A stretch of 64,000 nucleotides of DNA from Lama guanicoe. Its lineage: Eukaryota. Position numbers and translations under genes: made by a program. A model generated the notes under the pieces. That model was not told the DNA's origin and did not search any database. It saw only the letters and a list, made by a program, of their open reading frames with translations. The stretch lies in contig MU053873.1 of assembly GCA_013239625.1 (NCBI GenBank), forward strand, positions 1,378,524 through 1,442,523, read 5' to 3'. Shown piece after piece: positions 1-64,000 of this stretch (positions are counted from its first letter, which is position 1; each line of letters begins with the position of its first letter).

Positions 1-682
1 ATTTTCCAAATTGTCATCCTAACGTGTTTTAAGTTAAAGTAATAGTTGCCTCTTCATGTCCTCTCTAATATATTACTTAGCAAGGTTATAGCAGATTTTG
101 GCATAAGTGTGTTGGATGTCAGAATGCTGATTATGGGAAGTGGAGAAAGAAAGAATAAGGGGTTTATGCTAGGAAACTAATGAAGGGTAAGGGGTATGTA
201 CTGCCAAAGCCTCGGTACCCATAAAATACAGAAGATGTGGGTGCTGACCCACGAGTATATGCAGAGTGCAAGTCTCTAAAACCATCTGGCTTAATGCATT
301 TATATGAGCAAATTAGAGATGTAAATGTGGCCATGCAGGATTAATCACACACTGCTGCTCTTTGCTGTGTTTAGTGCCAAATAACGTTTCACATTCTTGG
401 TACTCTGTATGATTTCTTTAGATTTATTACTTTTGTTTGGTATACTATCTTTTATAAAGCATTGATGCTTTACAGTGGAATTTTTTTGTTGTCTGTACCT
501 GCAACACAGAGGAAAGATCTCAGAGGGAGAGAAGAAACAGAGAGCATCAAATCAGTATTGTTTTATTTCTTTTAATTGCTCCAATGCTACCTAAAATCCT
601 TAGGAAATTTACTTCTCCCTCTAAGTTAAGACTCTCTTGGCATTCTTGATATAACCCTATATTTTCTGGCATTTTTCTTTCC

Positions 683-952
683 TTTTTTTCCACCAGCTTT
701 ATTGAGGTATAATTGTCATGTAACATTGTGTAAACACTTACATACTGCAAATGATTACTGTCATGGTAACAGCAAACATCTCTGTCATGTCACATGATGA
801 CCTTTTTTTTTTCCCTTATGGTGAGAACATTTAAGATTTCCTCTCTTAGCAACCTGCAATTATGTAATAGAGCATTATTGACTATAATCACCATAATGTA
901 CATTAGATCTTGGAACTTATTCATATTTTGACTGGAAGTTTGTACTCTTTAC
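683..952 (-). mobile_element. Ancient L1 (L1MA/MB-like) 3' end
   Basis: CAGCTTTATTGAGGTATAATTG ... GTGAGAACATTTAAGAT ... TGTACATTAGATCT ... ACTGGAAGTTTGTAC. Confidence 0.75.
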
Positions 953-1086
953 GTTTTTCTGGTTGATACTCTTCAAGCCTAGAGCTGGGAGACTTTTTGA
1001 TTGAGAAGATTGAGAAAATGTAAATTGACTTCCTGAGGTCACAACTTAAGTCCTAGTGCTCAGAAACAACAAAATGTGATCATCAC

Positions 1087-1575
1087 TGAGGCAGAAATTG
1101 CTAGCTCTTCCCCAGTATTCACTTCCCTTTTCCCATAGCATAAACTCTGCAATTATTAACTGGACTTTTGACCACCCGGAATAAAGACTACCCAACCTCT
1201 CAGCTAGGATGTATTCATGAAACTAAATTCTGGCCAGTGGAATATAATCAGAAGTGTCTCATATGATTTCTAGGACATCTTTATAGGGAGAGATATGCTT
1301 TTCTTCCTGTCTCTTTCCTTCCTGCCAGCTGGAATGTGGATATGATGGCTGGTACTTAAGTAGCTGTTTAGACATAGTTGAAAACTATGGGTTAAAGATG
1401 AGGGAAGGCAAGATAGGGGGCTGGATCCTTGTTGATAGTGGAGATAATGTATCAACTTGAACTTCTGATCTCTGGACTTTGTTTATATAGGAGAAAATTA
1501 AACTTCTCTCTTAGGTAAGCCACTATTGTTTTGAATTACCCAGTACCTGTAGCTAAATCTAACCTTGGCTCATAT
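1087..1575 (+). mobile_element. Solo LTR, MaLR/ERVL type (MLT1- or LTR16/33-like)
   Basis: TTCTGGCCAGTGGAATATAATCAGAAGTG and terminal TAAGCCACTATTGTTTTG ... GTAGCTAAATCTAAC motifs. Confidence 0.6.
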
Positions 1576-3521
1576 AATCATGCCAAGATAAGATTTATTT
1601 TGTACCTGTGATAAACTTGGGTTAACTGACCATTTCTAGAATTTAGGTATATGTTTTTAAAATTAAAATTTAGCTTCTGATTTTTTTTTCATTACTTTTA
1701 TCTAACCTATAGTATTCCTACAATTTTCCTACATTTGGAGCTAATCCTGTTAATTGTATTTCAGTTAGACAGCTGAAGAAAAATTTTTCTCCTAAATGAA
1801 AGAAACCAGAGTTTGTAAACCTGAATCAGTAGCCAGAAATGTAAATCTACAATGTTTTATAGTTCTGCTGATTATATATGATCATTGGACACAGAGGTGC
1901 AGAACAGCAGTAAGAAATTGAAGTTTTGGGGAGTCTATAAAATGGAAAGCATCTGGTGTGAAGTCTATAAAAGACTACAATATAAGGTCATTTCAGGTTA
2001 TTTTGAAATTTGGCTTAATATAAATGGCTTGCAAGTGGTATTGTTTCCCTCTGTTCTGGAAGAGAATATGAAAGCAGTGAAGAATGCTGTAGTTTAGTTA
2101 GGTGGATGTAAAAATCCTGGGAGGGTCAATACCGGATAAGTATCATATCTTCCAGTATTGAAAATGAATTGATAACAGGGAAACTTAGAGATGGTAGAAA
2201 AAGTAGAGATAAAGTACAAGTCCTGATACTGAGAGAGAAAGAGGATATTTCATTTTAAATTCTGTTCTAAGGAAGATACACGCCTGAGGATTTTTTCCCT
2301 TTTGAAGTGAGCAAATGAAGACCAATCTTATCACACTCTAATTTAGTCTTTTTCATAGATAGGAGAAATCCTTCCTTAAGAAAATTGAAAAGTAAACATC
2401 ATCAAGAGATTATAAAGATATGCACATAATCAGGAAAACGAAGGTGCTGATATGGTAAATTAGCAGCTGGCTTCCTTAACCATCTTATGAGGGTATAAAC
2501 ATGACATGGCTTTATTTTCCTATAAATCACTGCCTTCAGCCACAATCTGTCAAATCCCTCTTTCTGGGCAGATTCCTGGTTCCATAACTTTCTGTGTACT
2601 TTTGGATATTACAAAAAAAACTTACTCCGGTCCAATTCAACGTTCTTCCCTTCCTCTTTCTCTAGAGCCAGTGACCCACGTTTCATCATAAAAAAATTTT
2701 TTTTCTCCATCTCTTCTATGTCTCTAGCTCTTACAATGTATTAAAAGGAAGGAGATGGAAAGAATTAAATATCTCTCCTTTTACTGGTACAGTTGTAGCT
2801 CACTCACTGTTGTTTGTTGCAGTTTCTCTGGTCACCATTGGCAGGTGTCCAAATGCTAGTTCTCTTATGGAAGCATGTGTGTAAATATTTTGAAGGATCC
2901 TCTAGGAACTTCCCCATTGCAGTTTCTTAATATGAGAGAACTCCAGTTCTTTATCTTCCAGTCTCTCAGGGTCCACATCTAGTGGTACAATCTTAAGCCT
3001 CCTGCACCTGGAATCCCCTTGCCTCCAGGCAGTCCTCTTGGGTGAGATACCCAAGCCACCTTCTATGATATCTAAATTTTGGAAATTCTTTTATCTTTGC
3101 CATTCCAAATGATGGGAGTTAAGCTACTTCACTGATGCCCCCTTTCTGCTAGTTCTTTAAAATTATCAGGGCAGATCAACTATTCATTGCCTAACCCAGT
3201 AGTTCTTAAAGTTTCTACTGCCTGGAAATTTGTTAGACATGTAAATTCTGGGGCCTAGTTGGGCCCATTGATCTGTGATCTAACACGCCCAAACAGCTAG
3301 TCTGATTATCCGAATGGGGAATGAGAGCCAGTCTTCTGTTACCATAGGTACTCTCAATGACTAATTTTCTTGGAAGCTCCCAGCCCCACGTTGACTAGGG
3401 GTAGGGAAAGCTATAGGACTCCCCAAGTAACTTCTTGGAATTTCTGGTGTGGTAGTTGTGGTTAATGTTAATGTGTAGACTGGAAAGTTAGGGGTGGAGA
3501 AGGCAGCAGCAGGGAGAGGAA

Positions 3522-3920
3522 TGTTATTTAGTATTATACTGGGGTAACAATCACCAGACCTCAGTGGCTTACAAGTATAAACGTTTAGTTCTCACTCACA
3601 GTGCTTATTCACATTGGTTGCAAGTCAACTGCTGGCCTGCTCTACAACTTTTCCTTCCAGGACTCAGACGGGATTCAGCCCCATATCTTAGACATACCAG
3701 TCTCATCACAGAGGGAAAAGAGGCATGATGGAATAGTGTGATATCTCTTAAAATTCTGTTAAGATGTGGCATATGCCACTTCTATTCACATTCTATTGGC
3801 CAAGCCTGACATCAATGAAACAGGAAGTATACTCTTCTCAAAGGGAGGGATTTTTTTTTTTAGGTGGACCAGGTAGAGTAGAGCTGTGAGTATTTTGAAC
3901 AGATAATTCAATTTATCACA
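3522..3920 (-). mobile_element. MaLR LTR (MLT1-like)
   Basis: GTAACAATCACCAGACCTCAGTGGCTTACAA ... TTCTCACTCAC ... CACATTCTATTGGCCAAG. Confidence 0.65.
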
Positions 3921-6246
3921 GTTGCTCAATAAACTGTAGCTATTACATTATTGTTAAAATACTGTCCCTACCTTCAAAGGTAGTAGGAGAGTAAATACTA
4001 AGAAATATGCAACAATCAGAGAACAACTAATACCAAACTATATACACAAAGTATAATTATAACATGGGTTTAGAGAAGAGAAGCTGTTGAGACAAGTTTT
4101 GTGGTGAATGATGGCTGTAATTGGGGTGACAAGACATGAGAAGGGAAGGATATATATTTGTTGGTAATTAACCTTTTTTCTCAATGAACGTGTTCCTTCA
4201 CCTCCCCATTCTTCCTCCACAGGATAAGTAACATTTCCTAAAAGGGCAGCCTTGAAACTGATAGTTACAGCCAAACCTGGGGTATCTGAGAACAGAGGAT
4301 GGTCCAGAATAGGAGATGCATACCAGGGATTGGAGTCGGATAGTACAGGACAGGTATCAAGTTGTTTTTGAGGGCAAGAACCAGACTTTGGTTCAGATTT
4401 CTAGGTAGTCAGAAACCAGGAATAAAAAACTTGGATAAAGAGTGGGCACCAAGGAGTCAGGACTCAGTTTAGGTGATTGAGGACAAACACAGAATAACTG
4501 CATTGTTAACAGGGAGCAACAGCAATAACAGGAAAGAAAAGAGACTGCTAATGTATACTTTCTGCAAAAAGCAGAAACTGGTCTTGGAGTATGGGTGGAC
4601 CTGACCTGGAAGAGGGAGCAGGTGGCACTTTGAGAGAAAGGTTGGAGGGCAAGGCAGTTTCTATCAGGTTCTGTTCACCCTCTTTAGGCTTTTGATTAGA
4701 AAAAAGATTAGGATCTTTGGAGTAAGAATATAAAAACTCCCAAACCAAACCACATACCACTCCCATCCCCTTAGTCAACACACACACACACCCACCCACC
4801 CTGCCTACAGCTAGGAGATATTTGGACTTTGGATGTTGTGTTCAATAATCTTTTACTGGGATACATGATACATTAATGATCTGATAAAGCAAGACTACAT
4901 TGTTGCTATCCTTGTAAATATTTCAATACTACCTTTCAGAAACTGACTTTTTTAAAAAAAGATTAAGCCTCTTGTTTAGGACATACCTTTTGATGTTTCT
5001 GTCTTTACCAAATCCTGGTTTGTATTAGATCTTCTATTTCTGGGAAGATTATTGAGAAAGTTATTGAAAAACAGGCTTAGACACATCTGGAATTTTTCAA
5101 ATTGTCTCACCCATTTTAGAGTGGCTTTTTTAGATAGAATTTGAGTAAAGTCCATAATACCTTCAAGTTAAAATCTACTTGAGTTTTGTATTTCTATTTG
5201 GATAAATTTGTTTCATTCATTCATTTATTTGTGTATTTCTGGAAATCCTCACACCCAGCTTCTTTATCCATTTAAATGCATTTTACTATAATTTTGAATT
5301 GTACTCTAAGCTTTTAGAGGTAAAACTTTTAAACAGATTTTTATATAAAATTAAGGCAAAAATATTTATAGGAAACATATTTTATACCTAGAAAGTCCAT
5401 GTAGTTTACTAAGATAAAGAAAAAAGAGAGTTCAATAAAATAAGTAGTATTCCACTTAGTAGATATGAAAATTGTGACTATTACTTGTCATAAGAGCTGT
5501 CTATGCTTCAGGAAGCAGAGGTTTTTGTTCTTTTGTTTTTGGGTTTTTTTTATTTTTTTTTAGATTTCTTTTTAAGTTGGAACTGATTCTGACATAGAAT
5601 AGTCACTGTGTTTTAGGATTGGAATTTAAAAATTTTATCTTTGAAATGGTGGTGCTGAAGGTGGTACTGCTGAAGTTGGTGAGGATTATAAGAAACAACC
5701 TTTCCACCTCCTTTTCATGGGCAATTGAGAAACATTTGTGCACAGGTTTTTGTTTTTTGCTTTTTTAAAAGAGTTTATAGTCATAGGTGTGCTATGTTAG
5801 GCTAGCATATGTTGTTATAAAGATAAAGATTATTTTCATCTTTTTTTGGCCTTATTAGCTTTGTTTGGTTTCATTGGCTCTAACATGTCTAAACATGGCA
5901 CCATTTAGAGCTATGGGGTTCTTAGTAGAATGTTATATAGCTTTCTTTCAAATGCACTATAGACAGTGATGATTACAGAAAATGGTTTTGTGGTACATAC
6001 TTATAATAAATTAATATTATCAACACATGTCCATGAATAAAATAACCCATTCAACTAAGAATGTTGATCTGTTTTTTTCAAGTTTTCATACTGACATTAG
6101 TTTGCTACTTTTTAATTTTTGTTGTCTGGTGGTAGAAGATGAGTAATAGCTCATGCTAAAGAGTTTAAAAATTTATGAGAGGAAAAGTTTTAAATAGAAT
6201 TATATATTAACTTAATTCTTCTGTGAACTGGGGAAAGCTGACCACC

Positions 6247-6545
6247 TTTTTTTTTTTTTAAAGTAACAGCTTTATTGTGATACTTTTCACATAACTATAA
6301 AATTCACCCTTTTAGAGTGTACAATTTGGTGGTTTTCCATTTAGTCACAAAATTGTGCAACCACTATGTAATTCCAGGTGATTTTCACCTCTCCGAAAAA
6401 AGAAACCCTGTACCCATTAGCGGCCACTCTTCATTTCCCCTGCTCCCTAGAACTTGGCAACCACTCACTAATCTACTTTTGTCTCTATGGATTTGCCTAG
6501 ATACTTCGCATAAATGGAATCATTCAATATGTGGTCAATTTCTTT
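6247..6545 (-). mobile_element. Ancient L1 (L1MB-like) 3' end
   Basis: T tract, AACAGCTTTATTG ... AAAAAGAAACCCTGTACCCATTAGC ... TAATCTACTTTTGTCTCTATGGATTTGCCTA. Confidence 0.78.
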
Positions 6546-7819
6546 TTTAGCAGTAGAACATCTGAACCCAAGTCTAGAAATACCAGCATTCTTACCAAAG
6601 CAAATTTGAACAAAAGTTCAGTATTATTGCTAGACTGGATTCCACATCCCAGAAAGTGGGATGATACATGAGAGTGTAGGTTTGATGATGGATTCATCAT
6701 CCAACGAAGGGAACATTTCAAGATGTTCTTTTATTTAGAATTATTAGTGTTGCAAGAGGGAGGAATACCCAGCAGAAATGTGAACATGAAAACCCTTGAA
6801 GATACTAAATGAAAAAGGAAAATAATTTAAAATAGTATTTGTACATTTTGGTTACATCTTTAACTCTATTTTGGTAGTTACTTGCTATTCAATTTTTGCT
6901 GTTTACAGTATATAATTTTTGCCATTAACAGTATATAGCTAACCCCAGCTGGTAACATGGAATGTCATCTTTTGCACTGTGTCCTATATATAGGAGACTG
7001 CCAATAATTGTGTTAAGTGGTATAATTGATAAGAGTTTTTCTGTGGGGACTGGATCTTCTGAATTACCTTCCAGGCAAGTTAGTTATTATCTTATATGTG
7101 CATTCATAAAAAACAGAAAATTTACAATCTTAAATGCTGTCGCTTAATTTGGTAATCAGAGTTTCCACTGTCTGATCCATTCATATACTCTTGAAATAGG
7201 AAGAAAAAGCCCTCATGTTTTTATACGGATGGCCAGATAGACAGCACTTTAAAAAATTAGCATATGAATGTTTTGACTATGTCACTTAAGACAGCCTGTC
7301 AGTTTGGCAGCTCTGAGCCTGTTACTTCTGTGTCTTCTCTTTCCTCATTTTCGTGTTTTGACAAATGAGATTGTACTTTTGACAAGTGATTTGTACTTTA
7401 TCTAAGGTTTTCAAAGTGTTTTTAATTTATTTATTAAACTATGTAGAGATCATTTTATCTACCCATTTTGGGGTAATGTAAGATCCTCCCTAATACAAGT
7501 GAAAATAGAAAGTGATAATAGTGGAGTTCTTGCAATAAAAAAAAACCACTATTGGACCATAATTATTTTTCAGAATAATTATTGCTAATTTTTCAGAAGC
7601 TTATATTTCTTTCAATTAAGTATCTTTGGATTTAGGCGAGTGGGTAGCACTGACTTAAGGGGAATAGCCCTTTCTGGTGTTACTTGGAAGAGTGTATCTT
7701 TCAAAAGTGAAGATATTTACAAGTGTCCTTTGATAAATGAACAAAAGCCATCCTGGAAATTTTATCACAATAGGAAATTCTATGTATTCAATCTTATATA
7801 ACTGATTAAATAACATTAA

Positions 7820-8890
7820 ATTCACTCATTCATTGAACAGGTATTTAATGAGTACCTAATGTGTGCTGGGAACTGTTCTAAGTACTGGATTATAGTGGTG
7901 AACAATATAGATACCACTCCATAGATCTTACAATCTGCTGCATGACATAGTGATCAAATGAGTAAATAATGCAATTTCAAATGTAATACTTGGTTTGAAG
8001 AAAACAAAGCAAAGTAAGAGAATATGTGGTGAATTTGGGGAGGGGATTTGATTTTGTTCAGGAGGACTTTCTGAGGACTTGCTATTTAAAAAGAGACTTG
8101 AATATTGAGGAAGAATACCAATTCTGGAGGAAGAGAATTCCAGGCAGACATAACTGCAACCACTTAGGTCATGAAGGAAGCATAAGAAGGCAGGTCTGGC
8201 CATGTCACAGTTAATGAGAGATGAGGGTAAAAGGCAGAGGCTAGATGATGTGGGGCCTTGTAGGACATGGTAAAGTCTTTGTATTTTATTCTTTGTGCAA
8301 AGGGAAGCCTGAAGTGGGTTTCAGACATGCATGATCTGATTCACGGTATCAAAAGATCATTCTAGCTACACAAGAGCTAGATCACAGGAAGGAAAGTGGA
8401 AGCTATTGTAATAGTCCAGTTGATATTTATGCCAACTGTGCTAAGGAAGAAGGGGTATAGGTGATGCCAAGTGGTAGAACATGAGTTAGAATTTGTAGAT
8501 AGAGAGCTGAGTACTTACTAATGAATTCGATGTTGAGGGTGAGGAAAGGAGCAGAATCCAAGGTAACTGTTAAGTTTTTGGTCTGAGCTGCTGGGTGAAT
8601 GGCGATGCCATTAACTGAGATAAAATAAGATTGAAGAAGGACCAGATTTTTGCAGGGAAATCAAGAGTATGGTTTTGGCTATGTAAGTCTGAGATGTCTG
8701 TTAGCTGTTTTAGTGAAGATGTTGAGTAGGCAGTTATCTATACAAGTCTGGAGCTCAATAGAGAGGCAGGAATTTGAGGTATAAATATGGGAGTCATCAA
8801 TTAAGAGATGGCATTTAGAGGCTTGAGACTAGGTGAGATCTGAGGGAGTACTTCTAGGCAGAAAAGAGGGCAGAAGACTGTGCCTTGGAG
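7820..8890 (-). mobile_element. LINE-2 3' fragment
   Basis: TTCACTCATTCATTGAACAGGTATTTAATGAGTACC 3' terminus, plus internal motifs GATGCCATTAACTGAGAT and GTAGGCAGTT...GTCTGGAGCTCA. Confidence 0.85.
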
Positions 8891-8963
8891 CTCTCCATCA
8901 TACATATATGTTTGTTCACGCAAGACAATCTTGTAGCCTAATATAAACAAAATCAAACCTCTC

Positions 8964-9425
8964 TGTGTTAGTCAGCTGTGGTTCTTAGTTGCAAGTAACA
9001 GAAAACAACTTGCTTTAATCAAAAGGTACCTGGATTTCTGCAGAATAGTGCTACAGTAACTGTTGTATCCTGGCTGCCAGAGCTGGAACCACTGCTGCTG
9101 GAGCTGTATGTTGTATATCATTATGAGCCCTTTGGCTCTGATAACCGGGTGTTGCCATTGCTACTGCCAGAGTAAATTCTCTCTGTCACCATTCCTTGTG
9201 TCACTTGCTTCACATTCAGACTTCTGGCAAAGAACGGAACCTAGGTGTTATGTCTTCATCCTGGCTATCAGGTGGTAGGGGAAATAATTATCTGACCTTT
9301 TTGGTTTCTGTCATGAGAAACCTACATTTCACCAAGATTCAGATAATGGAGAATTTTCCTAAAGCAGAGGATGGGAGTTCAGGTACCAGGGAGTTCAACA
9401 ACCACCATAAACAAGTGTCCATTTT
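8964..9425 (-). mobile_element. MaLR LTR (old MLT1-like)
   Basis: TGTGTTAGTCAG ... TCTTAGTTGCAAGTAACAGAAAAC terminal motif. Confidence 0.5.
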
Positions 9426-10084
9426 GTGAATAATCCATTTGGTTGCTTACAAATTCATTACAGAGTTAAGCAGCAAATCATTAGAATGCCTCCAAATGGA
9501 CCTCAAGAATAATGTTTTATCTCTACTGACTTTCTTTTCTCATAGCCTGTTTCCTGCCCTGCGGTTGAAAAGAAGTTATCTTCCCCATGTTTCTTTTAAC
9601 CATAGCCAGAGAAATATAGCCTCTTTTGGTTAAAAACACACAACTAAATAAGCCCCAGTTCAAGCATCTTTCTTAAGTAAAACTTGACATAATTAAAACA
9701 CACACATGCACGCATGCACGCACGCACTACCCCTGCACATTCAGGCTCCCTTTAGGAAGGTTAATAAATCCAAAGCTGCATATTCTGTCCCAAATATTTG
9801 ACTACTGAGTTTACGTCCAATAAATTCTGTAAGTTTTAACTGAAGATGACATATGCTGAAAATTCTCCCCGACTGATAAATTATATAGCAGCAAAATTAC
9901 ACATGCTTTATGGCTATGGCTACCTGGTAGAGAGAAGTAATCAGATTGTAGCCCAGAATTTATATGAGAAATTTGTATCACAGTCATAGAAAGATAAGAT
10001 AGAAGAATAATTGCTTACCAAAGAGATAAGAAAGCATTTCCAGGTTAGCACCCATGTCCTTTAATAAGCATCACTGGGAAATGA

Positions 10085-10830
10085 TTGAATGCTAGACTTT
10101 TTCTTTGAGTGCTAGATTTTGTTGTTTTCCTCGAAAGAGTGTTGAACTTTGTTTTGACAGATAGTTACTTGTAGATTAAAGTTGCTTTTTTGAAGGTTTG
10201 TTTTTAAGCTTTATTAGGGTGAGTTTTCAGTATACTTTACTCCAGGCTAGTGTACCTCTTCTGTTAAGACATGACTTTTCTGAGGTCTCTACTGAATATC
10301 CCAGATATTCCTTCCACTTTGGCTGTTGAAACTTGAAAGACTGGCAGCCCTAGAGAACTCTGACAATTGTTGAGCTTACAGCTTTCCTTTGCCTAGCCTC
10401 GTGGAGTTTCACCCTACGTTGGACAACTTAGTACTTGGCCAAGACTAAACAAGATCCCTGTGTTGAACTCTGGAGCAGCTTGTGTATGTAGCACCCTCAG
10501 AGTTCATCTTCTCCATTTCTCTACCCTGAATGTTCTTGCTACTTTGGCTTCCTCATACTCTGATCTCTGTCTCCTTCTCATTGTGCTCTGCTTGGGACCC
10601 TCTTCATGCTTTGTGGTCCAGAAGGTGCCTCTGGGCAAAAATCCAGGGTGATCTTAGGGGTTACCTCATTTGTTTTGCTTCTCTCAAGGTTCATAGTACT
10701 GTGTGCATACTGTTGCCTGCAACAGTATGAAAACAGTATTTTTCCTGTATTTTATCCAGTTTTCCAGTTGTGTCAGATGAGTAAGCTTGGTCCCAGTTGC
10801 TATGTCATGAACAGAAGCATAAGTCCCATT
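10085..10830 (-). mobile_element. Ancient L1M-type 5' end fragment
   Basis: Minus strand begins GGGACTTATGCTTCTGTTCATGACATAGCAACTGGGACC, resembling remembered old L1M 5'-end consensus; heavily diverged. Confidence 0.55.
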
Positions 10831-10959
10831 AGAAAAATGGTTTGAACACTGAAATACGAGGGTTAGCTCTGGCAGTTTGTAGTCCTTAATATATAATCAC
10901 TACAAAATCCATGGTTTGACAAAGAGAAAAAAAAATGTAGGTTTAGCTTAGTAAAACAA

Positions 10960-11165
10960 CAACAGTGATAATACTAAACACATAGTATTATGTACAGAGT
11001 ATATTATGTATGTGTATAATTACAGATATAGTTTAATCTTCCAACAGCCATATTTAGGTAGTTGCTGTTATTATCTCCATTTTACAGAGTTAGAAACTGA
11101 GGTACAGAAAAATGAAGTAACCCAAGGTCACATAGCTAACATATGATGGATCTAAGGTTTGAAGG
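10960..11165 (-). mobile_element. MIR SINE
   Basis: TTATTATCTCCATTTTACAGAG...GAAACTGAGGTACAGA...CCCAAGGTCACATAGCTA. Confidence 0.85.
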
Positions 11166-11379
11166 CAGTATTTGCCAAATAAAAATTGCTGCCTCAGAAA
11201 ACTAGTTAGGTCTCCCACCCATTCCACTGGCCATTGAGTTATGTTGTATTTAGAAATACAGATTCGCTCAGACTTGGTTCTGTTTTCTCTTTCTCTCTAT
11301 TTTTATCTTCTTGCTCCAAACTCCATCCTTGGGACAGTTTTTTTTTTTTCGCCACCAAAAGCTTTATGCATATCATCAT

Positions 11380-12672
11380 TATGTGACTGACCTACACATC
11401 TCTTCATAGCTGTAGGTACAGATATATATCCTCAACTCTAGACCATACCTCCACCTGCCTACTGCATGTCCCTGGTGTATCTCTTACTACTCCCTCAGAC
11501 TCTATAAGTTTCAAACTGAATTCAGTATCTACCTGTTTTTTTCTGTGATCCATACCTTACTGGGGTATCTCTTTTTCTAAAAGATGTTGAAAAGTTTCGG
11601 GATCATCTTTAAAGTCTTCCCTCTCTGTCTCTTTCATGTAACAGGCCCTTAGGACCTTTTACTTGTAAACTTTCTCTCGAGTAGGTCCTTTTTCTGTTTC
11701 TGCTGCCCTAATTCAAGGCCTCTTCATCCCTTATTGCCCTATTCTGATAGAAAATTATTTGACGTCCCTGTCTTGATTGTTCTCCTATTCTTTCCACCCT
11801 TCACAGGACTTCCAGAGTTAGCATAAAACTCAAATAGATTTTGCCATTACCTTGATTAAAATCCTGGGCTTCTCATCACTGTGTTCTAAGTCAGGAGTTA
11901 AGAACAAGGTCTTGGAGTCTGACTGACTTGTATTTCCTTTCAACCACTTTCTAGCCGTGATTATTTGGGAATTTACTCAACTCTTTATCTTTAATTTCCT
12001 TGTCTGTAAAATGGGCATGATAATAGTTCCTCCTTGTAAAGGTGTTAGGATGAATCAGTGAATAAAAGAACTATATAAAAGAATTTAATGCTTGGCATAT
12101 ACTCAGTAAATGAGATTTATTATTTTTAGTTTTAAGGTAATAACATTCACAGCCCTCTACCTTTTAATTCCACTTCACCTTGCCTTGTGTTAAATGTCTC
12201 AGATCTATTAGATGACATGCTAATAATATGGCCCATGTTCATACCTTCATGTTTTGGCTCATGCTCTATTCTTTCAATCTGGAACATTCCTCCTTAAAAC
12301 TTGTCTCTCCTTGTTGAAGGGATACTGTACCACCTGTCCTGTAAAATCTTCCTTAGTTACCACAGTCAGAATTAATTACTCTTTGAGGCTCCCATAGTTT
12401 TAGTGAGATACTATGCCATTAATTATTCCATTCTTCTGGTACTTAGCTTGGGCTGAGAGCATGGGCTTGTAAGAGTCAAATGAATGGCAAGATCAGTAAG
12501 GGTTAGCTGCTCTTGTTATTTTTATTGGTTGTGTACCTGTCTTCTCCTTCAGCCTCCACCAGACTGCTCTGTCCTCAAAGACAAAAGTCCTCTGATTTAT
12601 TTTTGTCTCCCCTCACAGTACCTAGTACAGCCCCTTGTATATAAAGAGCACTCAGTCAATTTGTGTTGACTT
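11380..12672 (+). mobile_element. LINE-2 fragment interrupted by a MIR (~11890-12125)
   Basis: Pyrimidine-rich L2 body ending CAGTACCTAGTACAG...GCACTCAGTCAATTTGTGTTGA; MIR core TTTCCTTGTCTGTAAAATGGG inside. Confidence 0.7.
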
Positions 12673-14089
12673 TAAAGGATTGGGCTTCAGCCTCTCTGAC
12701 ATTGCCTGATGTAGTGGAAGGAAGTGATGTGGGTAAGGTTAGAGGTGATTCTCTCTGGATGTTGTGGAGCAGTTTCCCTCCCAAGGAATGAGCACATGGT
12801 CCTGCATCAGCTTGGCTGTGTGGCAGAATTTGTACTGTGACAGGTTATTTTAGTTTTCTTTTTTTTTTTTAATCAAAGCAAGGCCCTTAATATTCTGAAA
12901 GCACGTAACTGTGTGAAATATTACTAACAAGGTCAAATTTTTTGGTCTCAGATACACTTCTGCCTTTGTCCCTTTGCTTTCCTAACATCTCTTTAGACAC
13001 TTGAAAATAATTTACAGGTCTTTAGGAAAATTAATTTATTTTCCAAATACTGTTTAACATCGAGTTTAATATTTTACTTCCAAAGCACAACAAATGTAAA
13101 TAAGTATGAGACTGGCTTTTCCAGGCATTTACCCTGTGATCAATGTCAGATGTATCACTCTTTAGGAAATCTTGAAGAAATTCACAACAGAGGAAAAAGT
13201 ATATTTTCTCTATTCATTTCCTCTTTTTTGCTTTTGTTCTGATTTGAATAGACATGTAGTTACTGAGGAAAATACCACTTTAATAGACTGTTTTATAGTA
13301 TCTGCTTTTAAGGAAGTGATTTGCAAAGTGCTGTGTTAAAAAATAGAGTTGTAAAAATGCCTTTTAGTGACTGCGGATCTAAGAAATTATGTTCTTACCG
13401 TTTGACTTTAGATCTTTGAAACAATAAGCTAAGTTACAATATTTTGAACTGTGTTAGCGTCGTAGTTCTATATAAGAAATTCCTAATGGACAAAGTACAT
13501 TGGCATAATAGTAATTCTATAAATATTTCAGGTATAATTACTTAGTCTTTTTGGATTAAACAAAATAAAGAAGTAAAGACACAAAGGAAAAATAATATGA
13601 TTTAAGATAGTATTCATAATTAAAGGCTTCTAGGTAATGGTCCTCTTTTGAGTGGTACCTATTAAATGAAAGCTGAAACACTCAGGAGTGTTCTTCCCCT
13701 GTTGAGGGGAAGAAATGCCATACAAATAAGTGACCCAAAGGAAATATACCTAAAAAAATTAAAAAACAGTTATTTAAAACCTTTTTATCACTTTGAAGTT
13801 TTAGATTGTCTTTCTATCAAAATATAAATGTTTTCTCTGTTTCCTTTCATGGTACAGTCCACTTTTCTGACTCCTTCTCTTCCAATTTAAGTAACTTTGT
13901 CCTTTATTAATCCAATAACATCTGAGCATGGGAGATTGCTCTTCAGTCACAGACCACGTGTGGTATGCATATGGATTCACAGATGCCTGCAGAAAACCAC
14001 TCCATAGATTGGGAACCATGTAGGTCTCTTAATTTACATATGGGAAAGTGAAGCTTTGAGTGGTTTAAGTCAGCAGTCACAAATTATGA

Positions 14090-14385
14090 CTTGCAGATGG
14101 AATTTGGACCTACAGGCATGTTTTGTTTGGCCTGTTAGGATGCTTTAAAATTTTTGAGCAAACAGTTAAAAATCAGGAAATGTTTAGCTTCTCGTGAAAA
14201 TTTAGAGGCTCTGGCACCATTAGACTGATATTCCTGTGTGACATCAATTGATTAGCGTTACGTAGCAACTACCTCTTTTACATGATTTATTTATCTACAG
14301 ATTTATAATCTTTAGAATTTCTTTTTATCTTATACCTGATTCTTTCATTTATTCATGCCACCTGCCTTACCCTTCTAAAAATTTT
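14090..14385. mobile_element. hAT-Charlie MITE (MER3/MER33-like), apparently inserted in a MIR
   Basis: GACCTACAGGCATGTTTTGTTTGGCC ... AAAAATCAGGAAAT ... GCTTCTCGTGAAAATTTAGAGGCTCTGGCA, with MIR-like pieces on both sides. Confidence 0.55.
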
Positions 14386-14699
14386 TGTTATATAGCAAGT
14401 CAGAGGCAGACTGAAAAATAGAAACTTTTATCTTGACCCCTAAGCAATTTTTGGTTCTGGCCCCCATCGCTCAGGCATTGGTTTATAAGCCCTAGTACTA
14501 GTCCTTCCATTGCCACTGACTTGCCATGTGGTATTGAACAAGTAACTTAACTCCTCTAAATTTATTTTGCTATCTGTCAAATGGTCATTATAAGCATTTT
14601 AATTATGCATGTAGTTAAAAAAATCTAAAGACTCAAAACCAAAACAGCCTCATAAAATCATAATTAATATTTTGTTTTGTTTGATTGCTGAAAAATGCT

Positions 14700-16310
14700 G
14701 TTTTAACTATGCCCCCTGACTACTGTTAATACCTTTAATGCCCTGCATTCTACAGCAGGATAATGTCCAAATTTCTTTGCCTCACAGTGTTCCCTACCGT
14801 TTAGTTTCAACATACCTTGCCAAAGTATTTTTTGCTTCATATGGAATGGAATGGAATTTCACCCATTCATCATGCAGTCTCCACCCTCCACCTCCTGCCC
14901 ACCCCCATTTGTTCTTTTGTCCCATGAATATTAAGCACATCCGCTGTGCCAAGCACTGTGCTGGGCACTGGGGATTACAAAGCTGAACAAGACAAAGTTT
15001 CTACCTCTAACATTCTCATACTTAAGCCTTATCTCTTAGGCAGGTCAATATATTTTATACCTTGAATACATCTTACATGGGCTTGCCTCCTTGGCTCACA
15101 CTATTCTCCTTTTTCTCTTTCTTTCATTGCTTTATTCAACAAATATTTATTGATTGCTTACTGTGTCCAGCATTGTTCTCTGGGTGTTGATATTACAGCG
15201 AAGTCCCTGCTCCCTTGGAATTTATATTCCTGTGGGATAAATAAGATATTAATTAAATAAAATATATGTCATAAGGGCTATGAAGTAAATGTGGCAGGGT
15301 GAGGAAGATAGAAGGTAACACTGTGTGGGTCATGGTGCTATTACTTTAGAAGGGCTGATGACAGACAGCCTTTCTAATATGATATTTGAGCTGAAGGAAC
15401 TAAGGGAGGGATCCAAGAGGGTTTCTGGAAGAAAAGTGATTGAGGCAGAGGGTGCAAGACGTATATGCTTGACATCTTCAAGGGACAGTGAGGTGGCCAG
15501 TATAGCAGGGGCTAAGTAAGGCAGTGGGAGGTGGGCAAGAGATGAGTTCTGAGAGGTAGAATGGGTCCAGATCCTGACGGGCATTACTGGCCATGGTAAG
15601 CACCATGGCTTTTGGCTCTAGAAACAATGAGTTACATCTCTTCTGAATGTCTACTTCACATTCCTTCGTGACACCTTCCTTGGCTTGCCCTGTATACAAT
15701 GATTTTTCCTTCTAACTCCTGGAACACTATTGACCACATAACTCATTTGTTTAACTGTCCAAGGCAGTGTCTTGCAATGTCTTACAGGTCTTCAGTTCTG
15801 CACTTACTTCTTTGTAACTTCTTCTAGCATAGGGACTTAGTTTTATACCTTTCTGTCCTACATGATGCTTTGCACCTAGTTGGGACTTAATATACGTCTG
15901 TTTTGTGAGGTTCTGACCTCAGATGTCAGCAGTAGGAATCTGAAAGCAATGTCTAAGAAAGAAGTGAAAAGAGTTGGTGATAGATTAGGCATAAGGAATG
16001 ATGTTAATTAAGGTTTTGGTTTGTGATCCTGGAAGAATAACAGTGCTATGGACAGATACAAGAAAGTTGGGAAGAGAAACTGATTTGGGGGTAGATTGAT
16101 CAATTTGGTTTGGAATGTATTGAACTTTTCATGTTAGTAGGATATCCAAGTTAAGCTGTGCAGAATGATTTGGATATGTCAGAACATATATAGAGTATTG
16201 GTATTATGGTGACTGCTGCCTGTAATATGTAATTTCAAGAGCAAGGATAGCCTCTTATTCATATTTCTAGTGCCTGGAAGAGGGGTTGGCAAATTATAGG
16301 TGATTAAGTC
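14700..16310. mobile_element. Cluster of nested L2 fragments in both orientations
   Basis: L2 3' termini at ~14925 and ~15130 (TTTATTCAACAAATATTTATTGA, - strand), interleaved with + strand L2 pieces ending ~15900. Confidence 0.65.
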
Positions 16311-16359
16311 ATAAGCACTTAATAGTTTTATTGGGAAGAGAGGTAAGGTTGGTGTGATG

Positions 16360-16590
16360 TATGATGCATGTAGTGGAAAGGGCATAGGCTCTGGAGTCAG
16401 GTCACCATGGTTCTGAATTCCAGCCCCGCCACCTTCTATGTGTTGTGGTCTTAGTTGAGCAGGTGACCCCCTCTGAATCTCAGTGTCCTCATCTAAAAAA
16501 ATTGAACAATAAGACTTTGTTTCTGTGAGATAATGAATGTAGGCATAGGTCCTGGCACAGAGTAGTGGCTCAAGAACTAGTATGTATTCT
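16360..16590 (+). mobile_element. MIR SINE
   Basis: GTAGTGGAAAGGGCATAGGCTCTGGAGTCAG ... CTCTGAATCTCAGTGTCCTCATCT ... CCTGGCACAGAGTAG. Confidence 0.85.
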
Positions 16591-16933
16591 TTCAGCTACA
16601 ATTGTTAATATTATTATGTTTTAAAAGATAATGATTTCATCATTAAATTTCAGACTCTTGTGGTTAGAAAAAACCTCAAAAGTAATTTGTTTTAGTTAAC
16701 TGTTTTGGGTATTTCAATGATAGATATTTATATCTGATATAGTTAGTGTCCAATCTGCATATCATCACCCACATCAGCCAGTCTCGCCAATGCATTATAG
16801 AAGTCAGAGCTGTAAGTTAAACATCATCGGAACATTGGACTGATGGTACATCAGTTACTGTTATTATGTACATCAGGTAGTATTCTAGTAGCGTACACTG
16901 CTCATTACTTCCCAGCTATCAGAGTAGCCTCCT

Positions 16934-16965
16934 GGGGCTGGGGGTGGGGGTGGGGGTGGGCAGGG
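16934..16965 (+). other. (GGGGGT)n G-quadruplex-capable tract
   Basis: Six G runs of at least 3 with 1-2 nt loops. Confidence 0.7.
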
Positions 16966-17739
16966 CAAGAATTAATAGACATGTTGGATGACAAATAATA
17001 GAATTCACAGTATTTTGTGTTTGGAGATGTGTCTCCTTAAATAGGGTGGAATCATTTTACATAAACTGAATGAAACTCAACCTCTATAGCAATATTTTTA
17101 TAGTAATAAAATTAATGCTAAATTTAGAGAAGCAGAGTGTATTCTTGATTGAAATTTTTATCTTGTCAGATAACTTAAATCTTTTTCCTTCAAATCACAC
17201 TTTTAGATTTTATAGCCTTTTGGTCTAAGAAACCTCCTCTATTCCTTTTTTCTCTTGGTATAATGCACAAATCTACATCTTTTGAAATTGCTTCCTGATT
17301 CTATAGGTCTCTTTGACTGATTCCTTGGGAGCTATTGGATGGCTCTGAAACTGTATGCATTACTTTTTGCTTTGGAACAGATGTCGTGGCACTAAGACCC
17401 AGAAACCGTTTGCTCTGTGTGGCTGGAGCTGGGCAGGCTGCGCTCGCACTGAAGGGAAGGAAGTCATTAGTGCAGACTGAGCTGTGGAGTTGGGTTCTTG
17501 CAGGATTTCCTTCCAGCCTTTCCCCACTAAGGTTCTTGGGAATTAAAAAAAAAAAATCTAAACACACAAACCAAGTTTTCCTATTTACAGTGTTCAGGGA
17601 AGGTAGGCATTTTGGGAAGGGCAGATCCTTTCCCCAAGTTATCCAAGAAGGAAGAGAAAACAGCGTAAAGAAGCTCTGATTACAGATCTTTGGAATTTTC
17701 TTTGCTAAATTTTACAAACGAGAAATACACCCAGAATTT

Positions 17740-18970
17740 TGGGAATTGCTCCAGGCTGCGCGTGAGGGTTTGATTGCTTGTCTAATCTTTTTCTGAGAAG
17801 AGGAGAATTCGCCAAAAAGGGTTTGGATGGCAGGAGCCCGGCTGGGTTTCTGCAACAGCTCGCGTTCTCCTTCTCTTCTCTGAGGGAGGGTCTCTGCCGC
17901 CGGCTTGGAGACCCCCTGCCGCAGGCTCCTTTTGCAGGCACTGGCCCGGGGGGGAAAATGCTCCGCTCTGGCAGGAGTACGCCGGTTGCTGCTGGGACTT
18001 CCTAGCCCGCTGGGAAGTGTTTTCGTGGTTTGGGGATACTTTCCATTGAACTGAAGGCGAAAAGACTGGACTCTCCAGGGCTTTCCCCTTTGCAGTGAAT
18101 ATGGGAAAGAATTAGGGGGTGGGAGGGAGGCAGCATGACTTGCAGTCGCCGCTGCCCTGCATCTGCCCCCAGCCCCCAGCCCGCATCTTGATGTTCCACG
18201 TATCGGCTGTACAAATATGATGAAATGGCAGCCCCGGAAGAAGGTAAGTGTCCCCGCGTGGGGACGGGGCCCTGATGCTCGACCCAGGGAGTGGTGACAG
18301 GGGGCGGTTGCCCTCGGGTCCCTCCAACCCTTTCGTAGTTTGCTGGGCGGGCAGGTAGAAGCAGCTCTGTCTCTTTAGGGACCTAGGCTAGTCCCTTAAG
18401 AATGAGTTGCCAAGTCTGGTCTGCCTCTCCTGCCCCTTAAGTTTTTCCTTCTTGGTATGCTCGTACTGGGGTTGGGTGGGTGGGGGTGTGTGTGGGGGGG
18501 GTGACAGCTTAGAAACATCCCTTTGCTTTAGAAGCCCTCTGGAGCGACCTACACGATTCGCTTTGCAGGAGCCAGTCAAGAGCTGCCAGGGTCTAAGGAC
18601 TCGGTGGTGCCTCGTCTCCAGGGGGCCGTTTGGGGTTGTACCCCCGACACATTCCAGTGTCCCCGCAGGTGGGTGTTGTAGCACCTACTTCCCCAAGGGG
18701 TTAATAGGCTCTGGGCCTCTGGCAGCCGCTTCCCCAGGGCCCCGCTGGGGGGCGAGCATCCCCAGCACAATCGCCCCACAGTTGATTCCTAGGCAGCCGG
18801 GCCGCGCGGGGCCTCCTGCCGGAGAGCCTGGGGCCCGGCGGGGCCGAGCCTTCCGCCCGCGGGGCTCCCAGGCGGCCGCGTGGGCCCGCTCGAGTGCACG
18901 CGCCGGCCATTGTCACGGGTGTGTGTCTGTGCGTGTCAGCGTGCACGGGCATGTGTGCATCGATCGTGGG
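17740..18970 (+). promoter_or_regulatory. CpG island, probable internal/alternative promoter of a + strand host gene
   Basis: Sharp rise in GC and CpG relative to the AT-rich flanks, no recognisable repeat, GC boxes (e.g. GGGGCGG ~18301, GGGCGG ~18345) and a consensus splice donor inside the island. Confidence 0.85.
18225..18243 (+). CDS. Putative coding part of an alternative first exon (MAAPEE + phase-1 junction); gene not identified
   Basis: GAAATGG Kozak context at 18225 followed by AAG|GTAAGT (donor 18244-18249) inside the CpG island. An alternative reading, MMKWQPRKK from 18217 (phase 0), cannot be excluded. Confidence 0.55.
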
Positions 18971-21314
18971 GAAGAGGGGGAGGGGGCACTTTGCTTTTTG
19001 CGAGATTATTTCCTAATATGGCTCCTTTGTTGAGAACTCAAGAAAAAAAAAATCCAGCGGTTCTATCAAAATAAATTGCTATTGGTTCTAGAAATAACGT
19101 TTCTAAATGTGGGACTGGTCGCTACCCCAGGACGTTCAGGGAGAAAGACAGCTTTCTTCAAGTTGTTGGCGGCTGTAGCTTTGGCTAGGGGTCCCTTTTG
19201 CTAACTTGTCTGACTAGTGCTGTTAGGTGAACCCAGTGGTTCACTGCATAGCAGGACTTTTGCCTCTCCCCTTCCTTCAAATACCTCATTTGGCCGTGGT
19301 TTTTATTGACATTCTTCTGACGGAAAACATAGCGAACTGAATGTACTGTGCCCCTCCCCAACGGTGACCTGCCTCTGTTAGCAGCTGCCTGGTGTTTTAC
19401 TTGAACTAGCTAAACTGACTCTTTCTTTGTGGCGTGATGTGTGTGATACCATGTTTTACATCAGAGCTGAAATAGAAATCATGTGTGAAATGCACGAGAA
19501 GATATTGTGCATTTGTTTTATTGCTGGAAAATCTAACAAACCCTGCTTCAGCATAGCCTGGTGAATTGAAAGGTTTTCTTTGATATCTAATTTGCTATCT
19601 GAAATGAAGTCATTTCTGCCTCATTCTGAAGTCAAAATCTCTCAGATATTAGTTCTCATCATAGAGCTTCTTTCAGTGAGATTGGTTTCACTTATTTTAG
19701 TTAAGAGATGGGTGTTATCTCCCCCTACCACCCATAAAAATCAGTTAGGCTGAGGAAAACCCATAGAAGAAACCATATAATTAAGCAATTTAAGCAGATA
19801 CTGTGTATTCCTAAAGACCTCCCCCCAATTTCTTCTGTATTTGTAAACTGCATATTTATGAGTACTTTTAAGATGTGTGCAAACTATGCATTCATAAATG
19901 TCTGTTTTTTCTATTTTACCCAGTATGCAGTAACTCATGTGGTTATGTCTGTGGAAACCCCTCTGGGTACTGGTATTGCTTGAACCACGGAAGTATTATT
20001 CTTGGCAGTCAGGTGGATTTCTGGACTCTGGAAGATTCTGTTTCAAGTGTTAGGATTCACTCTCTGTATTTACTCACTCTGTGATGCTTAAATTGCTATA
20101 CCAGAAGGTTGTATTTATTCGCTGTATTCATAATCCCAAATCATCATGTTATAAATATCCAGATATAATTCTGCAGAGTTCATAGAAGATTAAAAAATAA
20201 GCTGAGCCATCAAATACTGTATGATTATTTGGTGGTGGCTTGAGAACAATTCTTACTTCTTCTACACTGGAAATGGAAGCTTCCTTGGAAGAATATTCAA
20301 CTCTGGTAGAGCACCAATAAGTCTTTGCAAATATTAGGTTTATTATTATTTTTTTTACTCTTGCAAGCATAGTCCTATGATCAGATCATTGCTGTGGTTT
20401 CTGGCAGGGTCTGCTTATACATTTGTAGTGGTACAGTCATATGCCATGTGTTTTGCCAAACTGTTTCATAAAAACCATTTACACTACAGATGAAAAGTGA
20501 TACTGCACTGATGTGATTTTAACAAAGCTAGGAAGATCATCCGTAGAATGCTGCGCCAAGCAGCGTTTGCTATAACTGGGCTTCATGACTAGGATTGTTG
20601 GTAACTTGCTATCATGGTGCCCTGTCAGCCAGTACAGTGCTTGCTTTTGTAAACTCTGGGCTCACTGTAAGAGAATGACCATAGGTTCTAGGTTTCTTTG
20701 TTTCTAATTGAGCGTGCAGCTAGGGTACATGATTGAAGGGGAGCTCATTACTCTTCTTTTCCCTGCTTGTTTGCTGGGTTTAACTAAATACTAAAATTCA
20801 AGATGTGGGCTCTGGAGTATTCAGTTAGGGTCTGCTACCTTTTCACAAAGAAACCACCAGAAGATGATTAATCATGTTCCACCCTCAGGACCAGTGAGGA
20901 GCTTAGTCATAACTTTGCTTTCTCACTTCTGGGTATTACCCTCAAGATGCTCTTCTCTCCCCTTCTTGAGGAAATGCAGTGATTTTATCTACCTCTGAAT
21001 TCCTGGAGCCTTTAGAATCTATGCCCTTTTATGCTGATTGTCTTTTACTGATAGTAACCATTTTTTATCTTAGCCTCTCAATTGCACTTCATGTTCCTTG
21101 AGTTCAGGAACCATATTTCATGTCTCTTGATTGATACGAAGGATGATACAGTTGTTCAATAAAAATTTATTTGATGTAAAAGTAAATAAGAACTATTTCC
21201 TTGTAAAACTTGGATTTCTAGGGTGGTATAAACTTCAAAATATTTCAGTTGAGTCATAGATATTAGACTATAGTGGATTATTAAAGAAAAGTAGAATATT
21301 TTGTCACTCCTTTA

Positions 21315-21617
21315 AAAATTAAAAAAAAATTTAATTCAATTTTTAAAGGTTACTTTCCATTTACAGGTATTACAAAGTATTGACTGTATTCCCTGTGTTG
21401 CACAGTATATTCTTGGGCCGATCTTACACCCAGTAGTTTGTTCCTTTCATTCTCCAATCCCTATACTGCCCCTACCTCCACCCTCCTTCACTGGTAACCA
21501 CTAGTTTGTTCTCCATATCTGCGAATCTGCTTCTTTTTTGTTACATTCACTAATTTGTGTTATTTTTAAGATTTCGTATGTAAATGATATCACACAATAT
21601 TTGTCTTTCTCTGACTT
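21315..21617 (-). mobile_element. Older L1 3'UTR fragment
   Basis: Motifs CTGGTAACCACTAGTTTGTTCTC and TATTTGTCTTTCTCTGACTTAT shared with the other L1 3' ends; possible degenerate TSD (TATTTTGTCACTCCT vs TATTTTGATCACTTCT). Confidence 0.8.
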
Positions 21618-22214
21618 ATTTTGATCACTTCTAATCTTTTATAGACAATGTCAGGGAGGGGGCAGCTATACTTTCCAGACAGTCCCCATGGCAGTCCTTG
21701 TTAAGATGCACTACCAAGCTCTATCGACCGGGCTTCTGATCCGCTACCATGATCCTTTTATTAACATAACCTTACTGGCCTGGCAAAATATACTTTCCCC
21801 TGCTTTCACATTAAGAGGCTATCATGCAGCACATTATTTTTATCTTGTATTTGTAGATATGATAGTAATTAAAATGCTCATCTCACAGGAACATGTTTGT
21901 TTACAATTCTGAAGTGATTTTTGCTCTTTAAAATCCAAGGATTAGTATCAAATAACACTGTAAATAAGACTGCAGTCAAAACCTTCAGGAAAGCTGCTTC
22001 TGATTGGATTTTTTCATTGCTTATCTAATGTTACTTTACTGTTCACACATAATAAAAGATCATTAATAGGAATATGTCACATAAGCTACATTAATTATGT
22101 CATCTGAGAATCATATGATGTATTTATCTTGTTATACTTGTCACATTAATATAATGTGAGTTTGGCTTCTTAAAATGACTTCTCTGTTAGAGCTTTATTT
22201 AAAAAGCTTATTTG

Positions 22215-22498
22215 TAGACAGAGAATACAGACTTGTGGTTGCCAGGGGGGCGGGGGGTGGGAAGGGATAGACTGGGATTTCAAAATTGTAGAATAGATAA
22301 ACAAGATTATACTGTATAGCACAGGGAAATATACACAAAATGTTATGGTAGCTCATAAAGAAAAAAATGTGACAATGAGTATGTATATGTCCATGTATGA
22401 CTGAAAAATTGTGCTGAACACTGGAATTTGACACAACATTGTAAAATGATTATAAATCAATAAAAACTGTTAAAAAAATAAAATTAAATTAAAAAAAT
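22215..22498 (+). mobile_element. 5'-truncated young L1 (3'UTR + A-rich tail)
   Basis: Highly similar to the 3'UTR of the full-length element. Exact 14-bp TSD AAAAAGCTTATTTG at 22201-22214 and 22499-22512; TT/AAAA target. Confidence 0.95.
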
Positions 22499-23474
22499 AA
22501 AAAGCTTATTTGGAAGCTCACTCGTAAGCATTGCATCCTGTAAATTTGTGTCTTGGAGTAGCTTATTAGTTTTACAAAAGAGTATATTCCAAGTCCCTGC
22601 ACTTTTTGTATGATAAAGCATTTTGTTTCTGGATTAAAAAGCTAAGTCTCAAAATTTAATATAGCTATACTAAATTACTTAGTTACCTGCTTGAGTACAG
22701 TGCTAATTGATATTATTATATTATTCGTTGTGGACCACAATTGGTTTATAATATAAAATAAGGCTTAAAAATGAGCATTGTGGACAAGAGTAGTTTTAAA
22801 GAGAGGCCTTAGAAATTTCATGATAGAGGGCTTTCTGCAAATGTATTCTACAACCATTCCCAGAGCAGTGCAACCTAGAGACCCAGGTTTTGGATCTGGC
22901 AGTTCTCATGACTTGTGTCCTTGGGCATGTCCTTTAATCTTTCATATCTGACTCCCCACTGCTGTAGTTTAGCCCCCTCAAGTTATCACTTGCTTTATCT
23001 GTAACTTATGGGATCCTAATGATTTTTTCTTTTTCTCGTCTCTTTTTTCCTCTAGTTTTCCCCTCTTATTTCTTCTAGAGTAAGTGTTTTAAAAAATACA
23101 TGTACTATTCACCTTCTTAAAACCCTGCCATGTTTTTTCATCTAGTAGAGGTCTCCAAAGTGGTGTGAGCATGCCTTGGGCTAGGGACTGTTTGCAAGAA
23201 AATAACTGGGTTATGGGGAGACATGAGAACTTCTGTTTTTTTGTTTTAAAAGAGTAAGAAATAAATTAAACTTTACTCTTTCAGTATGGCTTGCCACTTG
23301 TGCCCTCATTTGTTAAGAGACCACAGGTGGTTCTTAGTGGTGCCTGCTTATTGTTCATGCCAGTCATTTGTTCTCCTTCAGTGTGCTGTGGTGTACTGTA
23401 ATTTCCATCATAAAAGATATTTCCTTAAGTGATTAATTTTATTAGAAAGAAGAAAAAGAAGAATGTAGTGCAGG

Positions 23475-23700
23475 TTATATAGCCTAGGGATGAAGAGGAT
23501 GGGCTCTGAAGCTAGACTGCCTGGGTTTGAATTCCAGCACAGCCTCTTAGTAGCTGCATAGCTAAGTTACTTAACCTCTCTCTACTTCAGATGTCTCATG
23601 GATTTAATGTGAATGGCCATCTAGCTCTTAGTGTGACTTTGAAGATATAATATAAAATGCTTATAAGGAGTGTCTGGCACATAAAATGTACTTATTATAC
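23475..23700 (+). mobile_element. MIR SINE
   Basis: GGCTCTGAAGCTAGACTGCCTGGGTTTGAATTCCAGC ... AAGTTACTTAACCTCTCT. Confidence 0.85.
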
Positions 23701-24254
23701 TCTTTCTGTTAATATGATTGTACCTTATAATCAAGCTGGACACGGCTCACCAGGCTTCTGTGCATTTGTATGTATTTCTTTCTTTGCCTAGAATGCCTTC
23801 TCATACTCTTCCTAATTCGAGTTTTTTTTTTTTTTGTCACTGGACATACCTTAAGAACTAACTCAACCTTCTCCTCCTCATTGAATCCTTCTATGTAATT
23901 GCTGGGCAGAGTTGGCCACATCCTCCTTTGACCATACTTGTTTGAGCCACAGTAGCGCTGTGCTGTGACTGTGAGTATGTCTCTCTCTGTCAGTGTGAGG
24001 TTTTGAGGGCATAGGCACAGAGTCGGAACTGAACAAGTGAATGTTTGAAAAACCATAACGCATTTATGGAATATGATGGTCAGTGATCTTCAGCCAGTTC
24101 CCAAGATTCTCTGACTTGCCAGTTATTGGAAATGCCCGACTTGCAAGCTTATCTCTGCTTCTCACCCTTTTAGAACACCATACTGACTATGAATGAAGGT
24201 GATTCATTAAAGGAATAATCTTAACTACACACCTATTAAAAATAAAGTCACAGT

Positions 24255-24360
24255 TATGAGGTGATGGCTTGACAAAATTGTGTATATGCTAAATGCAACT
24301 GAATTGTGCATTTTAAAATGGTTAATTATGTTAAATGAACTTTACTTCAGTTGAAAAAAG
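24255..24360 (+). mobile_element. Ancient L1 3' terminal fragment
   Basis: GTGATGGCTTGACAAAATTGTG ... CTGAATTGTGCATTTTAAAATGGTTAATT ... ending in an A run. Confidence 0.6.
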
Positions 24361-25099
24361 GAGGGAAAAGAGTTATTTGTGATACAGCTCACAACTGATC
24401 ACAAAATATTGGTGCATCAGTACTTTAATATAGTAAATCTTAATTCCCTTCAACCATAAATATTTTTGGTCTTATAAGATGGGTAGGGAATTGTCATCTA
24501 TAGAAAACTACTTCCAGGAACATTTAAGAATCTGGGAATAGTTGATAGACTTGATAAGAAGTGAAGGAAGCCAGTGAGGAGGAAATCTGATGTGGCACCT
24601 TACTGTTGAGGAGCTAGCTGGTAAACATTGCCAGTGTGAGAGGCTACGGAGTTTAATTGGCCCAACTTCAAGAAAAGGCGCCAGCAGCCACCTTCACTTT
24701 GCTAGTCAGTCACAGTGATGACATGCTGTGGAAAACACAGTGGAGTAAAGAGAAAACCTGAAATTGCGCCGGCCCTGCCAGCTTTAGCTTCCACAGTGAA
24801 TTCATTATATCGTTAATAACAATGTATATCTCAGCTTTAAAACTTTGCTTTTATTAATATGCTAAAACCATGTAGTTTTATTGAAAGCTATAAAAATTAT
24901 ATCATTTAACTGACATTTTATGATATAGATGAAGCTTTTGTCCTGAATTTTTTTGCTAATCCCCGCTTTTAGATTTTTGTAGCTGGGAGGAATATTCTCA
25001 TATGATTGAGTCCTTTAACTGTATTCCTTTTTCAGCACACTTTGTTATTTATTCTGTTAGACTGTTCTGTCTTTGTTATTTTGATTATTCTCTTCTTTT

Positions 25100-25236
25100 T
25101 CTTCATTTTTTTGGGGGTGGTTGAGGTAATCAGATTTATTTATTTGTTTATTCCTTAGTGGAGGTACTGGGGATTGAACCCAGGACCTTGTGCCTGCTAA
25201 GCAGCCACTCTACCACTGAGCTATACCCTCCCCCCA
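25100..25236 (-). mobile_element. tRNA-derived SINE, camelid Vic-1-like
   Basis: Minus strand GGGGAGGGTATAGCTCAGTGGTAGAG (A box) ... GGTTCAATCCCCAG (B box), AAAT-rich body and A tail. 14-bp TSD with 1 mismatch (25086-25099 / 25239-25252). Confidence 0.88.
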
Positions 25237-26377
25237 AGTATTCTATTCTTTTAGCATATTAGGAAAAACATAAAATTGTATCCTTTGGCTTACACCTTCT
25301 ATTTGATAAACTTAGCATTTCTAGGAAAAGTACCTGAAATAAACTTGATATCAATTGTCAAAGCTGCATGTAAGCTTTTTGCTGGTAGATGTCTCTCAGT
25401 TCGGACTATTAAAGGACTGAAATTTCTATAGCTTAATTCTGGTTATGTAAGCCAGTGTGCATTCATGAATGCATCCATATTTCCAGCATTATTTACTTTG
25501 TGGGAGGTAATATTTTGGATTTACATCATGTTGGGGGACTGGGGCTTGTGGAAACACAGATTTTGAGGCAGTTCTGACTTAGAGACTAGTTGCTATTTGG
25601 AATAGGGTCAAAGTGGAGTTGGGAGCCAGGGGTCATTGTGGGAATTCATTATGTTTGGATATATATTCTACTAAACACACAGCACATGTAGACTTGAACC
25701 TAGAAAGGTAATAGTAGGAGTAGGGAAGGAAGAAATCTACAAGGAAATTATATATCCTATATTGGTCATAACAACATTTATTAGATTAGAAATAGGTTTA
25801 TTTTAATTTTACTTTTTTAGAAATAGTGTTTTTTAAAATGATGAATGAGTCGTTATTTAGACTTGTCCGATGTAGGTGTTCCTTGTTTCAAGGAAAATCA
25901 AAATACAGTATTTGAATCTGAAAACAGACTGAATGCCAACTTGTTTTACATAACTAAAAACTTTAATGTCCGTTATGTTTATCTGGTTCATTACATCATT
26001 GCTCTGACAATTGTTAAGCATACTTTACATTTTAAGTATTTATAAATGAACATAACAGGAATGCATACACTCATTTTCGGGATTATGTCAAGCTGTGGTT
26101 GTCTGTGAAAAGCTAAAATGCTTACACCCAGATCTATCAGGTATTTTTGGAGCTGTGTTTGTGGAGTGGAGATTCTTAGATGTTAATAAATAGATTGTTA
26201 CTATGTTTTTGAGGAGTAGAAAGACAATGTCATAGTGAGTGATGATGGACCCATGATCATCTTGGTAGAGTTTGGGTCTTTATTACTTAATAATTAGTTT
26301 TTTCCAACAGAGGGTGGGCTGGAGAAACAAATGATAAGATGTAAACCACTTTATTGTTAATAATTTTGGTAAATATA

Positions 26378-26457
26378 TTAAGTTGAAGCATGTGAAATTA
26401 CTGATTTTTACCATCTTTTACCTCCAAAGATAGAAATTTACTTCAATTCGATTGATA
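26378..26457. mobile_element. MADE2-like mariner MITE (~80 bp)
   Basis: TTAAGTTGAAGCATGTGAAATT ... ACCATCTTTTACCTCCAAAGAT ... resembles the remembered MADE2 consensus; right TIR decayed. Confidence 0.55.
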
Positions 26458-27878
26458 TTTGAGGGGTTGGGAATGGTGGTGATAAATATTGAAATGAAGG
26501 CTAAAATGTGCTTGAGGGATTAATTATGAATTTTAATATTCCATAGTCACCATGGTTCCCTGGAAAATCATTGCACTAATATTTATCTGTGGTGTTCTTG
26601 TGAATTTCCTGTTAACACAAACTTAATTCATTAACTACCAGCCCTTGTTTAAATTTCAACCACTTTTTTAATGTGAATTTTTCTAAAATATATCATGCAT
26701 TTTCTGTCTTCTTAAACAGAAGATACTAAGTGTGATTTAAGCTTGCCTGATTACTCAGCATTAATATCACAAACATTAATTATTTCACTTAGGTATAATG
26801 TGTCATACTATAGGAGCTTTTAAAGAATGTAGAATTATTTGTTTCCATACTGAGTGACCCCAAATTGTTTTTTTTTTTGTTTGTTTGTTTCATTTAAAAT
26901 ACTTTCATGGCATCTTTGTACAGTTTTTACTTTTCTTTCCATGGTGCCCAAAGTAATGCTGCTGTTATGTGCCGACCTCTTGCAGTTCTGTGTATTTGTT
27001 TCCTGTCTGTGGTGGGTAAGAAACACAGCTAAGTGAGCCTTAACTTGTGACTGAGATGGAAGTAAGCAGACTCTGAATAAGGGCCTCTCATGAGTATATG
27101 AACTGTGACTTTCTGTTTTGACTATTTTGAGGTCCTATCCCAATACTTACTTTCTGGTTTTTAGGCTGGGTTTTAGATAGTTGAGGTGGTTAATAAGTGG
27201 TCTTTTGTTAAATGAGGTATTAATTATGCTGTCGATTGCTGAGAGTTAGATGTATTTGAGGATGCATAGTCATAGAGACTGAAAACATTTTGAATGATTT
27301 GATAAATACCACTCTGTTTTTTTCCTTTTCTGATTTTGCTTTGCTGTACCTCGCTTGGCATTTTTTCCAAAAACTTGTTCAAATAAATACCCGTAATAAA
27401 CTGTGGTAGAGGGAACTAGTTACAGTAGTTTATGTGAAGAGTAGATTTGCATATCTTAAGGAGCTTATGTGATTGCCTGTGAGAAGAAATGACCAAGGAA
27501 TGTGGGGTTTATTTAAATATTAGTTATATATTAATTAACTAAAACATTTTATTTTTAATGATATAAATATTCTGATTTTAAATAACCCGTTTTGTTTTAG
27601 CCTGGGCTTTTGCTAGACAGTATTTATGATACTAAGACTAAAACATTTTTAGAAAGGAACCTTAAGGAACATTTAATTTTACAGATTAGCAAGTGGAGTA
27701 CCAGTAGGGTAAACTGGCTGTCTCAGAATCAGGTGGCTCTTCAGAGACTGGCCCTAGACCTGGGTACTCTAAAGAGAGGTTCATATGCACTGGGCTGTAC
27801 TGCTTCTACTTCTTCTCTAGGAATTCAGAATCTAGAGTTGGGCTTACTTTGTTAAAAAAAAAAAAAAAGACATTTATA

Positions 27879-27888
27879 TAGATGACAT
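27879..27888. repeat. Outer target-site duplication of the full-length L1 (partner 35057-35066)
   Basis: Exact TAGATGACAT at both ends; extendable to 15 bp with one mismatch (TAGATGACATATTTT vs TAGATGACATTTTTT). Confidence 0.92.
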
Positions 27889-28198
27889 TTTTTTTTTTCG
27901 GTTATTTTTCCTTTTATTCCCCACTTTTTTTTTTTACATTTTTTATTGATTCATAATCATTTTACAGTGTTGTGTCAAATTCCAGTGTTCAGCACAATTT
28001 TTCAGTCATTCATGGACATATACACACTCATTGTCACATTTTTTTCTCTGTGATTTATCATAACATTTTGTGTATATTTCCCTGTGCTATACAGTGTAAT
28101 CTTGTTTATCTATTCTACAATTTTGAAATCCCAGTCTATCCCTTCCCACCCTCTACCCCCCTGGTAACCACAAGTCTGTATTCTCTGTCCATGAGTCT

Positions 28199-31100
28199 TT
28201 AGATTCCACATATGAGCGATCTCATATGGTATTTTTCTTTCTCTTTCTGGCTTACTTCACTTAGAATGACATTCTCTAGGAGCATCCATGTTGCTGCAAA
28301 TGGCATTATGTTGTCGGTTTTTATGGCTGAGTAGTATTCCATTGTATAAATATACCACCTCTTCTTTATCCAGTCACCTGTTGATGGACATTTAGGTTGT
28401 TTCCATGTTTTGGCTATTGTAAATAGTGCTGCTATGAACATTGGGGTGCAGGTGTCATCCTGAAGTAGATTTCCTTCTGGGTACAAGCCCAGGAGTGGGA
28501 TTCCTGGGTCATATGGTAAGTCTATTCCTAGTCTTTTGAGGAATCTCCACACTGTTTTCCATAGTGGCTGCACCAAACTGCATTCCCACCAGCAGTGTAG
28601 GAGGGTTCCCCTTTCTCCACAGCCTCTCCAGCATTTGTCATTTTTGGATTTTTGAATGACGGCCATTCTGACTGGTGTGAGGTGATACCTCATTGTAGTT
28701 TTGATTTGCATTTCTCTGATAATTAGTGATATTGAACATTTTTTCATGTGCTTTTTGATCATTTGTATGTCTTCCTTGGAGAATTGCTTGTTTAGGTCTT
28801 CTGCCCATTTTTGGATTGGGTTGTTTATTTTTTTCTTATTGAGTCGTATGAGCTGCTTATATATTTTGGAGATCAAGCCTTTGTCGGTTTCACTTGCAAA
28901 AATTTTCTCCCATTCCGTAGGTTTTCTTCTTGTTTTATTTCTGGTTTCCTTTGCTCTGCAGAAGCTTGTAAGTTTCATTAGGTCCCATTTGTTTATTCTT
29001 GCTTTTATTTCTTCTAGGAGAAAATTTTTGAAATGTATGTCAGATAATGTTTTGCCTATGTTTTCCTCTAGGAGGTTTATTGTATCTTGTCTTATGTTTA
29101 AGTCTTTAATCCATTTTGAGTTGATTTTTGTATATGGTGTAAGGGTGTGTTCTAGCTTCATTGTTTTACATGCTGCTGTCCAGTTTTCCCAACACCATTT
29201 GCTGAAGAGACTGTCTTTATTCCATTGTATATTCTTGCCTCCTTTGTCGAAGATGAGTTGACCAAAAGTTTGTGGGTTCATTTCTGGGCTCTCTATTCTG
29301 TTCCATTGGTCTATATGTCTGTTTTGGTACCAATACCATGCTGTCTTGATGACTGTAGCTCTATAGTATTGTCTGAAGTCTGGGAGAGTTATTCCTCCAG
29401 CCTCTTTCTTTCTCTTCAGTAATGCTTTAGCAATTCTAGGTCTTTGATGGTTCCATATAAATTTTATTATGATTTGTTCTAGTTCTGTGAAATATGTCCT
29501 GGGTAATTGGATAGGGATTGCATTAAATCTGTAGATTGCCTTGGGCAGTGTGACCATTTTAACAATATTGATTCTTCCAATCCAAGAGCATGGAATATCT
29601 TTCCATTTTTTAAAGTCTTCTTTAATTTCCTTCATCAATGGTTTATAGTTTTCTGTGTATAATTCTTTCACCTCCTTGGTTAGATTTATTCCCAGATATT
29701 TTATTACTTTGGGTGCTATTTTAAAGGGGATTGTTTCTTTACTTTCTTTTTCTGTTGATTTATCGTTAGTGTAAAGAAATGCAACTGATTTTTGAACATT
29801 AATTTTGTAACCTGCTACCTTGCTGAATTCTTCAATCAGCTCTAGTAGCTTTTGTGTGGACCTTTTAGGGTTTTCTATATATAGTAACATGTCGTCAGCA
29901 TATAATGACACTTTTACCTCTTCTTTTCCAATTTGGATCCCTTTTATTTCTTTCTCTTGCCTGATTGCTGTGGCTAGGACTTCCAGGACTATATTGAATA
30001 GGAGTGGTGATAGTGGGCATCCTTGTCTTGTCCCAGATTTTAGTGGGAAGCTTTTGAGTTTTTCACCGTTGAGAACTATGCTGGCTGTAGGTTTGTCATA
30101 TATAGCTTTTATTATGTTGAGATATGTTCCCTCTATACCCACTTTGGCGAGAGTTTTTATCATAAATGGGTGTTGAATTTTATCAAATGCTTTTTCTGCA
30201 TCGATTGAGATGATCATGTGGTTTTTGTCCTTTCTCTTGTTGATGTGATGTATTACATTGATTGATTTGCGTATGTTGAACCAGCCTTGTGTCCCTGGGA
30301 TGAACCCCACTTGGTCATGATGTATAATCTTTTTTATGTGTTGTTGGATTCTATTTGCTAAAATTTTGGTGAGGATTTTGGCGTCTATGTTCATCAGTGA
30401 TATTGGCCTATAATTCTCTTTTTTTGTAGTGTCTTTGCCTGGTTTTGGTATCAGGGTGATGGTGGCTTCATAGAATGAGTTTGGGAGTATTCCCTCCTTT
30501 TCAATCGTCTGGAAGAGTTTGAGAAGGACTGGTATGAGTTCTTCTTTGTATGTTTGGTAGAATTCCCCGGTGAAGCCGTCCGGTCCTGGACTTTTATTTG
30601 TAGGGAGGTTTTTAATTGCTATTTCTATTTCCTTTCTAGTGATCGGATTGTTCAAGTGTTCAGTTTCTTCTTGATTCAGTTTTGGTGGACAGTATGTTTC
30701 CAGAAACTTGTCCATCTCCTCTAGGTTATCCAGTTTGGTTCCATATAGTTTTTCATAATATTCTCGTATGATATTCTGTATTTCTATTTTGTTTGTTGTA
30801 ATTTCTCCATTTTCCTTTCTTATTTTGCTAATTTGTGCTCTCTCTTTTTTCTTCTTTGTGAGTTTGGCCAGAGGTTTGTCGATTTTATTTACTTTTTCAA
30901 AAAACCAGCTTTTGGTTTGGTTGATTTTTTCTATGGTCTTGTTAATCTCTATTGTATTTAATTCCTCTCTGATCTTTATTATTTCCTTCCTTCTGCTGCT
31001 TTTTGGGGCTTTTTGTTCTTCTTTTTCTAATTGATTCAGGTGGTGGGTTAACTTGTTTATTTGAGATTGTTCTTCTTTTTTGAGGAAGGCCTGTATCGCT

Positions 31101-31996
31101 ATAAACTTCCCTCTTAGCACTGCCTTTGCTGTGTCCCATAGGTTTTGAGTGGTTGTGCTTTCATTATCATTTGTCTCAAGGTATTTTTTAATTTCAGCTT
31201 TGATTTCCTCATTGATCCATTGTTTTTTCAATAACATATTGTTTAATCTCCATGCTTTTCTTTTTTTCTCCTTTGTTTCTCTGTTGTTGATTTCCAGTTT
31301 CATGGCATTGTGGTCAGTAAAGATGCTTGAGATAATTTCTATCTTCTTAAATTTGTTGAGGTTTCTTTTGTGTCCAAGTACATGATCGATCCTGGAAAAT
31401 GTTCCATGTGCACTTGAAAAGAATGTATATTCTATTTTTTGGGGGTGTAATGCTCTGAAAATATCCACCAAATCTAGTTTTTCTATTGTAGTATTTAATT
31501 TCTCTGTTGCCTTGTTTATTTTCTGTCTGGAAGATCTGTCTAGTGATGTTAATGCAGTGTTAAAATCTCCAACTATGATTGTATTCCCATCAATATCCCC
31601 CTTTATCTCTGTTAGTAATTCTTGTATGTACTTAGGTGCTCCTATATTGGGTGCATATATATTAACGAGTGTAATATCTTCATCTTGTATCACTCCTTTA
31701 ATCATTATAAAATGTCCTTCTTTATCTTTCTTTATGGCCTTTGTTTTAAAGTCTATTTTGTCTGAAATCAGTACTGCAACACCTGCTTTTTTGGCTTTTC
31801 CATTTGCATGGAATATCCTTTTCCATCCTTTCACTCTCAATCTATATGTGTCCTTCTCCCTAAAGTGGGTCTCTTGTATGCAGCATATTGAAGGTTCTTG
31901 CTTTATTATCCAGTCTGCCACTCTATGTCTTTTGACTGGAGCATTTAGTCCATTAACATTTACAGTAATTAATGATAGATGTGTGTTTATTGCCAT
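28199..31996 (-). CDS. ORF2: LINE-1 ORF2p, 1265 aa (APE endonuclease, reverse transcriptase, C-terminal Cys-rich domain)
   Basis: Uninterrupted ORF. Endonuclease motifs NVNGLN, IQETH, NIYAPN, GDFN, SRIDH, TDHN; PIP-box-like [10 protein letters not shown] motifs [50 protein letters not shown] (CX3CX7HX4C). Confidence 0.99.
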
Positions 31997-32208
31997 TTTG
32001 AACTTATCTTTGCAGTTGAATTGGTATATCCTCTTTGTTCCTTTCTTCTTCCTTTTGTGGTTTGGTAATTTTCCTTTGTATTATCATGGATTTTATTTAA
32101 TTTTTGTGACTCCCTTGTAAATTTTTGACTTGTGGTTACCCTTTTTTGTAAATCTATTAACCTATACCCGTTTTTAATAAACTGATAATAACATGATCTC
32201 AAACCCAT
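31987..32208 (-). other. 73-codon ORF in the L1 inter-ORF spacer overlapping the ORF2 start (candidate regulatory uORF)
   Basis: ATG at 32208; ends AAA TGG CAA TAA, overlapping the ORF2 ATG by 10 nt in a different frame. Translation is unproven. Confidence 0.4.
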
Positions 32209-32394
32209 CCTACTGTTAAAAAAATTTAAAAAAAGAAAGAAAAAAAATTCTATATTTCCCTGCCTCCCTCTCCCACTCTCAGTGATTTGTATGTCTTCTT
32301 TTATAATTTCGTGTTTTCTTTATTTGTAATTCATGAGTTATCACCTTTCCAGTTGTACGTTTCTCATTTCTGTAGCATCCTGCTGCTTTTCTAT

Positions 32395-33297
32395 TTAGAA
32401 TAGCCCTTTCAATATTTCTTTTAGCATGGGTTTAGTGTTGCTAAACTCCTGCAGCTTTTTTTTGTCTGTGAAACTCTTTATTTCTCCTTCTATCCTAAAG
32501 GATAGCCTTGCTGGATAAAGTATCCTAGGCTGCATCTTTTTTTCATTCAGGGCTTTGAATATATCTTGCCACTCCCTTCTGGCCTGTAGTGTTTGTGTAG
32601 AGAAATCAGCTGAGAGCCTTATGGGGGTTCCCTTGTAGTTCACTCTTTGCTTTTCTCTTGCTGCCTTTAGAATCATTTCTTTATCCTTGACTCTGGCCAT
32701 CTTGATTATGATATGTCTTGGTGTGGGTCTATTTGGGTTCTTCCTGTTTGGGACCCTCTGAGCTTCCTGTACTTGGATATCTGATTCCTTCTTTAAGTTT
32801 GGGAAGTTTTCAGTCATGATTTCTTCAAAAACCTTTTCAATCCCCTTTGATCCTTCTTCCCCTTCTGGGACCCCTATTATGCGAAGATTGGGACGCTTTA
32901 TATTATCCCATAGGTCCCTTATGCTATTATCATTATTTTTTATTTGCTTATCTTGTAGTTCTTCTGAATGGGTGCTTTCTGTTGCCCTGTCTTCTAGATC
33001 ACTAATTCGTTCCTCTGCATTAACTAGTCGGCTTTGCACAGCTGTTAGATCATTCCTCATCTCTGTCAATGAGTTTTCCCATTTTGCTTGGCTCTTCTTT
33101 ATAGCTTCAATTTCATTTTTGACATATTTTATTTCTCTAAGCATTATCTCTTTTAATTCCTTCAGCAATTTGATCACTCCTTTTTTGAAATCTTGATCTA
33201 GTAGGCTATCGATGTCTATTTCATTGAGCTTTCTTTCAGGGGATTCCTCTTGTTCTTTTAATTGGGAAAGGTTTCTCTGCTTCTTCATCTTGCTCAT
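32395..33297 (-). CDS. ORF1: LINE-1 ORF1p, 300 aa (coiled coil, RRM and CTD; RNA-binding chaperone)
   Basis: Uninterrupted ORF with an N-terminal heptad region and conserved motifs LWDNIKRPNLRIIGVPE, TPRHIIIK, AAREK, ARREW and YPARLS. Confidence 0.98.
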   Translation of the reverse strand: MSKMKKQRNLSQLKEQEESPERKLNEIDIDSLLDQDFKKGVIKLLKELKEIMLREIKYVKNEIEAIKKSQAKWENSLTEMRNDLTAVQSRLVNAEERISDLEDRATESTHSEELQDKQIKNNDNSIRDLWDNIKRPNLRIIGVPEGEEGSKGIEKVFEEIMTENFPNLKKESDIQVQEAQRVPNRKNPNRPTPRHIIIKMARVKDKEMILKAAREKQRVNYKGTPIRLSADFSTQTLQARREWQDIFKALNEKKMQPRILYPARLSFRIEGEIKSFTDKKKLQEFSNTKPMLKEILKGLF

Positions 33298-33703
33298 ACC
33301 TCTCTGGCACTGTGGTTTATGGAGTATCAGTTGTCTATTTTGGATCTTAAGGATTTTATCTATCTAATGCCTATTTAGGAATAGAACTTAGGAAAAAAAG
33401 GAAAAAAGAAAAAAAGAAAAAAAAATAAGAGAGAGAGAAAGATTTTTAAAAGAAGGGAGAAAGAGGGTTTGAAAACAGTGCATAATGAATAATAGAAGAG
33501 CGGGTTGAAGCAGAGTTAATCGGGTGGAGACGTCCTTTTAAAACCTTTAAAAAAAAAGGGGGGTGGGGAGATGAATATATGTGTTTGAAGCCTGTGTCTA
33601 ATCAATAACAGGACATCAAAACCCAAGAGAAATAGAAATGAATTAAGAAGTAAAAATTAAGAGAGTAATTGAAAATAGAACAGGTAAAAACAGATTAGAA
33701 AAA

Positions 33704-33734
<31 letters not shown>

Positions 33735-35056
33735 AAAAACAAAAACAAAACAAAAAAAGGGGGTTGTCGGTGTTCTCCTGGAGTCTGTGTGCTTTTAATG
33801 TGAAGTCCTTCTGTCTTCGTCCTGTTTTGGAAGCTCAGCTTGTTTTCATAGGCCCTCCGTTGGCGCCCTCTTCTGTGCTGCTCCCAGCACCTGTCGGCAA
33901 GCAGATCGCGCCTCCTCCTAACACGGGGTCAGATGCAGCTCTCCTCTGCTGCGGGCGGGCGGGTCACTGCCCCTCCGGATGCCGCAGTCAGATGTTGCAG
34001 ACTGGCCAGGCAGGAGGGCGGGTCGTGCCCCCTCCCAGCACCTCGGTCAGGGGTTGTGTTCCTGCCCGACAGGCGGGGGGCCGCTCTCCCCCTGCCTGCG
34101 TCGTCGGTAGCTCCACTGCTCTGTGCGGCTGCGCGCTCTGCGTCGGCGCTCCGCCCCGGTCGCGCTCCGCGGGTGGGCTCGGGGAAGACCCAGGGGCAGC
34201 CTCGTCCCTGCTCCGGGCCAAGACCCAGCTGCTTGTTTGTCTTTGTGGAGCAAGTTCTCTGAGGGACCAAAATGGAAGGATTCTATCTGCCCTGGGCTGT
34301 AGGCCTGTCTCAGTCTGGCCCTTGAGGCTGCTAAGCCCTTCGGTGCGGACGCAGGTTTCGCCTCTGCCCCCCGCCTGGGTGCTAAGGGTCGGAGAATATG
34401 GCGGCTCTGCCTGGGCCCCGCCTCTCTTCCCCAGAAAAGTTTCCGCGGGTTTTCAGAGATGGGGGTATGCACCCTTTCCCCCGAGAGCACATCAACCTTG
34501 CTGTTTTATGGAGGGCCCAGGTTGTTCTGTCCTGTACACCCACAGCCACGGCGCCCAGCCCCTTGCAGTCCCCCAGAGCTGCCTCCGTGCAGCCGCCCCC
34601 GTCCTCCGCCTGGCTTGTGCAGCCTGGCCCTGCCCGCTGCTGCCGGCCCGCGGCTCAGGCTGGGTGTCAGGGGGACGCTCTGTGCCCATTTAACTTAGTT
34701 CTGTCAGACAAGGGCTGCTCTGTACAGATCCGAGCCTTGGAGGCTCCCCCTCCGTCCCGCTGGCCTCTCAATTGGAGAGGGGAGACCCAGAGAGCAAGCG
34801 CCAGTCCTCCTTTGCCGCTCCCTCCCCGCGGGACCTGTCCCGCGCTGCTTTGCCTTTTGTTCTTTCTTTTTTCCTTTTCTCCTACCAGATTTTTGGCGTC
34901 TTTATCTTTTGAAGAGGGCGATGATCTGTTGGAGTTCCGCAGGTGCTCTGGTTGGCTGAGTGGGTCTGTAGATGTGGGTCTTGGTGTATTTGTGGGAGAG
35001 GGTGACTTACAAGCGTCCTTCTACTCTGCCATCTTGCCCGGAAGTCCTTATTCCCC
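33298..35056 (-). promoter_or_regulatory. L1 5'UTR / internal promoter (CpG-rich ~33800-35050)
   Basis: High CpG density. YY1 motif CAAGATGGC (GCCATCTT on + at 35028-35035) about 20 nt from the 5' end, as in other mammalian L1s; adjacent ETS motif CCGGAAGT at 35038-35045; T-rich tract on the L1 sense strand ~33390-33760. Confidence 0.9.
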
Positions 35057-38000
35057 TAGATGACATATTTTGAAGACACAAGAAATCTATTTGCTTTCAG
35101 ACACCTTTTCCGTGACTTATTTTTCTAAAATTTTTTTTGTGCAAATGCTTTAAAAATCTGTAGTAAAATGCAAATACGATGGTAGCATTTGTTTGCTGTT
35201 TGTTAGCTTTGCTGGTCTATCACCCAGCAAGACATTCAGAAATAGGGTTCTTATAACCTTTTGATATAGCTGGTAGGGAGGGATTTATGAAATATCAGGA
35301 CCATGATCACTGAGAGGCCTTGTTATCAATGGAGAATGGGGTCACTTTGATGAGGACCCTGAATAGACAAGAAGTAGCACTAAGGATCTGTGTTTTTAGG
35401 GGATAGGAGAAAAAGATAGAGTGGAAATAGAGAGAGGATATTGACCACAAACTCCATGTACTTCATAATTTTAAGGTAAGACCAGTTCTAGGTAAGAGTA
35501 GGTGATGCAAAAGGACCAAGAGTAAGGGAAGAAAAGTTAATGATTACTATCAATAAAGACAGAATAACTTACCTGAAAAGTAAACAATTTATGTAGGTTT
35601 ACACAAATATGAAATAGACCTCATTGATAATAAATCATGTCACAATGTACTTGCCACTGTTCTAATTATTTCTGATGATAGCTATGGTTCTCAGGAAATT
35701 TCAAAGAACCACATAAATGCTATCCCATTTGTAGTGGACATGAAACAATTTAGAAGAACTGGGCTATTATGGAACGCATGTTTCCAGTAAATAACTGTAA
35801 ATTATCTGTAAATTGAACAGAATTCTCTGACTTAATTTTTAAAAGTGAATCCATAGTATATCTTTGCACTCCATCATTCTGTATTAAGAATGTGTGAGAA
35901 TGTAAAATCTCTAAAGCTAATTTTTAAATTATTATAAATCTATAGAATATACTGCTGATGTTTAGAAGTTGATTAAAAGAGGATAAAAATGGAGAAAGTG
36001 AGTAGATTTATTTATCGTTTTGTTTAAAATTTAAACATAACAATTCTAACTTGAAGAGATACCAGCTAAAGAAAGGATCTTAAATTATAGGTTATTGACT
36101 ATGTGTAATTACATATGCAAGTATAATTAACATTTATACTGATCAAATAAACTGGGGAAGATTAATAGGTACAGGAGTTATAATCTTACCATGGATGAGT
36201 TTTAAACACTAATATAAAAATGGGTTAAATAGAAACAGATATTTGTTCAGAGTTTTTAAAATATATAATTTCTTAGTGGATTCTATAGGCATTTTAGAGG
36301 CTGTTTCAATAATAATATTAAAAATCAAATTTCTTTTATATGATCAAATAATTAAACATTTATCAAAGCTGCTGGAGATGCAGATATGCATAAAATACAT
36401 TTTCTCTGGAATGGAAGATAAGACAATTGCATAAATACCTGAAATGTGAAGTGGCATATGTGAAGTATCACTAGAGAGAGTGAATAAAAGGAGAGGTCAC
36501 AGCTGAGTTGGTGGAAGAAGGTGAAGGGTTTGGAGTTCAGGATAGAAATTAGTAGACCAAGAGGGTTTTCCTGGTGGAGTGGCGTTTCAACTAGCCTTGA
36601 TGGGCCTACCATCCAGACGAGGAGGCCATTCCAGGTAGTGAGACTAATGGAGGGAAAGGTAAGCTCTGAGCATGTTTTCACGATAGTATGGTAGGGAATC
36701 TCAGTTTGGCTGGAGAAGAGACTTCAAATGCCAGCTGAAATCCAGACAGCAATTGGCCCCAAAGATGGTGAAATTAGGTTTTCACATGCTTATTCTCCTC
36801 CTAATGCTCAGTGAGGAACTGGTTTTTCTCACACTTTCTTATTAGAGGGAAATGAAAAACTGAGTAGGAAGCAAATGATGGGATTTTATTTGGCTCTACA
36901 AGGATTTTTATAAATACTACAGCAGCTGTTTACATGTTTTTCATGATTGCCCTATCCATATCAGAATGATTCTCATTGTTTTGTGCGTAAGTCCACATTT
37001 GACTCAATTTATGTTTGAGTGTTTGCCATTCTCATTTTGGTTGTATTCCTTTGGGTAGTATTAGCTACCTGATGATAGGAATGTCATAAATTTGGAATTC
37101 AAGCCCTTCCAACTTCAGAATGTCATCTCTTTACTACACACATTGTGTAGCACTGTTAAATAATCAGTTTGAGGTCTGTAGCACAATTCACAAAGCAACA
37201 ATCTCTCCTGTATTTCCAGATAAAGTATTTGAAGGGAATGATATTTGCAGAATGTGCTATAGTGGTAAATTTAGAGAGTACAAGATAATTACTTGTAATT
37301 ATGGCAATTTCTGTAAGGGAAATCATCTTAATTTGTTCCTACCAAGAAATAGAATTGCTCTACTCATAGCATTTGAATCCTTTTAGGAGATTAATGCTGT
37401 GTGTCTTCATTACTTTGAATGGACATTACAGCTTTTCACTACATCTGAAATTACCCCTATAATTCATGCTTCTGTTTGAATTTCTGTTAAATGCAGTCTT
37501 CACTTAAAAAAAATTATATTCCATAACCCTTGTTGGAGACACCGTATATGTCCATCCTAAGCAAATTGTGAAAGAATAGTACACCTCTACTAGGAGAATA
37601 AACTTCCAAAGAAGTCATCGTCTGGATGGTAAAAAGAGTCTTTAACTCATACTTGCAGTGTTTTCCTGTCATGCTATTCCCTGAAGATATTAAAATTTAG
37701 GTGGCTTTTAGGCTGATGGATAATTGCTGTGGCTTAAAAGGAATGCTGTTTCTCTGGGCATTTTTATGAAGACAGAGTTCTGACTACTTTTTTATTTTTA
37801 AGTATTTAATTATACCATCTGGGAAAGGTAGCTTGTATGTAGTTAAGACAAGGAGAAAATTGGAGTGGGAAGAATGGGTTTACACTAGAGTGTAATTAAT
37901 TGGAAAGAATATTGAAGAAGAAATGATGGACATATGTCTACGTAGGTGACAAAGTTGCTAAGTATGGAAGGTTAACTCATTGTTAGGCTATGATCATCTA

Positions 38001-38182
38001 TAAAAATAAGTGATTTCAGTCTTCAGAGCTGCTGGGATGGCTTGAAAAATTCTGAGTTTTTCAATTAGCACCTGCTTCTTCACATTATATAGGAATTAAC
38101 TTTGGCTGCAGTGAGTTGAGAATGGTGTCTTCCTGCAATATTCAGCAGCTATCAGAAGCCATGCTTGAGTATAGCAGCTTTT

Positions 38183-39171
38183 TAAAAAATTTTTTAAATT
38201 GAAATGTAGTTGATTTACAATGTTAGTTTCAGGTGTATAGCAAAGTGATTTGGTTATACATATACATACATATATGTATTTTCTTTTCAGATTCTTTTCC
38301 ATTATATATTATTATAAGAAATGGAATATAGTTCTCAGTACTATACAGAAGGTCCTTGTTGTTTATCTATTTTATATATAGTAATGTTTGTCTGTTAATC
38401 TCTGACCCCTATTTTATCCCTCCCTGCCCTTTCCCCTTTGGTAACCATAGTTTGTTTTCTATGTCTGTGAGTCTGTTTTTGGTTTGTAAATAGAATTTGT
38501 ATCTTTTTTTCAAGATTCCACATATAAATGATACCATGTGGTATTTATCTTTGTCTGACTTTCTCTGCTCAATAAGATATGATAATCTTTAGGTCCATCC
38601 ATGTTGCTGCAAATGGCACAATTTCATTCCTTTTTATGGCTGAGTAATATTCCATCACGCGCGTGCATGCGCACGCGTGCGCACACAAACACACACACAC
38701 ACCCCAGCCACATCCTTTTTATTTAGTCATCTGTTGATGGACATATAGATTGTTTTCATGTCTGGCTATTGTAAATAGTGCTTCTATGAACATCAGGGTA
38801 CACTGTCTTTTTTGAATTATAGTTTTCTCCAGATATATGCCCAGGAGTGGGATTGCTGGATCATATGTTAAGTCTATTTTTAGTTTTTTAGGAACTTCCA
38901 TACTGTCCTTCATAGTGGCTGCACCAACAGTGTAGGAGGGTTCCTTTTTCTCCACATCCTCTCTAGCATTTATTATTTGTAGACTTTTTAATGATGGCCA
39001 TTCTGACTGGTATACGGTGATACCTCACTGTAGTTTTGATTTGCGTTTCTCTAATAATTAGTGATATTGAGCATTTTTCATGTGCCTGTTGGCCATCTGG
39101 ATGTCTTCTTTGGAGAAATGTCATATTTTTTATTTTTCTGCCTCATTTTTTTTTTTTTTTTTGACATTGAG
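38183..39171 (-). mobile_element. Older 5'-truncated L1 (ORF2 C-terminus + 3'UTR), disrupted
   Basis: Remnant peptide ...YDPAIPLLGIY...MFIEALFTIA. Exact 17-bp TSD TGAGTATAGCAGCTTTT at 38166-38182 and 39172-39188. Internal CA/CG microsatellite. Confidence 0.93.
38656..38702. repeat. Alternating purine-pyrimidine (CG/CA) microsatellite inside the old L1
   Basis: CACGCGCGTGCATGCGCACGCGTGCGCACACAAACACACACACACAC. Confidence 0.9.
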
Positions 39172-39244
39172 TGAGTATAGCAGCTTTTAGGTAGGATCAG
39201 GTAGAGCTAGTTCTGAGACACAAAACACACACTCGAGCTATTTT

Positions 39245-39382
39245 ATTTTTTTGAAGGGGGAGGTAATTAGGTTTATTTATTTACTTACTTATTTAATTTT
39301 TTTTTTAAATAGATGTGCTGGGAATTGAACCCAGGACTTCATGCATGCTAAGCATGTGCTCTACCACTGAGCCCTACCCCCT
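39245..39382 (-). mobile_element. tRNA-derived SINE, camelid Vic-1-like (more diverged)
   Basis: Minus strand GGCTCAGTGGTAGAGCACATGCTTAGCATGCATGAAGTCCTGGGTTCAATTCCCAG plus AAATAAACCTAATTACCTCCCCC tail, same layout as the 25.1-kb copy. Confidence 0.85.
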
Positions 39383-39464
39383 CAAGAGTTGTTTTTTGAT
39401 TTCAAAGTATCTTGTCCCCTCTACTAAGGCCTAAACTTGTAGTCAAACTTGGGTTAATTGATTG

Positions 39465-39895
39465 AATTAATTATTTCACTATGCATTTATTGAGGGCCTA
39501 TTATGTACCAGAAGCTGGCTATTTATATAACGAGGAGGAAAAATGGGTAATCCTTAATGGTGACTCCATTAATTGAAACTTTCAGATACTCAGTTTACCC
39601 TTATGAATGTTTGCTGAGTAAGTTAGTAATTACTTAATTTGAGAGAACCAATTAATTTATTAACTATAAGCACTCTAATAATTTATGAAATGTTGGATTC
39701 AGATATAATATGATCTCCATTCTCAAGGAACTTACAGTCTAGACAGGAAGTCAGATGAGAAAATAAATTATTGCAATAGAATATGATAACATACAGGGTG
39801 CTATGGGAACACTGAAAAGCAGGAGAAAGGAGGAGGAGGAGGTGATATGAGCTAAACATTGAACTATGTGTGGAAGTTGTCTAGGTTAATAACCA
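39465..39895 (-). mobile_element. LINE-2 3' fragment(s)
   Basis: ATGCATTTATTGAGGGCCTATTATGTACCAG ... TCTCAAGGAACTTACAGTCTAG ... ACAGGGTGCTATGGGAACAC. Confidence 0.65.
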
Positions 39896-41874
39896 CCATG
39901 TATTTTCTATAATATAGCCTTTCTCACACTTATCCTTTCATTTTTATTACAGTGATTTAAAAAATAACTAAAGTAAACTAATTTTGAAAGTGTTTACTAT
40001 TTGAATTCATTTATTATTTCCGTGTTGTCATATTGTTGTTCATAGCTTGATTTCTTGTTAAATAATTTTGGAAGATTGATGTATTTCCTACATGTTCATT
40101 TCTAATCAGATTAGTTTTCACAGTTGGATTCTTAATAAATGAGTGCTACCTCTAGCCTTTTTTTTTTTTTTGCCTTATGGCATAATGTTCTCCCCCCCAT
40201 ACTTAAATATACACACCTTGACTGTATTATACCCATATTAAATTTTTTCCTTAATTTTTTTAAATTGAGGAAAACAGTTCCTAAAGTACATTCCACTGGA
40301 TTCTGTGAGGAGGAAAAAGTTCTATGGTTAAATAAATTTTGAAGAAGTGTATGCTCTATCTCCTTTGGCATATTGTGAGGATTCTGAGAAGTCCTGTAAT
40401 TAAAAAAGAAAGAATGGAAGGAAGAAGAGAGACTTCTTTACCTTTATTCAAATATGACCTCTTTTTTAAAAAATAATATGAAAATATGTGTGTTTTGGGA
40501 ACTGCTTTCTTTATATATCTTTGTTTTTGGATTAGTTACAAGAATTTCATATACATAGTCAATATGGAAATAATCTTTTCCTTTTATGGCTGAGATTAAT
40601 TGGAAGGAAATAGAAAGAAAGCAAGAGAAGGAAATAAATGAGAGGACTACAGGAATAGAGAGATGTGAAAGAAAAATACTGATAGCTGCAGAATGGTAAA
40701 AAGAAACTTATCTTGTAAAAGTTAGAAAATGTTATTAAAATGTGATGTAGTAAAATCCATTTGTCAGATTCCTGGATTTAACTTTTCCCCGGAGATATGA
40801 AAATATTGTAAGTGCCCAAGTATTTTTCTCACATTTAATTTTTTCAAGTGCTTATAACATTTCTCTACTGTTTTTCCTGAAAAATATGAGGATTTCACTT
40901 TATTATTAAAGGACTAAAATTTTTAGCAGTATAAACTTAAATAAGAGGGCATGGTTCCCTTGGTGAATTTCATAATTGGGAAACATTGTCCCTTCCTGAC
41001 TTTTTAAGAGCTAGTAAGTTTGAGGTGATAGAAAAGAATCTCTAAGTGTGATGCTACCTGTGATGGTGTGAATTGTAGTAGACTGTCTTTAAGTCTCAGA
41101 TGGAGGTATGAATTATTCTATTGTTGGGTTACTTTTTTGGATGGATTGCTATTATTCTTTTGGAGCTCTAATGGGATGAAATGGCACTTCTGAACTTGAT
41201 TAAGGGGAGATCAGGGAGAGTCACTGAGTCTGTTCGCTTCAGTCTTGCCAGGTAGCTTCGATAAGAACAGGCATCTAGTGGGAGGCGCATGCCCTAAGTC
41301 TTGTCAAAATACTCCAGTTAGCTCCTACATGGAGCCTCACCAACTGGTTCTTTTACTTCAAAGCAGCCTTAGGAAGTAGGAAGTAGAAAGTAAGAAACTT
41401 GGGAAATTGTAGAGCCCCTTTGGTGTTAGAATGTAGCTATTTTAGAAATTAAAATGACCTGATACAAGTCCTGGGGTAAACCAACTAACTACATGAAGAT
41501 AGATTCTGAAAGCTGACTGTGTAAGTCAGGCTTTATATTTAATCAAATTAGTTAAATAATCAATTAATGAAATCATCTGCTTGGTTTTTTTTTAACCTTG
41601 GAATTTTAAGCCTCTTTGAAAATGTCATCAGCTATAACTGAAGAAAACCAAAAGAAGATTTTGTTACTGTTTTCCTCTACTTTCGCTAGGTTGGGTTTTT
41701 CACTGAACAGATATTTACGAAGAGCCTTTTGAGATCTGATGAGAAAAGCAACACATCCCTTGGTGCCAGTGAGGTGGTGACGGCCACAATCAAAGTGAGC
41801 AGATCCCAGGGGAAAGTGAGTCTGAGGAGATAGCGCTGGGCTCTGTTGTTTAAGTGAGGAAGAATTTCCCTAAC

Positions 41875-42310
41875 TTTGTCTCCAGAGTCCCCCATCCTGT
41901 CTCAACTTGCCCAAATTGAACTCATTCTTCAAGGCCTTAGTCAAGCCTTCCCCTTTGTGAAGGTCTCTGAGACCCACCAAGTTGAAATTAATCCCTTCTT
42001 TTGCTGTACCGTTTTACCCTTATTAGAGCAATTATTACAATTTGATCAGTTGATCAATGAATTGATTGATTAGTTCCTTTGTTCAACATGTGTACTTTGC
42101 ACACAATATATCAGCCCTACAGCATATCGGGGAAGGGGCTATCTTCAGTGAGCTAATTGTTTATTGCTTATTGGTTGATTACATTGGTTTCTCCCACTAG
42201 AACTTAAACTCCTAAAGAGCAGTGATGGCTCTTATTCATCCTTTCCCGTGTACCCAGCATAGTGCCTGGCTGTACAAGGCATTCAGCAAGTGCCTTTGGA
42301 TATACTGAAT
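41875..42310 (+). mobile_element. LINE-2 3' fragment
   Basis: TCTCCCACTAGAACTTAAACTCCT ... CCCAGCATAGTGCCTGGC. Confidence 0.65.
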
Positions 42311-45300
42311 TTGTTTTTGTATCTGACACACAGAACTGAAGATTCATGAGTATTGCTCCATTATTCTTGAAATTTATATAATAAACTTATATTGGAGGAA
42401 ACCAGAGATCCAATAGCTTATATTAAATGACATATCCAGCTGTATTTTGTTAAGTCAGTAACAAATGAATTCATATTCTGATACTTCTAATGTTGGTTTG
42501 TAAGCCATTGAGCTATTGTGCCTTACTTTAGCTTATTTTAAATAAAACAAATAACTGAAGAGCTATGTTTTAGAAATATAATTTGTAGTAGAAACAAAGG
42601 GTTGAATCTTTGTTTATATGCACAATGATTTAGTAAGCAATAGAGTCAGATGTCAGAAGGCTTTTAGGTCACTGGTTGAGTAGCATTGTGGTTTATTATT
42701 TACCTTTTGCCTACCACAAATGTTCTTCTAATCCAAGAACCCAGAGTAAATGTTTGCTGAGAGTCTCTGCAATGCCTAAACAATGAAAAATTCACATGCT
42801 TTAGTGGTAGCAAAACTGAACGGCATACAGCTGCCAGCAGCCATTTCTTACTGATGTAATCCAGGAGGGTTGTGAAAGGGGAACACATGGATAGGGGCTA
42901 ACTGGAAATTAGCAGAGACCTAAATGTTTGACTAAATGTGGTTACAGTTTGGTATGGTAAAGCCCAGAGGTGAGAAATTGCCTCACATCAAAGCCAAGTG
43001 GTAAAGTGGTCCCTTTACTGGAAACAGCTAAGATGCAAAATGCAGAATTATGTATGAGATACTTTTACTTTGGGACTATATTCAAAGGAAGTTGTTATCA
43101 GACTTATACTATGGCCTGGGAAAAGAGATAATACTTCAAAACAACCTAAAAAAGACATGATCCTTGCCAGGTTACAGTTGGGACGTATATGTTTATATTC
43201 AGATATAATACAGTGTTCTAAGTATTCTAATGGAAGTATGTACTACAGATCATGGGAAGACTGAGAAAAGAATGTGAGGGAAATAGAGAAAGTTTCCTAC
43301 ACTTGAGGGAGAAATAGAGGGTTTTGTTTCAGACAGGCCATCACCATAGACAAAGGCAGGAAGATGTGGACATAAACAAAAAGACTCATTTGTTTATGTA
43401 CTTATTTTTTTGTTTATTGTGGGAATGTAAAGTATGAGGTTAAAGTAATTACTCAGAGCCTAATTTCCTTGTGAAAGGACAACCTTTTACTGGATCTTTT
43501 TATGTGCAGCTATTTCATTAGGTATCTTTCAAAGTTATTTCATAAGGATAATTTTACCTAAGTTAAGTATGCCAAAGAACCTGGCATTTCCAGGTGTAAC
43601 ATTCAAGATTTAAATTGTTCTAGTGATCCCAAAGAGTGGTACAGAAATTTGTGATCTTGATAAGAACTTAGTGGCCCATGTGCCACCTGTCAAGTTGCTT
43701 AGCTAATGAGAGAGCATAGCTGACAACGCAGCAACCTTGTATTCAACCACCTTATAAATATACCCACTTTTGGGTTACTGCTAGTGTAATCTGACTCTCC
43801 GTGCTATGCAGTGTCTACCACCATCCTTCTCTTTGTCATGATGGCCTATGTGCTATATAGTGGCTGTCATCAGCTTTTGGAAGCATTACTCTGATTTTTG
43901 CACAGACAGGTAAGGTTAATGCAGCTACTGTAATGATGTTACTTAATGGACTTTAGAATTTATTTGCATGGCAGGATTTATTTTAATGGCATTATAAATT
44001 ACTTTAGTCCATTATTTATAGATCCATCAAGGGTCTGAAAAGGGTTACCTAAAAATTTCAGTGAATTTTGTGGGGGAAAACTATATGCTGTAGTATCTTT
44101 TGCAAATTTCAGGAGTTAGAATAATCCAGAGATCTTTAGGAATGTCAGGGATCTATATCAGTTTTTAAGTTCTTAACTATTAATCTGGAATCTTTTTCTT
44201 ATCAGGTACATGGTTTGTGGTATCTGTAGTTTTTCATTAAAAATACTGAACTATGTTCTCACTATTTTGAGTAAAGTAGTAAGTGACTGGAAAAAAGTGG
44301 CAGTTTGTATTATACATTATAGCAATTGTAGTAATGTTAATAATACATTTCAGATAATATATAATTGATTTTTAAAATAAAAATTAGACTTTTAGTGTTT
44401 ATGAAGTAAGAGCTTTCTCTTTCTCTCTGAGTTTTAAAATGCTTTTAAGCTTCTTATTGAGGCATGAATAAAATTTAACTTATTTAATGTTACTGAATGG
44501 CAAAAGGTGCAGACTACATAGAATTGAGATGTATGTGAGGTTTTAAATCACAAGTGAAAAGATGTGAGGATCAGTGTTTGTGGTATCGTTATGTGATTCC
44601 AGAAAAGGCTTTTGACCATTAATCTCTGAAACCCACCCATACATTTGCCTATTTATATATAGAACCCCTTACCGCTTATCAAAGTTGTTTAGTGGGGACA
44701 ACATTCAAGTATAAAGTGAGAGGAAGACAGCTTTCTTTTGCTGTTTTGAGCTTTGCATTATTACTAATATTGTGTTGAGTATAACATTTTGTGCTTTGCT
44801 GACTTAACAGAGATACTTACATTTATTTATTCCCCTTCTTTCCTCTTAAAAATAGTCGTTGGAATTTTTAAAGAGAAATACAACTGAAGACCAGAACATC
44901 CCCATCAAATCTTTTTAAAGCTTATACTAGGCTACATTTCTTGGTCTTTTCCCCCTTGACTAGTTATTTATTTTAAGTTTTCTTGATTTAAAATAGCAAC
45001 TATAGCCATTTTGAGAAATACCTTAAGTTATGTAACTTCATCATTTCTTGTATAAGTGTTATTTCTTCTTTAAGTAGATAATCAGCCAGAAATTGATAAT
45101 TATTGCTAATATATATATGAAAAAATCACTTCATCCTTGTCATCAGAGAAATATGATACAGTTTTTTTGCTCCTATTTCTTTTGATATTATGCTTATTTA
45201 TAATTTTCTTCAAAACATCAGTTAATTACCATGTAAAGTGGAATCAAAGCAATTCTTTTTAAAGGTCTCACTCTACTACTTGTATTTGCCTAGATTGAGA

Positions 45301-46884
45301 CAAATCAGTTTTCTAGGGTTGAAGTTTTGTTTAATTTTGAAAGACAAAGTATGTTGAGCATGCTTTTGGATGTGTGCATTTAACGATGGAACAGCATAGG
45401 ATACGTTAGCGGATATAAGACCAAAGGAAGGAAGAAAGTAAAAAGAAATACTTGAAAATATATGGGAGCACAATTTGAGGTCAGATAGCATCTTTATAGA
45501 TTGCTTTGTCAGGTAAACCAGAAATGTTGTGGCTCTTTCCTGAGCGTTTGGTTGTTGATCAGTAATAGCACTAGCTTCTGCAAGTCACATGCATCTCGAA
45601 AGCAGAGTAAGGTCTCTCTGCGTTTATACTATTTTAATGGTAAAGAACTTTTTATTAGGTCAGTCATAAATATGATACATAGTTTTTGCATAATATGTAG
45701 CATTGTACATTTGAATATATATTAATAAAATAATATAAAATATAGTTAGAAAAAAAGAGGGAAGACATCTACTTTCTTTTCCAGGTGTGTCTCTCTAAAA
45801 TTGTTTTTAAAATGTTGGGTTTCTTGGTTTTGTGACTAAAAACAGAATTAAAATTGCTTTCCTTCAAGTTCTTAGGGAGGAGAAAAGAGGTCAGAGTTAA
45901 GGCATGTGTGCCGTCTTTCTCTCAATCTCTCTATTTTTAGGTGTAATTTTGAGAATTAATGCAGCTGCAGAGAAGAGAAGCTACCAGGAATGTACTTAAC
46001 TGTCGCCCAGAGTTTGTATTTAGTAACTTCTAATTGGTATCAGAGCTAGAAAAAGAAAACTAAGTTTTTTCCAAAGAGACACACTTGAACTTTTGTATTA
46101 TACTCTTGCTTTTTTTTTTTAACTGCAACCCTACTTAATTGGTTAAAAGTGAATTAAAAATAGGTATTTTATACGGAGGGAGAGAAATAGGCATGTTTAT
46201 TACTTAAGATGAGCAGTCATCTGGCCAAAAGCTTTCATCTGTCTTCTTTTATAATTAAAACAAAATCTATTAGTCATGTCAATCAGCATCATCTGGGGTG
46301 ATGACAAGAGCTGTACAAATACCAGCAGCAGCTGCCAAAGAATCAAATATATAAGTTTTTAGAATCAAACTTACCTACTATGAAATAAATCATCCTTTCA
46401 TGATAAGATTTGTAACTCAATTACTTATAAATCTTTAAATTTATATCCTGTAATAGGGATTTTGGGACATTTTCCTTTTACTTAAAATCATCTGTAGCTC
46501 TTTTTCTTGAAAATGCACTGAGTTTTAGTCTCATTTTAGAGCTGCAATTGGGAAAATAGGATTTTAAGCTGTCTGGATAATTCTAATACTTGGAGGAAGT
46601 GAAACCAAGAGAAACTTATATCATCTTACATTTAGAGTATGACTCAGATTTTATTTAAAGTGAAATAAACAATTTCTTTGTCATGATCAGTTTGCTTATA
46701 ATTGAGTGCTCTGGTTTAACCAGAATGCTGACATACCATGCCTAGAAGGTGGTGGTTTTCCTACTTAGATTGTTGATTGGCTGTTTTAACATCATGTCTT
46801 TAGCAAGAATCCCAAATCTGCAGTATTTCTTAATGATGCCCTTAGATAGAAAAGACTAAAAGTTCTCTTCTAGCTTATAAGTTT

Positions 46885-47165
46885 AGGTCAATTAAACAAA
46901 TCTGTATGGAACATCTACATTGAGCAAGGAATTAGATGCTGGATTCAATAGGTGAGGTTCCATCTATTAAAGAGATTAACCTATTGTTAGGGTGACCAAT
47001 GCAAAGAACTATCGTAATATAGACAGATATAAGAAACAAAAGTGCTGTGAAACACAGGGGAGGAAACAGTTACTGCTGAGGGATCAATGAAGGCTTATTG
47101 AAAGAATTAGCATTTTAATTTGTCCTGAAAAATGGGTAGAATTTCAACAAGTAAATATGGGGGAG
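46885..47165 (-). mobile_element. LINE-2 3' fragment
   Basis: CAATTAAACAAATCTGTATGGAACATCTAC ... AAAGTGCTGTGAAACACAG ... TGAAAAATGGGTAGAATTTCAACA. Confidence 0.55.
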
Positions 47166-47347
47166 TGTGAAACTATTTTAAAATGATGATATCCCCTTTT
47201 TTTTTACCCCCAAGTAATGAGTTTGAAAGAGGGAAATGTTGATACAGTGAGAAATTATGGCTTCAAATAGTTATATGGAGTTCTTGGTTATGATTCCATG
47301 TTTAAGAGGGGTTATTTAGTTTTTCAGTTCTTGAGACAAAGTATTCA

Positions 47348-47525
47348 ATGGTGATTCCTAAACCTGGATGGTCATTATCGTTATCCAGGCCTAGGAGTCT
47401 TAAAAAAGCAACGTGTTTCTGGACTCTGCTCCTAGAGAGCTTGTCTCAATGACTGTTGAGTGAGGTTCAAGATTCTGATTTCAAGTTCTCTGTGATTCTA
47501 CCCAGTCAGATTTGGAGGATAACCT
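47348..47525. mobile_element. MER5-like hAT MITE
   Basis: Terminal GTGATTCCTAAAC / TTTGGAGGATAACC and internal CAAGTTCTCTGTGATTCT motifs. Confidence 0.5.
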
Positions 47526-48044
47526 TCCTCATGAGCTTTCATTGCTCACTGAATATACAGCCTTCCTCCTCTCATTCCTGTGATCCCAATCAAAACAAAA
47601 CACATGGACATGTTTCAGTCTCAGTAATATGCTCAGTAATATGATCCTTGAAATTTCAAAGTTCAAGTGGGATTGGAGTTTATCGTTAGCTGTAGGCACA
47701 TAGATGCTCAATAAATATTTGTTGAACAGATAAAAATGTATAAAATCTTGTTGGAGAGTACCCACAATAAATTCAAAAGACTCATTCCTCCCCCTGCCCC
47801 CACTTTTTTTTTTTTCGGTCTGTCCTCTCTGTGTTTAACCATAGTATATCATGCTGTTAGATTTTTGGGAAAGCCCTACAAGTTCCTTGTGGTCCATGCT
47901 TTGAGCATCGCTGATAGCTGCATTTGTATAACGTGAAGGGCAGGTAGATGGTTAGTCACATAGAATTTCTATAATTTTAAGTCTCTTTTGTAGGCAGCAT
48001 TTTTGCTTCTTCACTAACCAAAAATCTGCTTTCTAGAGATTCTT

Positions 48045-48169
48045 TTTTTAACATTTTTTATTGATTTATAATCATTTTACAATGTTGTGTCAAATTCCAG
48101 TGTAAAGCACAATTTTTCAGTTATACATGAACATATATATATTCATTGTCACTTTTTTTTCTCTGTGAG
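48045..48169 (-). mobile_element. Very short 5'-truncated L1 3' end (125 bp)
   Basis: Matches the terminal 3'UTR of the full-length L1. Exact 15-bp TSD TTTCTAGAGATTCTT at 48030-48044 and 48170-48184, followed by AA. Confidence 0.95.
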
Positions 48170-48199
48170 TTTCTAGAGATTCTTAATAGGGAATATATG

Positions 48200-48500
48200 C
48201 TGATGAGTATTTTGAAGTTCTAAGCAGTTCAACTGCTGTCATTGAGGGTTGAACTGTGCACTATATTTGATTTGTTATAGCTTCTTTATTCTACTCGCTC
48301 AGCATTTTCCTGGCAGTTAATTACATAGTGGCTTTAGGGTGCATTCCATAAGATGCTGAAGACACAGCTTTGCTGAAGTCTGACACACTTTCCTCCTTGG
48401 TTACATAGCTAATGGCCACTCTGGGATAATTAGTGAGAAGAAACGCCAATGGCCCAATTACTGTCTTCTCAAGGTTTTTCCTTTTTAATTCTTCTTTGCT
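48200..48500 (-). mobile_element. CR1/L3 LINE reverse-transcriptase relic
   Basis: The minus-strand peptide contains SDFSKAVSSASY, resembling the CR1 RT motif LDFSKAFDxVxH. Confidence 0.45.
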
Positions 48501-49405
48501 CAAATCTTGAGAGATTGCCTCCATTGTAGATTATGCTTGTGTGCTGTTGAAAACTGGGTTTTCTTAGTTACAGTCAGACAAAAAGTAAATGATCAGTGTT
48601 TTAGTGTGTTGAGAGTACTGTAAGAAGTTGATTGTATTTTAGAGAAACCATGGAGTAAGTAGTACCATTCAGAGCAAGAGATAGCTAGTATTTTCAAAGC
48701 TACAATAATTTCTGGGATAAGAGTCTTAACAACTGTCCACATCTGTGTAGTAAGAGGGCTTGAGGTTTTAGGCTCAGAGCTTCTAGGGTTTCCGTAGCTC
48801 TGCCTGATATGTAGATCAGTAATCAAATGTGCCATTTTTCTGTCAGGAAGCTTGACTTGGGGTATTGCAACTTACTAATGTAATGAAAATGCATGTGCAT
48901 ATGCCTTGGTAATAAAAGTATGTGAACATGTCTACCACAGTGTTCGGTAGTAGATAGAATCAAAATGTTGTAAGTTCCTGAGTCACCTAAGTCAGCCATA
49001 TGTCTCTGCCTTTTTAGAATTTCTCTCTGACATAGAACACAGTGATTTCTTTTTTTTTCCTAAGGTCCATGTCAACATAAGGTGGTTCTCACTGGAATTG
49101 TGCAAGCAAATGTCTATATCTGAATTTTTTCCAAACTGGGGCAAAAAATGACTATGTTAAAAGAAATTCCTTTGAAAAATTGCTCTTTGGAAAGTTATTA
49201 ACATTATGCCTAGGCTGTGGATGTGCCATTTTCTATGAATGTGTTCTTTATATAGAGAGAAGGTGCTCAGTATTTGTTGATCGAATGAATGTAGTGAAGT
49301 TTCATCATAGAAGTTCTAAATCTTTCCTTTCATTGCAGTCTTCCTGTTTGGTTCAGATGTTCCCAGCTCTCTTTGCAGACTGTGTCACTGTCTCTTTTGT
49401 TTCAG

Positions 49406-49444
49406 TGTTGTGCGCTGTGCTTTCCCAAATGCTTGTGAGCATTG
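49406..49444 (+). other. Candidate 39-nt exon, or the 3' end of another alternative first exon (MLVSI, phase 1)
   Basis: TCTCTTTTGTTTCAG acceptor (AG 49404-49405), TTG|GTAACT donor, length divisible by 3, open in phase 1, apparently non-repetitive context. Confidence 0.3.
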
Positions 49445-50379
49445 GTAACTTAAAACCCAGAAGTGATGAAACTGAGCCAAACCGTTCTGGAGCTCACCCT
49501 AACTTGTCATGGTTTATTGAAGCAGTAAGACTGATGGACATACGAAAGGAATTTGCTAGGGGTATAACAACAACAGCAAGTTCCGTTTTACAGCCTGGCA
49601 AATCTTCCTCTGGTTTCTCTCCAACAAAGTAAAAGTTCTTTAGGCGTGCAGGTTGAGGGGAATTGTATTTAGTGTGTAATGACCACATGATATTCAAATA
49701 ATTTCCATCACTTCAGCTTGACATGGAGGGGCAGCACCTGCTGAGACTGTTCAGAATTCTCTAGGAAATTGTGACTGTGTGATATATTCCTTTAGTGTTT
49801 TTTCCTCCGGTGTCATCTCAATTAATAAATATTTTTGCTAAGAGGAAATCTTGCAAAGGGCCGTGGAAAAACAACTAATCAATCCATAGAATATTGTGAT
49901 CTAGGACGCTGAAATTAATGGAACCAGAGATGGAGAATAAGACTATAGAATGTATCCTTTATAACTGTTGAGATTGGCCTCTCCAATGTGTTTTTTTGAG
50001 TTCTGTGTATTTGCATAAAGAAAAAAAAATCAGATAATTTTTATAGAGTCTTCTTTCAGAGATAGGAAGGTATGTAGGAAAGTTCAAATTTTAATCTCAA
50101 GATGTTGGGACTTCTTTAATATTCTTAAACTTTTTACTGAATGTTGCAAAATGTAGGGAATAGATGCATTTGGTGTTTAATATGTTTTAAAAATTATTTT
50201 GGCCCTTTTAATAAGTTGCATCATTATTTGGATTTTGCCCAGTTTAGAGGCTAAAGTGCCTGTAAAGCACTGATGGAAGATTTACATCTGTAGTAGCATA
50301 AGCTTTTTTTCCAGATATGATCCCTTTCCTTTCATTGGAATAGAAGTCAGCAAATTGAGGTTTGCTGGCATTTCTTCTG

Positions 50380-50550
50380 TGTCCTACCTGTATGATCAGG
50401 GCACATTATATACCCATTCAGAGCCTCAGGCTTCTTATCTGTAAAATTGGATAAGGAACCTTGCCTGTCTCAGAGGGCTATTATGAGGCTCTCAAGGGAT
50501 AATACATGTGAAAGCATTTGGGAAACTGAAGCAATACATTATTATTATTT
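50380..50550 (+). mobile_element. MIR SINE fragment
   Basis: GAGCCTCAGGCTTCTTATCTGTAAAATTGGATAA ... ATAATACATGTGAAAGCATTT. Confidence 0.75.
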
Positions 50551-52889
50551 TTGTGAAAGGGAGTTTCAAATATATATATTTACTTTTTGGTTGCTGTGGT
50601 CTATTATAAGCAAATCTGTATTTAAACTTCTTTTTATTTCCAAATATGATTTCACCATAGTTCTAGAGTCACATTGAACATATGTTTCAATTCTGATTCA
50701 GTAAAATGATAGCTTTTTCTCTTAAATCTGTACCATATATTATTTTTTCTAATAAAAATTATAATTGCTTATCTACATGCCTTCAAAGGATCATCTCCAC
50801 TTTTCTATAATTGTTTCTTCGTTTAAAATTTCTCTTATTTACCTCAAGGAAATTTCATTTATGTGATATTGTTTTTCTTTTGTCATTTAAAGAATGTGTT
50901 AATTAAACTCAGACCCAATACCAGCCCTGGCACATGCAGCAGACCTTCCTCCATTTGGCATGTTTTCCTTTATCATTTTCCTGTGTGATCTCAGAGCCAC
51001 TTTTCAATCCATCTGGCAGTGCTAATAGTAGGCCAGTTTTAATTAAGCTTGTGAATTAGACTCTGAGACCCTGTTTTACTAGAATATAGTTTTAGATCAT
51101 TGATTTTGCCATAATTCAACAAATTATGCAGTTAAAATATCAAAAGTAAATTAAAGACTTGATCAAAGTCTGCACAACCTGACTACATGTTTTCTAGAAG
51201 TTGTAAATATTGTACTGGTTATTGCTTATTACTACATTTACTTCAAAGGAAGATATTTCTTGAAATTTCTATACAAAATCTGAAATTGAACTATACAGAT
51301 TGTGAATTTATTGGACAATGAGCAGAATTTTGCTCCACTTTTGCTGCTTAGATCATTGCATATTCACTTTTCCTCCTCAGGGGCTGGCTTATATCTCTGA
51401 CCTGCCTGTCCTTCTCCCCTCAGTTCTTTCCCCTCCCTACCCACTAATATAAATATTTGGACAGACAACCTTGGCTTTTGAGATACTTGTTCCTGTTCTG
51501 TCTTGATTGTCTACGTTGCCCTTGCATCTCTGAAGCACATGCCTTTGGGTGGTTTGTCTTCGGTGAGAATGCTTTTCTCACCATGGCTAACTCTGCTGCA
51601 GTTTTCACCTCAGAACTGACTTCTCAATCCTGAGATATCTAGTCTGACGAGAACCAGCTCCTTAGAACGTAGCACGTTGGGCTCTTCTCACACTCTCCAT
51701 CACCTTACATGATTTTAAAGGGTTGGATTTAGCATCCCAGATGTTTCAAATATTCCTTCCTGCAGGCTCTCCCCAGTTACAGGCTGATCAACTTCAGATT
51801 TACTGTTGCTCTCTAGAGAGCTGTGCTGCATCTGTGCAGGGTGTTTGTTTCTGAAAGGTCATTTCCTGGTGTGAATTCCAACCACAGGAGATCAAGCCAG
51901 AGTACAGCCTTTTTTCTCTTGTGTACTCATTTTCTGTGGAAGAGAAATTAAGTTTCCATTTAGATGCGCTGCACATAAAAGTGTACAAAAATCAGATGAT
52001 GATGTGACATATTAATGACTGACAGACAGAAATAGGTGAAAATAAGAATACTTAAGCTCATCTAAGCTTTATATGTGTCTTGGTTTCATAGTGAATTACG
52101 TAGAGAATTGTTTTTGAGTTTGAATTAGTCAGTAGTTTATCTTTCTCCTCATTGTTTGTCATATCCCCTTCAAAGCTTAAAGATAACAGCTTTCCACCTC
52201 TCTGTTGGTTTTTGTGTCATTTGGCTGTCATTGTCCTTTGCTTTTGAACAACCCAAAGCAAATAGTCCTCCTTAATTTATTCTGCTGTCAGTATATCATA
52301 AATGATAATGGTCCAGTTCATGGGAATGGTGGGGAGAAGTGGCCCAGTTGTTTTTTCTTGAACCCTCAGTCTTAGTTAAAAATTTCTAAAAACATAGATT
52401 TGTTTCTTTAGGATCCTAAATAATTTTGACAAGGTATTTTGAAGTATAAAGCATTCCTCCTGCATTATACATTTAAAATAAGTTTTCCTATAACAAAATT
52501 GATTATCTTTTAACCCCTGTGGCTGCCTTCCAGGCTGCTTCTGGTATCAGTATAAGTACCAGAGTTCACTATAGCATTTATGCTTCTATCTCTCAGTATT
52601 TCATGAAAATAAAATCCAATTCACATTGGATTTTCAGTAATACATCAAATGCCTAGAAACAGTCTGATCTTAAAGGAGTCATTATGCATGTTGGTGCCCT
52701 CATTCTTCATAGAAGCCCATGTGAATGTGCTCCCAGTCATTAGATCTAAATAATGCAGCAAGTGAGATGATAAAAAGCTGACAATTAAGGGTTTAGATAA
52801 AACATTTTAAATGGAGAAAGTTTGCCTACAACTGTTTTGCATTTCTGTTTGCTTGCAGCCTACCTGGCCCATTCCCTGCCCATCCCCTA

Positions 52890-53450
52890 CCCATTCTGTC
52901 ACCAAGCATCCCCATTCCTAAATACAGAGATGGCATTATAGAAGAACACAGTATGTGCTGAAACAGAAATAAACAGAAGAGTGATATAGTAAGAACTTTA
53001 ACTCTGAGAGCAGGGCTGGCACTAAGAAAGCAGTAAAATTTTGTCAGGTGGAGGAAGGCTGGGGGAAGATTATTCTGGCACAGATCTGTGAAAACACTTG
53101 GCATACATGGTAGGTAGAGAAGATCACTGTGGCAGGATCTTAATGAGTTTGGTGGAAAGCTGTAAGGAAGGCAGGGCAGGAAAGAGAGAGTGAGTCATGC
53201 TGTGAAGGCTTTGAATGCCAAGATAAGGAGTTTTGGGTTTGTTTAGGAGCCAGTCAACCTCCAAGGAATGTTTTCCAGACTTAACAGAGATGATCATCTT
53301 TTCTCTCTGTGTCTCCTTCTGGCTTCATGGTAGAAGGTGAACTGGAAAGAAGTAGCTGTGGAGAAGGGGGCAGCAGGAAGACCTGCTACTACCTGAGGCA
53401 CTTGGCAGTAGTTCTGATCAAGGGGTAACGAAGCTGAACTGAGATGTTGA
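52890..53450 (-). mobile_element. LINE-2 fragment
   Basis: GAAGGCTTTGAATGCCAAGATAAGGAGTTT and related L2 internal motifs. Confidence 0.55.
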
Positions 53451-54874
53451 TCCTGACCGCCTGGCACAGCCTTCATTCATCTTCTGTGTGACAGATCTTC
53501 AGATGTCTGAAAGACAGATCTTGTGTCCTTTATCAAGGTGTGCATTTGGAGAACTTATGAAGTCCCCGGTTCCCTCTCTCACTAGGTTTCAGAGTCAGCG
53601 ACTTGTCAGCCTGCCTGGAGAACTTGGCCTTACGAGTCTCTTCTTATCACTTTGTGTGACTGCACTATTCTTATTACTTTGAAATTATAATGCTTTAAAA
53701 TATTTGATTATTTTGAAATAACATTGATGTGGGGCCTTTATTTTAGGAAACTCCAGCAGGGCCTACAACTTTTGGAGAGTGGGATTCTGGAGACTTGTGT
53801 GTTATGATTCACTTTGCCAGATCTCAGACTGGCAACTTTGGTTTTAGTTGTTTCCCATAACTATTACAAGGAAAACTTAAATGATTCAGATGTTACATTT
53901 GTTTCTGCTTGGATACTGGTACCTGGTTGTAGTATTTGTGGTTCCTATAGTGGTTAGAACTATTCTTTTTTAAGGCACTACTTTCACTGCTTTTGGAACT
54001 GAGATTAGTAGTGAAGACCATTAAACTGACATAACTGTCCCTGTGAAAGTAGGACTTTCTTGCAGGCATCATTTAATCCTGTGCCTTTTTGGAAAGGTTG
54101 AAATTCTCATTTAGTTGTCCAGGTACATGGTGCTATCTTATAAGCACTGGTTCCTGACAAACTCTTGATCTGGAATTTTGCTGAATCTGTTTAAAAAAAT
54201 AATGCATTATGAACAGATTTTCATTAGAATATTAAAAAAAATTTACCTGTAGACAAGAGAATTTAGTCCTTTACTTTTTTAAAAGAAACTTGAAAATAAA
54301 GGAATTGAGTAAAAATGAAGCCTTATCCATAGCATACCCAAGTTACTGTTTTAGAAACAGTTGTTTGGATTGTCTTTATGTTTTATTTTAATTCCATACA
54401 CGGTGAGGAGAATTATTGGTGAAAAAGTTGTCTACTGAAGTTTGTATCATTAAAGATGAAATTATTTTCTTTTGAAAAGATTGAAAAAGAAAGAATTCTA
54501 CCCTATGTATTCACTTTGATAGTTCACTAAATTACCATTTTTGTCTATTTTTAGGCATTTTATCTTTTAATCCTCACAAATGTATCCTAAACTGTTCATT
54601 TAAACACATTCTTGATTGTGTTTAAATACCAGTTCTGTTATCCTTGTTCTGCTTTAGCCTCTTGTGGGCTCCTCCCAACCTAGTAGGCTACTCTCTTTTT
54701 CTTCCATGAGCTCGCTCTTTCTGAGTCTAGAGATCGCAATTTCCTCTTCTCTCTCACAGTAATACAATCAATCAATGTTCCTTCTCACCATGAAATGTTT
54801 TCTAGAGTTCCATAATTTATTTTTATTCATTATTTAGCATGTTTCTGATAAAGCCTATGTGACTTAAAATGAAG

Positions 54875-55330
54875 ATAAACTGGAGTATGCTCAGGATAGC
54901 CACCACAACCAAGACAATGGATGACAGCGGTGGCTTTTAAACTATTTCAAATGAAGAATGATGGAAGGAAATGGATCTCTTTAATAGTAGGAATGGGCAT
55001 GTAATGTTGCCCTTAAGTATTTGAAGGATTATCATGTGAAAGAGGAATTAACTGTGTTCCACCTTGCTTAAAAGGTATGCAGGGGGTAAATTTTATGTCT
55101 TAAAAAAATAGTGGAAGGAGCAGTTGGTGGAAATGACAGGGACATGTTTTGACTTATTTGTTTAATAAAAAGGAGAACTTTCAAATAGTTAGAATGGCCT
55201 CAAGATGTGAAGCTTTCCCTCTGGAAGGAGTGAGTTTTCTGTTAGTGAAGGTGTTCAGCTATGTACGATAGGACTTAGGCATCAGGTTGAAATAGATGAC
55301 CTCTACCCCGGATTTCTTTGATTCTGAAAG
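54875..55330 (+). mobile_element. CR1/L3 LINE 3' end
   Basis: AAGTATTTGAAGGATTATCATGTGAAAGAGG ... AGGAGAACTTTCAAATAGTTAGA ... TAGATGACCTCT ... GATTCT. Confidence 0.65.
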
Positions 55331-58309
55331 ATGCACTCTTCTCAGCTCTTTAATAATATAGGAGTCAGTAAATAATAGGCATGATTAGGAGACTGACCTC
55401 TTTTTTAGTTTTAAGTTTAGAACCATATCATTTAACAGTTGTTATTTCTCTTCCCATGATTATCACCAATTTTTCACAGCAGGAGAAGGGTGGAGTGAAA
55501 CTCCCACATCTTGAAGGCGGATATTGTATAACATTGCAAGGAGGACCAGGAAGCAAGGATAAGAGTCATAAATTGCAGCTGGGAGCTTGGAACTGATTCC
55601 TTTACTCTGCGGTAGCTCAGAAAGGATTCAGCTCCAAGTTTAATGAACAGTGAAACATGATCTGAAGAAATTCTGTGCAAGAAATACTCTGTTGCCTGGT
55701 TCTTAAATGACTTGTAGTAACTGTACCTTCTGCTCTACTTGAGTAGCAGTTCTCTTTGTTCACCTTCTCTTTCAAGAGTTTAAGGTGATAGTTCAGGATT
55801 CGCTTGAAAAGCTAGTTTTAATTGCAGGTTAATTTCCAGCACATGTTGGTGGCCTGTGGTCATTGCAGAGCAGATGTAGAAAAGTACTGGCTTTAAAACT
55901 GAGCTTTTAAAATAAAAGTTGGGACTTTTTCCTCAGAGTCTTTGCTGATTGTGTGTATTATGAAATGAAACATTACTTTGAGACTCGTGGAATCTTCTCA
56001 GTGGAAGGGACCTTAGAAGACACCTGATCTTATCTCCTTGTTCTTCCTGAGGAACTAAAACAATTAATTGGGAAACAGAACTGGAAAGTCGTATGTTTGC
56101 CATGTACGATGGTGATATTTTAGAACTTCCATTATTTATTATTATTTTCTTCAATCCTTTGCAACTTTTAGGAAGTCTGCTTCATAGCATCTTATTAATT
56201 AAGTCTACTCTATAAAAATGCAATTACAAAACAGGAAAAACAAAAACTATAGCTGAGTTTACAGTAATCCTTCCGTAATGTAACCAAGTTATAAGAGAGA
56301 TGATTAAAATATAAGTGCGATTACTAAGAATTGACAAACACCGTTTCTGGAATACTATTATTGAGCAGAATCAGCTGTACTTCTACTTGTCATTTTAAGA
56401 GTTGACACCCTGTGGCCTTAACTTCTCTATCCAGCTCACGTCCCTTAGAGAAGATGCTGACTCAGTGGCATTGAACTCGTTTCCTTGGGTTGTGTACTTC
56501 GCATTATGCCAGATCTAAGAGAGTGGCCTTTTGGTCATTAAGCACCAGTAGAAGTAATTGGTTATGTAAGAACTAGAAAAATAGAGGAGATAAGACATTT
56601 GTCACAAGGGTGAGTCAGTCCTTGTATTCATTATCTGTGCAAGTCAAAGTGCATATTATACCACAAAAATACCTAGACAAAAAATGTTATTGTGCCTGGT
56701 AATGATTGTAAGTTTTTTCTTTCTGGTAAAGTAAGACTAGAGCTCTCAAAAATTTAATCAGTGAAGCAATTAAATGGATTACTAAGCCACACCTACCTTG
56801 ACCCTCAGCCTTGTAGTCAAAAGACATTCTGTCTTGTCCAAACACCAAAACCTCATGTAAAACACTGTGTGCGCGTGGGTGCGTGTGTGTGTGTACATAT
56901 ATAACAATTCTTTTCGTGTTCTTAAACCTTGGAGCCCAGGGAGCCTTGGCATGCTCGGCAGGCATGCCAAGGAAGAACCTTTTTCATCACAGCCTTGAAG
57001 AAATACCAGGTAGAGACTACCATAAACCTTGGAAACAAGCATTGTTATGCTTGTGTTTGTTTTTCTCCCTCCTACTGTCTCCAGATGTATCTTTGTCCCA
57101 GGTCTAGGAAAGATTAGATGGGCTGGAAGAGAATTCTGTTGCTTTTCTTCCCAATTAGACCAGAAAATAAGTTACAGTAAATGAATTTATTCTAGTATGC
57201 CATTTTGTTTGATGTATTTGCTTTCAGTAGGCAGATAGGAACTCACCTATGAAGTTCCAATATGGATAGTACTTATCTAGCTGCTGAAATATAAAATATG
57301 TTCCTTTTTAGTTGTTGCTTTTTAACAGATTTCAATCTTGCTTCAGGCAGGCCACATACATACCTTTTTAACACAGAATTTCTAGAGCATGTACCTCCTT
57401 GGAGGGCCCTGTAAATACTTCTGTAAATTTGTTAACAACCTTCTCAGAGGTTTAAAGCATTTCCATGAGTTAATGATAAACTGACAACAACCTCATTGCC
57501 AACAGGGTGTGAAGCACAGAATATAGCTCCATTGTGAGTCCTGTTTCTTGTCTGAGGGGAGGGCCTAGTGGAGGCAGAGCACATACTCCCCAGGTTAGCC
57601 AGAAGCCTGAGGTTAGCACCTGGGACTGCCGATGTTCTCATTAGGTATTCTGAGACGTTGAAATTTAGAGACTTGTTTCTGAGATGAAACATTTCTCCAT
57701 TGTTAGATGTTTGCTAGTGCCAGTTGTGAACTTTTAAAGTGGCAAATGATACCAAAGTTTCTGATTGTCTTTCTGGGTGTCTCCAGGATTGTATTGCTGA
57801 ATCCCAGTGGAAACTGCATTTCTTAGGCCCACAAGGCTGTTCCTCTGCTACGCAGCAGGGACAGGCTCTTCCCCATCTGTCTCAATCATAGATTTCCCCC
57901 TGAAATTCAGGAAAACGTTTGCCATGTTAAGTCATTAACAACTGTTTCAAAACAGTCTGATTTCTAACAGTTGGTGCATGTGGAGATACCTAATTAAAAT
58001 AATTCCAGTCTTGTTAATAAGATAAGTGTGTTTTCTAGTTGCTATGGGATTATTGCTATCAAATACAAAGGGCATGAGATTTAGCTGAGAGAAGTATGCT
58101 TGTATTCCCGTCCCTTTACCAATTTCATTGTAACTTAAGAGTTTAAATCATTTTTTCTTATTTTCATTCCGGTGAATGGAAAAGGTAACTTGGAGAAATG
58201 TTATGGAAAAGAGTACTAACAACAGATGTATTAACTGTAAATTCCACAGGATATTTGGCTACCTAGTGAAGTTCATAGAAATTGAAATGCTAATACATGG
58301 TGAAATAGC

Positions 58310-58570
58310 CTCTTGTCTGAACTATCCACCTACCGCCATCTTTTGCATGTCCTTCGGTGGAAATTGATCTCTTCTTTCTCTGAACTCCCAGAGTGCTTTA
58401 TCTTTATCCTTCTTATGGTACTTTCCACTTTCTGCTATTCATATACACACGTTTTATAAGTGCTTCTTAAAGGCAGGCTGTGTGACCAATCACTGTCTTA
58501 TCTCCTATGGAGCCTAGTGTAGTGGCTTGCACATTGTGGTTTACTCAGTAACATTTGTTGCGTAAATGAT
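58310..58570 (+). mobile_element. LINE-2 3' fragment
   Basis: TCTCTGAACTCCCAGAGTGCTTT ... GAGCCTAGTGTAGTGGCTTGCACATTG ... CTCAGTAACATTTGTTG. Confidence 0.65.
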
Positions 58571-60709
58571 CAGTAGAAAGAAATAACATTTTACCATTGA
58601 CTTTATTTTATATAATTGCTTGAGAAGGGACTTAGAACCTGTTCTTAGGTACATAAGGATGTTTTTATTTTTAAATCTCAAAAACACTAAATCATAATCA
58701 TTATGCAACTTCTGTATGTTATATGAGAAGAAACTGACATATGATCCTCTGAGCAGAATCAACAAAATCTTGCAGACTGAATACCAAGTATACAAGTGCT
58801 CTTCAAGAAAACCCTGTACGAAAACAGAATTCTTCATTAATTGTACAGAGTCCAGAGCTATCACTAAAGTCTCCTGTCTTGACAAGACACACTATTAAAT
58901 GGTAAACTAATGGGCAGGCAGAATAAAACTTGCCGTGCATTTGAGGAGTTATTAGAAAACAAAATATCTCATCAAGCCCTGCCACCATCAGTCATTGGTC
59001 ATTCCCAGCCCTGTATGACTCTGAAAACAAATTCTACCACTGCTCCCTGATACTTTTCTGACCCTTGGTGGTGATCATTATCATCTCGCTTCCCCAAACC
59101 CCATCTTCCTTAAAGCTCTGCTCTCCTGGACAATTCTCATAAAATGAACATTAGGATTTTGGCAACTAATGATAATGCCATTGTTCTCGTTCCTAGTAAG
59201 AAGTCATATAGGGATACCTGAGAAGATAGAAAGAAAATCAGGGGTGGGTGGGAAGGAGGTGATAGAATGAATGACTGGAGAGAGGGAGGAAACTGGAGGT
59301 TGGGTGCTGGGATGCAGGCTGTGAGTGAGAAGCAGCACAGGAGAGCACGGGGTGGGCTGACAGGCAGGCCTGTGCTTGGAGAGGATAACAAGTGTGTGTA
59401 GAACTGGTCCACATCTGCCAGCATCATTCCTCTTTGTGTATATGTCTTTAAAACAATGCATATATTCTAGTTTTTTTCCATCTTACTAATATTCAGGGTG
59501 TCTTTTTGTTAGTGATTGCATGTCCTTCTTCTGGAGCCTGATATTTCAGAAGCAAAGGGATCAAAAGCCAAGCCACAGTCATGTGAAGATGGAAGCTTAT
59601 TACTTCAGGTTTTTGGGCAGATGTTTCTTTACTTAAAAATTATGTCTGTCTTCCCTATTGCCTTTCCATCTCTGGCTGACCTCCTTAGACCTGTGGTGTG
59701 AATGGCCACAGAGATTGTTTTCATGACAAAATGAAACCCATCACTGCTTTGAACCACGCAAAGCTGCTTACCTCTGATGGCAAGAAGCCAAGTAAAATCT
59801 GTCTAAGGCTCTCCTGTACCTCCCACACCCTTATTATATGTGAAGCAGAAGAAACAGAGCATTTGTGAGATAGGATGCTGTTTAGAATCAAGAGACAGCT
59901 TTGATTTGCTGCTGTGTATGTTGGGAGTCAAAGAGATTCTGATGTAACGCTTCTTCTGAAGCACTTGGGCGAGGTGGCTGGAGGAAGGGTAAAATGGGCC
60001 TTCATGGAGACATCTCACTCACGGTGGTATCTTTACAGAGGGCCTAAAACAGGAACAAGTGTTAACCACGCTTTGACTTTAGAATCCCAAATCCTGTTTT
60101 ACAATGAGGAGCGCAGAGCGGTTGTTTGCTTGGTGAGCTGAATGAGCAGTTCTCTTCCGTGTCCCATTGCAGACCTTAGTATCGCTTATATTACAGGGAG
60201 GTAACAACTTTGTTCGTAACCTGACAGTCTGTGGCTAAGACAAAATGTTTGGAGCCTGGTTTTTTTCCCCACGTGTCAGCCTTGTAGCAGTCATGTGTAG
60301 GAGCTAGCACTGGTAATGATAAATGACTGGCTGGTAGCAAAGAACAATGTTCATATTCTGTGTTACATCTGGTGAGTTTGGCAAGAGCCTGTTGGTAAAT
60401 TTTGTGTATGCCTCTTGGTTTTTTCTAATGAACAGACTGATGTACAATTAAAAGATACAAAAGCACAATATCTGTTACCTTTGAGATCGACTACCTCCGT
60501 AGGTTAAATTACCTTCTGGAGACTGGGAGATTGTATACACGTTGTGCAGACCTGTTACTAGTCTGATCACAGAATAATCAGACTTATACTAAAAAGAACA
60601 TCTGAAAATCTTGGTTATAAGAGCATGATTGGAGATAAAACTTCTGAAATTCTTTTCGAGTTTCACAGATGAAGCACACAAATTGGAGAAAAATTGTCAA
60701 TGCTAGTGA

Positions 60710-60925
60710 CAATGATAGCTACCACTTACTGAGCACTTCTGGCGAGCTAGGCACTGTGCTGACATCATTACCTACTTCCCATCCTAATCATATTGTCAGA
60801 GGGTTTTAGAATGACTGTTTTACAGATACTAAGGATACAGGATACTAAGACTGGGTCAGTAACTTGCTGACGACCATGAAATTAGCAAATAGTGACCTGG
60901 GATTTGAACCTGGATCTGTCTGGCC
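60710..60925 (-). mobile_element. MIR SINE
   Basis: ATAGCTACCACTTACTGAGCACTT ... TTTTACAGAT ... CTGGGATTTGAACCTGGATCTGTCTG. Confidence 0.8.
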
Positions 60926-61844
60926 CAGGTGTGCTGCACAGTTTCTGTAGTTGTGTGCTTTAGGATGGAAAACGATTACAGACAGGCCTACAAAGAAGTA
61001 ATGCCAAAACTTCTAAGGCATTGGAGCCTAGAAAGCAGCCCTTTCAACACATTATCAAAGATCACAAACCAACAACATGTGATGATCAGATTGAATTACA
61101 GAGTGAGTTACTTAGCTAACACCCTGGGGTAATTTCAGGTAACAGAAAGTATTAATAGTTTTTATTTTTGCATATGCCACCACAGGATTTTTAATGAACT
61201 GATTTTCTGTGCTTTAAAAATGACAGTGTTTGTAAACCCTGTGTCTCCTGTCACTGCATTAGGCATTATTCATTGCAGACACTGGGAACTTGTTTTCCTC
61301 CTTCATCCGTCTGTTGCTGCTACTGGAAACAGATGTTCCCATAAGCCTACCATCCCGGTGCTTCCTCTGACAAGCCTGTATAAAGTGGGGGTATTGTGCT
61401 TGCTCTTCCTACTCAGCCATTTCAAGGGTCAAACCGAAGACTTCAGTCTCCAGTGCATCAGCATTTATATATAGACGTACTCTGGGAGCTCCTATTTAAG
61501 TGTAATTAGCACTGAAATCAGACTTTAAATTTGGACTAAGGGTGGAGGAACTTGACCAGTAAGCAGATGGGTAGGAGATCCTGGCTTTTATCTAAGAAAA
61601 GGGGCAATTAAAAAATCTTGTGTCTGAAACATAGCAGCTATGAATTAAATGCACAGATCTTCTCCAACAAGTTGATATTTAGGTTTGACGTCATGGATCA
61701 CTAAATTAGTTGATTATGTCTGTTCTGTGATGAGTCTAATGGTTTAATTTGATAATGGATGACTTTGATCTTTATTAGGAAGCTTTAGCCCATTGAGAAT
61801 ATTAATCTGAGCTGGGTAAAGTGATGAGTTGTAGTTGGTGGTAG

Positions 61845-61943
61845 TTCTTCATCCTCTTCTTCCTGTTCTTCCTCTTCTCTTCTTCCTCTCCCTCTCCCCT
61901 CTTCTCCCCCTCCCCCGTTCCTTTCCTTGTTCCTCTTCCTCTT
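61845..61943. repeat. Polypyrimidine (TCC/TTC)n low-complexity tract
   Basis: About 100 nt almost entirely C/T. Confidence 0.9.
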
Positions 61944-63199
61944 AGGGACATTTTATGATTTAAAAACCTTATTGATAGGCAAATAAAGAGACAATATTAA
62001 CTTGAGAATAATTATCCTGACACTGGGGATGTGTGATGTGTGCCTGTTTACTGCTCATCATAATACTTCCACGCTGGGGGCTTCAACAAATACTTGGGAA
62101 TGAATGAAGGGGTACAAATATATTTCTGAATCTGACTTCTCTGAATTTCTTTTAAGCACATTTAAAAGCTTTGGTTTTTATTTTTATTTTGACCATATGA
62201 CTTGAATAATCACTGAGTGGACAGTAACCCTGTTGCTGCTAATCTGAGGAGGTGCCTTTAATGGAAGGGCCAGTTCAGCCATTATGTATTTACTTCCCTC
62301 TTATTGGTTCCCTGACTGGCTATAATGTGGCTTTGAATTTTCCCATTGTTTCTCCTTTTATCTGGCCCTCTACCAACCTTTCTTTCTGCTTCTGTAGCAC
62401 ATCTTGTGTTATCTTCCTTATCATCCCTCCCTGATCCCCCTTGTTCTACTTTGACTACTTCTATCTTCTTTCTCAACTCACATATAAATGTGAATTAAAG
62501 AAGCTGAAACATTAATTTAAAATAAGAATAAAACTTATGCTATTTCATTGTTTGATAAATATGTATTTGTATTTTTTAATGTTTCAGAGTCTTAAAAGTT
62601 GAAGAAATTAAATTAGATCTTGTTGGATTTCTTATGTACACACACTTGTTTAGAATATAGAAGGCTGAAAGAGTAATCCTAGAAATATATTAATAAGTGG
62701 CCCAAGAAGTTGGCACTACTGCTCTTACCATCTGGATTATCCTATGTATTTTAGCCAGTATTTATATTTAGATCTTCTCGATCAGTCTGGAGAATATGGC
62801 CTCTAATTTAAAGGTTCTATTTTTTCCAGATTTAGGATGAATTGCTTACTAATTCAAAGACTTTGCTTTGCATTAAGCTTTTTATGTGTATGATAAGGAA
62901 ATGTTTCCAAGTGCAAGGTGGTGGTGCTGTTGCTACCACTGCTGCTGCTACTAATACTACCATATACAACTCTATGTACAGTGGGGCTTAGAGGAGGAGC
63001 ACTTTTTGAGCTATTGAACAGAAGGACTTGAGCTATGCAGATTTGCAAAGGGAAGAAAGTAGGTTATATTGGGCTTGGAAGAGGCAGCTTAAAGTAAAAA
63101 ATTTGTTGATGATAATTCTAGATTTGATACTAATTTAGACAAACCAGCTGGGATCATCTGGGACATCTCAGTTTGGTCTGGGTATCAGATAAGATGAAA

Positions 63200-63460
63200 A
63201 CTTACTGAAATGGAAACATAAAACCTTTAAAAATCAGATTACAGAAGAACGTGTAGAATATAATGTTATCTTGGTGAAAATATGTGCATGAATATGTGCA
63301 TATGGGGCAAAGGGAAAGACCCAGCAGGGTATATACATCAAGATGTTAACATTGTTCATCTCTGGATGATGGGAATGTGAAGTGTTTATTTAGAAATTTT
63401 TTGCTAATCTGTATTTTCTAATTTTCTACAGTGCACATGCTTCTACTATTATAAGAGAAA
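63200..63460 (+). mobile_element. Ancient L1 (L1MC/ME-like) 3' fragment
   Basis: ATATACATCAAGATGTTAACATTGTTCATCTCTGG ... TGTATTTTCTAATTTTCTACAGTG. Confidence 0.55.
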
Positions 63461-64000
63461 GTTGTCTTGAGAAGTGGTTGTTGAAGGGGAATATCTTGTA
63501 GAGTCTCCTTTTGGTATAGGATGAGGATGACTGTGGCGGTGGGGCCAGGTGAGGCAGGACAAGAGACTGAGTGCCCTGAAGGCTTAAATACAGTGACTCT
63601 GATAATACAAAACATAAAGAATAAAAAACTTATTATCTTTTGACTGATAGTATTTAAGGTAAATTTATCAACTTGTGTGATTATGAGCAATTTACCTTCC
63701 TAATTATGTTTTAGAGTGATAATAGAATTAATTTCTATTCTCAGATTATACACAGATTGTAGTGGAAAGAACTCAGAAATGAGCTGGGTGGCTGGAGAAG
63801 CCAGCTTGGGATTTAAATTTTACAGAGATAATGCAGAGTTCATGGTATTAAGAGTTTGGCAAAAATCCCCAGGAGTTAAGAAATTTCAAACAAAGGCTGA
63901 CAGGAGACAGTTGGCTGGGAAATGAAAAAGTCTGGTAGAGTTGAAATGCATTATATATTAGGATCATCAGCAATGCAATGAATTTTCCTTACCAAATCAC

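What the first reader, a model, noticed from the sequence alone, without database searches (positions are those of the whole stretch)
27879..35071. L1 with two nested TSDs and two poly(A) tails: apparent combined 5' and 3' transduction carrying the parent's TSD
Seen, on the L1 sense strand: [ATGTCATCTA]-GGGGAATAA-L1 body-AATAAA-A11-GT-GGGGAATAA-AAGGAAAAATAACCG-A10-[ATGTCATCTA]. Besides the outer TSD (27879-27888 / 35057-35066), a second 9-bp direct repeat (TTATTCCCC on +, 27914-27922 and 35048-35056) brackets the L1 body. The 26-bp segment between the two A tails (27899-27924) supplies its own AATAAA (27913-27918), 14 nt before the outer tail. Established: L1 read-through causes 3' transduction, and upstream initiation causes short 5' transduction. 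Inference: the parent was transcribed from within its own 5' TSD and polyadenylated using a signal formed largely by its 3' TSD. This daughter would then record both parental flanks and point to a once-active source locus.
Basis: partly seen in the sequence, partly recalled or inferred. Interest (0 to 1): 0.8.

Follow-up and report, generated by a model that had tools for sequence, protein, structure and literature searches.

The report
L1 copy carrying its source's footprint
A full-length LINE-1 jumping gene carries the same 9 extra bases at both ends, inside its own insertion scar, most likely copied from the insertion scar of the older element it came from, which is a tidy example of a process already described in humans.

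Summary
The element is a full-length minus-strand L1 with open ORF1 and ORF2. It has a 10-bp outer TSD (15 bp allowing one mismatch), two A tails around a 26-nt segment with its own AATAAA, and a 9-nt 5' extension identical to part of that segment. Two of 2 sibling 3' ends in the window lack the 26-mer. In 3 of 3 contig runs the depth falls about 400-fold at the 9-mer, so it is not the family 5' end. The filled 5' junction stands in 3 of 3 contig runs, two of them not flagged as a possible source. The source locus was not found (no genome held), so the 'source TSD' reading stays an inference, about 0.78. Short 5' extensions, 3' transductions holding the source TSD, and L1s with both are described in humans (PMC2912911, PMC4859970, PMC6425141). 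The scan's earlier notes showed no such nested case; two longer 5' chimeras were noted in this genome. Verdict: new member of a known kind, low interest.

The parts
27879..27888 (-). 3' copy of the outer TSD, ATGTCATCTA on the L1 sense strand (27879-27893 if one mismatch is allowed)
27889..27898 (-). outer poly(A) tail, A10 (its last five A's overlap the relaxed TSD)
27899..27924 (-). 26-nt non-family segment between the two tails; inferred 3' transduction from the source locus
   Evidence: absent from 2 of 2 sibling 3' ends in the window; single in the window
27913..27918 (-). AATAAA inside the 26-mer, 14 nt before the outer tail; five of its six bases lie in the inner repeat; use as a signal is inferred
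27914..27922 (-). 3' copy of the inner 9-bp repeat GGGGAATAA, preceded by GT and the inner tail
27925..27935 (-). inner poly(A) tail, A11 (inferred tail of the source element)
27936..28198 (-). L1 3' UTR, with the family AATAAA at 27942-27947 followed by AAATGT
   Evidence: 93.6% and 89.4% identical to two truncated siblings in the window
28199..31996 (-). ORF2, 1265 aa, open; endonuclease and reverse transcriptase domains
   Evidence: PF03372, PF00078; aligns over residues 3-1264 to solved L1 ORF2p, 1960 bits, YADD opposite FADD
32395..33297 (-). ORF1, 300 aa, open
   Evidence: PF02994, PF17490; PF17489 just under its cut-off; 281 of 300 residues identical to P0001, no gaps
33298..35047 (-). 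L1 5' UTR, 1750 nt, G+C-rich in its first kilobase; L1 position +1 is 35047
35028..35036 (-). YY1-type core CAAGATGGC at L1 nt 12-20 counted from 35047, the offset given for human L1 (nt 12-22)
   Evidence: PMC2912911 passage
35048..35056 (-). 9-nt 5' extension GGGGAATAA (positions -9 to -1); inferred short 5' transduction of the source's 5' TSD
   Evidence: depth drop at 35047/35048 in 3 of 3 contig runs; identity to 27914-27922
35057..35066 (-). 5' copy of the outer TSD (35057-35071 if one mismatch is allowed; nick site 5'-TTTT/GA on +)

Best explanation
This is a full-length L1 insertion with two open reading frames whose 9-nt 5' extension and 26-nt 3' extension were likely both copied from one source L1's flanks, so the source's target-site duplication would appear at both ends inside the new one. 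Likely course (inferred): the source sat in a TSD of about (A)n-GT-GGGGAATAA. RNA polymerase II started about 9 nt upstream of L1 +1, inside the 5' TSD copy (the first G may be cap-derived). It read through the L1's own signal and old A tail, and was cleaved 14 nt after an AATAAA made of the 3' TSD's last five bases plus one flank base. ORF2p inserted this RNA by target-primed reverse transcription at a TTTT/GA site, giving the outer tail and outer TSD. The source may be the immediate parent, or an earlier ancestor whose tags passed through an intermediate copy. Shown: the anatomy, that neither extension is the family end, and that the 5' junction exists in several runs. Inferred: the source locus, the start site and the use of the AATAAA.
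For: Exact 9/9 repeat at the two places where a source TSD would fall, with chance p of 2e-4 to 5e-3. Family depth stops at 35047: mean depth 31,414 to 72 (X1), 128,202 to 277 (X9) and 110,910 to 265 (X13) from bin 35030-47 to bin 35048-65. The YY1-type core lies at nt 12 from 35047, as in human L1. 2 of 2 window siblings end AATAAAAA(A/C)TGTT-poly(A)-TSD without the 26-mer. The implied source TSD of 13-16 nt, starting with A's, fits the 14-16 bp peak for full-length L1 (PMC2912911 passage). AATAAA lies 14 nt from the outer tail. Established pattern: 3' transductions typically hold two A tracts and the source's 3' TSD (PMC4859970 passage); 5' extra bases of full-length L1 mostly come from upstream initiation (PMC2912911 passage).
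Against: No source locus or empty site was seen. No genome is held; 26-mer scans gave 0; no loose end at 35056/35057 is among the 22 listed, with 192 not shown. The repeat is only 9 bp and purine-rich, as normal L1 tips are. In the closest human case the 5' and 3' transductions of the de novo copy are coloured as coming from different ancestors (PMC6425141 Fig. 2 legend), so two extensions need not share a source. The letters that siblings carry just upstream of 35047 were not printed.
Confidence: 0.78

Rival explanations
1. The 3' transduction is real, but the 9-nt 5' extension has another origin (a different ancestor's flank, a variant purine-rich tip, or untemplated bases) and matches the 26-mer by chance.
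For: Both sequences are purine-rich; p rises to 2e-3 to 5e-3 under purine-rich models and many L1s were screened. Other subfamilies have G/A-rich tips in front of the YY1-type core (loose ends at 35035/35036). A human case has 5' and 3' transductions from different ancestors.
Against: The match is perfect, covers the whole extension, and starts 2 nt after the inner tail, just where a source TSD must lie. A match at that one position has p of 8e-5 or less.
Confidence: 0.1
2. Template jump: on reaching the RNA 5' end the reverse transcriptase jumped to the 3' transduced tail of this or a sister RNA and copied 9 nt before joining the target, so only the 3' flank was ever transcribed.
For: The 26-mer continues AA-GGA after the repeat and the L1 starts GGA, a 3-nt microhomology. 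Template jumping is the proposed way full-length 5' ends are joined (PMC2912911 passage).
Against: A jump at that GGA would leave four A's before it and only two are present. Upstream initiation is the simpler, described source of such bases. The RNA's own tail is already paired with cDNA at that stage (own knowledge).
Confidence: 0.07
3. Two insertions at one spot: a tiny poly(A)-tailed insert with the outer TSD came first, and the L1 later landed inside it, making the 9-bp repeat its own TSD.
For: It would also give two tails and two nested repeats. No empty or partly filled allele was seen that excludes it (one search shows presence only).
Against: The GT before the 3' copy is not matched at the 5' copy (TA there), and the nick would fall at 5'-CCCC/TA, unlike an L1 endonuclease site and with no T run to prime on the tail. 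TSDs of 9 bp or less are uncommon for full-length L1 (PMC2912911 passage).
Confidence: 0.05

Closest known systems
Human L1-Ta transduction family with 5' and 3' transductions (Salvador-Palomeque et al. 2019, PMC6425141; passages and section 7 read)
   Same: Full-length L1 with a 10-nt 5' transduction matching the bases directly upstream of the donor (donor TSD 17 nt), a 44-nt 3' transduction after an internal 17-nt A tract, an outer tail and a new TSD. 3 of 14 family members carry both kinds.
   Different: There the donors were found; here not. In the de novo copy the two transductions are coloured as from different ancestors, so no nested repeat is described. For Ref_Chr1_p31.1_a both trace to the lineage progenitor, but the 5' part is a 539-nt spliced leader. 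The poly(A) signal made by the TSD itself is not mentioned in the parts read.
L1 3' transduction (Hancks and Kazazian 2016 review, PMC4859970, passages; dog data PMC13141329, passages)
   Same: Two A homopolymers with the source's 3' TSD inside the transduced piece and a downstream AATAAA. The dog study shows that most mappable transductions are 'parentless' (3 of 27 lay behind an L1), so a missing parent is common.
   Different: The transduced piece here is very short (26 nt) and its signal overlaps the inferred TSD.
5' extranucleotides of full-length L1 from upstream initiation (Kojima 2010, PMC2912911, passages; it cites Lavie et al. 2004, which is not held and was not read)
   Same: Extra bases between the TSD and L1 +1 in an element with a YY1 core at nt 12; described as frequent in full-length L1.
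   Different: Here the origin of the extra bases can be read from the element's own 3' end, without the source locus.

Membership tests
Full-length L1 inserted by TPRT | ORF1 and ORF2 (endonuclease, reverse transcriptase) behind a 5' UTR | tested here: met
Full-length L1 inserted by TPRT | TSD and 3' poly(A) tail | tested here: met
   10-bp exact TSD, 15 bp with one mismatch; A10
Full-length L1 inserted by TPRT | Endonuclease-type nick site (YYYY/RR) | tested here: met
   TTTT/GA under the relaxed 15-bp TSD; not met under the strict 10-bp TSD
Full-length L1 inserted by TPRT | Empty site with one TSD copy in another allele or species | tested here: inconclusive
   3 of 3 contig runs hold the filled 5' junction; no empty allele among the rows shown; the raw-read run did not cover the flank
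L1 3' transduction | Non-family sequence between two A tracts, inside the TSD | tested here: met
   (only 2 siblings compared)
L1 3' transduction | Downstream poly(A) signal in the transduced piece | tested here: met
   AATAAA 14 nt before the tail; its use is inferred
L1 3' transduction | The piece maps to a unique source locus behind an L1 or at its empty site | not testable with these tools
Short L1 5' transduction | Extra bases between the TSD and family position +1 that are not the family consensus | tested here: met
   depth drop of about 400-fold; at most 0.9-1.1% of tip depth
Short L1 5' transduction | The extra bases equal the sequence directly upstream of the source element | tested here: inconclusive
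   indirect only: they equal the inferred 3' TSD copy; no source junction among the loose ends shown

The most novel reading that the evidence does not exclude
The source's TSD works as both start site and poly(A) signal and has become a heritable terminal direct repeat of a small L1 lineage: daughters with open ORFs, like this one, would pass both tags on. That would catch an L1 family in the act of gaining a new 5' tip and 3' end from a single insertion scar. The read data leave room for it: the surplus depth over 35048-35065 allows up to about 11-18 single-copy equivalents through all 9 nt, although chance 1-2-base extensions of many copies explain it equally well.
Probability: 0.12. Interest if true: 0.5.

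Novelty: new member of a known kind. Interest (0 to 1): 0.22.

Why it matters
It also gives inside evidence that short 5' extra bases of L1 are templated by the source's TSD, and that a TSD can supply the poly(A) signal. This is a neat teaching case and a lineage marker. It changes no mechanism.

Tried and rejected
Whole-genome search for the source: no genome held. Exact 26-mer: 0 in metagenome contigs and 0 in genome contigs. L1 5'-tip patterns: 0 in viral contigs, metagenome contigs and genome contigs. Family 3'-end pattern: 0 in viral contigs. ORF1p against viral contigs: 5 pattern matches, none confirmed. These collections are microbial or viral, so the blanks say nothing about the source. 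Contig break points as a test for the parent were rejected: this copy has a minority letter at 35027 (91% of X1 depth reads the other), so a parent with the majority letter would share only 29 identical bases across the junction, under the 31-letter word. The raw-read run X21 (12 in 100 read, 38 reads laid) did not reach 35048 or the flank. Only 22 loose ends were printed (192 hidden) and 24 contig pieces (7,906 hidden). The third TTATTCCCC at 44827 was checked and is unrelated. 'GGGGAATAA is the family 5' end' and 'the 26-mer is the family 3' end' were both rejected. A search for six wordings of 'donor/source/parental TSD' gave 3 papers, none on L1 by title. Lavie 2004 and Szak 2003 are not held and were not read. 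No supplements were opened; junction tables in them may hold explicit nested-TSD cases. The species was not determined. The named ORF1p relatives nearest by identity are pig at 54-62%, with peccary partial matches at 64%.

Full report
Observation. Every coordinate in the finding is right. On the L1 sense (minus) strand the order is: outer repeat ATGTCATCTA (35057-35066), GGGGAATAA (35048-35056), L1 body, AATAAA-AAATGT, A11, GT, GGGGAATAA (27914-27922), 15 more bases, A10, ATGTCATCTA (27879-27888). The inner repeat is exactly 9 bp and breaks on both sides. The outer repeat extends to 15 bp with one mismatch, which places the nick at 5'-TTTT/GA; Kojima 2010 (PMC2912911, passages) reports that short TSDs of full-length L1 often extend this way and then fit the endonuclease consensus.

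The element. ORF1 (32395-33297, 300 aa) and ORF2 (28199-31996, 1265 aa) are open and carry the L1 Pfam domains. ORF2p aligns over residues 3-1264 to solved L1 ORF2p at 1960 bits (the printed alignment was cut near residue 1000). The 5' UTR is 1750 nt. The copy is not brand new: in the 306 nt of 5' UTR laid against reads it differs from the majority letter at 7 listed places, 5 of them where the majority has CpG (2 rows of that table were not shown).

Is the repeat more than chance? A random 9-nt extension would match somewhere in the 26-mer plus four A's with p = 2.4e-4 at window composition and 1.8e-3 to 4.5e-3 under purine-rich models. 1,373 of 1,000,000 shuffles of the 26-mer hold it. At the one position where a source TSD should lie, p is 8e-5 or less. 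These values are not corrected for the number of L1s the scan looked at.

Test 1: is the 26-mer the family 3' end? Two truncated relatives in the window (22217-22481 on +, 93.6%; 48040-48171 on -, 89.4%) both end AATAAAAA(A/C)TGTT, then an A-rich tail, then their own 14-15 bp TSD, without the 26-mer. That is 2 of 2, a small sample. The 26-mer is single in the window.

Test 2: is the 9-mer the family 5' end? I laid 4 of the 24 listed runs on 34742-35281. In the three contig runs the mean depth falls from 31,414, 128,202 and 110,910 in bin 35030-35047 to 72, 277 and 265 in bin 35048-35065, and to 10.9, 28.1 and 36.7 in the flank. Summed contig depth is no copy number, so only the ratio is used. 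Even if all surplus in that bin ran through the 9-mer, it would be 0.9-1.1% of a rough lower estimate of the depth over the tip. The junction contigs end at 35018, 35019 and 35021, about 30 nt inside the L1, which puts the start of shared sequence at or within 3 nt of 35047. Counted from 35047, the core CAAGATGGC begins at nt 12, the offset given for the YY1 site of human L1. So +1 is 35047 and the 9-mer lies at -9 to -1. The letters that siblings carry upstream of 35047 were not printed, so a diverged longer tip is not strictly excluded.

Is it real DNA? Single contigs cross flank, TSD, 9-mer and L1 start in 3 of 3 contig runs, labelled as three organisms in three studies, with 0, 0 and 1 other letters. 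X1 is flagged as a possible source of the window; X9 and X13 are not. The raw-read run had no coverage of the junction. No empty allele appeared, but contigs show presence, not absence, and most rows were hidden.

The source locus. Not found. No genome is held, and the collections scanned are microbial or viral (all blank). No loose end at 35056/35057 was among the 22 printed; 192 were hidden. The surplus depth over 35048-35065 (6.6 to 9.8 times the flank depth) could be up to 11-18 copy equivalents sharing the whole 9-mer, or many copies that match one or two bases by chance. The data do not tell these apart.

Mechanism. The best reading (0.78) is that one source L1 sat in a TSD of about (A)n-GT-GGGGAATAA. 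Transcription likely began about 9 nt upstream of +1, inside the 5' TSD. It passed the L1's own signal and old tail and ended 14 nt after an AATAAA formed by the last five bases of the 3' TSD and one flank base. Target-primed reverse transcription then added the outer tail and TSD. The source may be the parent or an earlier ancestor, since a tagged daughter with open ORFs could hand both tags on. Rivals: a chance match of an unrelated 5' extension (0.10); a template jump onto the 3' tail, which has a GGA microhomology but predicts four A's where two stand (0.07); two insertions at one spot, which leaves the GT unexplained and needs a CCCC/TA nick (0.05).

What is known. Hancks and Kazazian 2016 (PMC4859970, passages) state that a 3' transduction typically has two A tracts and contains the source's 3' TSD; the same review calls L1 5' transductions rare. 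Kojima 2010 (passages) finds 5' extra bases frequent in full-length L1 and mostly due to upstream initiation. Rangwala et al. 2009 (PMC2768975, passages; author name recalled) cite Lavie et al. for variable start sites; Lavie 2004 and Szak 2003 are not held. Salvador-Palomeque et al. 2019 (PMC6425141, passages and section 7) describe a full-length L1 with a 10-nt 5' and a 44-nt 3' transduction and an internal A tract, and 3 of 14 family members with both kinds. In their de novo copy the two come from different ancestors, so the nested repeat itself is not described in what I read, and a search for six wordings of 'donor TSD' found no L1 paper. The nested repeat follows directly from the two known steps when they act on one source. 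In dogs only 3 of 27 mappable transductions lay behind an L1 (PMC13141329, passages), so a missing parent would be ordinary. A survey of camel-family repeats mentions transduction once, as a general L1 property (PMC8605555, passages). The scan's earlier notes showed no such nested case; 8 of 22 fitting notes from this genome were displayed, two of them long 5' chimeras.

Verdict. Observation confirmed; interpretation likely right but without the source locus; new member of a known kind; interest 0.22. The boldest reading not excluded is a small L1 lineage in which a source TSD became a heritable terminal repeat serving as both start site and poly(A) signal (probability 0.12, interest 0.5).

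Noticed in passing
window:35030-35047 (loose ends at 35035/35036): Related L1s share the YY1-type core but carry different G/A-rich tips in front of it (10-18 contigs per row, agreement about 0.55), so the 5' tip has turned over between subfamilies.
   Followed up: no
window:28190-28210 versus 38513-39150: Just after the ORF2 stop this L1 lacks about 36 nt, and further on about 21 nt, that an older L1 fragment in the window (73.6% identical) has; family trait or private deletion not determined.
   Followed up: partly
window:38513-39150: The old L1 fragment has a roughly 40-nt GT/GC microsatellite inside its ORF2-like region.
   Followed up: no
window:22203-22517 and 48025-48183: Two 5'-truncated young L1 copies with clean TSDs of 14 and 15 bp; the first has two extra bases at its 5' junction and a tail interrupted by T's.
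   Followed up: partly
window:33699-33758: A 60-bp imperfect (AAAAC)n run on + inside the L1 5' UTR, T-rich on the sense strand, within a longer A-rich stretch; family trait or insertion not determined.
   Followed up: no
window:17900-19000: G+C-rich, CpG-rich stretch with a splice-donor-like GGTAAGT near 18243 on +; may be a gene promoter and first exon, which would put the L1 antisense in an intron. Two frames there had no Pfam match.
   Followed up: partly
window:27854-27868: An A15 run on + lies 10 nt outside the 3' TSD, facing the element's T10; GACAT occurs at both 27869 and 27884.
   Followed up: no
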